From Mobula birostris (Eukaryota), in assembly GCF_030028105.1 (NCBI RefSeq), contig NC_092371.1, forward strand, positions 97,119,064 to 97,183,063: a stretch of DNA of 64,000 nt, read 5' to 3'. The position numbers were made by a program, and so were the translations under genes. This document shows positions 1-64,000 of the stretch, piece after piece (the first letter of the stretch is position 1; every line of letters begins with the position of its first letter). Below the pieces are notes generated by a model. That model did no database searches and was not told where the DNA came from. It saw nothing but the letters and a program-made list of their open reading frames with translations.

Positions 1-88
1 GACTTTTTGCTGCAACCTCTCTACCTTTTCCAGCTCGAACCGTCTCTGCTTGACTGCCACGTGATCCTCACGTTGCCATTTCTCCCTT

Positions 89-346
89 TCAAACTGTCTC
101 TGTTTTTCTTCCTCTTGAGTCCGTTTTGCTGCCTCTGCTCCCTGTTTTGCTGCTTCTTCTCTCTGCTTTGCCTCTAGCCTCTCTCTTGAGCTGTTTTAAT
201 TTCAATTCATGCTGTCTTTGCTCTTCCTTTAATTTTTCCAACAGGAGCTGAAGCTGATCTTCAATACTAACATCCATTTCTGCTGTATTTCCACACAACC
301 AACTCAAAAGGGTATTTCCCCCAATCAACTCATACAAGCCTCCCAA
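89..346 (-). mobile_element. Gypsy-type gag N-terminal fragment (element continues beyond the left edge)
   Basis: Charged coiled-coil ORF (EEQRQHELKLKQLKRE) directly downstream of a PBS and LTR on the minus strand. Confidence 0.6.
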
Positions 347-354
347 CCAATTTG

Positions 355-377
355 TTCATATCCCGGACGAGCCTCCA
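355..377 (-). other. Primer-binding site complementary to the tRNA-Pro 3' end
   Basis: Minus strand TGGAGGCTCGTCCGGGATATGAA vs the tRNA-Pro complement TGGGGGCTCGTCCGGGATTTGAA (2 mismatches), 4 nt from the LTR end. Confidence 0.85.
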
Positions 378-381
378 ATTT

Positions 382-1362
382 TGTCACGAACTTCATGACG
401 GGAATAAAGAACCAGCAGAGATGGAAAACACTTTGGAGTCCAGTATTGCTATAAACTAATAATATTTATTAGTAACTACGCAATACAGTAATATAAATGT
501 AGATAAATCAAGCAGGTTAGCAATGATTATATACATAAGTGAGTATATCAGTAAGTGTGGAAATATATGTATGAAAAACCAAGCTTCCAAGCCTAGGGGT
601 AAAAAGATACAGTCTTACGATGATGAGTAACGTTCAGTTTAGTTCGGTTCGTGGTATTGAGTTGTGAAGTGACGGAGAGAGAGAGAGGGAGAGGTTTGAG
701 TTTTCAGGTGAGCCGACGCCGTCGATCTTCTCGTTGTCCTTTGAAATCCTTTAACAATCACCGACTGTGACTTTAACAAAGGGAACCGGTTTTCTGTGGT
801 GGAGCTATCCGCCAGGCGAGGGTGGATACATGGACAACTCTCCAGCAGTCAACCCTTTTCCTCCTTTCCACTGCAAGAGCGACGGATCGATCCGCCTGAT
901 CGATGCTCCAAAACCAACTATTCCTGCGGGCAAAATAATGCTCATTCAGTGTCCAGAACATGTGTCTGAGGTCTATCATCTGATCTCCTATTTTATCTTC
1001 CCGTGCTGAGCATCAACTGTCATTCAAATAATCCTTCCTGCATCTCTCTGTGAAGAAATGCACAAGCAGGCAAAAGTCCTTGAAGAAGTATCCACAACCT
1101 GCCGAAAATCATAACATCAGTTGTCCATTTAATAACGCCCTCGGTCACCATAGCAACTTATGAGCTGCTCGGTGCTATCTCCACTTCAGCAGAAATCCAA
1201 CAGTTGACCAGTTCTTTCTCGTTCCTTAAAGTGATAGTCCAACAGTTAGTCTTCGTCTCTCTCCCTCTCTTTCAAAAGAAAATGTCGGTGGTAAATAACT
1301 CTCTCTCTCTCTCTCGCTTTTCAAAAGCACAGTGAATAGGGGCCATTCAGGACCCCGTCACA
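382..1362 (-). mobile_element. 5' LTR of a Gypsy-type retrotransposon
   Basis: TGTCACG...CGTCACA termini, adjacent PBS, and clear similarity to the solo LTR at 47634-48579. Confidence 0.85.
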
Positions 1363-1419
1363 GAGGGAAGAGATTGTTCCCTCTTGGCGACGATCTTGCA
1401 TTCTGACTAGCCACAGGAG

Positions 1420-3300
1420 GATTGCTAGAAAATCGGAAGGTCTCAAATGTTATTACTTTGTTGAAGAAAGGGAATAGGGATATTCCTAGGAATTATAGAC
1501 CAATGATTTGCCTGTCAGTTGTGGGCAAAATTTTGACAATGATTCTTAGATTCAGGAGGAGCATAGTCTGATTCCATATATTAGCAAGGCTTTGTAAGGG
1601 GCACGTCCTAGCTCACGAGACTGATTGCCTTTTTCAAGAAAGTGACAAAACAAATCGATGAAGGTAGAGCAGTGGATGTGGTGTCCATGGATCTTGGTAG
1701 GGCGTTCCTATATTGTGTGCAGTTCTGGACACGTACCTACCTTCTGGAAAGATATTAATAAAGTTAAAAGAGTACCGATAAAATTTACAAGGAACTTGAG
1801 GCCGAAGTCACAGGGAAAAGCTGAAGAGGTTAGCACTTTTTTCCCCTGGAGCATGGGCGAATGAGGGGAGATTTGACAGATGTATACAAAATTATAAGGG
1901 GAATAAACTGTGTAAATTCAAGCAGGCTTTTTCTACTGAGGTTGGGTGAGACTAGAATGAAGTCGCCAGTGGAAGTGGTGGATGCGGTTTCGATTTCAAT
2001 ATTTAAAAGAAGATTGTATGAGAATATGGATCGGAGGGGTATGGAAGTCTGTGGTCTATGTGCAAGTCTCTGGGATGGATGACACAAGGTTGTTGGTGTG
2101 GTTGGGTATAGATGGTCGTAGTTTACAATGGGACATTGATGGGACACGTAGCTGGGCTGAGAAGGGGCAGATGGATTTCAGTCTGGCAAAATGTGAAGTG
2201 ATGCACTTTGAAAGTTCGAAATCGAAGACAAAGTACAAGGTAACAGGGAAGATTCTTCGCAGCATCGAGGAACAGACGGATCTTGGGATCCACATCCATA
2301 GATCCCTCAAAAATTGCAGCACAAGTTAATAGGATTGTTAAGAAGGCATATGACCTTCATTAGTCAGGTGATTGAATTCAGGGGCCACCAGGTAATGTTG
2401 CACTTCTATAAAATTCTGGTTAGACTACACTTGCATTATTGTGTTTGATTCTGGTCATTATAGGAAGGATGTGCAAGCTGCAGAGAGGGTTTAGATGAGG
2501 TTGGACCTGCTAGAGGCAGGAAGCATGTTTCTGATGTTGGGGCGGTCCAGACCAGAGGCCACAGTTTAAGAATAAGGTGTAGACCGTTTAGAACAGAGTT
2601 CAGGAAAAAACTTTTTCACACAGAGGGTTGTGGATCTATGGAATGCTCTGCCACAGAAGGCAGTAGAGGCCAATTCTCTGGATGCTTTCAAGAAAGAGTT
2701 AGATAGATGGAGGTCTTAATGATAGCGGAGTCAAGGGATATGGGGAGAAGGCAGGAACGGGGTACTACTGATTGTGGATGATGCTGATCACAGTGAATGG
2801 CGGTGCTGGCTCGAAGGGCCGAATGGCCTACTCTTGCACCTATTGGCTATTGTCTATTGTCTATTGAGATTTACCATGATGCCGCTCTGATTAGAGAATA
2901 TGTTTTATCAGTATAGGTTGAGCGAGCTAGGGCTTTTTTCTTGAGATGAAGGAGATTGAAAGACGACCTGACAGGGCTGCATAGGATAAGATGCATAGAT
3001 AGAATGGATAGCCAGTGCCTTTTCTCTAGGGCGGTATTGGCTGATACGAGAAGGCATGATTGGACGAAAGTATAGAAGGACGACAGAGGTAAGTTCTTTA
3101 CACAGAGAGTGCTGTGTTCTGGAATGCCTTGTCAGGTGTGGTGGTAGAGGCAAATATATTAGGGACATTTAAGAAACTCTTAGGCCAATGGATGAAAGAA
3201 AAACGGAGGGCTATGTGGGAGGGAATGGTTACATTGATCTTTGATTAGGTTAAAAGGTGGGCACAACATCATGGGCCAAAAGGCCTGTGCTATGTTTTAA
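1420..3300 (+). mobile_element. Mosaic of degenerate CR1-clade LINE fragments, including a younger nested 3' fragment at about 2500-2865
   Basis: CR1 RT-region peptides (KCEVMHF, DLGIHIHRSLK). The nested piece ends in (CTATTGT)n and is absent from the paralogous site near 14460. Confidence 0.75.
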
Positions 3301-4971
3301 CGTTTCTGCATTCTCTTTCCTACAATACTAACTACGTCCATTCACCAATTTTCTGTTTAAATCACATCTCCATTACGCGGGCATCTAAATTTGTGAGCTG
3401 ACCCACAGCTTGAAATGTATTGTTAATGAAAATATTCCTGTCATCCATCCCGAACATTTATTTTTGGACCGGCTGTCATTTATCTAAGCATAAGATAAAT
3501 GGCTTCCATTCCAATAAATAACTTAAAAGATAACTTTCAGGAGGATGAGAATACGGATTGTAGTCACGTCTTTCTAATTGGTTATACAAGTTGCTTTATC
3601 TCGAGAAGAAAAGATTATGAAAATGTCAACATTTCTCGATATTGTTACTGGGAGAATTCAATCCACCCGCACAAGCTGCATTTGCATTCCCCAGCTATTC
3701 CACTTTGCGTCTCTCCAAGTGTCCAGCAATGGAATTGGAACTTTCGGCACTCTTTGAATTTGCCAGACGCAGAATTCCAGAGCTCCAATGGGGTTGGTGA
3801 AGATAGAAGAAAAAAAGGAAGGGATAGATACATTACATTTTATCCGTTCGTGTTTCTTTTCTTTTTAAATTGTTTAAGTATTTAATTAATGTTTAATTTT
3901 GTAACTGTTAAGGATATTGAAGAATTTTAAGCATGTCTGAATAACAGAAAAATTCTAAAATGTTAAATAAATGTTTCTAAAATTTGATAGTTTGAAGTGA
4001 GCCATGCCCTTTGACAAAATCTTCAAGTGCAGTTCAATGGGCGACCCGTATTTTGGTCATTTTATCGACTTATCACAAAACCGAAAATTTTGCCAGACAA
4101 ACTACAATTGTGCACCTGCCGTGCAGTAATTCAAATGCTCCCCCACCCCCGCTCATAGTCGTTGTGGCGCGAAACTGCAATTGTCTTTTGCATAATATTA
4201 CTTTGAAGTGCCGCTCAGGTTTCAAGCCCTGTAAGAATTTCCTGCTCAAAAGAATGGTTGGTCCATGCAGCTGTGAAAAAAAAACAGACCCCCCCTATAG
4301 TCAGAGAAGGCAGTATCAGCGGTTTGCAGTCCAGAGCGACTGGTGAAAATTTCGTGAATGTATTTTCCCAGTTTCAATAAACCGTGTATGGATTTCAATA
4401 ATTAATTACAAACTTGCTATTACTAATCTTCTCTTATCGAGATAAAAGCACTTGTAAAATCAATTAAAAAGACGTGATTACAATCCGTATTCTCATCCTG
4501 CTGAAACTTATCTGTTAAGTTATTTATTGGAATGGAAGCCATTTATCTTATGGTTACGATATGGTTTTCTCAGACCTACCTACTATGGCCACGGTGTTCT
4601 ACATTTCATACTTAATCTATCATTATATAAACTTTACAAACTGATGTACAAATATCGCTTGCGCTTCACTGTTGTGAAGCCCGAAATAGCATTAGATAAT
4701 CAACCACCGTCAGATTGTATTTACTACATCTGGTTTGGACTATCATTTGCAATGTTTAAGATGTTTGAAACACGCGTTGTTATGTACCGTAAGCCGAAAT
4801 CACCTCGAATGAAACCTGTAGTTCTGAAGGACGCGAGCAAAAATATCATTGGTGCGAACTCTAATAAGTGCTGTTGTCCTCTGCTCCGCTGTTAATTACA
4901 ATTCTTCGGTATCCTTGAATATGAACAGCTGGAGGAAAACCATTTCCCATGAATAATGGAATTCTAACGTT

Positions 4972-5071
4972 GGTTCTGATGAAGAGTTTCGGTCCGAAAC
5001 TTCGACTGTTTACTCTTTTCTATAGACGCGGCCTGGCCTTTTGAATTCCTCCAGCATTTTGATTGTGTTAC
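4972..5071 (+). mobile_element. Short Penelope-like pLTR fragment with a degenerate hammerhead motif
   Basis: CTGATGAAGAGTTTCGGTCCGAAACTTCGACTG..., similar to 49538-49630; not present in units B-D. Confidence 0.6.
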
Positions 5072-5537
5072 TAAAATTGGCAATCGATTATGCCCACGAT
5101 GTTGAAATAAAGGATTGTTTCAATACGTATGTAAATTTCTCTGACAATTAATTGCACCACATGTACTGGTTGTAGCCATAGTGATTACAGTTTCTTCAAG
5201 TGAAAAATCTACTCAATAACTGACCCAACGTTAAGACGACGTGGTCTACTTTATTTCACCGAATGCCAATGTTTGATCATCATCACGACTGTTCGTGCAC
5301 ATCTTTGAAAACTAATGTATTGTCAGTCACATTGGGTAAGATAAAAAACTCCACCGTAGATTTTAGTTACCTTGGGACAAAGTTACTTTAGAATAAATGC
5401 AGTTTAAGAATAACCAGCAGGACGCAATGCATATTTTCTCCCGATTGGAAAATATGTTAGCTACAATCGAATATTTAATATCTGTACGTGACATTCATTT
5501 GTTTTATTTTAAAGAATCAGCGTATAAACATATTGTG

Positions 5538-5860
5538 TTACATACAGCTAGATCGCGCGATGTTTGTTTGAAATGGGGTTGCCTGAGACTCGTGTTTAAC
5601 CACGCAGGAGTAATGCTCGTGTGAGTTCCAGTCTGAGGCTGGCAGAGTCAGGTAACTGCTCGCACTGAACGTGTTGTCCTTGTCCTGCTGGATCCGGCTG
5701 GTCTCAACGCCATTCCTTCTCGTACTGCCGTCCACCATCCACTCGATATTCACAGCAGCCGGATTAAACCCGCTCACCAAACACACCAGGGTGGCCGTGC
5801 CCTGTCCCTGAATTTCCTCCGCAGACGGTCGGAGGACGGATACGGCGGGTTTTCGCGGAT
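5538..5860 (-). CDS. IGLC: Ig light-chain constant exon, unit A: intact but orphan (no VJ upstream)
   Basis: TTACAG|AT acceptor at 5861/5860. PRKPAVSVLRPS...TATLVCLVSGF...W...YSCVVKH...SSCM* has both Ig cysteines, the Trp and a penultimate Cys. AATAAA at 5503-5508. Confidence 0.9.
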
Positions 5861-6109
5861 CTGTAAATCGAAAGAAGTGCAGGGAGATGAATTTGTAATT
5901 ATTGTAAATTGGAATCAAGCTTTGCCTTTTTCAGCGATTTTACAACAACTCCTAAGAACCCTTACACTACTAAATCTCTTTGATCTTTAACAAAGGCGTA
6001 AAACCCAATGCACGTTATGAACATTAGGCATCGCTACAAAGTAAAGAGAAGGATGTTTTCCCCACAATAACAAACTTCAAGCCTATAAAAATAACACATT
6101 TCGAAGGAA

Positions 6110-6395
6110 ATGTTTGTTCACTTCTGTCAGGAATAAAGTACAAACGCCAAACTCAGCGACTCAGGAACAGCTTCTTCTCTGCCATCCGATTTCCAAATGG
6201 ACGTACACTACCTCACTTTTTTATTATTTCTGGTTTTACACTATTTGTAATTTAACGATTTAATATATATGTATATACTTACAGTAATTGATTGATTTAT
6301 TTTAGTTTTTAGATACGTATCATTGTGCAGTTGCCGCTATGTTAACAAATTTCACGACATTTACCGATGATATATTAAACCTGATTGTGAGACTG
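6110..6395 (+). mobile_element. Rex1/L2-type retroposon 3' tail in the unit A J-C intron
   Basis: CAGGAACAGCTTCTT...GCCATCCGATT...TTAACAAATTTCACGAC...TTAAACCTGATT tail; absent from the other units. Confidence 0.55.
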
Positions 6396-8089
6396 AATTG
6401 GCAATCGTACAGGCTTCTGGACAATCAGCGCGTCATTATAGTGATCGCACCTCAGAACTACTGCTTCAAGTGGCACTGAAATCATGAAAGCCGAGAAACC
6501 ATAAACATTAGTGCTTAATTTCCTAGCAAACATTTTGATATTTAATCAAAATATACATATATCGAGATTGCTGAAGAGAGTTCGCCCGAATCTTCTATCG
6601 CTTTAAGTCACAAGTCACACATGCATTGATAAACCTGGAATAGTTTAGCCTTGAAAATCAATGAAAATAATATTACTATTAAGCTGTTTTGTTCAACTGT
6701 GAAATTTGGTGTCAGAAGTTGAGCCAGTTGTTCTAATGCCGAGGTAGAATGTAAGGTACAGGTCAAAACAGTAGCAGGTTTCCAGTTTAGGTTAAGGACA
6801 TGTCGCCATTCCGAGGAACGGCCGGCCGATCATAACTTTGCCTTGCATTGATTAAATTCAATATGAAAATGCTAATGCGCATTATCATGAAATGTGAGTC
6901 ACGAAATCGAATTAGTCCAGCATCACTCAGTGATCAAGAGAAATTTCTGGGACGCAATTACTTGGAATTAAGTATACCCCAGTGTATATCATTGATAATC
7001 CAAGCCAGAGCCGAGAGCTCTGCCGTTTTTCATGAAATAACCTTTAAAGTAAAATAAGATATACTTCATATATCTCGTGATAACCCGATCCGATCTGATA
7101 TAACCATACTATAGTTAATATCGCGACAGATTATTGGCATGTTCCAGAATCGTAAATACATGAATCATAGAACCAATAACAATCCACCCCCAAAGCGAGT
7201 GGCAAAACTCTGACATATAGACACTACCATTCACGTGAAAAGAAAGGAATGTGGCAATGGATTTGATTAGTGTACTGTCTCTCTGTCTCTGCACAGAGAG
7301 GCAACAATTCGCCGTAGTAAACGGGGAATTGTGAACGGCTAAGAAATCATGTAATATTTTAACGAGAATTACATAATGCCCGTTAAGTTTTTATACTTGG
7401 GGTTTTAGTCTTTAGTCCCACGACTAAATTCGAATGGATTTCTTTGGACTGGGGTAATACACACTGAAAGAAAACCCAATAATCACTCTCACAGGTCTAT
7501 AGAATTCAGAAAAAAAGTGGATTCCTGAGTCACAGGACTTATAATGATTTTTTTCTCATTAATTTGAAAAGTTGACCCATTCACACAATAAGGTATCAAG
7601 ACTACAGAACAGAATTTGCAAAGAGATCGTGTTCAGGACCATCTGCAAGGAAAACGATGCATAAGGCAGAAAAGCTGAAGAATGGGTTCCAGGGTTCAGG
7701 GTTGTTATCCAAGCTAACGTCATTGTACAGAAATGATCAGGAATCTAAAAATTAGAAGCAGGCAAATACTTGGTGGCCTGCAGGACTGGAGAATTTCGAA
7801 ATGGAATAAAAGGTGGGCCGAGTGACAATTTGGTATCACAGGTGAGACATTTACACTGAGACGTCGCAGAACGTCAACCACACCGGTGAGGCCGTGGTGG
7901 ATCCTGGCGTGGCGTCCTGCGTGTCGTTATGCGGAAGACGACTTGGGTAGAAATTAGAACAGGGACAGCAGAAACTTGGTGACTTCAGGTTAATAGATAT
8001 AGAACGAAAGAAGCTAAAGTAAACGTGAAAACGATCACGTTGAGCAAGCCAGATGGAAATGAAGCATAAGTGAAAGTTGTCGCTGTACT

Positions 8090-9006
8090 AAGGAGTAATG
8101 ATCTTTCAATAATCACGAGATACTGGAATGGGTCCAGAGGACCGGAACATCGCAAATATTACTCCACTCTCTAAGAAGAAAGGGAGGCAAAATGCAGGAA
8201 ATTATGGGCCAGTTAGCCTGACGTCAGGTGTTGCCAAGATGCTAAAAGCCATTAGCAAGAACGAAATTTTGAGGTACTCGAAGGCACACGATAAAATAAG
8301 CCGAGGTCAGCATAGCTCCCTTAACGGGAAAACAAGGCTGACAAATCTACTGAGATTCCTTGAGATAGTAACAGGCAGGGCAGACAAATAAGAGTCAATG
8401 ATGTTGCTTACTTGCATTTTCAGAGGACCTTTGAGAAGGCGTCACACATAAGGTGGCTTTACGGGATAAGAGCCCATGGTATTACATCAACGATACAAGC
8501 ATGCATAGAGTACTGGTTGATTGGCAGGAGCAAAGCTAAAGATAATGGGGCCCTTTTCTGGCTGGCTGCCGGTGACGCGTGGTTTTCACATGGATCGGTG
8601 TTGGGTCTGCTACGTTTCATGCTAAATGTTTATTATCCGGATGACGGGATAGATGGCTTTGTGTTTGCATTTGATGCAAAGATAGATGGACGGGCAGGCA
8701 GTATCGAGGCAGAAAGAATCCCCAGAATGGTCGTGACGGTTAAGGGGAATTGACAAAGAAGTGGCAGACGGAATTTAGTGTAGGAAATTGTATGGTCATG
8801 CATATCGGCAGAAGGGATAAAGGTGTAGACATCTTTCTAAATAGGGACCGAATTAAGAGGTCAGAGGTGCAAAGGGATTTGGGAATCCTCGTGCAGGCTT
8901 CTCTAAAGGTTAATTTGCAGGTTGAGTCGGTGGTGAGGAAGACAAATGCAATGTTTGCATTCATTTCCAGAGAAGTAGAATATAAAAGCAAGGATGTAAT
9001 GCTGAG
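8090..9006 (+). mobile_element. Degenerate CR1 RT fragment in the J-C intron (paralogues at 17875-19430, 43890-45420, 58390-59860)
   Basis: GNYGPVSLTS, FDAKIDG (FADD relic) and LGILVQASLK motifs; truncated at 9006. Confidence 0.75.
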
Positions 9007-11769
9007 AAAGCATCGACTCTGAAAGAGGTCTTGGACAGAAGGTAGGGAGACCCCAATAACCTTCTCTGCTCCCCTAACCACCCTCTGCGAGGCTTTTTTG
9101 TCGACAGCACTGCAGCTGGAGTACCAGGTTGTGATGCAAAAGGTCAGCACACCCTCAACCACGCCTCTGTAGAATGTAGTTAAGATGTTAGTGGGGAGTG
9201 ATGCTTGTTTAAGCTTCCTCAGAAAGTGCAATCTCTGCTGGGCCCGTTTCACAATCCCAGTAGTGTTCCTGGACCAGGTCAGATTGTACGAGATCTGCAC
9301 CCCAAGGAACTTGATGTTTTCCACTCTCTCCACTGTGGAGCCGCTGATGCTGAGGGGTGTATGCTCAGGGTGAGACCGTCTGAAATTGACGATCATCTCC
9401 TTGTTTTTGGTGACATTAAGCATTAAGTTGCTATCACTGCAGCAGTTCTCTAGATGTTTGACTTCTTCCCTGTATATTGTTTCATCACTTTTGCTGATGA
9501 GCCCCACCACTATAGTATCATCAGCAAATTTAATGATCAGGTTCTCCTTGAATCTTGCTGCACAGTCATGTGTTAGCAGTGTAAACCGCAATGGGCTAAG
9601 CACACAGCCTCATGGGGATCCAGTGCTCAGCGTGATGGAGTCAGAGATGTTCCTGCCAACATGGACTGACTGTGGTCTCCCTGTCAAGAAATCCAGAATC
9701 CAGCGACACATGGCCGTGTTAAGGCCAAGCAGCGACAGTTTCTCCACTAGTCTCTGCGGGATAATGGTATTGAACGCTGAACTGAAATCAATGTACAGGA
9801 TTCTGGCATAAGTGTCTTTGTTGTCCAAGTGAGAGAGAACTGTGTGCAGTGTGGTGAATATTGCCTCCTCCGTAGAACGATTTGGACGATAAGCAAAATG
9901 TAGAGGATCCAGCGATGAGGGGAGGCTGGCTGTGATATGAGGCTTGACAAACCATTCAAAACATTTCATCACTCTGGGGGCCAGCGCAACGGGAGGGTAA
10001 TCATTCAGACAGGCTACAACTGATTTCTTTGCTCTAGGGATGATTGTGGAGGTTTTGAAGCATCTGGGGACAATGGCTTGACGAAGGGAGATGTTGATAA
10101 TGTCTGCACATCAGCGCATTCCTTGAGCACACGTCCAGGGATGTTGTCGGGACCTCCCGCTTTTCGTGGGTTGACCCTGGCAGGGGTCCTCCTTGTTTGC
10201 TCTGGATCAATAATTGGAGCCGGTTGGTCGGATGGTAAAAAGGGACTGGATCTCCCCCTTGCTGTAGTGTTCGATGCTTCGAAGCGTGCAAAGAAATTGT
10301 TAAGCCTGTCTGGAAGAGAGGCGTCGCTGTCATCAGTTTTCTGCCTGATCTTGTAGTCTGTCAGAGCTTTAATTCCCTGCCACATCCGTCTGGCGTCACC
10401 TGTGTCACAGAAGTGTCCATGTATTTTGCCCGCGTAGGCCCTTTCTCTTTCCTGATCCCTAGTGAAAGCGCAGACCTGGCTGAGCGAAGCGCACTCCTGT
10501 CCCCCGATCTGTAGGCTGTGTCACGGGCCTTCAATAGTGAACGCACCTCTGTTGTCATCCATGGCTTTTTATAACCACGTGCGGTGAAGGTTTTCATCAT
10601 AGTGACATCCTCCGTGCATTTGGCTGTGTAGCTGATTATAGCCTCCGCATACTCCTCAATGTCTGTATGGCCGTCATAGGAGGCTGCTGTTTTGAATATC
10701 TCCCAGTCTGTGAGCAAAAAAAGTCTTGTAGTGCTGAGGCTGCTCCTTTTGGACAGACCCTTATCTCCCTTTTCTCTGCTCTCACACGTTTAAACAGTGG
10801 TTTATATGCTGGTGTTAACATGAAAGATATGTAGTCAGAGTGGCCAAGATGGGGGCGGGGGGCTGCTTTGTATGCCTGTGGTGTGTTGGTATAAACCAAG
10901 TCCAGTGTGTTGTCTTCCCTCGCTTTGAAATCCACATATTGCCGGAATTTGGGGAACACAGTCTTTCAGCTGGTGTGGTTAAAGTCCCCAGCAATCACCA
11001 CGAAGCTGTCAGGATTTGTAGTCAGTAGCTCACTGATGGCTTCATGTAGCCCTCCCAGTGCTTCGTTAGCATTAGCCTTAGCATTGGCACTGGGAGCTAC
11101 GTAAACAGCTGCCACAAGCATGATGGTGAATTCCCTCGGCAGTTAGAACGGCCGGCATTTCACAATGAGAAATTCATCCAGCGGTGAGCAGCCTTTAGCA
11201 GCTACTGTAGCGTTCACACATCAGTCTTTGTTTAAATAAACACACAGACCTCCTGCTCGGCTCTTACCGGAGCTAGCTGCTCTTTGTCGGCACGAAACGA
11301 TGTCATTCCCTCGAGCTGTATCGCCGCGTCCGGTATGTTGTCATGGAGCCAGGATTCCATTAAGACATACACACAGCAGTCTTTAAATTCCTTGCGTGTT
11401 TCTCTCAGCAGACGCAGCTCATCCAGCCTGTTGTCGATGGAGAGCAGGAGGGGCAGCACCGCTGGCCTGGTGGGGATAGCTTTTAGCCTAGCATGGATGC
11501 CGGCCCTCTTACCCCTCCTCTGTCTTCTCTCACAGTGCTTTCGCTTCCTCCTTCCTCGGGAAGCAGCCGGCTTGGTAGCGGATAGTAGTCTGTAGCGGCG
11601 TAAACTGTCCATGTCACACCAGAACTCGGCAGTTTTTCCGACATAGTATGCCCTGATGTTAACGAGCATATTCCGACTGCATTGTTATGCGTCTAGGACA
11701 AACAGAACAAACACTAGAGACACTTATCACTCCCCGAGGGGCCGCTGCGTCCATGCGCGCCGCCATCTT
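9007..11769 (-). mobile_element. Rex1/Babar-clade non-LTR retrotransposon, 5'-complete, 3'-truncated, frameshifted
   Basis: APE start (DNRLDEL...CVYVLMESWL), then [22 protein letters not shown]-like [24 protein letters not shown] and KFADDTIVVGLIS. The 5' end reads AAGATGGCGGCGC; the ORF runs into CR1 sequence at about 9007. Confidence 0.85.
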
Positions 11770-12109
11770 AAAACAGCTAAAACGTAGAAACACTGCGCTA
11801 TCCAAGACTCTTAATCAAACCACGGCCTATGTCTCTATGAACCAACTAGCGCGCACCAGTGTGTCACGTGTGAGTACGTTGTTCAAAAAAAAATATTGCT
11901 CCCATGGTTTATAATTTATTTTATATTGGGCGAGGAAATCGTCCAAGACTCGAAAAGCGTTTAATCTGCTCGAGGAAAAGAACAACCTTGCACCATGAGG
12001 TAAAAAACAATAATAACATGTATGTGCATTTTCATTCTTGGAGGAAACGATCTTATTCCCGATCCAAAATATAATCCAAAACATGGTCGTCATAAAGGCA
12101 GGAAAAGCT

Positions 12110-14900
12110 GTTGGATGTTCCCAGGTTTAGATATTTCAAAAAGGGAAAGGGAGGGAGGTAAAAGAGATGGAGGAGTGGCACTGCCAATCAGGGAGAGTAT
12201 CACAGCTACAGAAAGGCAGGATGTCGTGGAGAGATTGTTTATCGAGTTACTGTAGGTGGAATTCAGAAATTGGAAGAGTTGTAATCACTCTAGTGGGAGT
12301 ATTCTACAGTGCCCCCCCCCACCACAGGAACATCGAGGCTGGTCAATTTTGGAAAGCTGCACAATCACGCACTTTCCAAATAATGATTGGCACAGTCTAC
12401 ATGCAAAAGATTTAGACAGGGTAAATTTGTTAGGTCTGTTCATGAAGGATTCCTGAATATGTGGACAGGCTAACTAGAAGAGAGTTCTTACTGGATCTGG
12501 TGCTAGCTAATAGAACAGGTCAGGCGTCAGATTGCTCGTGGGTGATCACAACTCCCTAATTTACCACAGCCTTGGAGAGGGATAAGAGCAGACGGTTTTG
12601 AAGGAGAGGGAATTATGATGCTATTAAACAAGAAGTTGTGAGCAGAAATTGGGAATTAATGTACTCAGGGAAATGAACAAGGGAATGTAGAAGTTGTGTA
12701 GGGAGCACGAATGGAGTTCTGGGTAGGGTTCTCCCAATTGGACATGGATGGTAGTATGGAGGAAGCACGGTTGAAAAGAGACGTGAAGCATCACGCCAAG
12801 AGGATAAAAGAAGCTCACCAGAGGTTTATGAAGCAAAGATCAGACCGAGCTCTTGAGGGTTACGAAGTAACCAGGAAGGAGCTGCATAATGAATTTAAGA
12901 GAGCTGGAAGGGGGAATGAGAAGGGCTTTGCGGGTATGATTAAGGAAAACCCAAGACGTTCTAGACGTAGGTGAAGAACAGAAGGATGACTAGAGTGAGT
13001 AAAAGAAGAGGAACCATGTGCTTGGAGCAAGAGGAGGTAGGGGAGATCATTAAAATAGTTTTCTTCAGTGTGCACAACTGAGAGAGACCTTGACGTGTGT
13101 GGACAGCATAAAACAGGCTGACATGCGAGAACATGTGACGTTAAGAAAGAGGATATTCTGGAACTTTGAAAAAAGCATAAGGCCCCGAGTCCGAATAGGG
13201 TGCACCCTGGTCACTACGGGAAGCGAGGGAAGGGAATGTTTCCTCATGGTGATAATCTTTATGCCCTCACTGGACACAGGAGGAGTAGCAGAAGATTGGA
13301 GGGTCTCAAATGTTATAACTTTGTTGCAGAACGGGATTAGGGATAATCCTGGGAATTATAGACCAGTGAGCATCATGTCAGTGGTGGTCAAACTTTGGAA
13401 ATGATTCTTAAAGGCAGGATCTGGGAGCATTTGGAGAAGCATAGTCTGATTACATACAACACGGCTTTGTGAGGGACGGTTCATGTCTCAGAAATATGAT
13501 TGAATTATTCGAGAAAGCGACTAAATAATTTGATAAAAGTAGAGCGGTGGATGTGACGTACATGGATGTTAGTAAGGCGTTTCTATATTGTGTACTGCTT
13601 TGGACACCTTCCTACCTTCAGCAAAGATGTCAACAAAATTGAAATAGTACCTAGGAAATTTATAATGATGATTTCCCGACCTGAGGACGTAAGTAATATG
13701 GAAAGGTTGCAGACGTTAGCTTTTTCTCCCTTGGAGCACAGGAGAATGTGGGGAGATTGGATAGAGAAGAGAAAATAATGATAATAAGAGAAAATGTGGG
13801 GAATTGATAGTGAAAATGTAAGCAGGCTTTTCACACCAGGGTGGCTGAGACTAGAATTAGAGGTCATGGGCTGAGGGTGAAAGGTAAAATGTTAAAGAGG
13901 AACATCCCTCAGAGTGTAGTGAGAGTGTGGAACGAGATTCCAGTGGACGTAGTACATGCGGGTTCCATTTCAATATTTAAAAGAAGTTTTAAATATTAAA
14001 AGAATATGGATGGGAGGGTTATGGAGGACTATGGTCGATAGGATAGATGACACAAAGCTGTTGGTGTTGTGGATAAGATTGTCGTAGTTTGCAACGGGAC
14101 ATTGACGGGATGGGTAGCTGGACTGTTAAATGTCAGATGGTTTTTAATGCGGGAAAATGTGAATTTATGGACTTTGGAAGAGCGAATCGAAGGCAGGGTA
14201 CAAGGTTAAAATAAGATTCTTGGCAGTGTAGAGGACAAAGTGATCTTGGGGTTCACGCGCATAGACCCCTCAAAAACTGCCGCGCAAGTCAATACGTTTT
14301 TTAGAAGGCATGTAGCCTTCATTAGTCGGGGGATCGAGTTCAAGGGCCACCAGCTAATGTTGTATTTCCATAAAATACTGGTTGGTCCATACTTACATTG
14401 TTGTGTTTGATTCTGGTCATTATAGGAAGGACATGGAAGCTGTAGAGAGGGTTTAGAGGAGATTTACCATGATGCCGCTTGGATTAGAGAACATGTTTTA
14501 TCAGGATAGGTTGAGCGAGCCAGGGCATTTCGCTTTGGAATGAAGACGGTTGAAAGGCAAACCTGACAGGCGTGCATAAGATAAGAGGAATAGTTAGAGT
14601 GGATAGCCAGTGCCTTTTCCCTAGGGCGGCAATGGCATTTTCAAGAGGACATACTTTTAAGGTGATTGGATGAAAATATAGAGTGATGTCAGAGGTAAAT
14701 TCTTTACACAGAGTGGTGTGTTCGTGGAATGCCTTGCCAGGTGTGGTGGTGGAGGCAAATATATGAGGGACATTTAAGAAGCTCTTTGGCCAAATGGATG
14801 AAAGAAAGATGGAGGACTATGTGGGAGGGAATGGTTAGATTGATCTTGGATTAGGTAAATCGGTGGGCTCAACATCGTGGGCCAAAAGACCTGTGCTATG
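12110..14900 (+). mobile_element. Degenerate CR1 mosaic shared by the duplication units (also 35385-37087, 39084-40100, 49765-51280)
   Basis: APE and RT relic motifs (RDNPGNYRPVS, GGVALPIRE) collinear across units. Confidence 0.75.
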
Positions 14901-16744
14901 GTTAACGTTTCTGTGTACTCTTTTCAGTCATACTAACTGCGATCATTCACATATTTCCCTGTATAGACCACCTCCCCGTTATGCGAGCAGCTAAATCTAA
15001 CTCAATCCATCTGCCCGAGCTCCATTTGCATTCCCCAGCTCTTCCACTTCCCGACTCTCCAACTGTTCAGCAATGGGGTGGAACTTACTGCACTCTTTCA
15101 TTTTGCCTTCGGACCAGAAGCAGAAATTCCAGAGGTAATTTGCTTTAATGCGGATTGTGAAAGAAAGGAAGCGGTGGATGCATTACATTTTATCCATTCG
15201 TGTGTACTTTCGTTTTATATCGTTTAAGTATACGTATAATTACTATATGGTTTGATATGTTTTAAGGATTTTAAACATGTCAGAATAACAGAAAAAAGGT
15301 GAGTGAGCCATGCCCTTTGACAGAATCTCCCAGTGCAGTTCTGGTCATTTTATCGTCCTATCACAACACGGAATGCTCTGTCACACAAAGTACAACCGTG
15401 TACCAGCCGCGCAGTAACTGGAATGCCCCAGCGCAGTCCTTCTGGCGCGAAACTGGAAGTTTCTTATATAAAATGCCGATTTTAAAGTACTGCGAAGTTT
15501 ACAGGCCGTGTAAAATTGTCCTGCTCAGAGCAATGGTCGGTCTATTCCAGGAAACTCCTTAGGCCTTCCATATTCAGAGAAGGCAAGTTCAGCGGCCTCA
15601 GTCCAGAGTGATTGATAAAGACTAAGTGATATTAATGTCCCAGCTTCAATAACCCGTGTATGAATTTCAATAATTAATTGCAAACTTGCTATTGTGTTCT
15701 TTTCTTATCGAGATAAAGCAACTTGTACAACCAATTAGAAAGACATGACTACAATCCGTATTCTCATTCGCCTAAAAACGATCTTTTACGTTATTTATTA
15801 GACATATTTATCTTATGTTTCGGATACCGCTTTCTAGACGCTATACTATGGCCAGGGAGTTCTACATTTCATACTGAAAGCTATCATTATATAAAGTCTA
15901 CAAACTAATGTACAAATGTCGCAGCGCTATCTTCAGCGCTTCACTGTTGTTAAACCCAAAATAGCTTTACATAATCAACCACCGTCACACTGTATTTACT
16001 AGAAATGCTTTGGACTAACACTTTCAATGTTTAAGATGTTTGAACCATGGGTTGTTACGTACGCTAAGCCGAAATCACCACGAATGAAACCCGTAGTTCC
16101 GAAGGACACCTGAGAAAAAACGTCACTAGTTTGAACTCTTAAGTGCTACTCTGCTCTGGGCTGCTGCTTACACAGGGTTCACAAGTCCTTGTCTCCCTGA
16201 ATATGACCAGCTGTAGAAAAACCATTTCCATTCCATGAATACAATGGTAAAATTGGAAATCTAATATGCCTACGATGTTCAAACAAAGGTAAGATCAGGA
16301 TTTATTTTAATATGTATGTAAATTTCGCTGACAGGTAATTACGCCACTTGTCCTGATGTAGCCATAGTGATTACTGTTTCTTCAGTTGGAAAATCTACCC
16401 AATAACTAGCAGAACGTTAAAGCGGCGTTGTCTATTTTATTTCATCGAATGCCCAAGTTTGATAATCTTCACTGTCCATGCAAACCTTTGAAAAATGTTA
16501 CTCTTATCGGACGTATTGAACAAGACACAAACGCCACCGTAGATCAGGTAGATTTGATTTACTTTGGGATAAAATTACATTAATGATATTAATTTCAGAA
16601 TGAATTCAATTTAAGAATGCCCAGTAGGACGCAATGCATATTTTCTCCCGATTGAAAAATGTGTCAGCTAAAATCGAAAATGTTGTACCTGTACAGGAAA
16701 TTCATTTGTTTTATTTTAAAGAATCAGCGTACAAACATATTGTA

Positions 16745-17067
16745 TTACATACAGTTGGATCGCGCGATGTTTATTTGAAATGGGGTTGCCTGAGACTCGT
16801 GTTTAACCACGCAGGAGTAAAGCTCGTGTGAGTTCCAGTGTGAGGCTGGCAGAGTCAGGTAACTGCTCGCACTGAACGTGTTGTCCGTGTCCTGCTGGAT
16901 CCGGCTGGTCTCAACGCCATTCCTTCTCGTACTGCCGTCCACCGTCCACTCGATATTCACAGCGGCCGGATTAAACCCGCTCACCAAACACACCAGGGTG
17001 GCGGTGCCCTGTCCCAGAATTTCCTCCGCAGCCGGTCGGAGGACGGATACAGCGGGTTTTCGCGGAT
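16745..17067 (-). CDS. IGLC: Ig light-chain constant exon, unit B: intact, but its VJ is a pseudogene
   Basis: TTACAG|AT acceptor; 323-nt open exon PRKPAVSVLRPAAEEILGQG...SNCM*; AATAAA at 16710-16715. Confidence 0.9.
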
Positions 17068-17874
17068 CTGTAAATAGAAAGAAATGCAGGGAAATGAATT
17101 ATTAATTGATATAAATTGGAATCAAACTTTGTCTTTTTTACAGGGATTTTATAACCATAAAAGTCAGAATACTTGAGAACCCCGGTACCGCAGAATCTCA
17201 TTAATGCATTTTGATCTTCCACAAACGCACCAAAACCAATATACATCATGAACATTAGACATCGCTACAAAGTAAAAGAAAGCGAGGATGTTTTCATAAC
17301 AGCACAATTCAAAGCAATAAAATAACAAATTTCGATATAATGGCAAAACAAAATCCGATTGGAGAGGCTTCTGAACGATTGCTGACAGAACCCCTCTAAT
17401 GGTGAAATACTCTCCAGTATACATAAGATATACTTTATATATCCCGTGATACCCCATCCAATATGATGTAACTATGCTATAGTTAATATTGTGACAGATT
17501 ATTGGCATGTTCCATGATGTTAAAATCGTAAAGACATGAATCATAGAACCAATAACAAATCCCGAAAGAGATATGGCAAAGCGCGTGGCAAAACTCCGAA
17601 ATGTCGTCGCAGCTATCCACGTAAAAAGCAAGAGATGAGGCAGTCGATTTAGTTGACATACTGTCCCTTTGTCTCTCCTCGGAGATGCTACAATTCGCCG
17701 CAGTAAAGCAGGAATTGTGAATGGCTAAAAATCTTGGAAATATTTGAATGGGAATAAATAATACCAGTTAAAGTTTTCAACTTGGATTTCTAAATTTTTA
17801 GTCCCACAATTAAGTCCGTAGGGGTTGTTGGACTAGGGTAATACACACTGAAAGAATACACAATAACCACTCTC

Positions 17875-19430
17875 AGTTACCAAACTAGATGGACTACGCT
17901 CCAGGATTCTGAAGGCGGTAGGTGGATACATTATGGAGGCATTAGTAACGATCTTTCAAGAATGGGTCTATGGGCCCGGGTGACTGGAATATCACAAATA
18001 TTACTCCACAGTTTGAGAAGTGAGGGACACAAAATGCAGGAAATTGGACGTCAGTTAATTTCCTAGTAAACATGCTGATGTTTAATCGGAATTTAAGTAT
18101 ATCGAGATTGCTAGAATTCATTACTGTAGTTAGGAAGAAGTTTCTAGGTATTCTGTGGCATACGATAAAATAAGCGGTGATCTGCACGGTTCGCTTAAGG
18201 GGAATTTTAGTAGACAAATCTGTTGAGATTCCTGAAGAAAATACCAGGCAGGATAGACAAATGAGAGTCAGTGGATGCTGTTGACTTGGATTTTCAGAAG
18301 ACCATTGACGAAGTGTCACACATCAGGCTGCTTACCAGGATAAGAGCACATGGTATTACAGGAAAGGATGGAGCATTGGCCAACTGACAGGAGAAAAGCG
18401 TGAGAATAATCTTTTCTGGTTGGCGACCTATGACTAGTGGTGTTCTGCAAGGATCGGCGTTGAGTCTGCTACGTCACATGCTAAAAGTTAATGATCTGAA
18501 TGACGGGATTTATGGATTCGTGGCCACGTTTGCGGATGATGCAAAGATAGGTGGAGGAGTAGGCAGTGTTGAGGCAGTAGGAGTCCCCAGAATGATCTTG
18601 ACGGATCAGGTGAATGAGCAAAGAAATGACAGATGGAATACAGTGTAGGAAATTGTACTGTCGTGCACGATGGTAGAAGGAATAAAGGTACAGACTTCTT
18701 TCTAAACGGGGACGGAATTAAGAAGTCGGAGGTGCAAAGGGACTTGGAAGTCCTCGTGCAGGATTCCCTGAATGATAACTTGCAGGGAAACACAAGGTTA
18801 GTATTCATTTCGGGATGAGTAGAGTATAAAAGCAAGGATGTAATTCTATGGTTTTAAAAGGAAATATCCAGACCAGAGTTAGAGTATCATGAGCAGTTTT
18901 GGGCCACATATCTAAGAAAGGATGTGCTGGCATTGGAGAGGGACCAGAGGAGGTTTGCAGGAATGATCCCGTCAATGAAAGAGTTAAAGTATAAGGAACA
19001 TTTGATGGCAATTGGCCTGTACACGCTGGATTTCAGAAGATTTGGGGGTGGGGGGGTGGGGGAAAGAGGGTGTGGTCTCATTTTAACCTACCAAATACTG
19101 AAAGAGCTAGATTGAGTGGAGGTGGGAGGATGCTCCCTATAGTGCGAGAGTCTAGACCTGAGAGAAAAGCCTTTGAATAGAAGGACAGCCCTTTAGAACA
19201 GAGATAATGAGGAATTTATTTATCCGTAAAGTAGTGAATCTGTGGAATTTATTGCCAAAGGAGGCTGTGGAGACCAAGTCTTTGGGTATATTTAAAATGG
19301 AGTTTTATACTTTGTTGATTAGTAATGGCATCAAAGGTTACGGGGAGAAGTCAGGAGAACGGGTTTGAGAGAAAATATTCCAGCGATGATCAAATGACGG
19401 AGCACACTCTTTCTGTTCCTATGGTTTACG
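17875..19430 (+). mobile_element. Degenerate CR1 fragment in the unit B J-C intron
   Basis: ATFADDAKIGG and LALERDQRRFAGMIP motifs. Confidence 0.75.
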
Positions 19431-20066
19431 GTCATAAGGAAATAGAAATTCTCTGTTGCAATTCGTTAACATTCACAGCTCTGCTTTTGTCCTCATTAAG
19501 CTTCAGGTTCAGAATAAAGTTTATTGTGGTTCAACTGTTTACACGTATATGGTCAAACAAAACAACATTCTAGGAGACCAAGGTGCACAACACAGTACAT
19601 ATAACACACACACAAAATAAAGCAATATTAGTAGAAATATATTCCAGCCGATTGGCATTCAGATCCTTCATACAAGGAGTTGCTGGCTTTAAACAGGACT
19701 TCACCTCCGCTGTCTAATACAAAAACTAACTGTTCTGAATATATTTTAATACATCTGTTCCCTGGAAAACATTTGAGGAACACTCGCCAACAGCACGAAG
19801 CACTTATTCACGAAGCTATTTTAAAAATGTTATTGCAATGATCACAAGTTGTTTTGAAGATACTTCTCAGCTAAATTAAGTAACCCTACCAAGCAAACAG
19901 GATGCATATGTGTTAGTTTTCTGCCTGCGGTATTGTACGGATGAAATGGGAAGTGTCCTGTAAACGGGATCGAAGTATCAGGATTGATAATATTAATCCA
20001 AGGTTCAAACAAAATAAAAAGCAAACAAAATCAAAAGGTGATCACACTCCACCAAATATTAAGTTA

Positions 20067-20446
20067 TGTTGAAATTCGGTTTAGCTCCTCTCCCAGAGGT
20101 GAATATTGTGTGGTGCCAGACACCGCAGTAATAATCGGCGGCGTCCTCCCATTGCACCTTGGTGATGGTTAAGTGCATTTGAACAACAGGAATTCTGCAG
20201 ATGCTGGTTAAATGCATTTGGTTGCTCGATGAGTCCGTGGAACCGGTGAATCGATCTGCAATTCCCGATCCTCTCGTGGAGATCCATATCACACAAAGAC
20301 TGGGGCGCTGCCGGGTTTCTGCATGTACCAGCTCGTGTAGTAGCTGCCGATGATACCCCCTGACATGGTACAAATGATTTTCACGGTTCTACCCGGAGAC
20401 GCCAATACGAACGGAGACTGAATCAAAGTCATCTCCGCGTTTACAG
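20067..20446 (-). pseudogene. IGLV: Germline-joined VJ pseudogene, unit B
   Basis: EMTLIQSP...C...WYMQKPG, then TGA at 20289-20291, a 1-nt deletion in CDR2, a 39-nt insertion in FR3, FGXG changed to SGRG, and the J donor changed from GTAAGT to TAACTT. Confidence 0.92.
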
Positions 20447-20533
20447 CTGGCGAAAGTAACAAATAATTATTTAAAACCCTTTAGTAGCACGACATAAGGG
20501 ACAGTAATGGCTAAGATTAAGCATTCTACTTAC

Positions 20534-20582
20534 TGATCAAATAGTACACAAACGCGGCAAGAACCAAGACCCAATTAGCCAT
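20534..20582 (-). pseudogene. Leader exon of the unit B VJ (MANWVLVLAAFVYYLI)
   Basis: 49-nt exon from ATG to A|GTAAGT, same geometry as unit D. Confidence 0.85.
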
Positions 20583-20690
20583 GGTGAAGCAGATAAGAAG
20601 AATCAGAAGTCAAAGGCTTTCGGACACAAGTACTGTTCAGGGCTTTCGAAGCTGCTCCTTAAGAACTGTAGAAGACTGCAAAGTCACTGA

Positions 20691-20709
20691 AATATATATT
20701 CATGTAAAT
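20691..20709 (-). promoter_or_regulatory. Octamer-like ATTTACAT (20702-20709) plus AT-rich TATA-like box
   Basis: One mismatch to the Ig octamer ATTTGCAT, about 120 nt upstream of the ATG, same position as in unit D. Confidence 0.6.
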
Positions 20710-20759
20710 CTCCACTCACGAATGAATTGGATCTAGATTTCAGGAAATAAGCGGGCAAC

Positions 20760-21311
20760 GATGTAAGTGATGCTGAGGTCGAGAGGGAGGATTGAGAAAT
20801 TCAGGTTCCGTGCAGTGGCCATCACCAACAACCTATCCTGGTCCAACCACATAGATATCAGGGCAAAGAGCGCTCACCGGCGCTCTAACTTCGACTAACT
20901 TATATCGATGAATCCTGTCTGGATGCAGCAAGGCTGGGTATGGTGTCTGCTCTGCTGGTAAATGAAATAAATTACAAAGAGTTGTGCATAGAGCTCAGCA
21001 CATCACGGAAGCCAATTCTTCTCCATGGATTCTGTGTACACTTTCGCTGCCTCGGCAAAGCAACCAATATAAGCAAAGACGTTATCCGTCACGGATATTC
21101 TCTCTTCTTCCCCATCCCATAGGGCAGAAGATCCAAAAGCCTTAAAGGCACATACCACCAGGCTCACAGACAGCGTCTATCTTTCTGTTATGTGACCACT
21201 GAATGTTTCCTACTGCGATCAGATAGACTCTTGACCTCACAATCTGCGTCGTTATGCCCTTGCACCTTACTGTCTACCTGCACTGCACTTTCTCTGTAAC
21301 TGTAACACTTT
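20760..21311 (+). mobile_element. Rex1/L2-type RT C-terminus and 3' tail upstream of the V promoter (continues after the Gypsy insertion; paralogue 61190-61830)
   Basis: Relic peptide NDAEVER...ITNN..WSNH...AHRR on the plus strand. Confidence 0.6.
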
Positions 21312-22006
21312 TGTAGCCTCCCTGGCCACCCTCAGCGTCGCTCGGCTCGCTGACATCTAGGGAAACAGCCCTCGGCCCCGGCAAACTGGATAATAGGTTG
21401 TGTGGATGCTGTGTAATGTACCCCACCTGGCTCAAATAACAGACAATACACCAGATATGATTAAATGATTTACAGTTTATAGATATTACTGGAACTATAT
21501 AATTAATAGCGAATAAAATATAAAAGGAAAATAAAAGGCGCCACACTTATCAAAGTTCAATCTCTTCGTGCACAAAGAGTTGGAGCTCGGGACCCTTCTT
21601 CTTCACCCTGCGATCCCTCGGACCACCTCGACCGGCCGCCTGGGACCGACAACGGTGTTCGACCAGACGCTCCACACGAGTCCGACTCCGTCTCCACTCC
21701 TCGCCGAACGCTCCGCTCGGGGTCCGACCCCGTTAGCGGACTCACAGCACCTGGTTCATTCTCTGTCTCTCTCCCGCCTTCTACCTCAAAAACCCGCGCA
21801 TACAGATCTTCCAGATACACCAAAGTCATTACAACTATCCCAATTTGTTCGTAACATCCTCTTATCACCCTCTAACCCACAACAAGCTGCTAGCGCAAAA
21901 CTGTCTCAGCGTTTAACATAACAACGAAGCTTTCCCAAGTATAACATAACAAAGAAGCCATTTTAATTAGCCTACACAGTAACATAAAAGACGAAACCCC
22001 GTTACA
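21312..22006 (-). mobile_element. 3' LTR of a Gypsy-type element
   Basis: TGTAGC...GTTACA termini; polypurine tract (minus strand TGGTGGGGGGAGAG) abuts at 22007-22020. Confidence 0.8.
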
Positions 22007-24562
22007 CTCTCCCCCCACCAAATAAAGTCGTGTCCTCGTGACTTCTAAATAATTCGCCAACCAGTCCTGCAGACACACAACATACACATACACAGATACA
22101 CACAATGACAGTGCTCCCCAAACAATGGACCTTCCGCCCGTCCCACGGGCGGTACATAGGCCAACCTAGCTGGGAGCTTCTTAACCCTTACCTAAACCCA
22201 AAAGTCTCAGGCACTACTAGGGATACCTCGGGCCTGCTTGCCAAGTCCTCTTTCACTCAGGCCACCATTACAGCTCGGAGCCCCCTGTCCCGTGTCCGGG
22301 GCCCCGCTTCTTTTCCTTCCTGATCCTGCCGTAACTCAGACTGCCCACAGCTAGCCCTCCCCGCTACACCTGACTCAGTGCGAGAAGGACCAAAGGTCTC
22401 TTCCTCAATCACGGGGAAGTAAGCGAAAGGCAGCATGTACCACATGTGCAGCACATCATCCTTCGAATCTGTATTCTTCTTCATTCCCTCGATCAGTAGC
22501 TACTGTTTGAGCTTCTCCAAACTTAAACATTTAGCCGGGGTTACCCCTTCAGCCTCCTGCAGTCGAGACGTCAGCTTCTTCGGGGACTCCTTCAACTCTC
22601 TCCACAGCCTCAGCAGTTCTGACTCAGGGTTCTTGGCCATCTCAATCTGGGACGCAGTTACCCCACCAGCTTCTTCCACCCTGACCTGAAAAGCAGCAGT
22701 TAAAAGATGTTCAGCCTCCGGTTTTTTCTTCCTGATGACGTCTTCCAGGTCAACTTTCAGTTTTTCCACTTCATTTAAACCGTCGGTAGTCATCTTCAGG
22801 CTCCTTTCAAGCGTCCGCCTCCCTTTTCCGAGATCTGTCCTCCATTTCTTCACCTCCTCGGGAGTGTAGTCAAACTCCCCTCCCTGGGCTCTCGGTTTTC
22901 TGTTGGCCTTAGTCAGAACACTTCCTTGATCTTCTCCAACTTGTAAGTCTTCCAATCTTTTCAGGATCGACGTCTTGAGTTTCTGCTGATCCCTCCGAAG
23001 GTGGGTCATTGTTTCTTCTCGCTGGATTAATTCATCAGTACACGACCGCAGTGTCGGCTCGGAATTCCGTTGCTCCTTCTCCACGTTGATGAGCGTGAAT
23101 TCCAAGTCTGCAGTGGTCGTCCCACAAGTGCGGCACTCAGTCTCCGGCCGGCATTTCTGAGCACTCAGTTCAGCGGTGCAAATCCCCTATCTCCCCTGTG
23201 TCTCATTCAGATTGACGTCCTGGGTTTCCATCCCCAGGTCCACCAACGTCTGTTCCAACACTAGGATGTTCAACTGATATGTCGGGTCAATTTTCTCACA
23301 TTGCACCAAACTCCTCCGGCCAAAAACTCCTCCACACTTTACACTTCACTTCTGTCACCCGGGCTCAGCCACTGGCCTCGCTTCATAGTTTCCCCAGGCG
23401 AACCCAAGCTCTAGGCGGTCATCCACATACGCCAAAACTCCACACACCTTCACTTCCCCCATGGTCTTCCTCGTGCCCCGCGGGAAGGATGCAGGGGCTC
23501 CGGATATGCCCTTGGGCATCTTTTCGGATCGGAAGAATCCTAGGGAACTAATAACGGCCGTCGTCGGCTCGACAGCCGCACTCCTCGGGATCTGGCAACA
23601 TCCACTCCTCAGATCCAGCACATTAAACCACGTCGCATAATCCTCACACACGTCTTCCACGGCGCTAGAGTCCAGTTGCCGCGACCTCTCTCTCACAGAG
23701 GTGTCTTCAGCGGTCAACTCTCCTCCCTCGTGGTAGTTCGGAGCATCTACTAAGAGGGTCTCACCCTCAGCTACTTTCCCCAGGCCGTACCACCGCTGGC
23801 TCTTGTTTAAATTCGGTACCGGCTCAAGGCTGCTACACATGTCCTCAGAAGCAACTCGGCACGCTGGGTGCCCAGACAGTGGCCCCATGAACTCCAGGGT
23901 CATTAACCAATCATCGTCACTGGATCTCTACTGGCACTGGTACCCAAAATCTCCCGTGCCCTTGCGGTTGTAAAGGGTAAATGCTTCAGACACCGGTTGT
24001 AAAACGAACTGTACAACAACTTGACCTGTGCCCCGGGGTCGAGGATGGCTTTAGCATCGCTTCCCTCTATCCATTGCGACACCCTGGGGCGTGGTCCCTC
24101 TAAGCCTTCAGGAATAGTGTCCTTTCCTTTCGGAAGTTTATTGGTACATTGCTGGGAACGTGCTTCCCCAGAGACCTCAAGCCGTTCCCCACTGGGCCTC
24201 CACTAAGTTTCCCGACACCTCTCTGATCAGGTGAACAACTGAAGGAGGGGCTGATCCCCTGAAATGATCCCCCTGGAAATGCAAGCAATTTAGCCGCCCT
24301 CCTAGCCAGAGAAGACACACTGAAAACGTCCCCCCCCTCTTTCAAATAACTGACAGCTGTCACTACGGTGTAAGTGAACCTGACAGCTCTAACACCGTCA
24401 CCGGCCCGCCTCCTTAAACTTTCAACCAATCCCTGTCGCTCTGCCTCAACCGAGCACTGCCATCTAACAACTGACCGATCCGCTCCGCCCGCGTCTCGCA
24501 CGCCTCCGCCCCTCTTGGGGTGGACACTATCCCAAACACCAGGCAGAGCCTGCCAGAGCTAG
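22007..24562 (-). mobile_element. Internally deleted, non-autonomous Gypsy internal region (gag relic, degenerate RT, coiled-coil ORF 22500-23105); no 5' LTR
   Basis: Degenerate RT motifs [22 protein letters not shown] and LAYVDD in ORF 23355-23903. The whole insert is absent from unit D (compare 61715-61740). Confidence 0.75.
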
Positions 24563-25172
24563 AACACTTATTCGCAAGGCAAGTTGTTCACTGCACCTCG
24601 GTGCATGTAATCACAATTAAGCAATTTGAAAATTTACCAATTTATGACTGATTCACAGGTTCACTGTCCCTGACATTTGCACATTTCCACACAGCCCCAA
24701 ACTCTCTCCTCCCCCCCCCACACACACAAATGCAGAGGGGGCACATAAACCAACAGTGTATCAAAATGGGAAGAAGCGGCTGAAGTACTGTGGGCTTGAG
24801 GTTGCCATAGGCGGAAGTAGCTCAGGGCGAGAAGGGTTGCATCTGACCAGAAATACGAAGCGGTTAATTGATACAGGCGAACAGAAAGACTACTTTACAA
24901 CGAGTTGGTTATTGCGAGAAAAGTCTAACGTTATAAAGAAAATTGAGAAGGAATTTGAGTAGTGTCTCAGAGGCGTATCCACCTGTTATTTCTCAAATAT
25001 ATCTTGGATATTCCTACTCATATTTCTGCTATTCCGCACCCTCGTCTCCGAAGTGGAAAGTATGATCAATATAATCCACAGAATATTGCGTTAAACTGCT
25101 CGGGCTAAAGCTTTCCCGTGTTACATGTGAGGGAGGATAGGCAGGGGAAGAGAATGGGAGCACTCAGACCGA

Positions 25173-25834
25173 AGATTAGGTTAGATTATGTGGACACTCA
25201 GTCCTCGTTTATTGTCTTTTGTAATGCATGCATTAAGAAATGATACTATGTTCCTCCAGTATGATATCACAGAAACACAAGACAGGCCAAGACTAAAACT
25301 GACAAAAACCACATAATTATCACATATAGTTACAACAGTGCAAAACAATACCGTAATTTGATAAAGAACAGACCATGGACACGGTAAAAATAAGTCTCAA
25401 AGTCCCGATAGCCCCATCATCTCACGCAGACAGTCGAAGGAAGAAAAACTCTCCCTGCCATGAACCTCCAGCGCCGCAAACTTTTCGATGCAGCGTTCTG
25501 GAAGCACACGACCACACCCGACTCTGAGTCCATCCGAAAACTTCGAGCCTCCAACACGGAGAACCGAGCACCATCTCTGCCGAGCGCTTCGACCCCAACC
25601 CAGGCCGGCAAGCAACAGGCAAAGCCGAGGGTTCGGGTCCTTCCCCACTGGAGATTCTGGATTGCACAGTAGCAGTGGCAACGAAACAGACATTTCAGAA
25701 GTTTCTCCAGATGTTCCTCTGTCCTTCTCACGTCCGTCCCCGTCAAATCAAGATTGTGCACGGCATCCTACTTAACAACTAACAGATATTCATTCCGGAG
25801 TGGCCGCTCCGCGCTGTGTCGCGCCGCCATCTTC
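25173..25834 (-). mobile_element. Non-autonomous retroposon (about 660 bp) inserted in a CR1 copy
   Basis: 5' end AAGATGGCGGCGC shared with the Rex1 element; 3' end AATAAA followed by an AATCTAACCTAATCT short-repeat tail; no convincing ORF. Confidence 0.6.
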
Positions 25835-27517
25835 TGATCTAGATGTACGGGAGAAGGAAGAAAAAGATAACAAAGTTGTTTGCAACATTAGGGATGAACA
25901 GAGAGTAAGAGGTGGACAGTTTCTTAAATGCATCTATTTTACTGCTAAGAGCATTCTAAGAAAGGTGGATGAGCATAGAGCATGGATTGGTACCTCGAAA
26001 TATGATGTTGTAGCTATTAGTGAAACATGGTTGCAGGAGGGATGTGAATGGTAACCAAATATTCCTGGATTTCGTTGCTTCAAGTGTGATAGAATTGGAG
26101 GGGCAAGACGGGGAGGTACTGCACTGCTTGTCAGAGATAATATAAAGGCGGTGCTTTGGCAGGATAGATTAGGGGACTCATCTAGGGAGGCTATTTGGGT
26201 GGAATTGAGGAATGGGAAAGGTGTAGTAATGCTTATAGGGGTGTATTATAGACCACCTAATGGGGAGCGAGAATTGGAGGAGCAAATTTGTAAGGAGATA
26301 GCAGATATTTGTAGTAAGCACAAGTTTTTGATTGTGGGAGATTTTAATTTTCCACACATAGACTGGGAAGCCCATTCTGTAAAAGAACTAGATGGTTTGG
26401 AGTTTGTAAAATGTGTGCAAGGTAGCTTTTTGCAGCAATACATAGAGGTACCAACTAAAGAAGGGGCAGTGTTGAATCTCTTGTTAGGGAATGAGATAGG
26501 GCAGGTGACGGAGGTATGTGTTGGGGAGCACTTCGGCTCCAGTGATCACAATGCCATTAGTTTCAATATAATTATGGAGAAGGATAGGACTGGACCCAGG
26601 GTTGAGATTTTTGATTGGAGAAAGGCTAACTTTGAGGCGATGCGAAAGGATTTAGAAGGAGTGGATTGAGACAATTTGTTTTATGGGAAGGATGTAAGGA
26701 ATATAAAAGTGGATAAGTCACCGGGTCCTGACTGGATATTCCCTAGGACCTTGAGGGAAGTTAGTGTGGAAATAACAGGGGCTCTGACAGAAATATTTCA
26801 AAGGTCATTAGAAACGGGGAATGTTGCCAGAGGATTGGTTTATTGCTCATGTTGTTCCATTGTTTAAAAAGGGTTCTAGGAGTAAACCTAGCAATTATCG
26901 GCCTGTGAGTTTGAAGTTAGTGGTGGGTAAATTGAACGAAAGTATTCTTAAAGATGGTATATATAAATATTTGGATAGACAGGGTCTGATTAGATCAGTC
27001 AACATGAATTTGTGCGTGGAAGGTCATGTTTGACAAATCTTAGTGAATTTTTTGAAGAGGTTACAAGGAAGGTTGACGAGGGTAAAGCGGTGGATGTTGT
27101 CTATATGGACTTCAGTAAGGCCGTTGACAAGGTTCCACATGGAAGGTTAGTTAGGAAGGTTCAATCGGTAGGTATTAATATCGAAGTAGTAAAATAGATT
27201 CAGCAGTGACTGGATGGGAGACGCCAGAGAGTAATGGTGGATAACTGTTTGTCAGACTGAAGGCTGGTGTCTAGTGGTGTGCCTCAGGGATCTGTACTGG
27301 GTCCAATGTTGTTTGTCATATATATTAATGATCTGGATGATGGGGTGGTAAATTGGATTAGTAAGTATGCAGATGATACTAAGATAGGTGGAGTTGTGGA
27401 TAATGAAGTAGGTTTTCAAAGCTTGCAGAGTGATTTAACCAATTAGAAGAGTGGGTTGAAAGATGACAGATGGAGTTTAATGCTGATGAATGTGAGGGTG
27501 CTACATTTTGGTAGGAC
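25835..27517 (+). mobile_element. CR1 LINE ORF2 (APE and RT), internally deleted and 3'-truncated
   Basis: DVVAISETWL, YYRPPN, VGDFNFPHIDW, SSDHN; [30 protein letters not shown]. Confidence 0.9.
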
Positions 27518-28247
27518 TCCTGCTTGATCCTCTGATTAATAAAATTGCAGTTGATTCCAATGGAATCTCCGCCTCTGATTCCTTCTTAGTGTCCTTTGGT
27601 TGGCGCTAAAGCATGCTATTCTAAAATATTCCAAAATATTTAACGAGCACCTCACAGACTTTGGCCCATTTGTTTACTTTGAAGTATAATTCCAAATAAT
27701 CATGAACGTGCAATTATGGTTAACAGTCTCTGTTTCTGCGGATGCACGTTGCCCTATTGTATTGCTACTGTATTTGGGCCAGGATTCATCTACCACAGGA
27801 GAATTTTGCTGTATTATTTTTCAAACCACCTCTTCCTCTCCGTGCCCTGAAAATAGGTCATCGATCTTCATTTCTCTGTGTTCAGCATTCACTATCAACG
27901 AATCCTTGTGCATTTTCTCATCTTCCTGTCCTTCCTGAATATGACATTACCTTTAACATTCGAGTCCCAATCCAAATAGTCTAGCCGGCATGCCTGGCTA
28001 TTATCTGTCGGTCCATGCTTATTTACTTGTATTTGCACTTTCAGCTAGCTGCTTTCTGTTAAATGTTCTGTGCTCTTTCATATACAGTCAGTGGTCACTT
28101 TATTCGAGTTTAAGAGAATAATACTAAAACAAACAAAAATATATAATTATTAACAAGCGAGCTCAAAGGAGAATGGCCAAACTGGATGAAGCTGACAGGA
28201 AGGCGACAGTATCTCAATTAACCATGCGTTACAGCAAGGGAGATGAG

Positions 28248-28468
28248 GCTGAGTACAGGGCTACGGTAGGAACTTTGTCACATTGTGTGAGCAGAATTAT
28301 CTGCAGCTTAATGTGAAAAAGACTAAGGAGCTGGTGGTAGACCTGAGGAGAGCCAAGGTACCAGTGACCCCTGTTTCCATCCAGGGGGTCAGTGTGGACA
28401 TGGTGGAGGATTACAGATAACTGGGGATACGAATTGACAATAAACTCGACTGGTCAAAGAACACTGAC
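28248..28468 (+). mobile_element. Rex1-type RT fragment
   Basis: GDEAEYRATV...LNVKKTKELVVDLRR...LGIRIDNKLDWSKNT. Confidence 0.7.
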
Positions 28469-29324
28469 AGATCAACGATTTGGAGGCTAGCCACATGATA
28501 GCCAATTAATACAACCAAATAGAGGAGGTAACTTCATAACATCCTGTCAGAAGTTCAAGATGTGATTAGAAGGCAAGCTTGGAGCATTTCCAAATGTCTG
28601 CAAAACGGAATTACAATTGTATAGCTCTTTCGTGTCTCTTGCGATCCCTAAATCACAGAAGCCAGATCTCAGCAATTCAGCTCACTTCCACTGTTGATTT
28701 GTAGGGCACTTAACGCTTTTCAAAAATAGGTGATACTATTTTTGTCATTTCTTGTGATTGCACCTACACGAAACAGAACCAAAGATAGACATGGACAAAT
28801 TGGTTTGGATAAGAACGTCGTAAGAAAAACTGTAATCGGACCCGTTTCAGCAGTAGTTCGGAATAATAGATATTTCAAGCAGTTGCAGGCTTTGGTACCG
28901 TGGATTGACAAGCAGAGCATCGTTTGGCTGCCGAAATCAACCAAATATTTGTCTACTCCGAGGTTATGGAAGGTGTATCTCCAGATCTCGTCTTATGATG
29001 TTGAGAGCTTAATTCTGCTGCAGAAAAAGACGGTTGGGTCTGATGCCGATCTGTGACTTCGATATTTGATTATTTTGGGACTGACGATTTACCTTATCTG
29101 CTTGAACCGTCTGAATCCTACCACCGCGACATTTAAGTAAAAAAAAAGAGATTTGGGTGGACTCTAGTTTACTGGAATCTGCACGAGTCTTTGTTTAAGG
29201 AAATATTATCCCCTTATGACTTTTAAAGTCTGAAACCCTCTCCCAAGTACTTACAAGGTTCTTTAATCACTTCATCTCACATTCGATCATTCATTTATCC
29301 TGTCTGCAACGTACAGCCATTTGA

Positions 29325-32300
29325 TTTTTTTGTACAGTAATTTATTTTTTTATTGACTTTCATCATCAAAAAAACATTTCCATCAGATATATTTTAGATA
29401 CTGTACAGACATATCATATAATCATATTTGTCACAAATCCCCACATAATATTTATCTGAGGTATACACTTATAGAAAGGAGAGGAAAGAAAGAACAATCA
29501 AAAGAAGAAAACTATGTGCAGAGTAGGAAGTGATCTTTTTTTACAACATATTAATTGAATTGTGAGAATAAAATCAGGCCTATGAGGTGTTATGTAGTTA
29601 AAACATTTTTCCAGTATGAATAAAATTGTTCCAACTTATGATTAACAGATGCTGTTATCTTCTCCATTTGGTAAATGTCCATTGTAATTTCCATCCATAC
29701 ATTTAAAGTTGGGCTCTCCTGTGATAACCATTTCCTGGTAAGGGTCTTTTTACCAGCCCCCAGCACTACATTCATTAAATATTTGTCTCTTTTCAACCAT
29801 TCTTGAGGTATATACCCAAAATATATGGTCTTACTCTCAAAGGGTATTTAACATTTAAAGATGTCTTGTAGGGCATTATGTATCCCAGTCCAATAGTCTT
29901 TGATAATAGGGCATTTCCAGAAAATATGATAATGATTTGCTTTTTGATTTCCACAATTTCTCCAGCAAACGGGGGGGTTACTATCATAATGGGATTTCTG
30001 AGAGGGTGTAATAAAATATCTTAACAAGTGTTTCCACCCGAACTCCCTCTATTTCTGTGAACTGGTACACTTACATTGATATCTCCATATTATTGCCCAG
30101 TCTTCCTCAGATATTATTACCTCTCCTTCCTTCTCCCATTTTGTTTTAATGTATGAAGTCGAATGTGTTTTAAGATTTGAGAAACACTTATACACACTTG
30201 AAATTATTCTACTACCGTTATCTGAACTATATGCTTTTCTAAATAGCTCTATCAGACATGAACTTGCCTTGGTTGCATTTTTAATCATCCTATTAACATA
30301 GTGTCACATCTGTAAATACCGATAAAAGTCTTGTTTTTCTAGTAAGTGTTTCTCTTTGAGCATTTCAAAACTGAACAGTGTTCCTTCTTTCATTATATTG
30401 CAAATAGCTGTTATTCCTTTAGCTGTCCAGTCCTTAAATCTAGCATCCAGTTTATTCGGCGTATAATCCGAGTCATATGCACACCATTTAAGAATTGCAA
30501 TGTCTCTCTCTAGTTTAAAACTATAATAGTTTTTCATATTCTTAAGTGTTCATTTCACCCACGGGTTCTCAATATTATTTACGTAACTTTGTAGGTTGTT
30601 ATCAGCCAAAATTGCCTGTATGTGGATGGAAGTATCCTCTCCTGAATGTTTTTCCATTGAGCGTTATATGATGGGTTGCACCAGCATATCATGGCTCTCA
30701 ACTGTGCTGCAAAATAATAATCTCTAAGAAAAGGTAGGCCCCATCCCCCCTTTTCCTTGGCTAATTGCAAAATTTTGAGATGAACCCTAGGCCTTTTACC
30801 TTGCCATATATATCTTGATGGCATCTCGTTCCGTTCATTGAATTGATTCTGGTTAATCTCTATTGGGAGGGTCTGAAAGGGATATAATAGTCTGGGCAGT
30901 ATATTCATTTTAATAGGTCCAATCCTTGAACTGAGACCAAGGAAAGGAATTAAGTTCCATCTTGTTCTACCTCCCTTATTTTTTAATATATATATAGGTT
31001 GATAATTGCATTCTGATGATTTTTCCAAATCTTTTGGCTCAACGGCTCCCAAATATTTGACGGACTCTGTTTGCCATGCCCAAAGATATCTACTTTCAAC
31101 TTCTCTTGGTGGGCTGCAGTTATATGAAAGTAGGTGGGTTTTATCTATGTTGATCTTGTATCCTGATAATTGGCCATATTGTTCAAAGGATTGCATCAAT
31201 TTAGGTAACGAGTATGTTGGTTGCCCTAGATAGATCAAAATGTCATCCGCGTAACAGGCCAATTTATGCTCTGTCCCTTTAATAGTAATTCCAATGATAT
31301 CTTCATTTTCTCTGATGAATTGAGATAATGGTTCCAGGTACAATGCGAAGAGTAGCGGTGACCATGCACAACTCTGTCTCGTGCCTCTTTCTAGGGTAAA
31401 ACTATTAGATAAATATCCATTGATTTTTATCCTGGCAGTAGGATTGTCGTATAGTGCCTGTATAGTTTTAATAATTGTGTCATGTAGACCAAATCTATGT
31501 AAAATCCTGTAAAGAAAACTCCAATTAACCGAGTCAAATGTCTTTTCAGCATCTACGCTTATCACTATTGCTTCAATTTCATTTTTTTATATGATCCATA
31601 ATGTGAAGTGTCCTTCGTATGTCGTCTTGTGTTTGGCGTTGTTGTATAAAACCCGTCTGATCATTATGTATCAGTGTGGGTAGAAACTCTTCTAATTGCT
31701 TGGCCTTGATGCAGGTAAATATTCTATAATCCACATTAAGAACAGATATTGGTCTAAATGATCCACATTCCATTTTATCCTTGTCTTCTTTCGGTATAGA
31801 TGAGATTATCGCCTCCTTCCAGCTGGGTGGCATCTGCACCTTTCTTAGGGCCCAGTTCAGTGTGGGGAGTAAAATAGGAATTAACTCACTTCTAAACTCT
31901 TTATACCTCTCTGCCGTATATCCATCTGATCCTGGTGACTTGCTTAATTTAAGCATACTAATTGTAGTTTTTAGTTCAGCTTCAGTTATGTCAGCAGTCA
32001 TCGTTCTATTTTGTTCTTTGCTAAAAGTGGTTCACTCTAACGAATTCAGGAAGCTGTCGATTTGGGTTATGCTTCCCCCTGGAACTTTGGAATATAGAGT
32101 TTTGTAAAACATTTCAAAAACTTCTTGAATTTCACAGCTTATTTTTTTTTATCACTTTTGTTCTTAGATCCCTAATTCTATGAATTGTATATTCTACTAT
32201 CTTTTTTTCAGTTCCCACGCCAGTATTTTCATAGAATTAGATCCACTTTCATAGTGTCTCTGTTTCAGAAACATTAATTTTTTTCTAATTTCTTGTGTAG

Positions 32301-34701
32301 CCAAATTATTAATTTCATTCCCAATTTTTAAAATTTCCCCTAGTGTATCCTGTGCCAAACTCAATTTGTGCTTTTTTTCTAGTTCCTTCAGCTCATTTTG
32401 TAATTCCCATAATGTTTTATTCCTTATTTTTTCTTATATGAAGATATCGCTATAATTTTCCCTCTTAAGACATCTTTCAGAGTATCCCATAGAATGGGAG
32501 GTGAAACTTCTCCATTATCATTGAATTCTAAGCAAAGACCAATTTCTTGTTCAATTTGTTCCTTTGAGTAGACTTGAATTTCGTTTGCAAATAGTATTCT
32601 TTGGTTGTAGGTCAAAATCAACAGATAAATATATAGGTGCATGGTTACTTACATCTATTGCCCAAATTTCACAGGTGATTATTTTGTCTCTATCTTTCCC
32701 AAATGTTATGAAATAGTCCATTCTTGCGCATACAGAATGGGGGGGGGGGGTGCAGAATAATGCGTGTAATCCCTTCTGTTTGGGAAAAGTTCCCTCCATA
32801 TATCAATTAGACCAACATCCTCAAAAAAGAGTGTTAACTTTCTTATGTAAGGTCTTTGTTCCATAAGTTTGTCTATTGGAAGTGACTAACTTTGGTTGTA
32901 ATTGTAAAATTAAGTCTCTCCTACATATTAAGGGACCTTCTGATTCCGTTACCATAATATTAGTAATTTTCTGGAAGAAACTAATATCACTTCCTGGGGG
33001 TGCGTATATATTCAATAACGTAACTGGATTTCCAACTATATTCCTCCTTACCAGAATATATCTGCCCTCCTTATCTCCCATTTCGAATACTTTTTCAAAA
33101 TTTAGCTTGCTTGGGATGAGAAAAGCAACTCCTCTTCTATGTCCTGATTTATATGAGGAGAAAAACAAATTAGTGAAGCCCATTCTCTTTAATTTTCCAT
33201 GCTCATTATCACTTAAGTGAGTTTCCTGTAAATATACTACATGGGCTTGTTCTTTTTTCATTTTGGATAGAATTTTACTGCGCTTGACTGGATTCAACGG
33301 CCCATTGACATTAAAAGAAATGAATTTTACTTTTTCCTTAGCCATGTGTATTTATCTGTTAGTATATCATTGAAATTTGCAGAATAAAACTTTGTCGATC
33401 TACTCCCTGAACAAATAAAAGACAAGAAACGCGAATAATAATAAAAAAGGTAACGAAGATGTGATTCCAAGGCTGGGGTCTCTAGATGACCCTGGGTTGA
33501 GCTAGAAGAAACTTCTAGCCGTGGGGGATAGCCCCTCCTACCTGTGAGTTGAGGGCCCCCGCTGCAGTACCTATAAATGTAAGTAAAAAAGTCTATGTCC
33601 ATTACACGGAAATGATTTCCCTGTGTATTCCTCCCATGTATATCTTCTCATTTAGGTGGGGAAAAAGGAATGAATGAAAGAATTTTTAAAAAAGTGAGTT
33701 AAATAAAATCGGGATAACTGCTCAGCCAGACTTTCCCTTGGTTTGACCACCCTAATGGGCAGTCCTCTGTTCTTCATGTCTGTGGTCGCTCCTTCCACCG
33801 TCTGATAAAGTCGTATCCTTTCTTGGTGAAATACCCTCAGTTTAGCAGGGTACGGGGTTTGGAATTTAATCTTTTCTTGCTTTAATATTCGTTTTGCTTT
33901 GGAATATTCCTTCCATTTCTGTAGGACCGCCGGGGGGCGGGGAGTAATCACGATCTAAGTATATTAACTTCTCGTTCCAAAAAACCCTCTTCTTACCCCA
34001 TGCCCTTCGTAGAATCTCCGCCTTGCTCTTGAACTAAGTACTATTGAGCGCGGCTTACTTTCTCTGTGTCCGAGACGCCGCGGGGCGAGCGAATGATGAG
34101 CTCTCTAAGTTTCAATTTCCATAGCCTGGGGAATCTCCAGCGCTTCCCGCAGCAACTCTTCTACGAACTCCGTCATCGACAATCCCTCCGCTCCTTCGGG
34201 AACATTATAAATCCAGATATTTTTCGCGATCTTCCCTCCTGGTCAAGCAATTTACTTTCCTGTTGATTTAATATTTTTATCGTCTTACTTACTATCTGTT
34301 CCACGTTGTGCACGCGATTTTCCACCTTCTTAATTCGAGTCTCTGCCACCGCTATTTTCTGATTGCCGTTGGCGAGCTCTGACTTTATATCATTTTGTTG
34401 CTGTTTTATATCTTTTTGGACTTCCCTATCTGTTCCAGAATCCTTATCATATTTGCCGCTTCGCCTGCACAAGGCCCAGCTTCAGCTTCGCCGCCACGGG
34501 CACGTGTGTGCGAGCCGCGCGTTGTACCTCTCTCTTCCATAGGCTCCGTAGTGGTGCTTTTTTATCTCCACTATTTTCCCCCATTCTTGCCCCCCTTATC
34601 AATTCAGATATTTTCGAAAGATCTTATATTTGATGGATTTTCAGTGCAAAATATGCGGTTTTTCTAGAGCACTATTGATTAACGATGACGTCACCCGAAC
34701 T
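29325..34701 (-). mobile_element. Full-length L1/Tx1-clade LINE (5377 bp): ORF1 about 34470-33650, ORF2 about 33345-29590, inactivated
   Basis: ORF1 C-terminus FQTPYPAKLRVF; APE SFNVNG...YLQETHL; RT KSPGSDG, FRPISVLN, CYADDIL; T-rich tail at the left end. 15-bp TSD CGTAC(A/T)GCCATTTGA at 29310-29324 and 34702-34716; empty site at 46774-46788. Confidence 0.93.
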
Positions 34702-37700
34702 CGTACTGCCATTTGAAACATAAATGTTGATATTTAATTCGGTTCTATATAATCTGCAAACATAATCTAAACATTTGAAGCCTATTTCGCTTTTAATGAC
34801 TTTTCGTTGCGCCACACACAGGTCCATTAAATGCACGCTGAGGTCCTTTTATGTAAGTGAATTTATATTTCAGATTAGCTCTAGAGAATCGGCCATTTAT
34901 GTCTGCACTTCATTTTTTGTCAGGCAATCAATTTTCTATCCATGCCAGTATGTTATCACCTATTCTTCTGCCCTCACTCAAGTGTTCTCCCCGTTTACTT
35001 AACCTAGACAGACAGAGAAATCCAGTCCCGGCGTAGCTGTAGTTAAAGGCGGTTTTATTATTCGCCAATGCGTTACAGTACGCAGGGAGCCGATGTAAAA
35101 AGACAGTCAATCTCGGCGTTCCTGCGAAAGGCAGATTCAAATATTGACTGAAATTCCTTCGATCTCCAACAAGTGCTTCTAACGAAAGAATGAAATATAC
35201 AAGCAATTATATAGTGGCCGAGCTGATGACGAAAACTAACGATCTTGCATTCATCTGGAAAGCCATTCACTAAAAAAGTATAACAGCATGTATATGATTT
35301 TTTAGTCTAGGAAGAAACGATCTCATTTCGATCCACAATACCAACCATTACATAATCTTGGCTGTTACAGAAGCAAGAATAGGGGCTGGATGTTCCCAGG
35401 TTTAGATATTTCAAATAAGGCAGAGAGGGAGGTAAGAGAGATAGAGGAGTGGCATTGCCAACCAGGGAGAAAATCGCAGCTACAGGAAGGGAGGATGTTA
35501 TGGAGAGATCGTTTATGGAGTTTCTGTGAGTGTAAAGCCAGAAACAGGAAGGGTTGCAATCACGGTATTGGGGGTATTCTGCAGCGCACCTCCTCCCCGC
35601 AACAGGAACATCGAGGAATAGGTCGGCAGGTCGATTTCGGAAAGCTGCAAACATACACACACTTTCCTAATAATGATTAGCACAGCCTACATTCAAAAGA
35701 TTTAGACAAGACAGAATTTGTTAGGTGTGCACAAGAAGGATGCCTGACAGGCCAACTAGAAGAGAGGCCTTATTGGATCTGGTGCTAGCCAATAGAGCAA
35801 GTCAGGTGTCAGATTCCTCGTGAGTGTTCACAACTCCCTGATTTACCATAGCATTGAAGAGGGATAAGAACAGACGGCATTGAAGGAGAGGGAATTATGA
35901 TGCAATTAGGTAGGAACTTGTGAGCAGAAATTGGCAACTAATGTACGCAGGGAAATGAAGAAGGAAATGTGGACGTTGTCTGGGGAGCTCGAATGGGGTT
36001 CTGGGTAGGGCTGTCCCAAATGGACATGGATGGTTGTGTGAAGGAAGCATGGTCGACAAGAGATGTGAAGCATCCCGCCAAGAGGATAAAAGAAGCTCAC
36101 TTAATGTTTATGAAGCAAAGATCAGACAGGGCTCTACAGAGTTACAAAGTAGTTAGGCAGGAGATGAAGAATGAACTTAGGAGAGCTAGGAGTGGTAATG
36201 AGAAGGGCTTGGTGAGTATGATTAAGGAAAACCCCAAGACGCTCTACACGTAGGTGAAGAACAGACGGATGACTAGAGTGAGTAAAAAAAGAGGAACCAT
36301 GTGCTTGGAGTCGGAGGAGATAGGAGAGGACATTAATGAATAGTTTTCTTCGGTATTCACCACTGAGAGGGACCTTGACTTGTGTGTGGACAGCCTAAAT
36401 AAGGCTGACATGCTAGAACATGTGACGTTGAGAAAGAGGATATTCTCAAAATTTTGAAAAAATACATAAGTCCCCGAGGCTGAATGGGGTATACCCTGGT
36501 TACTACGGGCCACGAGGGAAGGGAATGTTCTGTCTTGGTGATATCTGTCACTAGCCACATGAGGAGTACCAGAAGCCTGGAGGGTCTTAAGTTTTATAAC
36601 TTTGTTGAAGAACGGGATTAGGGATAATCCTGGGAATTATAGACCAGTGAGCATCATGTCAGTGGTGGTCAAACTTTGGAAATGATTCTTAAAGGCAGGA
36701 TCTGGGAGCATTTGGAGAAGCATAGTCTGATTACATACAACATGGCTTTGTGAGGAGCTGTTCGTGTCTCACGAACCTGATTGACTTTTTCGAGAAAGTG
36801 TCTCAACAAATTGATAAAAGTAGAGCTGTGGATGTGATGTTCATGGATCTTAGTAAGACGTTCCTATTTGCGTGCAAAATTGAAGGAGTACCGAGGATAT
36901 TTCTGAGGATGATTTCTGAACCTGACGACGTTAGTTATATGGAAAGGTTGAAGAGTTTAGCTCTTTCTTCCTTGGAGCATAGGAGAATGAGGGGAGATTG
37001 GATAGCGATATACAAAATGATGTGAATAATAGATAGGGTAAATGTTAGCAGGCTTTTCACACGAGAATTGGATGAGACTAGAATTAGTGCCACCGTGGTT
37101 CGGACATGGGCTCAGTGTGGAGTGAGAGACACTGAAGCAGGTCGATAGCACACTGACTTTAATGCGAACTATGTAAAAGGGAAAAGAAAACAAAAAAACG
37201 CTAGGCCTGTCACGGTCCGGTCCGTGGATTCCATTCTCTGGTTATTCCGTTTTTCCCTCGTTCTGTTGGGTGCCTTAATTGAGGTTCCTGATTCTCATTT
37301 CGGGCTGGCAACATAAATAGCTCTGGGGACAGGAGATAGTGGCTGGCCCATTTCAGTCAGAACTCCGTGAGTTACCTCGTCTGTAACCTCGTCTCAAACC
37401 TCGTCTGAAACCTCGTCTGCGAATTCCTCAGAATCCCCGTCAAGTTAATCCGCTGGAGTGAGGCTGGAGCCTTGTCGCGTCAAGATAAGGATCAGTCTAT
37501 AGTAGTGTGGTCTTGTCTCTTCATGTCCTCACCTCCGCTGGGTAGGTCCGGCTGTTTGCCGCTATTTTGAGTGGAAACTTGTCTCTTCGTGTTCAGTGTT
37601 CTGTGTATAAGAAGAGTCCCGGCCCTATGTCCTGTACACAAGGAGGTGTCCTGGCTCTGTGGTCCGTGTCTGATAAGAGCCCCGGTCCTACGTCCTGTAC

Positions 37701-37891
37701 CCAAGGAGGGGTCCCATTTCTGTTGTTCGTGTTCCAGTCCAATTGAAGTCAAGGCTTCGTGTTCCAGTCCAGTTGGAGTCAAGGCTTCGTGCTCCCGTCC
37801 AGTCCAAGTCAAGGCTCTGTGCTCTAGTCCAGTCCAAGTCAAGGCTTCGTGTTCCCAGTCCCAGTCGAGTGTCAAGTCCGATCCAAGTCCC

Positions 37892-38166
37892 GAGTCTTAG
37901 CCAAGATCCTAGTTCCGAGCCCTAGCTAAGATCCTAGTCCCAAGTCCTAGCTAAGATCCTAGCCCCGAGTCCTAGCTAAGATCCGAGTCCTGAGTCCTAG
38001 CAAAGATTCTAGTCCCGAGTCCTAGCCAAGATCGTAGTCCCGAGTCCACGCCAAGATCCTACTCCCAAGTCCTAGCCAAGAACCTAGTCCCAAGTCCTAG
38101 CCAAGACCCAGATTCCAAGTCAGAGTCAAGACCCAGGTTCCGAGTCCTAGTCAAGACCCAGGTTCT
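37892..38166. repeat. Minisatellite, 11 x 25-bp (GAGTCCTAGCCAAGATCCTAGTCCC consensus)
   Basis: Counted directly. Smaller arrays nearby: 12-mer ACCTCGTCTG.. x4 at about 37373-37420 and TCCAGTCCAAGTCAAGGCT-type units at about 37730-37860. Confidence 0.9.
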
Positions 38167-38449
38167 TCACTGAAGAACGATAGACAGTTCTACATCTGCA
38201 TTGGCGATTGAACTCGCCAATGGTTCAGGCGAGATATCCAGGCAGAGAGTCAGGCGAGGGGGAAAAAGACAGGGAGGGGAACAGGACAGCCCAGCAGGGA
38301 ATCCCTGGTTTGCAGAGATATTTATGTCTCAGCCCCAAAACGAGAATCATCTTCCAAAAACAGACACTAGGGAAAACCAGAAACCCCGGAACAAGGAACC
38401 ACGGACCGGACCATGACCGGAACAGGGACCCACGGACCAGACCATAACA
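38166..38449 (-). mobile_element. 284-bp inverted LTR-like insert related to the host LTR
   Basis: Minus strand starts TGTTATGGTCTGGTCCGTGG and shares GATTCTC..GGGCTG..ACATAAATA.CTCTG with 37290-37325; GGTTC duplicated at 38161-38165 and 38450-38454. Confidence 0.65.
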
Positions 38450-41400
38450 GGTTCCGAGTCCCAGTCAAGACCCAGGTTCTGAGTCCCTGTTCAGTCTCTG
38501 GTTCGGAATCCTTGTCCAGGCTCCTAGTTCCAAGTTCCCCGTCCAGGTCCCGTGTTCCAAGTCCAAATCTTAGTCCAGGCCCTGTGCCCCTGTCTAGTCC
38601 AGGACCTGTGTCCGTGTCCAGCTTCGTTTCTTCCGGCTTCTGCTTTGCTCTCTCCTGGATTTCCTTCTGATCAATCCTTGCTTCCCGACTTCCCTTGCAT
38701 TCTTGATAATCTTTGTCCAGCTCCTAGTACTTCATTGTCTGTGTCTTGCATTTGGGTCTGCTTCAACGCCCCCTTGCAAGATGCCAAATAGGGACGTTAG
38801 TTAAAACTCTCAAATGGAAACGAAGCCTACATTTCGGCTGTAAAGAACAACAAAGAATTAAACGAATACCGCTAGTCTTAAAGTTCAGTTGACTCAGCAG
38901 TCCAATTTCTCAGGCAAGGCCGAATGCGGGCAGCGAAGTGCTGCTGGTTTAAGTCTCGGCAAACTCTACGACGGCACGAATGGAGTTAAATACTGTCACA
39001 ATGAAATAATAATTGGCTGACACGTGCATATTCACGAGCTCAGTTGCCGAATCTACTGCATTGCCGAATCCCTGGTTGCGACAATTAGAGGTCATAGGCT
39101 AAGGATGAATGGTGAAATGTTTAAGGGGAACATGAGGGGGAGCTTCTTCACTCAGAGAGTAATGAGTGTGTGGAACGTGTTGCCAGTGGAAGTAGTGTAT
39201 GCGGGTTCGAATTTTAAATATTAAAGGAACATGGATAGGAGGGGTATGGAGGACTATGGTCTATGTACAGGTCGACGGGATAGTTGACACAAGGTTATTG
39301 GTGTTGTCGATAAGATTGCCGTAGTTTACAACGGGACGTTGATGGGATGCGGAGCTGGGCTATTAAGTGTCAGATGGTTTTCAATGCAGAAAAATGTGAA
39401 GTGATGGACTTTGGAAGAGCGAAAAAGGTTAAAGGGAAGATTCTTAGCAGTCTAGAGTACAAAGGGATCTATCCACGCGCATAGATCACTCAAAAGTTGC
39501 CGCGCAAGTCAATAGGTTTGTTTAGAAGGCACGCAGCCTTCATTAGTCAGGGCATCGCGTTGAAGGGCCGCAAGCTAATGTTGTATTTACATACAATACT
39601 GGTTAGACCACACTTCCGTTATTGTGTTTGATTCTGGTCATTGTAGGAAGAACGTGATGACTGTAGAGAGGGTTCAGAGGAGATTTACCATGATGCCGCT
39701 TGGATTAGAGAACATGTTTTATCAGGATAAATTGAGCGAGCTGGGGCTTTTCGCTTTGGAATGAAGTCGGTTGAAAGACGACCTGACAGGGGTGCATAGA
39801 CTAAGAGGAATAAATAGAGTGGATAGCCAGTGCCTTTTCAGAGGGAGGTAATGGCATTTTAAAGAGGACATAATTTTAAGGTGATTGGCGAAAATATAGA
39901 AGGATGTCAGAGCAATGTTCTTTACCACAGTGGTGCATTCGTGGAATAACTCGCCTGGTGTGGTGGTAGAGGCAAATATATTAGGGACATTTAAGAAACT
40001 CTTAAGCCAATGGAGGAAAGAAAAATGGCGGACTATGCGGGAGGGAATGGTTAGACTGATTTTGGATTAAGTTAAAAGGTCGGCACAACATGGTGGGCAA
40101 AAGGCTTTTCTTTGCTTTCATACTAACTGCGTCCATTTACATACTTCTATGTATAAATTACCTCTCCGTTACGCGGGCAGCTAACTCTGTGAGCTGACCC
40201 ACAACTTGAAATAAAAATGCTCCTGTCATCCATCCCCAACAGGTTTTGGATCGGCTGTCATTTTTTCATGGAAATACCAACACTTTTCGATATTGTTACT
40301 GGGAGAATTCAATCCAGCTGCCCGAGCTCCATCTGCGTGACCCATCGGTTCCATTTCTCGACGCTCCAAGTGTTCAGCAATGGAGTTGGAACTTACTACA
40401 CTCTTTGTCTTTTCCTTCGGGCCACTCGCTTGAATGCGGATTGTGAAGATGTTAGACAAAAAACGGAAGCCATGCAGACATTATATTTTATCCATTCCTG
40501 TTCATTTTCCTTTAAATCGTTTAAATATTTAGTTACTGTTTGAGTTTGTAATTGTTAAATGTATTTTAAGGATTTTAAACGTGTCTGAATGACAGCAAAA
40601 AATCAGAAATGTTTGATCGTTTGAAATGAACCGGGCCGTTTGACAAAATCTTCAAGTGCAGTTCAAAGGACGGGCCGTATTCTAGTCGTCTTATCGTCCC
40701 ATCACAACACAGAAAGTTCTGCCACACAAACTATACTCGTCCACCTGCCGTGCAGTAACCGAAATTCTTCGCGCACATAGTCTTTGTTGACGCGCAACTG
40801 GAATTTTCTTTGATATAATGTGATTTTAAAGTACTGCGCAGTTCAGAGGCCGCGTAAACATGTCCTGCTCAGAACAATGGTTGGTCCGTGCAGCTGTAAA
40901 AAAAGTTACAGTGAACGCCTTAGACCATGGATATCGACCTTCCATATTCAGAGAAAGGACATCCAGCGGCCTCAGTCCAGAGTGACTGATGAAGACTACG
41001 TGATATTACTGTTCCAGTTTCAATATCCCATGCATGAATTTCAATAATTAGTTGCATGCTTGCTCTTATTATTCATATCTTATCGAGATAGAGCAACTTG
41101 TATAACCAATTAGAAAGAAGTGACTACAATCCGTATTCTCATTTGCCTGAAGCTTATCTTTTATGTTATTTATTGGACATATTTATCTTATATTTAAGAT
41201 ACCGTTTTCTCGACCTCCATACTATGGCCACGGTGGATACATTTCATACTGAATGCTATTATTAAATAAATTCTACAAACTAATGTACAAATGTCGCTAC
41301 GCTATCTTCGGCACTATACTATTGTGAAGCCCAAAGTAGGCTTACATAATCAACCAGCGTCAGACTATATTTACCAGAAATGCTTTGGACTAACACTTTC

Positions 41401-42083
41401 AATGTTTAAGATTTTGAAACATGGGTTGTTATGTACCGTAAGCCGAAATCACCTCGAATGAAACTCATAGTTCTGAAGAAGCAAAAATGTCATTAGTTTC
41501 AACTCTAATAAATCCTACTCTGCTCTGCGCCGCTGCTTACACAGGGTTCACAAGCCCTTGTCTCCCTGAAAGCTGTAGAAAAAACACTTCCATGTACAAT
41601 ACAATGCTAAAATTGGAAATCGAATATGCCTACGACGTTCAAATAAAGCCACTATCGGGACTTCTATTAATATGCATGTAAATTTCGCTGACAAGTAATT
41701 ACACAAATTGTCCTGATGTAGCCATAGTGATTACGGTTTCTTCAGGTGGAAAATCTTCTCAATAACTACCACAACGTTAAAACGACGTTGTCTATTTTAT
41801 TTAATGGAATGCCAAAGTTTGATAATCTTCACTATCTATGCAAACTTTTGAAAAATGATACTCTTATCGGACGTATTCAACAAGGCAAAAACGCCACCGT
41901 AGATCAGGTAGATTTGAATTACTTTGGGATAAAATTACATTGATGATATTAATTTCAGAACGAATTCAATTTTAGAATGCCCAGCAGGACGTAATACATA
42001 TTTCCCCACGATTGAAATATGTGTCAGCTACAATCGAAAATGTAATATCTGTACATGAAATTCATTTGTTTTACTTTAAAGAA

Positions 42084-42415
42084 TCAGCGTATAAACATAT
42101 TGTATTGCATACAGCTGGATCGCGCGATGTTTGTTTGAAATGACTCGTGTTTAACCACGCAGGAGTAATGCTCGTGTGAGTTCCAGTGTGAGGCCGGCAG
42201 AGTCAGGTAACTGCTCGCACTGAACGTGTTGTCCGTGTCCTGCTGGATCCGGCTGGTCTCAACGCCATTCCTTCTCGTACTGCCGTCCACCGTCCACTCG
42301 ATATTCACAGCGGCCGGATTAAGCCCGCTCACCAAACACACCAGGGTGGCGGTGCCCTGTCCCAGAATTTCCTCCGCATACGGTCGGAGGACGGACACGG
42401 CGGGTTTTCGCAGAT
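42084..42415 (-). pseudogene. IGLC: Ig light-chain constant exon, unit C, decaying
   Basis: Open frame, but 12-nt deletion (QATP), stop TAA changed to CAA at 42105-42107 adding QYNMFIR, and polyA signal AATAAA changed to AGTAAA (42070-42075). Confidence 0.8.
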
Positions 42416-43889
42416 CTGTAAATAGAAAGAAGTGCAGGGAAGTAAAGTATTAATTCATATAATTTGGAATCAAACTTTGTCTTTTTTTTCAGCGATTTTA
42501 CAACCGTAAAACTCAGAACGCTTGAGAACCCGGGCACAACTGAATCTCATTAATGCATTTTGATCTTCCACAAACGCATCAAAACCAATATACATCATGA
42601 ACATTAGACATCGCTACAAAGTAAAGTGAGGATGTTTTCATAACAGCGCAATTCAAAGCAATAATATAACAAATTTCGATGGAATGGCAAAACAAGTTCC
42701 GATCGGAGAGGCTTCTGATCGATTGCTGACAGAATCCCTGTAATGGTGAAATACTCTCCAGAATACATAAGATATACTTTATACATCCCGTGATACCCCG
42801 ATTCAATCTGATGTAACTGTGATATAGTTAATATTGTGACAGATTATTGGCATGTTCCATGATGTTAAAATCGTAAAGACATGAAACATAGAGCCAATAA
42901 CAAATCCCGAATGAGATATGGCAAAGCGCGTGGCAAAACTCCGAAATGTCGTCGCAGCTATCCACGTAAAAAGCAAGAGATGAGACAGTCGATTTAGTTG
43001 ACATACTGTCCCTTTGTCTCTCCTCGGAGATGCCATAATTCGCAGCAGTAAAGGAGGGATTGTGAAATGCTAAAAATCATTGAAATATTTTAATGGGAAT
43101 AAATAACACCAGTTAAAGTTTTCTACTTGGTTTTTTAAGTTTTTAGTCCCACAATTAATTCCGAAGGGGTTGTTTGGACTGGAGTAATACACACTGAAAA
43201 AAAAACCGATAACCACTCTTAGAGGTCTGAGAAATCCAGAAAATATAGATATCTGAGTCATGGTTTTTATAATGTTTTTTTTTCATTAATTTGAAAAGTT
43301 GAACCCATTCACACAATGAGATATCAAGACTACAGAACAGCATTAACAAATAAATCGTTTTACGGTAGTATCTCGAAGGAAAACACGGCGACGAGACAGA
43401 AAAGTTAAAGAGCGATTTTCCAGTGTTTCAGACCTCAGAGCTGTTAGTCAAGGAGAAATCACTCAGTACCGTAATGATCGGGTATCCAAAAATTAGAAGG
43501 AAGCAAATACTCAGTGGGCTGCCGGACTGGAGTGTTTGAAATGCAAACAAAACAGGTGGGCCGAGTGATAATTTGATAATTTGAGACATTTACACTGAGA
43601 CATTGCAGAAGATGAAACACACTGGTGAGGCCGAGGTGGCGTCTGGAGTGGCGTCATGATGAAGACAAAGTGGGTAGAACTTAGAACGTGGCATTAGAAA
43701 CTTGATGACTTCAGGTTAGTAGGTATAGAACAAGAGAATCTAAAGTAAACGTGCAAAGAATCAAGTTGAGCAAACAGAGATCGAAATTAGACATAAATGG
43801 ACATTAAACATAAGTGAGAGTAGTTGCTATGACGAAGGAGAAGGAGCTTGGGAGGCTGAAAGATCTGAAATTAGATAAGTCACCAAACT

Positions 43890-45420
43890 AGATGGACTGC
43901 ACTCCAGGGTTCTGAAGGTGGTAGTTGCATAGATTATAGATGCATTTATAACGATCATTCAAGAATGGGTCCATGGGTCCGGAGGACTGGAAAATCACAA
44001 TTATTACTCCACATTCTGAGAAGAGAGGGACGAAAAATGCAGGAAATTATGGGCCAGTTACCCTGACGTCAGTTAATTTCCTATTACTCGATATTTAAAT
44101 ATATCCAGATTGCTTGAATCCATTAGTAAGGGCAAAATTACTAGGTACTTGGTGGCATACGACAAAATAAGCCGTAAACAGCATGGTTCTCTTAAGGGGA
44201 ATTTTAGTTGACAAATCTGTTGAGATTCCTTGAGAAAATACTAGGCAGGATAGACAAATAAGAGTCAGTGGACGTTGTTGACTTGGATTTTCAGAGGACC
44301 ATTGACGAAGTGTCGCACATCAGGCTGCTTACCAGGATAAGAGCACATGGTATTACAGGAATGAATGGAACATTGGCCAACTAGCAGGAGAAAAGCGTGA
44401 GGATAATCTTTTCTGGCTGGCTACCGGTGACTAGTGGTGTTCTGCAAGGATCGGTGTTGAGTCTGCTACGTCACATGCTAAAGGTTAATGATCTGGATGA
44501 CGGGATTTATGGATTTGTGGCCACATTTGCGGATGATGCAAAGGTAGGTGGGGGAGTGGACGGCGTTGAGGCAGTAGGAGTCCCCAGAATGATCTTGACG
44601 GATCAGGTGAATGGGCAAAGAAGTGTCAGATGGAATACAGTGTAGGAAATTGTATGGTCGTGCACTACGGTAGAAGGAATACAGGTAGACAGGGACCGAA
44701 TTAAGAAGTCGGAGGTGCAAGGGGACTTAGAAGTCCTCGTGCAGGATTCCCTAAATGTTAACTTGCAGGGAAAAACAAGGTTAGTATTCATTTCGAGATG
44801 AGTAGAATATAAAAGCAAGGATGTAATTCTAAGGTTTTAAAAAGCATTAGCCAGACCAGATTTAGAGTATTGTGAGCGGTTTTGGGCCACATATCTAAGA
44901 AAGGATGTGCTGGCATTGGAGAGGGACCAGAAGAGGTTTACAGGAATGATCCCGTCAATGAAAGAGATGAAGTATGAGGAACATTTGTTGGTCCCGGGCT
45001 TGTACACGCTGCAGTTTAGAAGAATGGGGCGGGGGTGCGGGGAGGGGATGAGGTCTCATTTTAACCTATCGAATACTGAAAGAACTAGATTGAGTGGAAG
45101 TGGGAGGATGCTCCCTATAGTGGGAGAGTCTAGACCTGAGAGAAAAATCTTTGAATATAAGGACAGCCCTTTAGAACAGAGATAATGAGCATTTTATTTA
45201 TCCAGAAAGTGGTGAATCTGTGGAATTTATTACCAAAGGAGGCTGTGGAGACCAAATCTTTGGTTATATTTAGAACGGAGTTTTATAGTTTCTTGATTAT
45301 TAATGACATAAAAGGTTATGGGGAGAAGTCAGGAGAATGGGCTTGAGAGAAAATATACCAGCGATGATCAAATGACGGAGCAGACCCGTTGGGTCGAATT
45401 CCCTAATTATTTTCCTATAT
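43890..45420 (+). mobile_element. Degenerate CR1 fragment in the unit C J-C intron
   Basis: ATFADDAKVGG motif; collinear with 17875-19430. Confidence 0.75.
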
Positions 45421-46065
45421 TTTACGGTCTTAAGGAAATAGACATTCTCTATTGCACTTCCTTAACATTCGCAGCTCTGCTCTTGTCCCCAATAAGCTCT
45501 GGGTTCACGATAAAGTTTGTTGTTAGTAAACTATTTACATGTATATGGTCAAACATAACAACGTTCTAGGAGACCAAGGTGCACAACAGAGCAAGTATAA
45601 TTCACACACAAAATAGTGATATTATCAGAAATAAATTTTTAAAACATAACAAAATATATTCCAGATGATTGGCATACAGATGCTTCATACAAGAACTTGC
45701 TGGCTTTAAACAGGACTTCACCTCGGCTGTCTAATACAAAACCTCACTGCTGTGAATATAACTTTTAATAAAAACTCGCTAACAGCACGAAGCATTTATT
45801 CACGAAGTTATTTTAAAAAATGTTATTGCCATTAACTCGGGTTGTTTTGAAGATACTTTTCAGCTAAAATAAGTAATCGTACCAAGCAAACAGGATGCAT
45901 ATATGCTAGTTTTCTGCCTCCAGTATTCTAAAAATGAAGTGGGAAGCGTTCTGTAAACGGGATCGAAGCATCAGTGTTGATAATATTATTTCAAGGTTCA
46001 AACCGGAAAAAAGCAAACAAAATCAAAAGGTGATTATGCCCCCCTCCCACCAAATATTTACTTAC

Positions 46066-46404
46066 TGTTGAAATTCAGTTTGGTTCGTCTCCCAAAGGTG
46101 AATAAGCTTTTGCCCCAGCCACCACAGTAATAATCGGCGGGCCATTCCATTGCACGTTGGTGATGGTTAAAAGCATTTGGTTGCTCGATGAGTCCGTGGA
46201 AACGGCGAATCGATCTGGAATTCCCGATCTTCTCCTGGAGCTTCCATACCACACAAAAGTGGAGCGCTGCCGAGTTCTGCATGTACCAGCTCCTGTAGTA
46301 GCTGCCGATGCTACCCCCTGACATGGTACAAATGATTTTCACGGTTCTACCCGGAGACGCCGATACAGACGGAGACTGAGTCAAAGTCATCTCCGCGTTT
46401 GCAG
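46066..46404 (-). pseudogene. IGLV: Germline-joined VJ pseudogene, unit C; leader exon and promoter deleted
   Basis: Three 1-nt deletions put 45 codons out of frame and then restore it (ADYYCGGWGKSLFTFGRRTKLNFN). Acceptor and donor intact. Upstream of about 46420 the sequence jumps to the homologue of 28955. Confidence 0.9.
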
Positions 46405-47633
46405 CTGGCGAAAATAACAACTCCGAGGTCATGGAAGGTGTGTGTCCAGATGTCGGTTTATGATGTTGAGAGCTCAATTCTGCTGCAGTATAAGACGGTC
46501 GGGTCCGATGCTGATCTGTGACTTTGATAACGGATTATTTTGGGACTGACGATTTACCTTATCTGCCAGAACCGTCTGAATACTACCACCGTGACATTAA
46601 TGCCAAAAAAAAGAGATTCGGAAAGAGTCTAGGTTACTGGAACCTGCACTAGTCTTTGTTTAAGGAACTATTTCCCTTTATTACTTTTAAAGTTTGAAAC
46701 CCTCTTCCAAGTACTTCATAAGTTCTTTAATCACTTCATCTCAGATTCGATCATTCATTTATCCCGTCTGCAACGTACAGCCATTTGAAACATAAATGCT
46801 GATATTTCATTCATTTCTATATAATCTGGACCCATAGTGTAAACATTTAAAGCCCAACTCGTTTTTAATGACTTCTCGCTGCGCCACAGACAAATCCATT
46901 AAATGCACGCTGATGTCCTTTTATGTAAGTGAATTTCATATTCCAGATTAGCTCTAACCACGGAAGTGTCCCTCTCTGGTGTAATTTTCCTCAGTTTCTA
47001 CTTCAGTCATTCCAAGTTACATGCCACGTCCCAATTCCCATTTATTGTCCAACTGCGCAGCAGCTTGATATTCATATATTCATATATGCCAAAATTCATT
47101 GGCATTCATAGCAAGAGGATTCGAGTACAGGAGCAGGGAGGTACTACTGCAGTTGTACAAGGCCTTGGTGAGACCACACCTGGAGTATTGTGTGCAGTTT
47201 TGGTCCCCTAATCTGAGGAAAGACATTCTTGCCATAGAGGGAGTACAAAGAAGGTTCACCAGATTGATTCCTGGGATGGCAGGACTTTCATATGATGAAA
47301 GACTGGATTGACTAGGCTTATACTCGTTGGAATTTAGAAGATTGAGGGAGGATCTTATTGAAACGTATAAAATTCTAAAGGGATTGGACAGGCTTGATGT
47401 AGGACGATTGTTCCCGATGTTGGGGAAGACCAGAACGAGGGGTCACAGTTTCAGGATAAAGGGGAAACCTTTTAGGACCGAGATGAGGAAAAACTTCTTC
47501 ACACAGAGAGTGGTGAATCTGTGAAATTCTCTGCTACAGGAAACAGTTGAGGCCAGTTCATTGGCTATATTTAAGAGGGACTTAGATATGGCCCTTGTGG
47601 CTAAAGGGATCAGGGGGTATGGAGTGAAGGCAG

Positions 47634-47937
47634 TGTCACGTACCCCGTGACGGGAATAAAGAACCAGCAGAGATGGAAAGCACTTTGGAGTCTACTTTTG
47701 TTATAAACTAATAATATTTATTAGTAACTACGCAATACATTAATATGAATGTAAATAAATCAACCAGGTTAGCAATGATTATATATGTAAGTAAGTAAAT
47801 CAATCAGTGTGGAAATATACGTATGAAAAACCAAGCTTCTTCAAGTCGAGGGTAAAAAGATACAGCACAGTCTTACGATGTTGAGTAAAGTTCAGTTCAG
47901 TTCAGTTCTGTTCGTGGTATTTAGTTGAATCGCGATG

Positions 47938-48000
<63 letters not shown>

Positions 48001-48579
48001 TTGAGTCTTCAGGTGAACTGATGCCGTCGATCCTCTTGTCGTCGTCCGAAATCCTTCACAAGTCACCGACTGTGACTTTAACAAGGGGGACCGGCTTTCC
48101 TGTGGTGGAGCTATCACCACGGCAACGGTGGACACATAGACAGCTCCCCACCAGTCAACCCTTTCTCCTTCACTGGTGGAGCAATTGGATCGATCCGCCT
48201 GATCGATCCTCCAAAACCCACTTTTTCTGCGGGCACAACAATGCTTGTTCCGTGTCCAGATCATGTGTGTCAGGTCTGTATCATCTGACCTCCTATTTCT
48301 CTCACCGTGCTGAGCATCACCTGTCATTCAAAGAATCCCAGCAAGCAGATCTGCTCTTGAAAGTAACAGCAATAATGTGCTGTCGGTCACCATTGCAACT
48401 TTCGAGCTGCTCGGTGCTGTCTCCAAAGTAAAAATCCAAAGCTACCTCCCGTGCCCTAACGTGACAGTCCAACCGTCAATCTTCGTCTCTCTCTCTCTTT
48501 TCAAAACAAACCATCTGTGATAAATAACTATCTCTCTCTCTTCAATCAGTTAATAGGGGTATTCCTGGATTCCCTCACA
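47634..48579 (-). mobile_element. Gypsy solo LTR (946 bp)
   Basis: TGTCACG...TCACA termini; 4-bp TSD GCAG at 47630-47633 and 48580-48583; same family as 382-1362. Confidence 0.92.
47941..47996. repeat. (AG)28 microsatellite inside the solo LTR
   Basis: Counted directly; the homologous tract in the 382-1362 LTR (about 677-693) is much shorter. Confidence 0.95.
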
Positions 48580-49283
48580 GCAGGTACAGGGTTCTGAGTT
48601 GGATGATCAGCCATGATCATACTGAATGGCGGTGCTGGCTCGAAGGGCCGAATGGCCTACTCCTGCACCTATTTTCTATGTTTCTCGGTTTCTATATTAT
48701 TTCTGTATTTGAATTCTTGGGTTTTTTCTGCACTCTAGAAACATTACCCATAGCTCACCCATTCAGAGTCTCAATATTCCTCTGGAGCTTTTTGACTTCC
48801 TTTTCGCAATTTAATTACCTATTTGTCTTCTTGTCATCAGTGAACTGGAAGGATCTGAAGTCTTTCACAGAATCTTAGATATATCATTCTAGAGAATCGT
48901 CTCTTTATGTCTGCACTTCAGTTTTTGCCAGGCAATCAGTTTTCTATCCATGCCAGTACGTTATCACCTATTATTCTGCCCTCACTCAAGTGTTCTCCCC
49001 GCTTCCTTAACCTAGACAGACAGAGAACTCCATTCCCGGAGGAGCTGTAGTTAGAGACGGTTTTATCATTCACTAACGCGTTACAGTACGCAGATGTAAA
49101 AGGACAGTTAATCTCGGCGTTCCTGCGAAAGGCAGATTCAAATATTGACTGAAATTCCTGCGATTTCTAATAAGTGTCTCTAATGAAGGGATGAGCATAC
49201 AAGCGATTATATAATGGCCGAGCTGATGACGAAAGCTACCGACCTTGCATTATTCTGGAAAGCGATAATAACAAGCATATGAC

Positions 49284-49675
49284 AACACACATCAACGTTG
49301 CTGGAGAACGCACGTTTCAGGCCGAGACCCTTCGTCAGGACTAATATCCTCTGGGTTCCCCCCTCCCCTTGTCTTTCTCCCTGGACCTCCTGACCCATGA
49401 TCCTCTCATATCCCCTTTGCCAATCACCTGTCCAGCTCTTGGCTCCATCTCTCCCTCTCCTGTCTTCTCCCATCATTTTGGATCTCCCCCTCCCCCTCCA
49501 CTTTCAAATCTCTTACTAACTCTTCCTTCAGTTAGTCCTGACGAAGGGTCTCGGCCTGAAACGTCGACTGTACCTCTTCCTAAAGATGCTGCCTGGCCTG
49601 CTGCGTTCACCAGCAACTTTGATGTGTGTTGCTTGAATTTCCAGCATCTGCAGAATTCCTGCTGTTTGCGTTTTT
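49284..49675 (+). mobile_element. Penelope-like element fragment with an inverted partial pLTR at its 5' end
   Basis: Perfect 33-bp inverted repeat at 49312-49344 and 49532-49564; 16-bp TSD ATAACA(A/T)GCATATGAC at 49268-49283 and 49676-49691; hammerhead motif. Confidence 0.75.
49534..49569 (+). ncRNA. Minimal type I hammerhead ribozyme motif
   Basis: AGTC-CTGACGA-AGG(GTCTCGG)CCT-GAA-ACGT-C/GACT: helix I AGTC:GACT, complete catalytic core, 3-bp stem II, palindromic ACGT in place of helix III, GUC cleavage triplet. Confidence 0.8.
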
Positions 49676-51281
49676 ATAACATGCATATGACTTCTTAGTT
49701 TTGGAAGAAATGATCTCATTTCCGATCCACAATATAAACCATTACAGAGGCAGCAATAGCTCTTGGATGTTCCCAGGTTTAGATATTTCAAAGAAAGACG
49801 GGGAGGCAGTTAAAAGATGTGGAGGAGTGGCATTGCCAATCAGGGAGAGTATCGCAGCTACAGAAAGGTAGGATGTCGTGGAGAGATTGTTTATGGAGTC
49901 ACTGTGGGTGGGATCAGAAATAAGAGCGGTTGTAATCACTGGGAGTGTTCTGCAGCGCACCCCAGCCCCAACAGGAACATCGAGGAATAGGTCGGCAGGT
50001 CGATTTTAGAAAGTTGCAAACACACACATTTCTCTAATAATGATTGGCACAGCCTACATGCAAAAGATTTGGACAGGACAGAATTTGATAGGTGCGCCCA
50101 AGAAGGATTCCTGAATATGTGGATAGGCCAACTAGAAGAGAGGCCTTACTGGATCTAGAGCTAGCCAATAGAACAGGTCAGGTGTCAGATTGCTCGTGGG
50201 TGATCACAACTCCCTGATTTACCATAGCCTTGGAGAGGGATAAGAGCAGACGGCATTGAAGGAGAGGGAATTATGATGCTGTTAGGCAGGAACTTGTGAG
50301 CAGAAATTGGGAACTAATGTACGCCGGGAAATGAAGATGGGAATGTGGACGTTGTGTAGGGAGCACGAATGGGGATCTGGGTAGGGTTCTCCCAATTGGA
50401 CATAGATGGTAGTCTGAAGGAAGCATGGTTGACAAGAGATGTGAAGCATCCCGTCAAGAGGATAAAAGAAGATCACTTAATGTTTATGAAGCAAAGATCA
50501 GATAGGGCTCTAGACAGATACAAAGTAGTTAGGAAGGAGCTGAGGAATGGATTTAGGTGAGCTAGGAGGGATTGGCTAGTATGATTAAGGAAAACCTCAA
50601 GACGCTCTACAGGAAGGCGAAGAACAGAGGGATGAATAGATTGAGTAAAACAAAAGGAACCATGTGCTTGGAGTCGGAGGAGATTGAGGAGGTATTTAAT
50701 GAATAGTTTTCTTCAGTATTCACCACTTGCGTATGGACAGCATAAAACAGGCTGACATGTATAGAACATGTGACGGTAAGAAAGAGGATATTCTCGAACT
50801 TTTGAAAAAAATACATAAGCCCCTGAGGCCAAATGGGGTATACCCTGGTTACTATGGGAAGCGAGGGAAGGGAATGTTCTCTCTTGGTGATATCTGTCAG
50901 TAGCCACTGGAAATGTACCAGAAGATTGGAGGGTCTCAAACGTTATAACTTTGTTGAAGAAAGGGATTAGAGATAACCCTGGGAATTATAGACCAGTGAG
51001 CATCATGTCAGTGGTGGTCAAACTTTGAAAATGATTCTTAAAGGCAGGATCTGGGAGCATTTGGAGAAGCATACTCTGATTACATACAACACGGCTTTGT
51101 GAGTTACAGTTCAGGTCTCACGAACCTGATTGACTTTTTCGGGAAAGTGACTCAACAAATTGATAAAAGTAGAGCGGTAGATGTGACGTACATGGATGTT
51201 AGTAAGTCGTTCCTATATTGTGTGCTGCTTGGGACACCTTCCTACCTTCAGCAAAGATGTCAACAAAATTGAAAGAGTACC

Positions 51282-52256
51282 AGTGGATGTGGTATATTTG
51301 GATTTTCAAAAGGCTTTTGACAAGGCCCCACACAGGAGATTAGTGTGCAAACTTAAAGCACACGGTATTGGGGGTAAGGTATTGATGTGGATAGAGAATT
51401 GGTTGGCAGACAGGAGGCAAAGAGTGGGAATAAACGGGACCTTTTTAGAATGGCAGGCAGTGACTAGTGGGGTACCGCAAGGCTCAGTGCTGGGACCCCA
51501 GTTCTGTACAATATATATTAATGACTTGGATGAGGGAATTAAATGCAGCATCTCCAAGTTTGCGGATGACACGAAGCTGGGCGGCAGTGTTAGCTGTGAG
51601 GAAGATGCTAAGAGGACGCAGGGTGACTTGGATAGGTTAGGTGAGTGGGCAAATTCATGGCAGATGCAATTTAATGTGGATAAATGTGAGGTTATCCACT
51701 TCGGTGGCAAAAACAGGAAAACAGATTACTATCTGAATGGTGGCTGATTGGGAAAAGGGGAGGTGCAAAGAGAACTGGGTGTCATTATACACCAGTCATT
51801 GAAAGTGGGCATGCAGGTACAGCAGGCAGTGAAAAAGGCGAATGGGATGCTAGCATTCAAAGCAAGAGGATTCGAGTACAGGAGCAGGGAGGTACTACTG
51901 CAGTTGTACAAGAACTTGGTGAGACCACACCTGGAGTATTGTGTGCAGTTTTGGTCCCCTAATCTGAGGAAAGACATCCTTGCCATAGAAGGGAGTACAA
52001 AGAAGGTGCACCAGATTGATTCCTGGGATGGCAGGACTTTCAATTGATGAAAGACTGGATCGACTAGGCTTATACTCGTTGGAATTTAGAAGATTGAAGG
52101 GGGATCTTATTGAAACGTATAAAATCCTAAGGCATTGGGCAGGCTAGATGCGGGAAGTTTGTTCCCGATGTTGGGGAAGTGCAGAACGCGGGGTTACAGT
52201 TTGTGGATAAAGGGGAAGCCTTTTAGGACCGAGATGAGGAAAAAACTTCTTCACAC
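51282..52256 (+). mobile_element. Young CR1 RT fragment specific to unit D
   Basis: [45 protein letters not shown]. Host sequence resumes at a more distal homologous position, implying an associated deletion. Confidence 0.88.
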
Positions 52257-53540
52257 ATTTAAGAAACTCTTAGGCCAATGGAGGAAAGAAAAATGGCGGA
52301 TTACGTGGGAGGGAATGGTTAGACTGATTTTGGATTAAGTTAAAAGGTCGGCACAACATCGTGGGCAAAAGGCTTTTCTTTGCTTTCATACTAACAGCGT
52401 CTATTTACATATTTCTATGCATATATTACCTCTCCCTTATGCGGGAAGCTAAATCTATGAGCTGACCCACAGCCTGAAATGTATTGTTAAGGAAAATGCT
52501 CCTGTGATCCATCCCCAAAAGGATTTGGATCGGCTGTCATTTTTTTCATGGAAATGCCAACACTTTTCGATATTGTTACTGGGAGAATTCAATCCAGCTG
52601 CCCGAGCTCCATCTGCATTACCCATCGGTTCTATTTCCTGACGCTCCAAGTGTTGAGCAATGGAGTTGGAACTTACTGCACTATTTGACTTTTCCTTCGG
52701 GCCATACGCTTGAATGCGATTGTGAAGATGTTAGATAAAAAAGGAAGCCATGCATACATTAGATTTTATCCATTCCTGTTTATTTTTCTTTAAATCGTTT
52801 AAAAATTTAGTTACTGTTTGATTTTTTAATTGTTAAATGTATCTTAAGGATTTTAAACGTGTCTGAATGACAGAAAAAGATCAGAAATGTTGAATGAATG
52901 TTTGATAGTTTGAAATCAGCCAGGCCCTTTGACGAAAATCTTCAAGTACAGTTCGAAGGACGGGCTGTATTCTAGTCATTTTATCGTACGATCTGCCACA
53001 CAAACTGCATTCGTCCACCTGTCGTGCGGTAACTGAAATGCTTCGCGCACATAGTCTTTGTTGACGCGCAACTGGAATTTTCTTTGATATAATATGATTT
53101 TAAAGTACTGCGCAGTTCAGAGGCCGCGTAAGCATGTCCTGCTCAGAACAATGCTTGGCCTGTGCAGCTGTAAAAAAAGATACAGGGAACGCCTTAGGCC
53201 AAGGATATCGACCTTCCATATTCAGAGAAGGCAAGTCCAACGGCCTCAGTCTAGAGTGATTAATGAAGACAACGTAATATTATTTTCCCAAATACAATAA
53301 CCCTTTTATGAATTTTAATAATTGTTTGCAAACTTGCTCTTGCTGTTCTTTTCTTATCGAGATAAAGGCACTTGTATAACCAGTTAGAAAGACATGACTA
53401 CAATCCGTATTCTCATCTGCATGAACCTTATATTTTACGTTATTTATTGGACTGAAAGTCGTTTATTTTATGTTTAGGATACCGTTTTCGCGACCTACCT
53501 ACGATGGCCAAAGTGCTCTACATTTCATACTGAAAGCTAT

Positions 53541-54908
53541 AGAACACAGAACATGGAATAATACAGCACATTAAAGGCCCTTTAGCCCACATTGTGGTGC
53601 AGACCCTAAACCCTGCCTCCCATATAACCCCCACCTTAAATTCCTCCATATACCTGTCTAGTAGTCTCTTAAATTTTACTAGTGTATCTGCCTCCACCAC
53701 TGACTCAGGCAGTGTATTTCACGCACCAACCACTCTCTGAGTAAAAAACCTTCCTCTAACATCCCCCTTGAACTTCCCACCTCTTACCTTAATGCCATGT
53801 CCACTCGTATTGAGCAGTGGTGCCGTGGTGAAAAGCCGCTGGCTATCCACTCTATCTATTCCTCTTAATATCTTGTATAGCTCTATCATGTCTCCTATCA
53901 TCCTCCTTCTCTCTGAAGAGTAAAGCCGTAGCTCCCTTAATCTCTGATCATAATTCATACTCTCTAAACCAGGCAGCAACCTGGTAAATCTCCACTGTAC
54001 CTATTCCAATGCTTCCACATCCTTCCTATAGTGAGGCGACCAGAACTGGACACAGTACTCCAAGTGTGGCCTAACCAGAGTTTTATAGAGCTTCATCATT
54101 ACATCGCGACTCTTAAACTCTATCCCTCGACTTATGAAAGCTAACACCCCATAAGCTTTCTTAACTACCCTATCTACCTGTGAGGCAACTTTCAGGGATC
54201 TGTTGACATGTACCCCCAGATCCCTCTGCTCCTCCACACTACCAGGTATCCGGCCATTTACTTTGTACTCTGCCTTGGAGTTTGTCCTTCCAAAGTGTAC
54301 CACCTCACACTTCTCCGGGTTGAACTCCATCTGCCAGTTCTCAGCCCACTTCTGCAACCTATCAATATCTCTCTGCAGTCTTCGACAATCCTCTACACTA
54401 TCCACAACACCACCAACTTTTGAGTCATCTGCAAACTTGCCAACCCACCCTTCTACCCCCACATCCAGGTCGTTAATAAAAATCAGGAAAAGGAGAGGTC
54501 CCAGAACCGATCCTTGTGGGACACCACTAGTCATAACCCTCCAATCCGAATGTACTCCCTCCACCCCGACCCTCTGCTTTCTGAAAGCCAGTCAATTCCG
54601 AATCCACCTGGCCAAACTTCCCTGGATCTCATGCCTTCTGACTTTCTGAATAAGCCTACCGTGTGGAACCTTGTGAAATGCCTTACTAAAATCCATATAG
54701 ATCACACCAACTGCACTACCCTCATCTATATGCCTGGTCACCTCCTCAAAGAACTCTATCAGGCTTGTGAGACACACTCTGCCCTTCACAAAGCCATGCT
54801 GACTGTCCCTGATCAGACCATGATTCTCTAAATGTCTGTAGATCCTATCTCTAAGAATCTTTTCCAACAGCTTTCCCACCACTGACGTAAGGCTCACTGG
54901 TCTATAAA
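53541..54908 (-). mobile_element. 5'-truncated young CR1 specific to unit D
   Basis: 187-aa ORF with [10 protein letters not shown] and KFADDSK; 3' tail at the left end; empty site GCTATCATTATA at about 15880. Confidence 0.9.
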
Positions 54909-55065
54909 TCATTATATCAATTCTACAAACTGATGTACAAATGTCGCTGCGCTATCTTCGGTGCTTCACTGACGTGAAACCCGAAATAGCTTTAGATAAT
55001 CATCCACCGTCAGACTGTATTTACTATAAATGCTTTGGACTCCATTTGCAATGTTCAAGATGTTT

Positions 55066-55328
55066 AGGGGTAACATGAGGGGGAACTTCTTTACTCAGAG
55101 AGTGGTGGCTGTTTTGAACGAGCCTCCAGCAGAAGTGGTTGAGGCAGGTTCGATGTTGTCGTTTGAAGTTTAATTGGGTAGACAAATGGACAGGAAAGGA
55201 ATGGAGGGTTATGGACCGAGTGCAGGTCGGTGGGTCTAGGTGAGAGTAAGAGTTTGGCACGGACTAGGAGGGCCGAGATGCCCTGTTTCCGCGCTGTAAT
55301 TGTTATATGGTTATTTACATGGTTATAA
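55066..55328 (+). mobile_element. Short CR1 3' fragment
   Basis: GGGGAACTTCTTTACTCAGAGAG motif; GTTT duplicated at 55062-55065 and 55329-55332; absent from units A-C. Confidence 0.75.
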
Positions 55329-56030
55329 GTTTGAAATATGGGTTGTTATGTACCGTAAGCCGAAATCACCTCAAATGAAACCTGCAGTTCTGAAGAACAC
55401 TTGAGCAAAAATGTAATTAGTTTGAACTCTAAGTGCTACTCTTTCTGCGCCGCTGCTTACATAGGGTTCACAAGCCTTTGTCCCCCTGAATATGACCAGC
55501 TGTAGAAAGACTATTTCCATGAACAATACAATGCTGAAATTGGAAATCTAATATGCCTACGATGTTTAAATAAAGGCAATATCAGGATTTCTTTTAATAT
55601 ATATGGAAATTTCGCTGACAATTAATTACCCCACTTGTCCTGATGTAGCCATAGTGATTACGGTTAGTTCAGGTGGAAAATCTGCTCAAGAACTACCACA
55701 ACGTTAAAACGACATTGTCTATTTTATTTAATTGAGTTCCAAAGTTTGATCATCCTCACTATCTAAGCAAACTTTTGAAAAATGATGCTCTTGTCCGACA
55801 TATTGAAAAAGGCAAAACGCCACTGTAGATTGGGTAGATTTTAATTACTGTGGGATAAAATTACATTGATATTATTAATTTCAGAATGAATTCAATTTAA
55901 GAATGCCCAGCAGGACGCAATGCATATTTTCTGCCGATGGAAAAATGTGTCAGCTACAATAGAAAATGTAATATCTGAACATGAAATTCATTTGTTTTAT
56001 TTTAAAGAATCAGCGTATAAACATATTGTA

Positions 56031-56353
56031 TTACATACAGCTGGATCGCGCGATGTTTGTTTGAAATGGGGTTGCCTGAGACTCGTGTTTAACCACACAG
56101 GAGTAATGCTCGTGTGAGTTCCAGTCTGAGGCTGGCAGAGTCAGGTAACTGCTCGCACTGAACGTGTTGTCCTTGTCCTGCTGGATCCGGCTGGTCTCAA
56201 CGCCATTCCTTCTCGTACTGCCGTCCACCGTCCACTCGATATTCACAGCAGCCGGATTAAACCCGCTCACCAAACACACCAGGGTGGCGGTGCCCTGTCC
56301 CTGAATTTCCTCCGCAGACGGTCGGAGAACGGATACAGCGGGTTTTCGCGGAT
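56031..56353 (-). CDS. IGLC: Ig lambda-like (type II/NS3) light chain constant exon, unit D
   Basis: TTACAG|AT acceptor, phase 1, compatible with the J donor; 323-nt intact C1-set domain ending SSCM*; AATAAA at 55996-56001. Confidence 0.95.
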
Positions 56354-58389
56354 CTGTAAGTAGAAAGAAGTGCAGGGAAATGAATTATTAATTGATATAA
56401 ATTGGAATCAAACTTTGTCTTTTTTTTTGTATTTGCGATTTTACAACCGTAAAAGTCAGAACGCGGACACAACTGAATCTCATTAACGCATTTTGATCTT
56501 CCACAAAGACATCAAAGCCAAAAAACATCATGGCCATTAGAAATAGCTACAATGTAAAAGAAAGAGAAGGATTTTTAAAGAACAGCAAAATTCAAAGCAA
56601 TGAAATAACGAATTCCGATGGAATGGGAAAACAAAATCCGATTGTACAGGCTTCTGGACAATAGCGTACAGAACCCATCTATTCGGCTGCATTGCTTCCC
56701 GCATCGTTATCGTAACTGCAACTCAGAACCACCGCTTCTACTGCAAGGCGAATTCAGGCACTGAGATCATGAAAGCCAAGAAACCCATGAACGTCAGTGT
56801 TTAATTCCCTGGCAAACATGCTGATGTTTAATCCAAATTTCAATATATCGAGATTGCTGAAGAGAGTTCGTCCGAAATTTCGATCGCTTTAAGTCACAAT
56901 TCACACATGCATTGATATACCTGGAGTAGTTTTGCTTTGCAGATCAAAGAAAATAATATTACTCTTAAATGTGTTTTGTCCTGTTGTGGACTTGGATTTC
57001 AGAGGTTGAGCCAATTGTTCTAAGGCCGAGGTAGAATATGAGGTACAGATTTCAACGGTAGCAAGTTTTGCCGTTTAGGTTTAGGATATGTCACCATACC
57101 GTTGAATGACCAGCCGACCCCAGCTTTGCCTTTGCGTGATTAATTCAATACGAAATGCTAATGCACGTTATCATGAAAGATGAGTCACGAAATCCAATTA
57201 CTCTAGCATCACTCAGAGGAAAGAAGAAATTTCTGAGACTGAATTACTTGGAATTGACAGCCAGTGTGCATTGCTGTTAACCCAAGCCAGTGCCAAGAGT
57301 TCTGCGCTTCATCATGAAATACTCTCCAATATACATAAGATATACTATATACATCCCGCGATACCCTGATCCAATCTGATGTAATCATCCTATAGTTAAT
57401 ATCGTGACAGATTATTGACATGTTCCATGATGTTAAAATCGTAAAGACAGGAATCATAGAACCAACAAGAAACCCCGAAAGAGATTTGGAAGAGCGCGTG
57501 GCAAAACTCCGAAATGTCGTCGCAGCTATTTTTACGTAAAAATCAAGAAATGAGGCAGTGGATTTGATTGACATACTGTGCCTTTGTCTCTCCTCCTCGG
57601 AGATGCAACAATTCGCCGCAGTAAAGGAGGGAATGTGAATGGCTAAAAATCATGGAAATATTTTAATCGGAATAAATAATACAAGTTAAAGTTGTATACA
57701 TGGATTTTTTAGTTTTTAGTCCCACAATTAATTCCGAAAGGGTTGTTTGGACCGGGATAATACACACTGAAAGAAAACCCGATAACCACTCTCAGAGGAC
57801 TATGAGATCCAGAAGGATGTGGATATCTTAGTCACGGTTTTGATAATGATTTTTTTTCATAAATTTGAAAAGTTGAACCCATTCACACAATGAGATATCA
57901 AGACTACAGAACAGAATTTACAAAGAGATCATTTTACTGTCACATCTCGACGGAAAGCGCGGCGGCAAGACAGAGAAGTTAAAGAGTGATTTTCCAGTGT
58001 TTCAGACCTCAGAGTGGTTATTCAAGGAGAAATCACTCAGTACTGTAATGATTGGATATCCAAAAATTAGAAGGAAGCAAATACTCAGTGGACTGTGGCA
58101 CTGGAGAGTTTTGAAATGCAAACAAAAAGGTGGGCCGAGTGATAATTTGATATTAAAGCGGAGACACATACACTGAGACGTTGCAGAAGGTCAAACAAAC
58201 TGGTGAGGCTGAGGTGGGCTCTGGGATGGGGTCGTGATGAAGACGAATTTGGGAGAAGCTAGAACGGGGCACCAGAATCTTGATCGGTTAATAGGTTTAG
58301 AAAAAGAGGAGCTAAAGTAAACGTGAAAAGATCAAGTTGAGCAAACAGAGATCGAAATTAGGCATAGATGGAAATTAAACACAAGTGAG

Positions 58390-59860
58390 AGTAGTTGCTA
58401 TGACGAAGGAGAAGGAGCTTGGGATGCTGAAAGGTCTGAAGTTAGATAGGTCACCAAGCTAGAAGGACTACACTCCAGGATTTTGAAGGCAGTAGCTGGA
58501 TAGATCATGGAGGCATTAGCAACATCTTTCAAGAATGGGCCCATGGGTCCGGAGGATTTGAAAATCACAAATATTAGTCCACATTCTAGGAAGAGAGGAA
58601 GGCGAAAGACAAGAAATTACGGGCCAATTACCCTGATGTCAGTTGTTGCCAAGATGCTAGAATCCATTAGTAAGGACGAAATTTCAGGCCAATTGGTACT
58701 TGTAGACAAATTTGCTGACATTCCTTGGGAAAATACCAGGGAGGATAAACAAATGAGAGCCAGTGAACGGTGATAACTTTGATTTTTGGAAGGCCATGGA
58801 GAAGGAGTCACTCATCAGGCTGCCTAACAGGTTAAGAGCACATGATGTTACAGCAAAGGTACAAGCAAGGATGGAGCATTGTCTGACTGGCAGGAGAAAA
58901 GCGTGAAGATAATCTTTTCTGGCTGGCTACCGGTGACTAGTGGTGTTCTGCAAGGATTCGTGTTGACTCCACTACGTCACATGCTAAAAATTAATGATCT
59001 GAATGACGGGTTTATGGATTTGTGGACACGTTTGCGGATGATGCAAAGATAGGTGGAGGAGCAGGCAGTGTTGAGGTAGTAGGAGTCCCCAGAAGGATCT
59101 TGACGGATCAGGAGAATGGGCAGAGGAATGGCAGATGGAATACAGTGTAGGAAATAGTATGGTCGTGCACTATGGCAGAAGGAATAAAGGTACAGACTTC
59201 TTTCTGAACGAGGACCGAATTAAGAAGTCGGAGGTGCAAGGGGATTTGAAAATCCTCGTGCAAGATTCCCTAATTGTTAACTTGCAAGCAAGAGCAAGGT
59301 TAGTATTCACTTTGAGATGAGTGGAATGTAAAAGCAAGGAGACAATGCCAAGGTTTCAAAAGACATTTGTCAGACCACATTTAGAGAATTGTGAGCAGTT
59401 TTGGGCTACATATCTAAGAAAGTTTGTGCTGGCATTGGAGAGGGACCAGAGGAGGTTTACAGGAATGTTCCCGAAAATGAAAGAGTTAAAGTATAAAGTA
59501 TTTGATGGCCCTGAGTCTGTACACGCTGCAGTTCAGAAAAATGTGAGGGGATCTCATTTTATCTTACCGAATACTGAAAGACCTAGATTGAGAGGAAGTT
59601 GGAGGATACTCCCTATAGTGCGAGAGTCTAGACCTGAGAGTGGTGAATCTGTGGAATATGTTGCCAAAGGAGGCTGTGAAGACCACGTCTTTGGGTATTT
59701 TTAAAACGGCGTTTTATAGTTTCTTGATTAGTAATGACATCAAAAGTTACGGAGAGAAGACAGTAGAATGGGTTTGAGAAAAAATAAACCAGCGATGATC
59801 GAATGGCGGAGCAGACCCGTTAGGTAGAATTTCCTAATCCTGCTCCTTTGTTTTAAGATC
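58390..59860 (+). mobile_element. Degenerate CR1 fragment in the unit D J-C intron
   Basis: RNYGPITLMS and RPHLENCEQFWATYLRK motifs. Confidence 0.75.
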
Positions 59861-60516
59861 TTATGTAAGTAGAAATTCTCTATTGCAATTCGTTTACATT
59901 CACAGCTCTGCTCTTGTCCCCATGAAGCTTCAGGTTCAGGATAAAATTTATTGGCAGTCAACTGTATACACGTATATGGTCAAACATAGCAACGTTCTTG
60001 GAGACCAAGGTGCACAACACTGTACATATAACTCAAGCACAACAATATAGTAATATTAGCATAAATAATAAAAAAAATAACAAAATGCATTCAGGACGAT
60101 TGGCATTCAGATCCCTCATATAAGCACTTGCTGGCTCTAAACACGACCTTACCTCTGCTATCTAATGGAAAACCTCACAGTTGTGAATATATTTTAATAA
60201 ATCACTTCTCTGTTCCCTGGGAAACTTCTAAGGAAACCTCGCTAACAGCAAGTAGCATGTATTCACGAAGCTATTTAAAAAATCTTACTTCAATGAACTC
60301 AGGTTTTTTAGAAAATAGTTTTCAGCTAAATTAAGTAACACTACCAAGCAAAGAAGATGCATATGTGCTAGCTTTCTGCCTGCGGTATTGTAGAGCTGCA
60401 ATGGGAAGCGGTCTGTAAACAGGTTCGGAGAACAGATAACATTATTCCAAGGTACAAACGAAAGAAATAACAAACAAAATTTAAACGCGATCTCAGCCCA
60501 CCAAATATTAACTTAC

Positions 60517-60864
60517 TGTTGAAATTCAGTCTGGTTCCTCTCCCAAAGGTGAATCTGTATATGCTATTGTCCCAGACACCACAGTAATAATCGGCGGCGT
60601 CCTGCCATTGCACGTTGGTGATGGTTAAAAGCATTTGGTTGCTCGATGAGTCCGTGGAACCGGTGAATCGATCTGGAATTCCTGATCCTCTCGTGGAGCT
60701 TCCATACAACACAAACACTGGGGCGCTGCCGGGTTTCTGCATGTACCAGCTCCTGTAGTAGCTGCCGATGCTGCCCCCTGACATGGTACAAATGATTTTC
60801 ACGGTTCTACCCGGAGACGCCGATACAGACGGAGATTGAGTCAAAGTCATCTCCGCGTTTGCAG
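60517..60864 (-). CDS. IGLV: Germline-joined VJ exon of an Ig lambda-like (type II/NS3) light chain, intact
   Basis: CCAG|CT acceptor; [54 protein letters not shown]; A|GTAAGT donor; no RSS or spacer between V and J. Confidence 0.95.
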
Positions 60865-60955
60865 CTGGCGAAAATAACAAACAATTATTTAAAAACCTTA
60901 AGTAAAATACACAGCAGAAAGGACAGTATTGGCAAAGATTAAGCATTCTACTTAC

Positions 60956-61004
60956 TGAACAAACAGAAAACAAGCGCGGCTAGAACCTGGACCCATTTAG
61001 CCAT
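60956..61004 (-). CDS. Leader exon ([16 protein letters not shown]) of the unit D light chain
   Basis: ATG at 61004; hydrophobic signal core; A|GTAAGT donor; 91-nt intron. Spliced CDS 49+348+323 = 720 nt (239 aa plus stop). Confidence 0.92.
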
Positions 61005-61101
61005 CGTGAAGCAGAAAAGACGAATCGGAAGTCAAAAGCTTTCGGACACAAGTCCTGTTCAGGGCTGTTTCGAAGCTGCTCCTTAAGAACTGTAGAAGAT
61101 G

Positions 61102-61132
61102 CGACGTCACTGAACTATATATTCATGCACAT
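61102..61132 (-). promoter_or_regulatory. V promoter: octamer-like ATGTGCAT (61125-61132), TATA-like AATATATA, CRE-like TGACGTCG (61102-61109)
   Basis: Position about 100-130 nt upstream of the ATG; each motif has one mismatch to consensus. Confidence 0.6.
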
Positions 61133-63720
61133 CTCTACTCACGAACGAATTGGATCTTTATTTCAGGAAATAGGCGGGGCAACTATGTCAATGATGCTGA
61201 GGTCGAGAGGGTTGAGATATTCAAGTTCCGTGGAGTGGACATCACCAACAACCCATCCTGGTCCAACCACGTAGATATCAGGGCAAAGAGCGCTCACCGG
61301 CGCCACTACTTCCTCGGGAGTCTAACTTTGATCCTCACCAAATTTATCGATGAATTCTGTCTAGATGGAGCACGGCTGGGTATGGTATCTACAGAGAGTT
61401 GTTTATAGAGCTCAGCACATCACGGAAGCCAACTCCTCACTATGGACACTGTATACACTTTTCACTGCCTCGCCAAAGCAGCCAATATAAGCAAAGACGT
61501 CATCCATCACCGACATCCTCTCTTCTCCCTCATCCCATCGGGCAGAAGATCCAAAAGCCTTAAAGACACATACCACCAGGCTCACAGACAGCGTCTATCT
61601 TTCTGTTATGTGACCACTGAATGTTTCCCTACTGAGATCAGATAGACTCTTGACCTCACAATCTACGTCGTTATGCCCTTGCACCTTACTGTCTACCTGC
61701 ACTGCACTTTCTCTGTAACTGTAACACTTTATTCTGCGCACTGTGCTGTCAAATTGCACTGATGAACTGATCTGCATGAATGACCTGCAAGTTAAGCTGT
61801 TCACTGCACCTCGGTAAATGTAACAACAATAAAAATAATTTGAAAATTTAGCAATTTACGTGATATCATCACCGATTCACAGGGTCACTGTCGACTGATA
61901 TTTACACATTTCCATCCAACCCTAAAACTCCCTTCCCCCAACACAAATGTCCAGAAGGGAAATATACTGGCGGTGTGACATAATGGGAAGAAACGGCTGA
62001 AGTACTGTAGCTTGAGGTTGCCATGGTCCCGAATAGCTCAGGGCAAGAAGGTCTGCATCTGTCCAGAAATACGAAGCGATGAATATACAACAGGCAAACA
62101 GAAAGACTGATTATTGCGAGAAAACAGAAATGTTATGAGGAAAGCTTAGAAGGAATCTGAGTAATGTCTCTTTGACGTACCCTCTCTGCGATAGCACTGT
62201 ATGAACTTTGCAGCAAGTCCCTTTACCTCTTTTAGCTCCTGCTTGAACGAGAGTTAAACCTATAAAGAGTAGAGTAGTTGTAGGGCAAAGAAGGATTTGT
62301 AAAATCGATGCAGCGGAGCAGACAGACAGGCGAGGAGGTTGGTGTTTGAACAATCCCGACTTGCTATTTCCCGAATGTATCTTGGAAAATCATCCTCATG
62401 TTTCTGCTATTCTACACCCTCGTCTCCGAAGTGGAAAGTATCATTAATATAATCAACAGAATATTGTGTAAAACTGCTCGTGTAAAAGCTTTCCCGTCTT
62501 CCGTGCTATACGTTTACAACGTCAATGTAAAACGCCTTGAAGATTAAGTATTACAATGCATTCAAAGTGTTTACTGTACCGATGAGCTGAAGTGCTTGTG
62601 ATGGTGGACAGACAACGCAACTGTTCAGCGTTTCACCAGAGTGGCCGGAAAGGAGAGAGTGCTGTAGTGTAAACATGATACTTCGAGTATCGATGGATAA
62701 TTATTCAGATTTTCAGCAGTAGTTTCCCCTTTGCAGTGATTCAGTGAGACTCAACACGCCGCTGGTCTTAGATTGATTGCTTTGTATTTTGTATGATGTT
62801 GAGACGTAAAATACAGAGAGTAGTAAAGGATTGGATTAGCGTGTCCTATTTTATTAGAGTCCGGCAACACTGTTCGGTATTAAATGGAAAATTTCCTGTA
62901 TCCTGCAGCGCCAGATATCTGATGCAACAATTGTCGCTCGTGTTTGATCGGAAATATTTCCCGATATTTGCATGATTTTCATTAGCCATTTTTTCCTACC
63001 GGTGCTCTTCGTCGCTGTTTTCTGTTTTCTATTGATTCCGAGATTCCCATAACCTTCATACTTACCCATGATGACCCGTTGTTAGATCCTGCAACGGTAA
63101 ATTCATCAGCATTTTTATTTGAGTGCTGCGGTATGGGAATGTCAGTTTGTTAAAGATAACATTCATTCTAGAGTAATGACTTCAGTGAAACCATTTTGGG
63201 AAATTGATGCAGTGCACAGTCGCTGGAATTTTATGAGTTCAAGTCTTACATGAAATATGGGCATTAAATGATGCAACACTTCCACCTACTGGCGCACATG
63301 ACACATGAACCAGTATAATGTGATATTTACCATGTGCTTCACTGTAGGCACATGGATATGGAGATCATTTGCGATTTTGAATTGCCACTTCTCTTGATGC
63401 AAGTATGGAATCACATGACATTGAGGGTGACTGGGGCCAGGAATCAAATGGATCCTCATTAAAATAAAACCTACTTGTTCAGTAATATTCTTCTGTCACG
63501 TCATACTTTGCAAACGAAGTAGCCCCCTCGGCTCTCTAGCCTGATCTTCCAATTAATAAAATTGCGGCTGATTCAAATGGAATCTCCGCTCCTAATTCCT
63601 TCTTAATGTTCTTTGGTTGGCGCTACAACATGTTCTTCTAAAATATTCCAAAACATTTAATGAGCACCTCACAGACTTTCACCCATCTGTTTACTTTGTA
63701 GTATGATTCCAAATATGTGT

Positions 63721-64000
63721 TGGCACGTGGCCAAGTGGTTAAGGCGTTCGTCTAGTGTTCTGAAGATCGCTAGTTCGAGCATTGGCTGAGACAGCGTGTT
63801 TGTCCTTGAGCAAGGCACTTAACCACAGATTGCTCTGCGACAACACCGGTTCCAAGCTATACGAGTCCTAATGCCCTTCCCTTGGAAAACATCGGTGGCG
63901 TGGAGAGGGGAGACTTGCAGCTTGGGCAACTGCTGGTCCCCCATACAACTGTTGGTCTTCCTTGCCCAGGCCGCACCCTGGAAACCTTCCAAGGCGCAAA
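63721..64000 (+). mobile_element. tRNA-derived SINE with a CORE-like domain (runs off the right edge)
   Basis: A box TGGCCAAGTGG (63728-63738), B box GTTCGAGC (from 63773), and TGTCCTTGAGCAAGGCACTTAACC resembling the MIR core TGACCTTGGGCAAGTCACTTAACC. Interrupts the block homologous to 27690. Confidence 0.75.

Follow-up and report, generated by a model that had tools for sequence, protein, structure and literature searches.

The window analyzed here, a stretch of 64,000 nucleotides from Mobula birostris (NC_092371.1, positions 97,119,064 to 97,183,063 of the forward strand), contains immunoglobulin light-chain exons, remnants of several retroelements, and a short insertion that carries a hammerhead ribozyme motif. 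The light-chain gene lies on the minus strand and is represented by a V-set open reading frame (ORF) at 60371-60979, which shares 99% identity with a lambda-like light chain of Mobula birostris, and a C1-set exon at 56034-56384, the V and C exons having been searched separately by reference. The hammerhead motif is located 6.5 kb 3' of this gene, measured from the C1-set exon, and on the opposite strand, which agrees with the position downstream of the gene and antisense to it that had been reported in the first-pass annotation of this DNA. Other retroelement remnants were observed around the immunoglobulin clusters, at 21500-24600 (-), 30582-33351 (-), 8743-9609 (-), and 51187-51744 (+). They include a gypsy- or retrovirus-like reverse transcriptase (RT) that contains YVDD, a LINE that has both AP endonuclease and RT, and additional fragments of RTs, and none of these surrounding remnants was of Penelope type by Pfam.

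The insertion occupies positions 49284-49675 (392 bp) and is bracketed by a 16-nt direct repeat (49268-49283 and 49676-49691). Its parts, and two further pieces of the same family within the window, are as follows.

49268..49283, no strand: left target-site duplication, 16 bp, ATAACAAGCATATGAC; 15/16 match to 49676-49691
49284..49344, minus strand: inverted 5'-truncated arm; it joins the reverse complements of 49603-49631 and 49532-49564, in this order
49345..49533, plus strand: 5' portion of the direct copy, rich in pyrimidines and presumed to be pLTR (sequence; contig depth)
49534..49569, plus strand: minimal type-I hammerhead motif (sequence, descriptor, isolated fold with stem II GGGU/GCCU)
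49570..49631, plus strand: element body 3' of the hammerhead (alignment), ending where the inverted arm and the copy near 5079 end
49632..49675, plus strand: 44-bp tail extension at one end only (alignment), absent from the inverted arm and from the old copy
49676..49691, no strand: right target-site duplication, ATAACATGCATATGAC, by direct-repeat match
4967..5079, plus strand: old copy, 74-75% identity (nhmmer E 5.7e-33; alignment)
20182..20206, minus strand: tail-only stub, 24/25 match to 49642-49666

The direct copy amounts to 331 bp, the inverted arm to 61 bp, and the tail to 44 bp, and the two 3' ends of the insert (49631 and 49675) lie 66 and 110 nt past residue C17 of the hammerhead. 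The arm is complementary to the direct copy in two segments: 49312-49344 pairs with 49532-49564 at all 33 of 33 nt (100%), and 49283-49312 pairs with 49602-49631 at 28 of 30 positions (93%). Between these segments the arm lacks 38 nt (49565-49602) and with them C17 and the 3' arm of helix I; read on the minus strand, the partial copy has G at the C17 position, which is its one mismatch, and no GACU. The earlier description of an inverted partial copy at 49312-49344, which has lost C17 and one side of helix I and can still pair perfectly with the core over 33 bp, is confirmed. As plus-strand RNA, this inverted neighbor is the complement of a hammerhead and not a hammerhead.

The minimal type-I hammerhead motif was read directly from the sequence of the plus strand at 49534-49569, and its elements, all on the plus strand and all assigned by sequence, are given below in the standard numbering.

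49534-49537, plus strand: helix I, 5' arm, AGUC
49538-49544, plus strand: core C3-A9, CUGACGA
49545, plus strand: additional A after A9
49546-49557, plus strand: stem II region
49558-49560, plus strand: G12 A13 A14, GAA
49561-49564, plus strand: palindrome ACGU (A15.1 C15.2 G16.2 U16.1), without a loop
49565, plus strand: C17
49566-49569, plus strand: helix I, 3' arm, GACU

Every position of the invariant catalytic core is present (C3 U4 G5 A6 N7 G8 A9, G12 A13 A14, A15.1-U16.1, and H17), and helix I comprises four base pairs (AGUC/GACU) and a fifth pair, U49533.G49570. The invariant residues, the AGTC/GACT pairing of helix I, and the ACGT palindrome that had been claimed for this site are confirmed by the sequence and by a descriptor search. 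This descriptor comprised CUGANGA, a stem II of at least 3 bp, GAAA, palindromic 15.2/16.2, U16.1, H17, and a helix I of at least 4 bp; it matched the window once, at 49534-49569, and matched none of 300 dinucleotide-preserving shuffles, and, by a rough calculation, about 4e-4 matches per window would be expected by chance. On each strand of the window the 28-nt core string was found a single time, against a chance expectation of 0.00. By standard hammerhead numbering, cleavage is predicted between C17 (49565) and G1.1 (49566), which coincides with the site after 49565 on plus-strand RNA that was proposed at first reading.

No match to the Rfam hammerhead models (types I/II/III, HH9, and HH10) was obtained at the gathering score in the whole window, or at E <= 10 over 49000-50000. 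Since 15.2 and 16.2 are not joined by a loop and helix III is thus not closed, the silence of these models on 49534-49569 is to be expected, and the null result is uninformative here for the same reason; the canonical hammerhead of the Rfam types has three closed helices, and this motif does not. A palindromic 15.2-16.2 without helix III or loop 3 is a feature of the minimal hammerheads of Penelope-like elements (PLEs), as are the short helix I and the nucleotide after A9 (A49545), which is unpaired in the minimum-energy stem II.

Stem II can be formed in two registers. The register that was originally given, AGG/CCU, is valid (-2.2 kcal/mol), but a second one exists, in which A49545 is bulged and GGGU pairs with GCCU, including a G10.1.U11.1 wobble (-2.5 kcal/mol). 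Position 11.1 (49557) is U in both, so that the pair is either G.U (with A49545 bulged) or A-U, and the G10.1-C11.1 pair is absent. The description of the motif as a complete minimal hammerhead is accordingly right for the core, which has all invariant residues, and overstated in view of the 10.1-11.1 pair, which is not G-C. The inverted arm also has U at 11.1, while the old copy (at 4976) has C there; since U is found in the inverted arm too, the source RNA already carried it. A single double change (G-C to A-U) between the two readable copies fits one register of stem II and not the other.

The structure of the insertion is that of a PLE-type event. Craig et al. (PMC8557442) listed 5' truncation, an adjoining inverted 5'-truncated copy, and a one-sided tail of 30-40 bp as traits of PLE insertions, and the insert at 49284-49675 shows all of them together with a target-site duplication, which argues for a PLE-type insertion. 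The inverted and 5'-truncated copy adjoins the direct one, the tail is at one end only, and the duplication flanks both. Tandem head-to-tail hammerhead units, as in non-LTR retrozymes, are not present in the insert, which holds a single intact motif whose sole close neighbor is an inverted partial copy. A Pfam scan of the window's 150 longest stop-to-stop ORFs found no GIY-YIG endonuclease and no PLE RT, and the RTs that are present in the window belong to LINE and gypsy-like elements. The membership of the insert in the PLEs is thus assigned by its architecture, and only by it; together with the features shared with published PLE hammerheads, the insertion hallmarks bear out the Penelope-like carrier that had been proposed. 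PLEs are already known from cartilaginous fish in the literature, and a literature search found no paper describing the ray family or its motif sequence. On these grounds, the insert is very probably an old, truncated, dead-on-arrival copy of an abundant PLE of rays, with the hammerhead located just upstream of the 3' end of the element.

Two further candidates were tried and rejected. A second hammerhead that would cut at the start of the stub (GUU|A at 49533/34) has no space for helix I and no matching core. The tail of the insert was considered as the start of a PLE ORF; only this copy keeps the frame open, which in the family consensus runs into a stop.

The abundance of the family was examined by aligning the contigs of four public sequencing runs to 48700-50300 (1,601 letters). 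The contigs came from the source species (X1), a relative that is diverged by about 3% (X5), a third organism (X9), and a presumed RNA run. Summed contig depth, which is not a copy number, was 8.5-16 on the unique flanks of the insert, 0.5-2.8 million over 49294-49509, and 4.7-8.3 million over 49510-49671, and it collapsed past 49675; the highest depth was found at 49564-49617. The rise of depth from 5' to 3' is a gradient of 5' truncation, and the same pattern was seen in the three organisms (X1, X5, and X9). The scale of these depths and the presence of three pieces in 64 kb indicate a family of very high copy number in the ray. In organisms B and C, the family contigs continue past 49675 into unrelated flanking sequence, which is AT-rich in B. 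Dozens of contigs join 49340-49344 straight to 49534-49538 and represent fold-back copies whose arms meet at the 5' edge of the hammerhead. It follows that the family has its core in the 3' end that bears the hammerhead and that fold-back copies are produced routinely. A few contigs of organism B contain head-to-tail joints that go back within the family sequence, for example from 49624 to 49538 and from 49661 to 49584, and these joints hint at short tandem arrays of the family elsewhere in the genome of organism B.

Searches in other collections gave negative results. A degenerate pattern of the hammerhead motif had no match in metagenome and viral contig collections, and three loci related to the LINE RT (assemblies GCA_977066275 and GCA_977066305) held no copy of the family. 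A protein word search with a spurious 109-aa ORF across the insert returned no candidates, and exact look-ups of the ORFs of the window returned no record.

The other pieces of the family in the window are more decayed or shorter. The old copy at 4967-5079 has a CUGAUGA core with C at 11.1; its palindrome is broken (ACUU), it lacks the tail, and a clear target duplication was not seen around it. The tail-only stub at 20182-20206 is flanked by a 14-nt duplication, CAAATGCAYTTAAC, at approximately 20207-20220 and 20168-20181, and it sits within FR3 of a light-chain V pseudogene. This V pseudogene was also observed to have an upstream TGA and a frameshift. A highly decayed hammerhead-like remnant, CTGA-AGAG...CCGAAATTTCGAT, was noticed at 56855-56888 on the plus strand as a weak match (E 0.05-0.2); it falls in the interval that separates the V exon from the C exon in the intact light-chain gene.

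The age of the insertion was approached through the relative. At position 49274 the close relative (organism B) reads T, with which both copies of the duplication are identical (16/16); the A in the window of M. birostris therefore arose after insertion. At the two junctions, contigs of the relative that start in the unique flank cover 24 and 27 nt of the insert, lengths that fall short of the 31-letter bridging rule, and the contigs of the source species itself show the same pattern. The shared junctions and the T at 49274 suggest that the insertion predates the split of the two species, and, on this reading of the aligned sequences, the insertion at 49284-49675 is probably older than the split and the duplication was probably perfect when it was made.

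Whether this copy could act as a ribozyme was considered from its predicted folding. The isolated motif folds best (-12.2 kcal/mol) when the core's GACG is paired to the CGUC of the cleavage site, in competition with the ribozyme-competent fold (-7.6 kcal/mol), and the isolated motif folds no better than its shuffles (z = -0.24). The helix III duplex of a dimer, ACGU/ACGU, is worth -3.1 kcal/mol only, which is so weak that helix III would require a partner in cis or one held by protein. For the complete insert, a folding energy of -135 kcal/mol (z = -11.6) was calculated, the motif being enclosed in a long stem, and the duplex of the arms reaches -99.5 kcal/mol, compared with -7.6 kcal/mol for the ribozyme-competent fold. 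A transcript spanning both arms would, by these energies, lock the hammerhead in a long hairpin, and the suggestion of an inactive hairpin in a transcript of the whole insert was thermodynamically correct. Since many fold-back copies exist, this hairpin is a by-product of the insertion mechanism and not a designed switch. The presumed RNA run contained family contigs on both strands and had zero depth on the unique flanks of the insert. Because of the U at 11.1, the competing monomer fold, the lack of a tandem partner, the hairpin, the absence of RNA from the flanks, and the weak activity published for this class, the motif at 49534-49569 is probably inert at its locus, a relic without a function of its own.

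The 5' edge of the hammerhead deserves a separate description. Just before the motif, TACTAAC (49514-49520), a 9-nt pyrimidine run, and cAG (49530-49531) were observed, an arrangement that resembles a splice acceptor. The same edge also fits an initiator, with CCAGTCC compared with YYANWYY. In other subfamilies, a pyrimidine tract ending in ...CC precedes the AG at 49534-49535 that opens helix I (four runs), in a 30-nt upstream consensus whose agreement is low (0.39-0.47). No splice donor is visible within the 187 nt upstream that are present in the insert. In X1, 746 and 298 contigs begin their alignment at 49534 and 49535, respectively, and a splice acceptor or a transcription start at this edge could explain, judging from its sequence, the many copies that start at 49534-49536. 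A cDNA made from an internal RT start back to the 5' end of such an RNA would be a stub of 100-140 bp.

The 38-nt gap of the inverted arm, at junction 49311-49313, was noted to begin exactly at C17, with 1-nt microhomology and a possible AACGU/GCGUU stem that joins its ends. As a single case, this gap could result from a skip of RT over a hairpin, from a later deletion, or from a jump onto the end of a cleaved RNA. A gap that starts at C17 would be expected if RT jumped onto the 3' end produced by hammerhead cleavage of an RNA, and the copy starts and fold-back centers at the edge together with this gap have been considered as a record, in genomic copies, of the processing of a Penelope template RNA in vivo. 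Such a record is regarded as quite improbable. If C17 junctions were to recur throughout the genome, they would constitute the first in vivo footprint of PLE hammerhead cleavage during retrotransposition.

The following course of events is proposed for the insertion at 49284-49675. The endonuclease of the element would cut the target with a stagger of 16 bp, and both DNA ends would then prime reverse transcription on the RNA of the element, at internal sites that match 49631 and 49675. Joining of the two cDNAs would yield the inverted 61-bp arm, the 331-bp direct copy, and the one-sided 44-bp tail. In active master elements, as far as can be judged from the literature, the hammerhead is probably weak, dependent on dimers or on protein, and would act on multimeric transcripts of the element.

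Other explanations of the insert were weighed against that of a truncated PLE copy. It may be a non-autonomous derivative of PLE termini, similar to a retrozyme or a SINE, that is mobilized in trans and perhaps makes small circular RNAs. The very many short copies that start at the 5' edge of the hammerhead (the 746 and 298 contigs of X1 at 49534/35) and the head-to-tail joints that go back in some contigs (e.g., from 49624 to 49538) would agree with such a derivative, and a 2026 preprint derives the animal non-LTR retrozymes from PLE pLTRs and reports them in the one chondrichthyan that it sampled. However, the copy at 49284-49675 is not tandem and holds one intact hammerhead, the depth declines gradually upstream as is expected for 5' truncation of a longer element, and internal RT initiation near the 5' end of the RNA explains the short stubs equally well. 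A derivative of this kind is thus considered unlikely, although it is the least unlikely of the alternatives. A further alternative, in which short motifs came together by chance into a hammerhead-like pattern and no ribozyme relic exists, has next to no probability. It could draw on the lack of a match to the Rfam covariance models and on the isolated fold (z = -0.24), but the descriptor matched 0 of 300 shuffles at an expectation of about 4e-4 per window, the same motif occupies the same place in the old copy of 75% identity, no part of the family is more heavily repeated, in three organisms, than the one that contains it, and it corresponds point by point to a published motif class (PMC4209133).

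A local function has also been considered, either as a hairpin-gated ribozyme that processes or ends antisense transcripts of the light chain, or as a hairpin that feeds small-RNA pathways. The hairpin and the motif do occur together on one strand, antisense to the immunoglobulin genes, and the insertion is apparently common to the relative that is diverged by about 3%, but any old neutral insertion would also be found in the relative. Moreover, the same fold-back architecture recurs throughout the genome, the unique flanks have no RNA contig at all, the 10.1-11.1 pair is non-consensus, and no dimer partner exists. The drift of the arms is approximately neutral, with 2 of 63 arm positions different, compared with a flank divergence of about 3% between the species. 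A function at this locus is therefore highly improbable, more so than the record of RNA processing discussed above, and because the copy number and density of the family are so high, the nearness of the motif to the light-chain gene is a matter of chance and is uninformative. A truncated and inert copy of an abundant ray PLE remains the preferred explanation.

The significance of the observation lies with the family. In manta rays there is a PLE family of very large size that has a minimal hammerhead motif, and a single decayed copy of so highly repeated a family is of little importance alone. The stubs, fold-backs, and tails of the family could be mined for the starts and ends of PLE reverse transcription and for any sign of hammerhead cutting in vivo. 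For the immunoglobulin locus, these elements are neutral litter, with one tail-only stub inside a V pseudogene.

The closest known systems are the minimal hammerheads (min-HHR) of metazoan PLEs, which were described by Cervera and De la Pena in 2014 (PMC4209133). The ray motif shares with them the type-I topology, the lack of a closed helix III, and a palindromic 15.1-16.1 that can pair only in a dimer (PMC4209133). It also shares a helix I of 4-5 bp, the absence of a defined loop 1, the additional nucleotide between A9 and 10.1, and the position on the sense strand near the 3' end of the element. In both cases the motifs are extremely numerous and are found mainly one at a time in truncated copies, and occasionally in close opposite-strand pairs. 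Two differences were found: stem II has 3-4 bp in the ray and 6-8 bp in the examples from Schistosoma and Drosophila, and the ray copy has U at 11.1 (G.U or A-U), whereas the G10.1-C11.1 pair is highly conserved in the PLE min-HHR (PMC4209133). The self-cleavage reported for PLE minimal hammerheads is poor, in dimers as well (PMC4209133). In Penelope of Drosophila virilis, a spliceosomal intron extends up to the 5' end of helix I (PMC4209133); similarly, helix I of the ray copy is preceded immediately by TACTAAC, the pyrimidine tract, and AG, which make up a candidate acceptor, and the family consensus also has a pyrimidine tract with AG at this edge.

The Poseidon element PAc of Anolis carolinensis offers a mechanistic comparison. 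Its protein cuts and extends both strands of the target, with internal initiation of RT (PMC11167929), and in PAc about 100-150 nt separate the hammerhead from the RT initiation sites downstream of it (PMC11167929). The ray hammerhead is similarly upstream of the ends that define the tail, C17 being 66 and 110 nt away from them, and a two-strand cut and extension like that of PAc would account for the inverted arm and the direct copy. Another point in common is that the family contigs of organism B enter AT-rich flank at the 3' end of the element. The PAc hammerhead cleaved in vitro and needed the protein of the element for this, it was dispensable for insertion in vitro, and its cleavage left no detectable ends in RNA-seq (PMC11167929). 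The ORF of PAc starts inside the hammerhead; in the ray copy no ORF start is evident.

Retrozymes, newt satellite 2, and Schistosoma Sm-alpha resemble the ray insert in having type-I hammerheads with a weak palindromic helix III that favors dimers (PMC7229834; 10.64898/2026.07.22.740005), and the link to PLE terminal repeats is common to the animal non-LTR retrozymes and the ray insert. In contrast, retrozymes and satellite repeats are organized in tandem arrays with units bounded by the cleavage site and give circular RNAs, while the ray insert is dispersed and single and has a target-site duplication; their hammerheads have a real helix III with a loop and are detected by Rfam, and the ray motif is not. 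The ray family is a further case of the motif class that has been known since 2014 in the PLEs of fishes and other animals.
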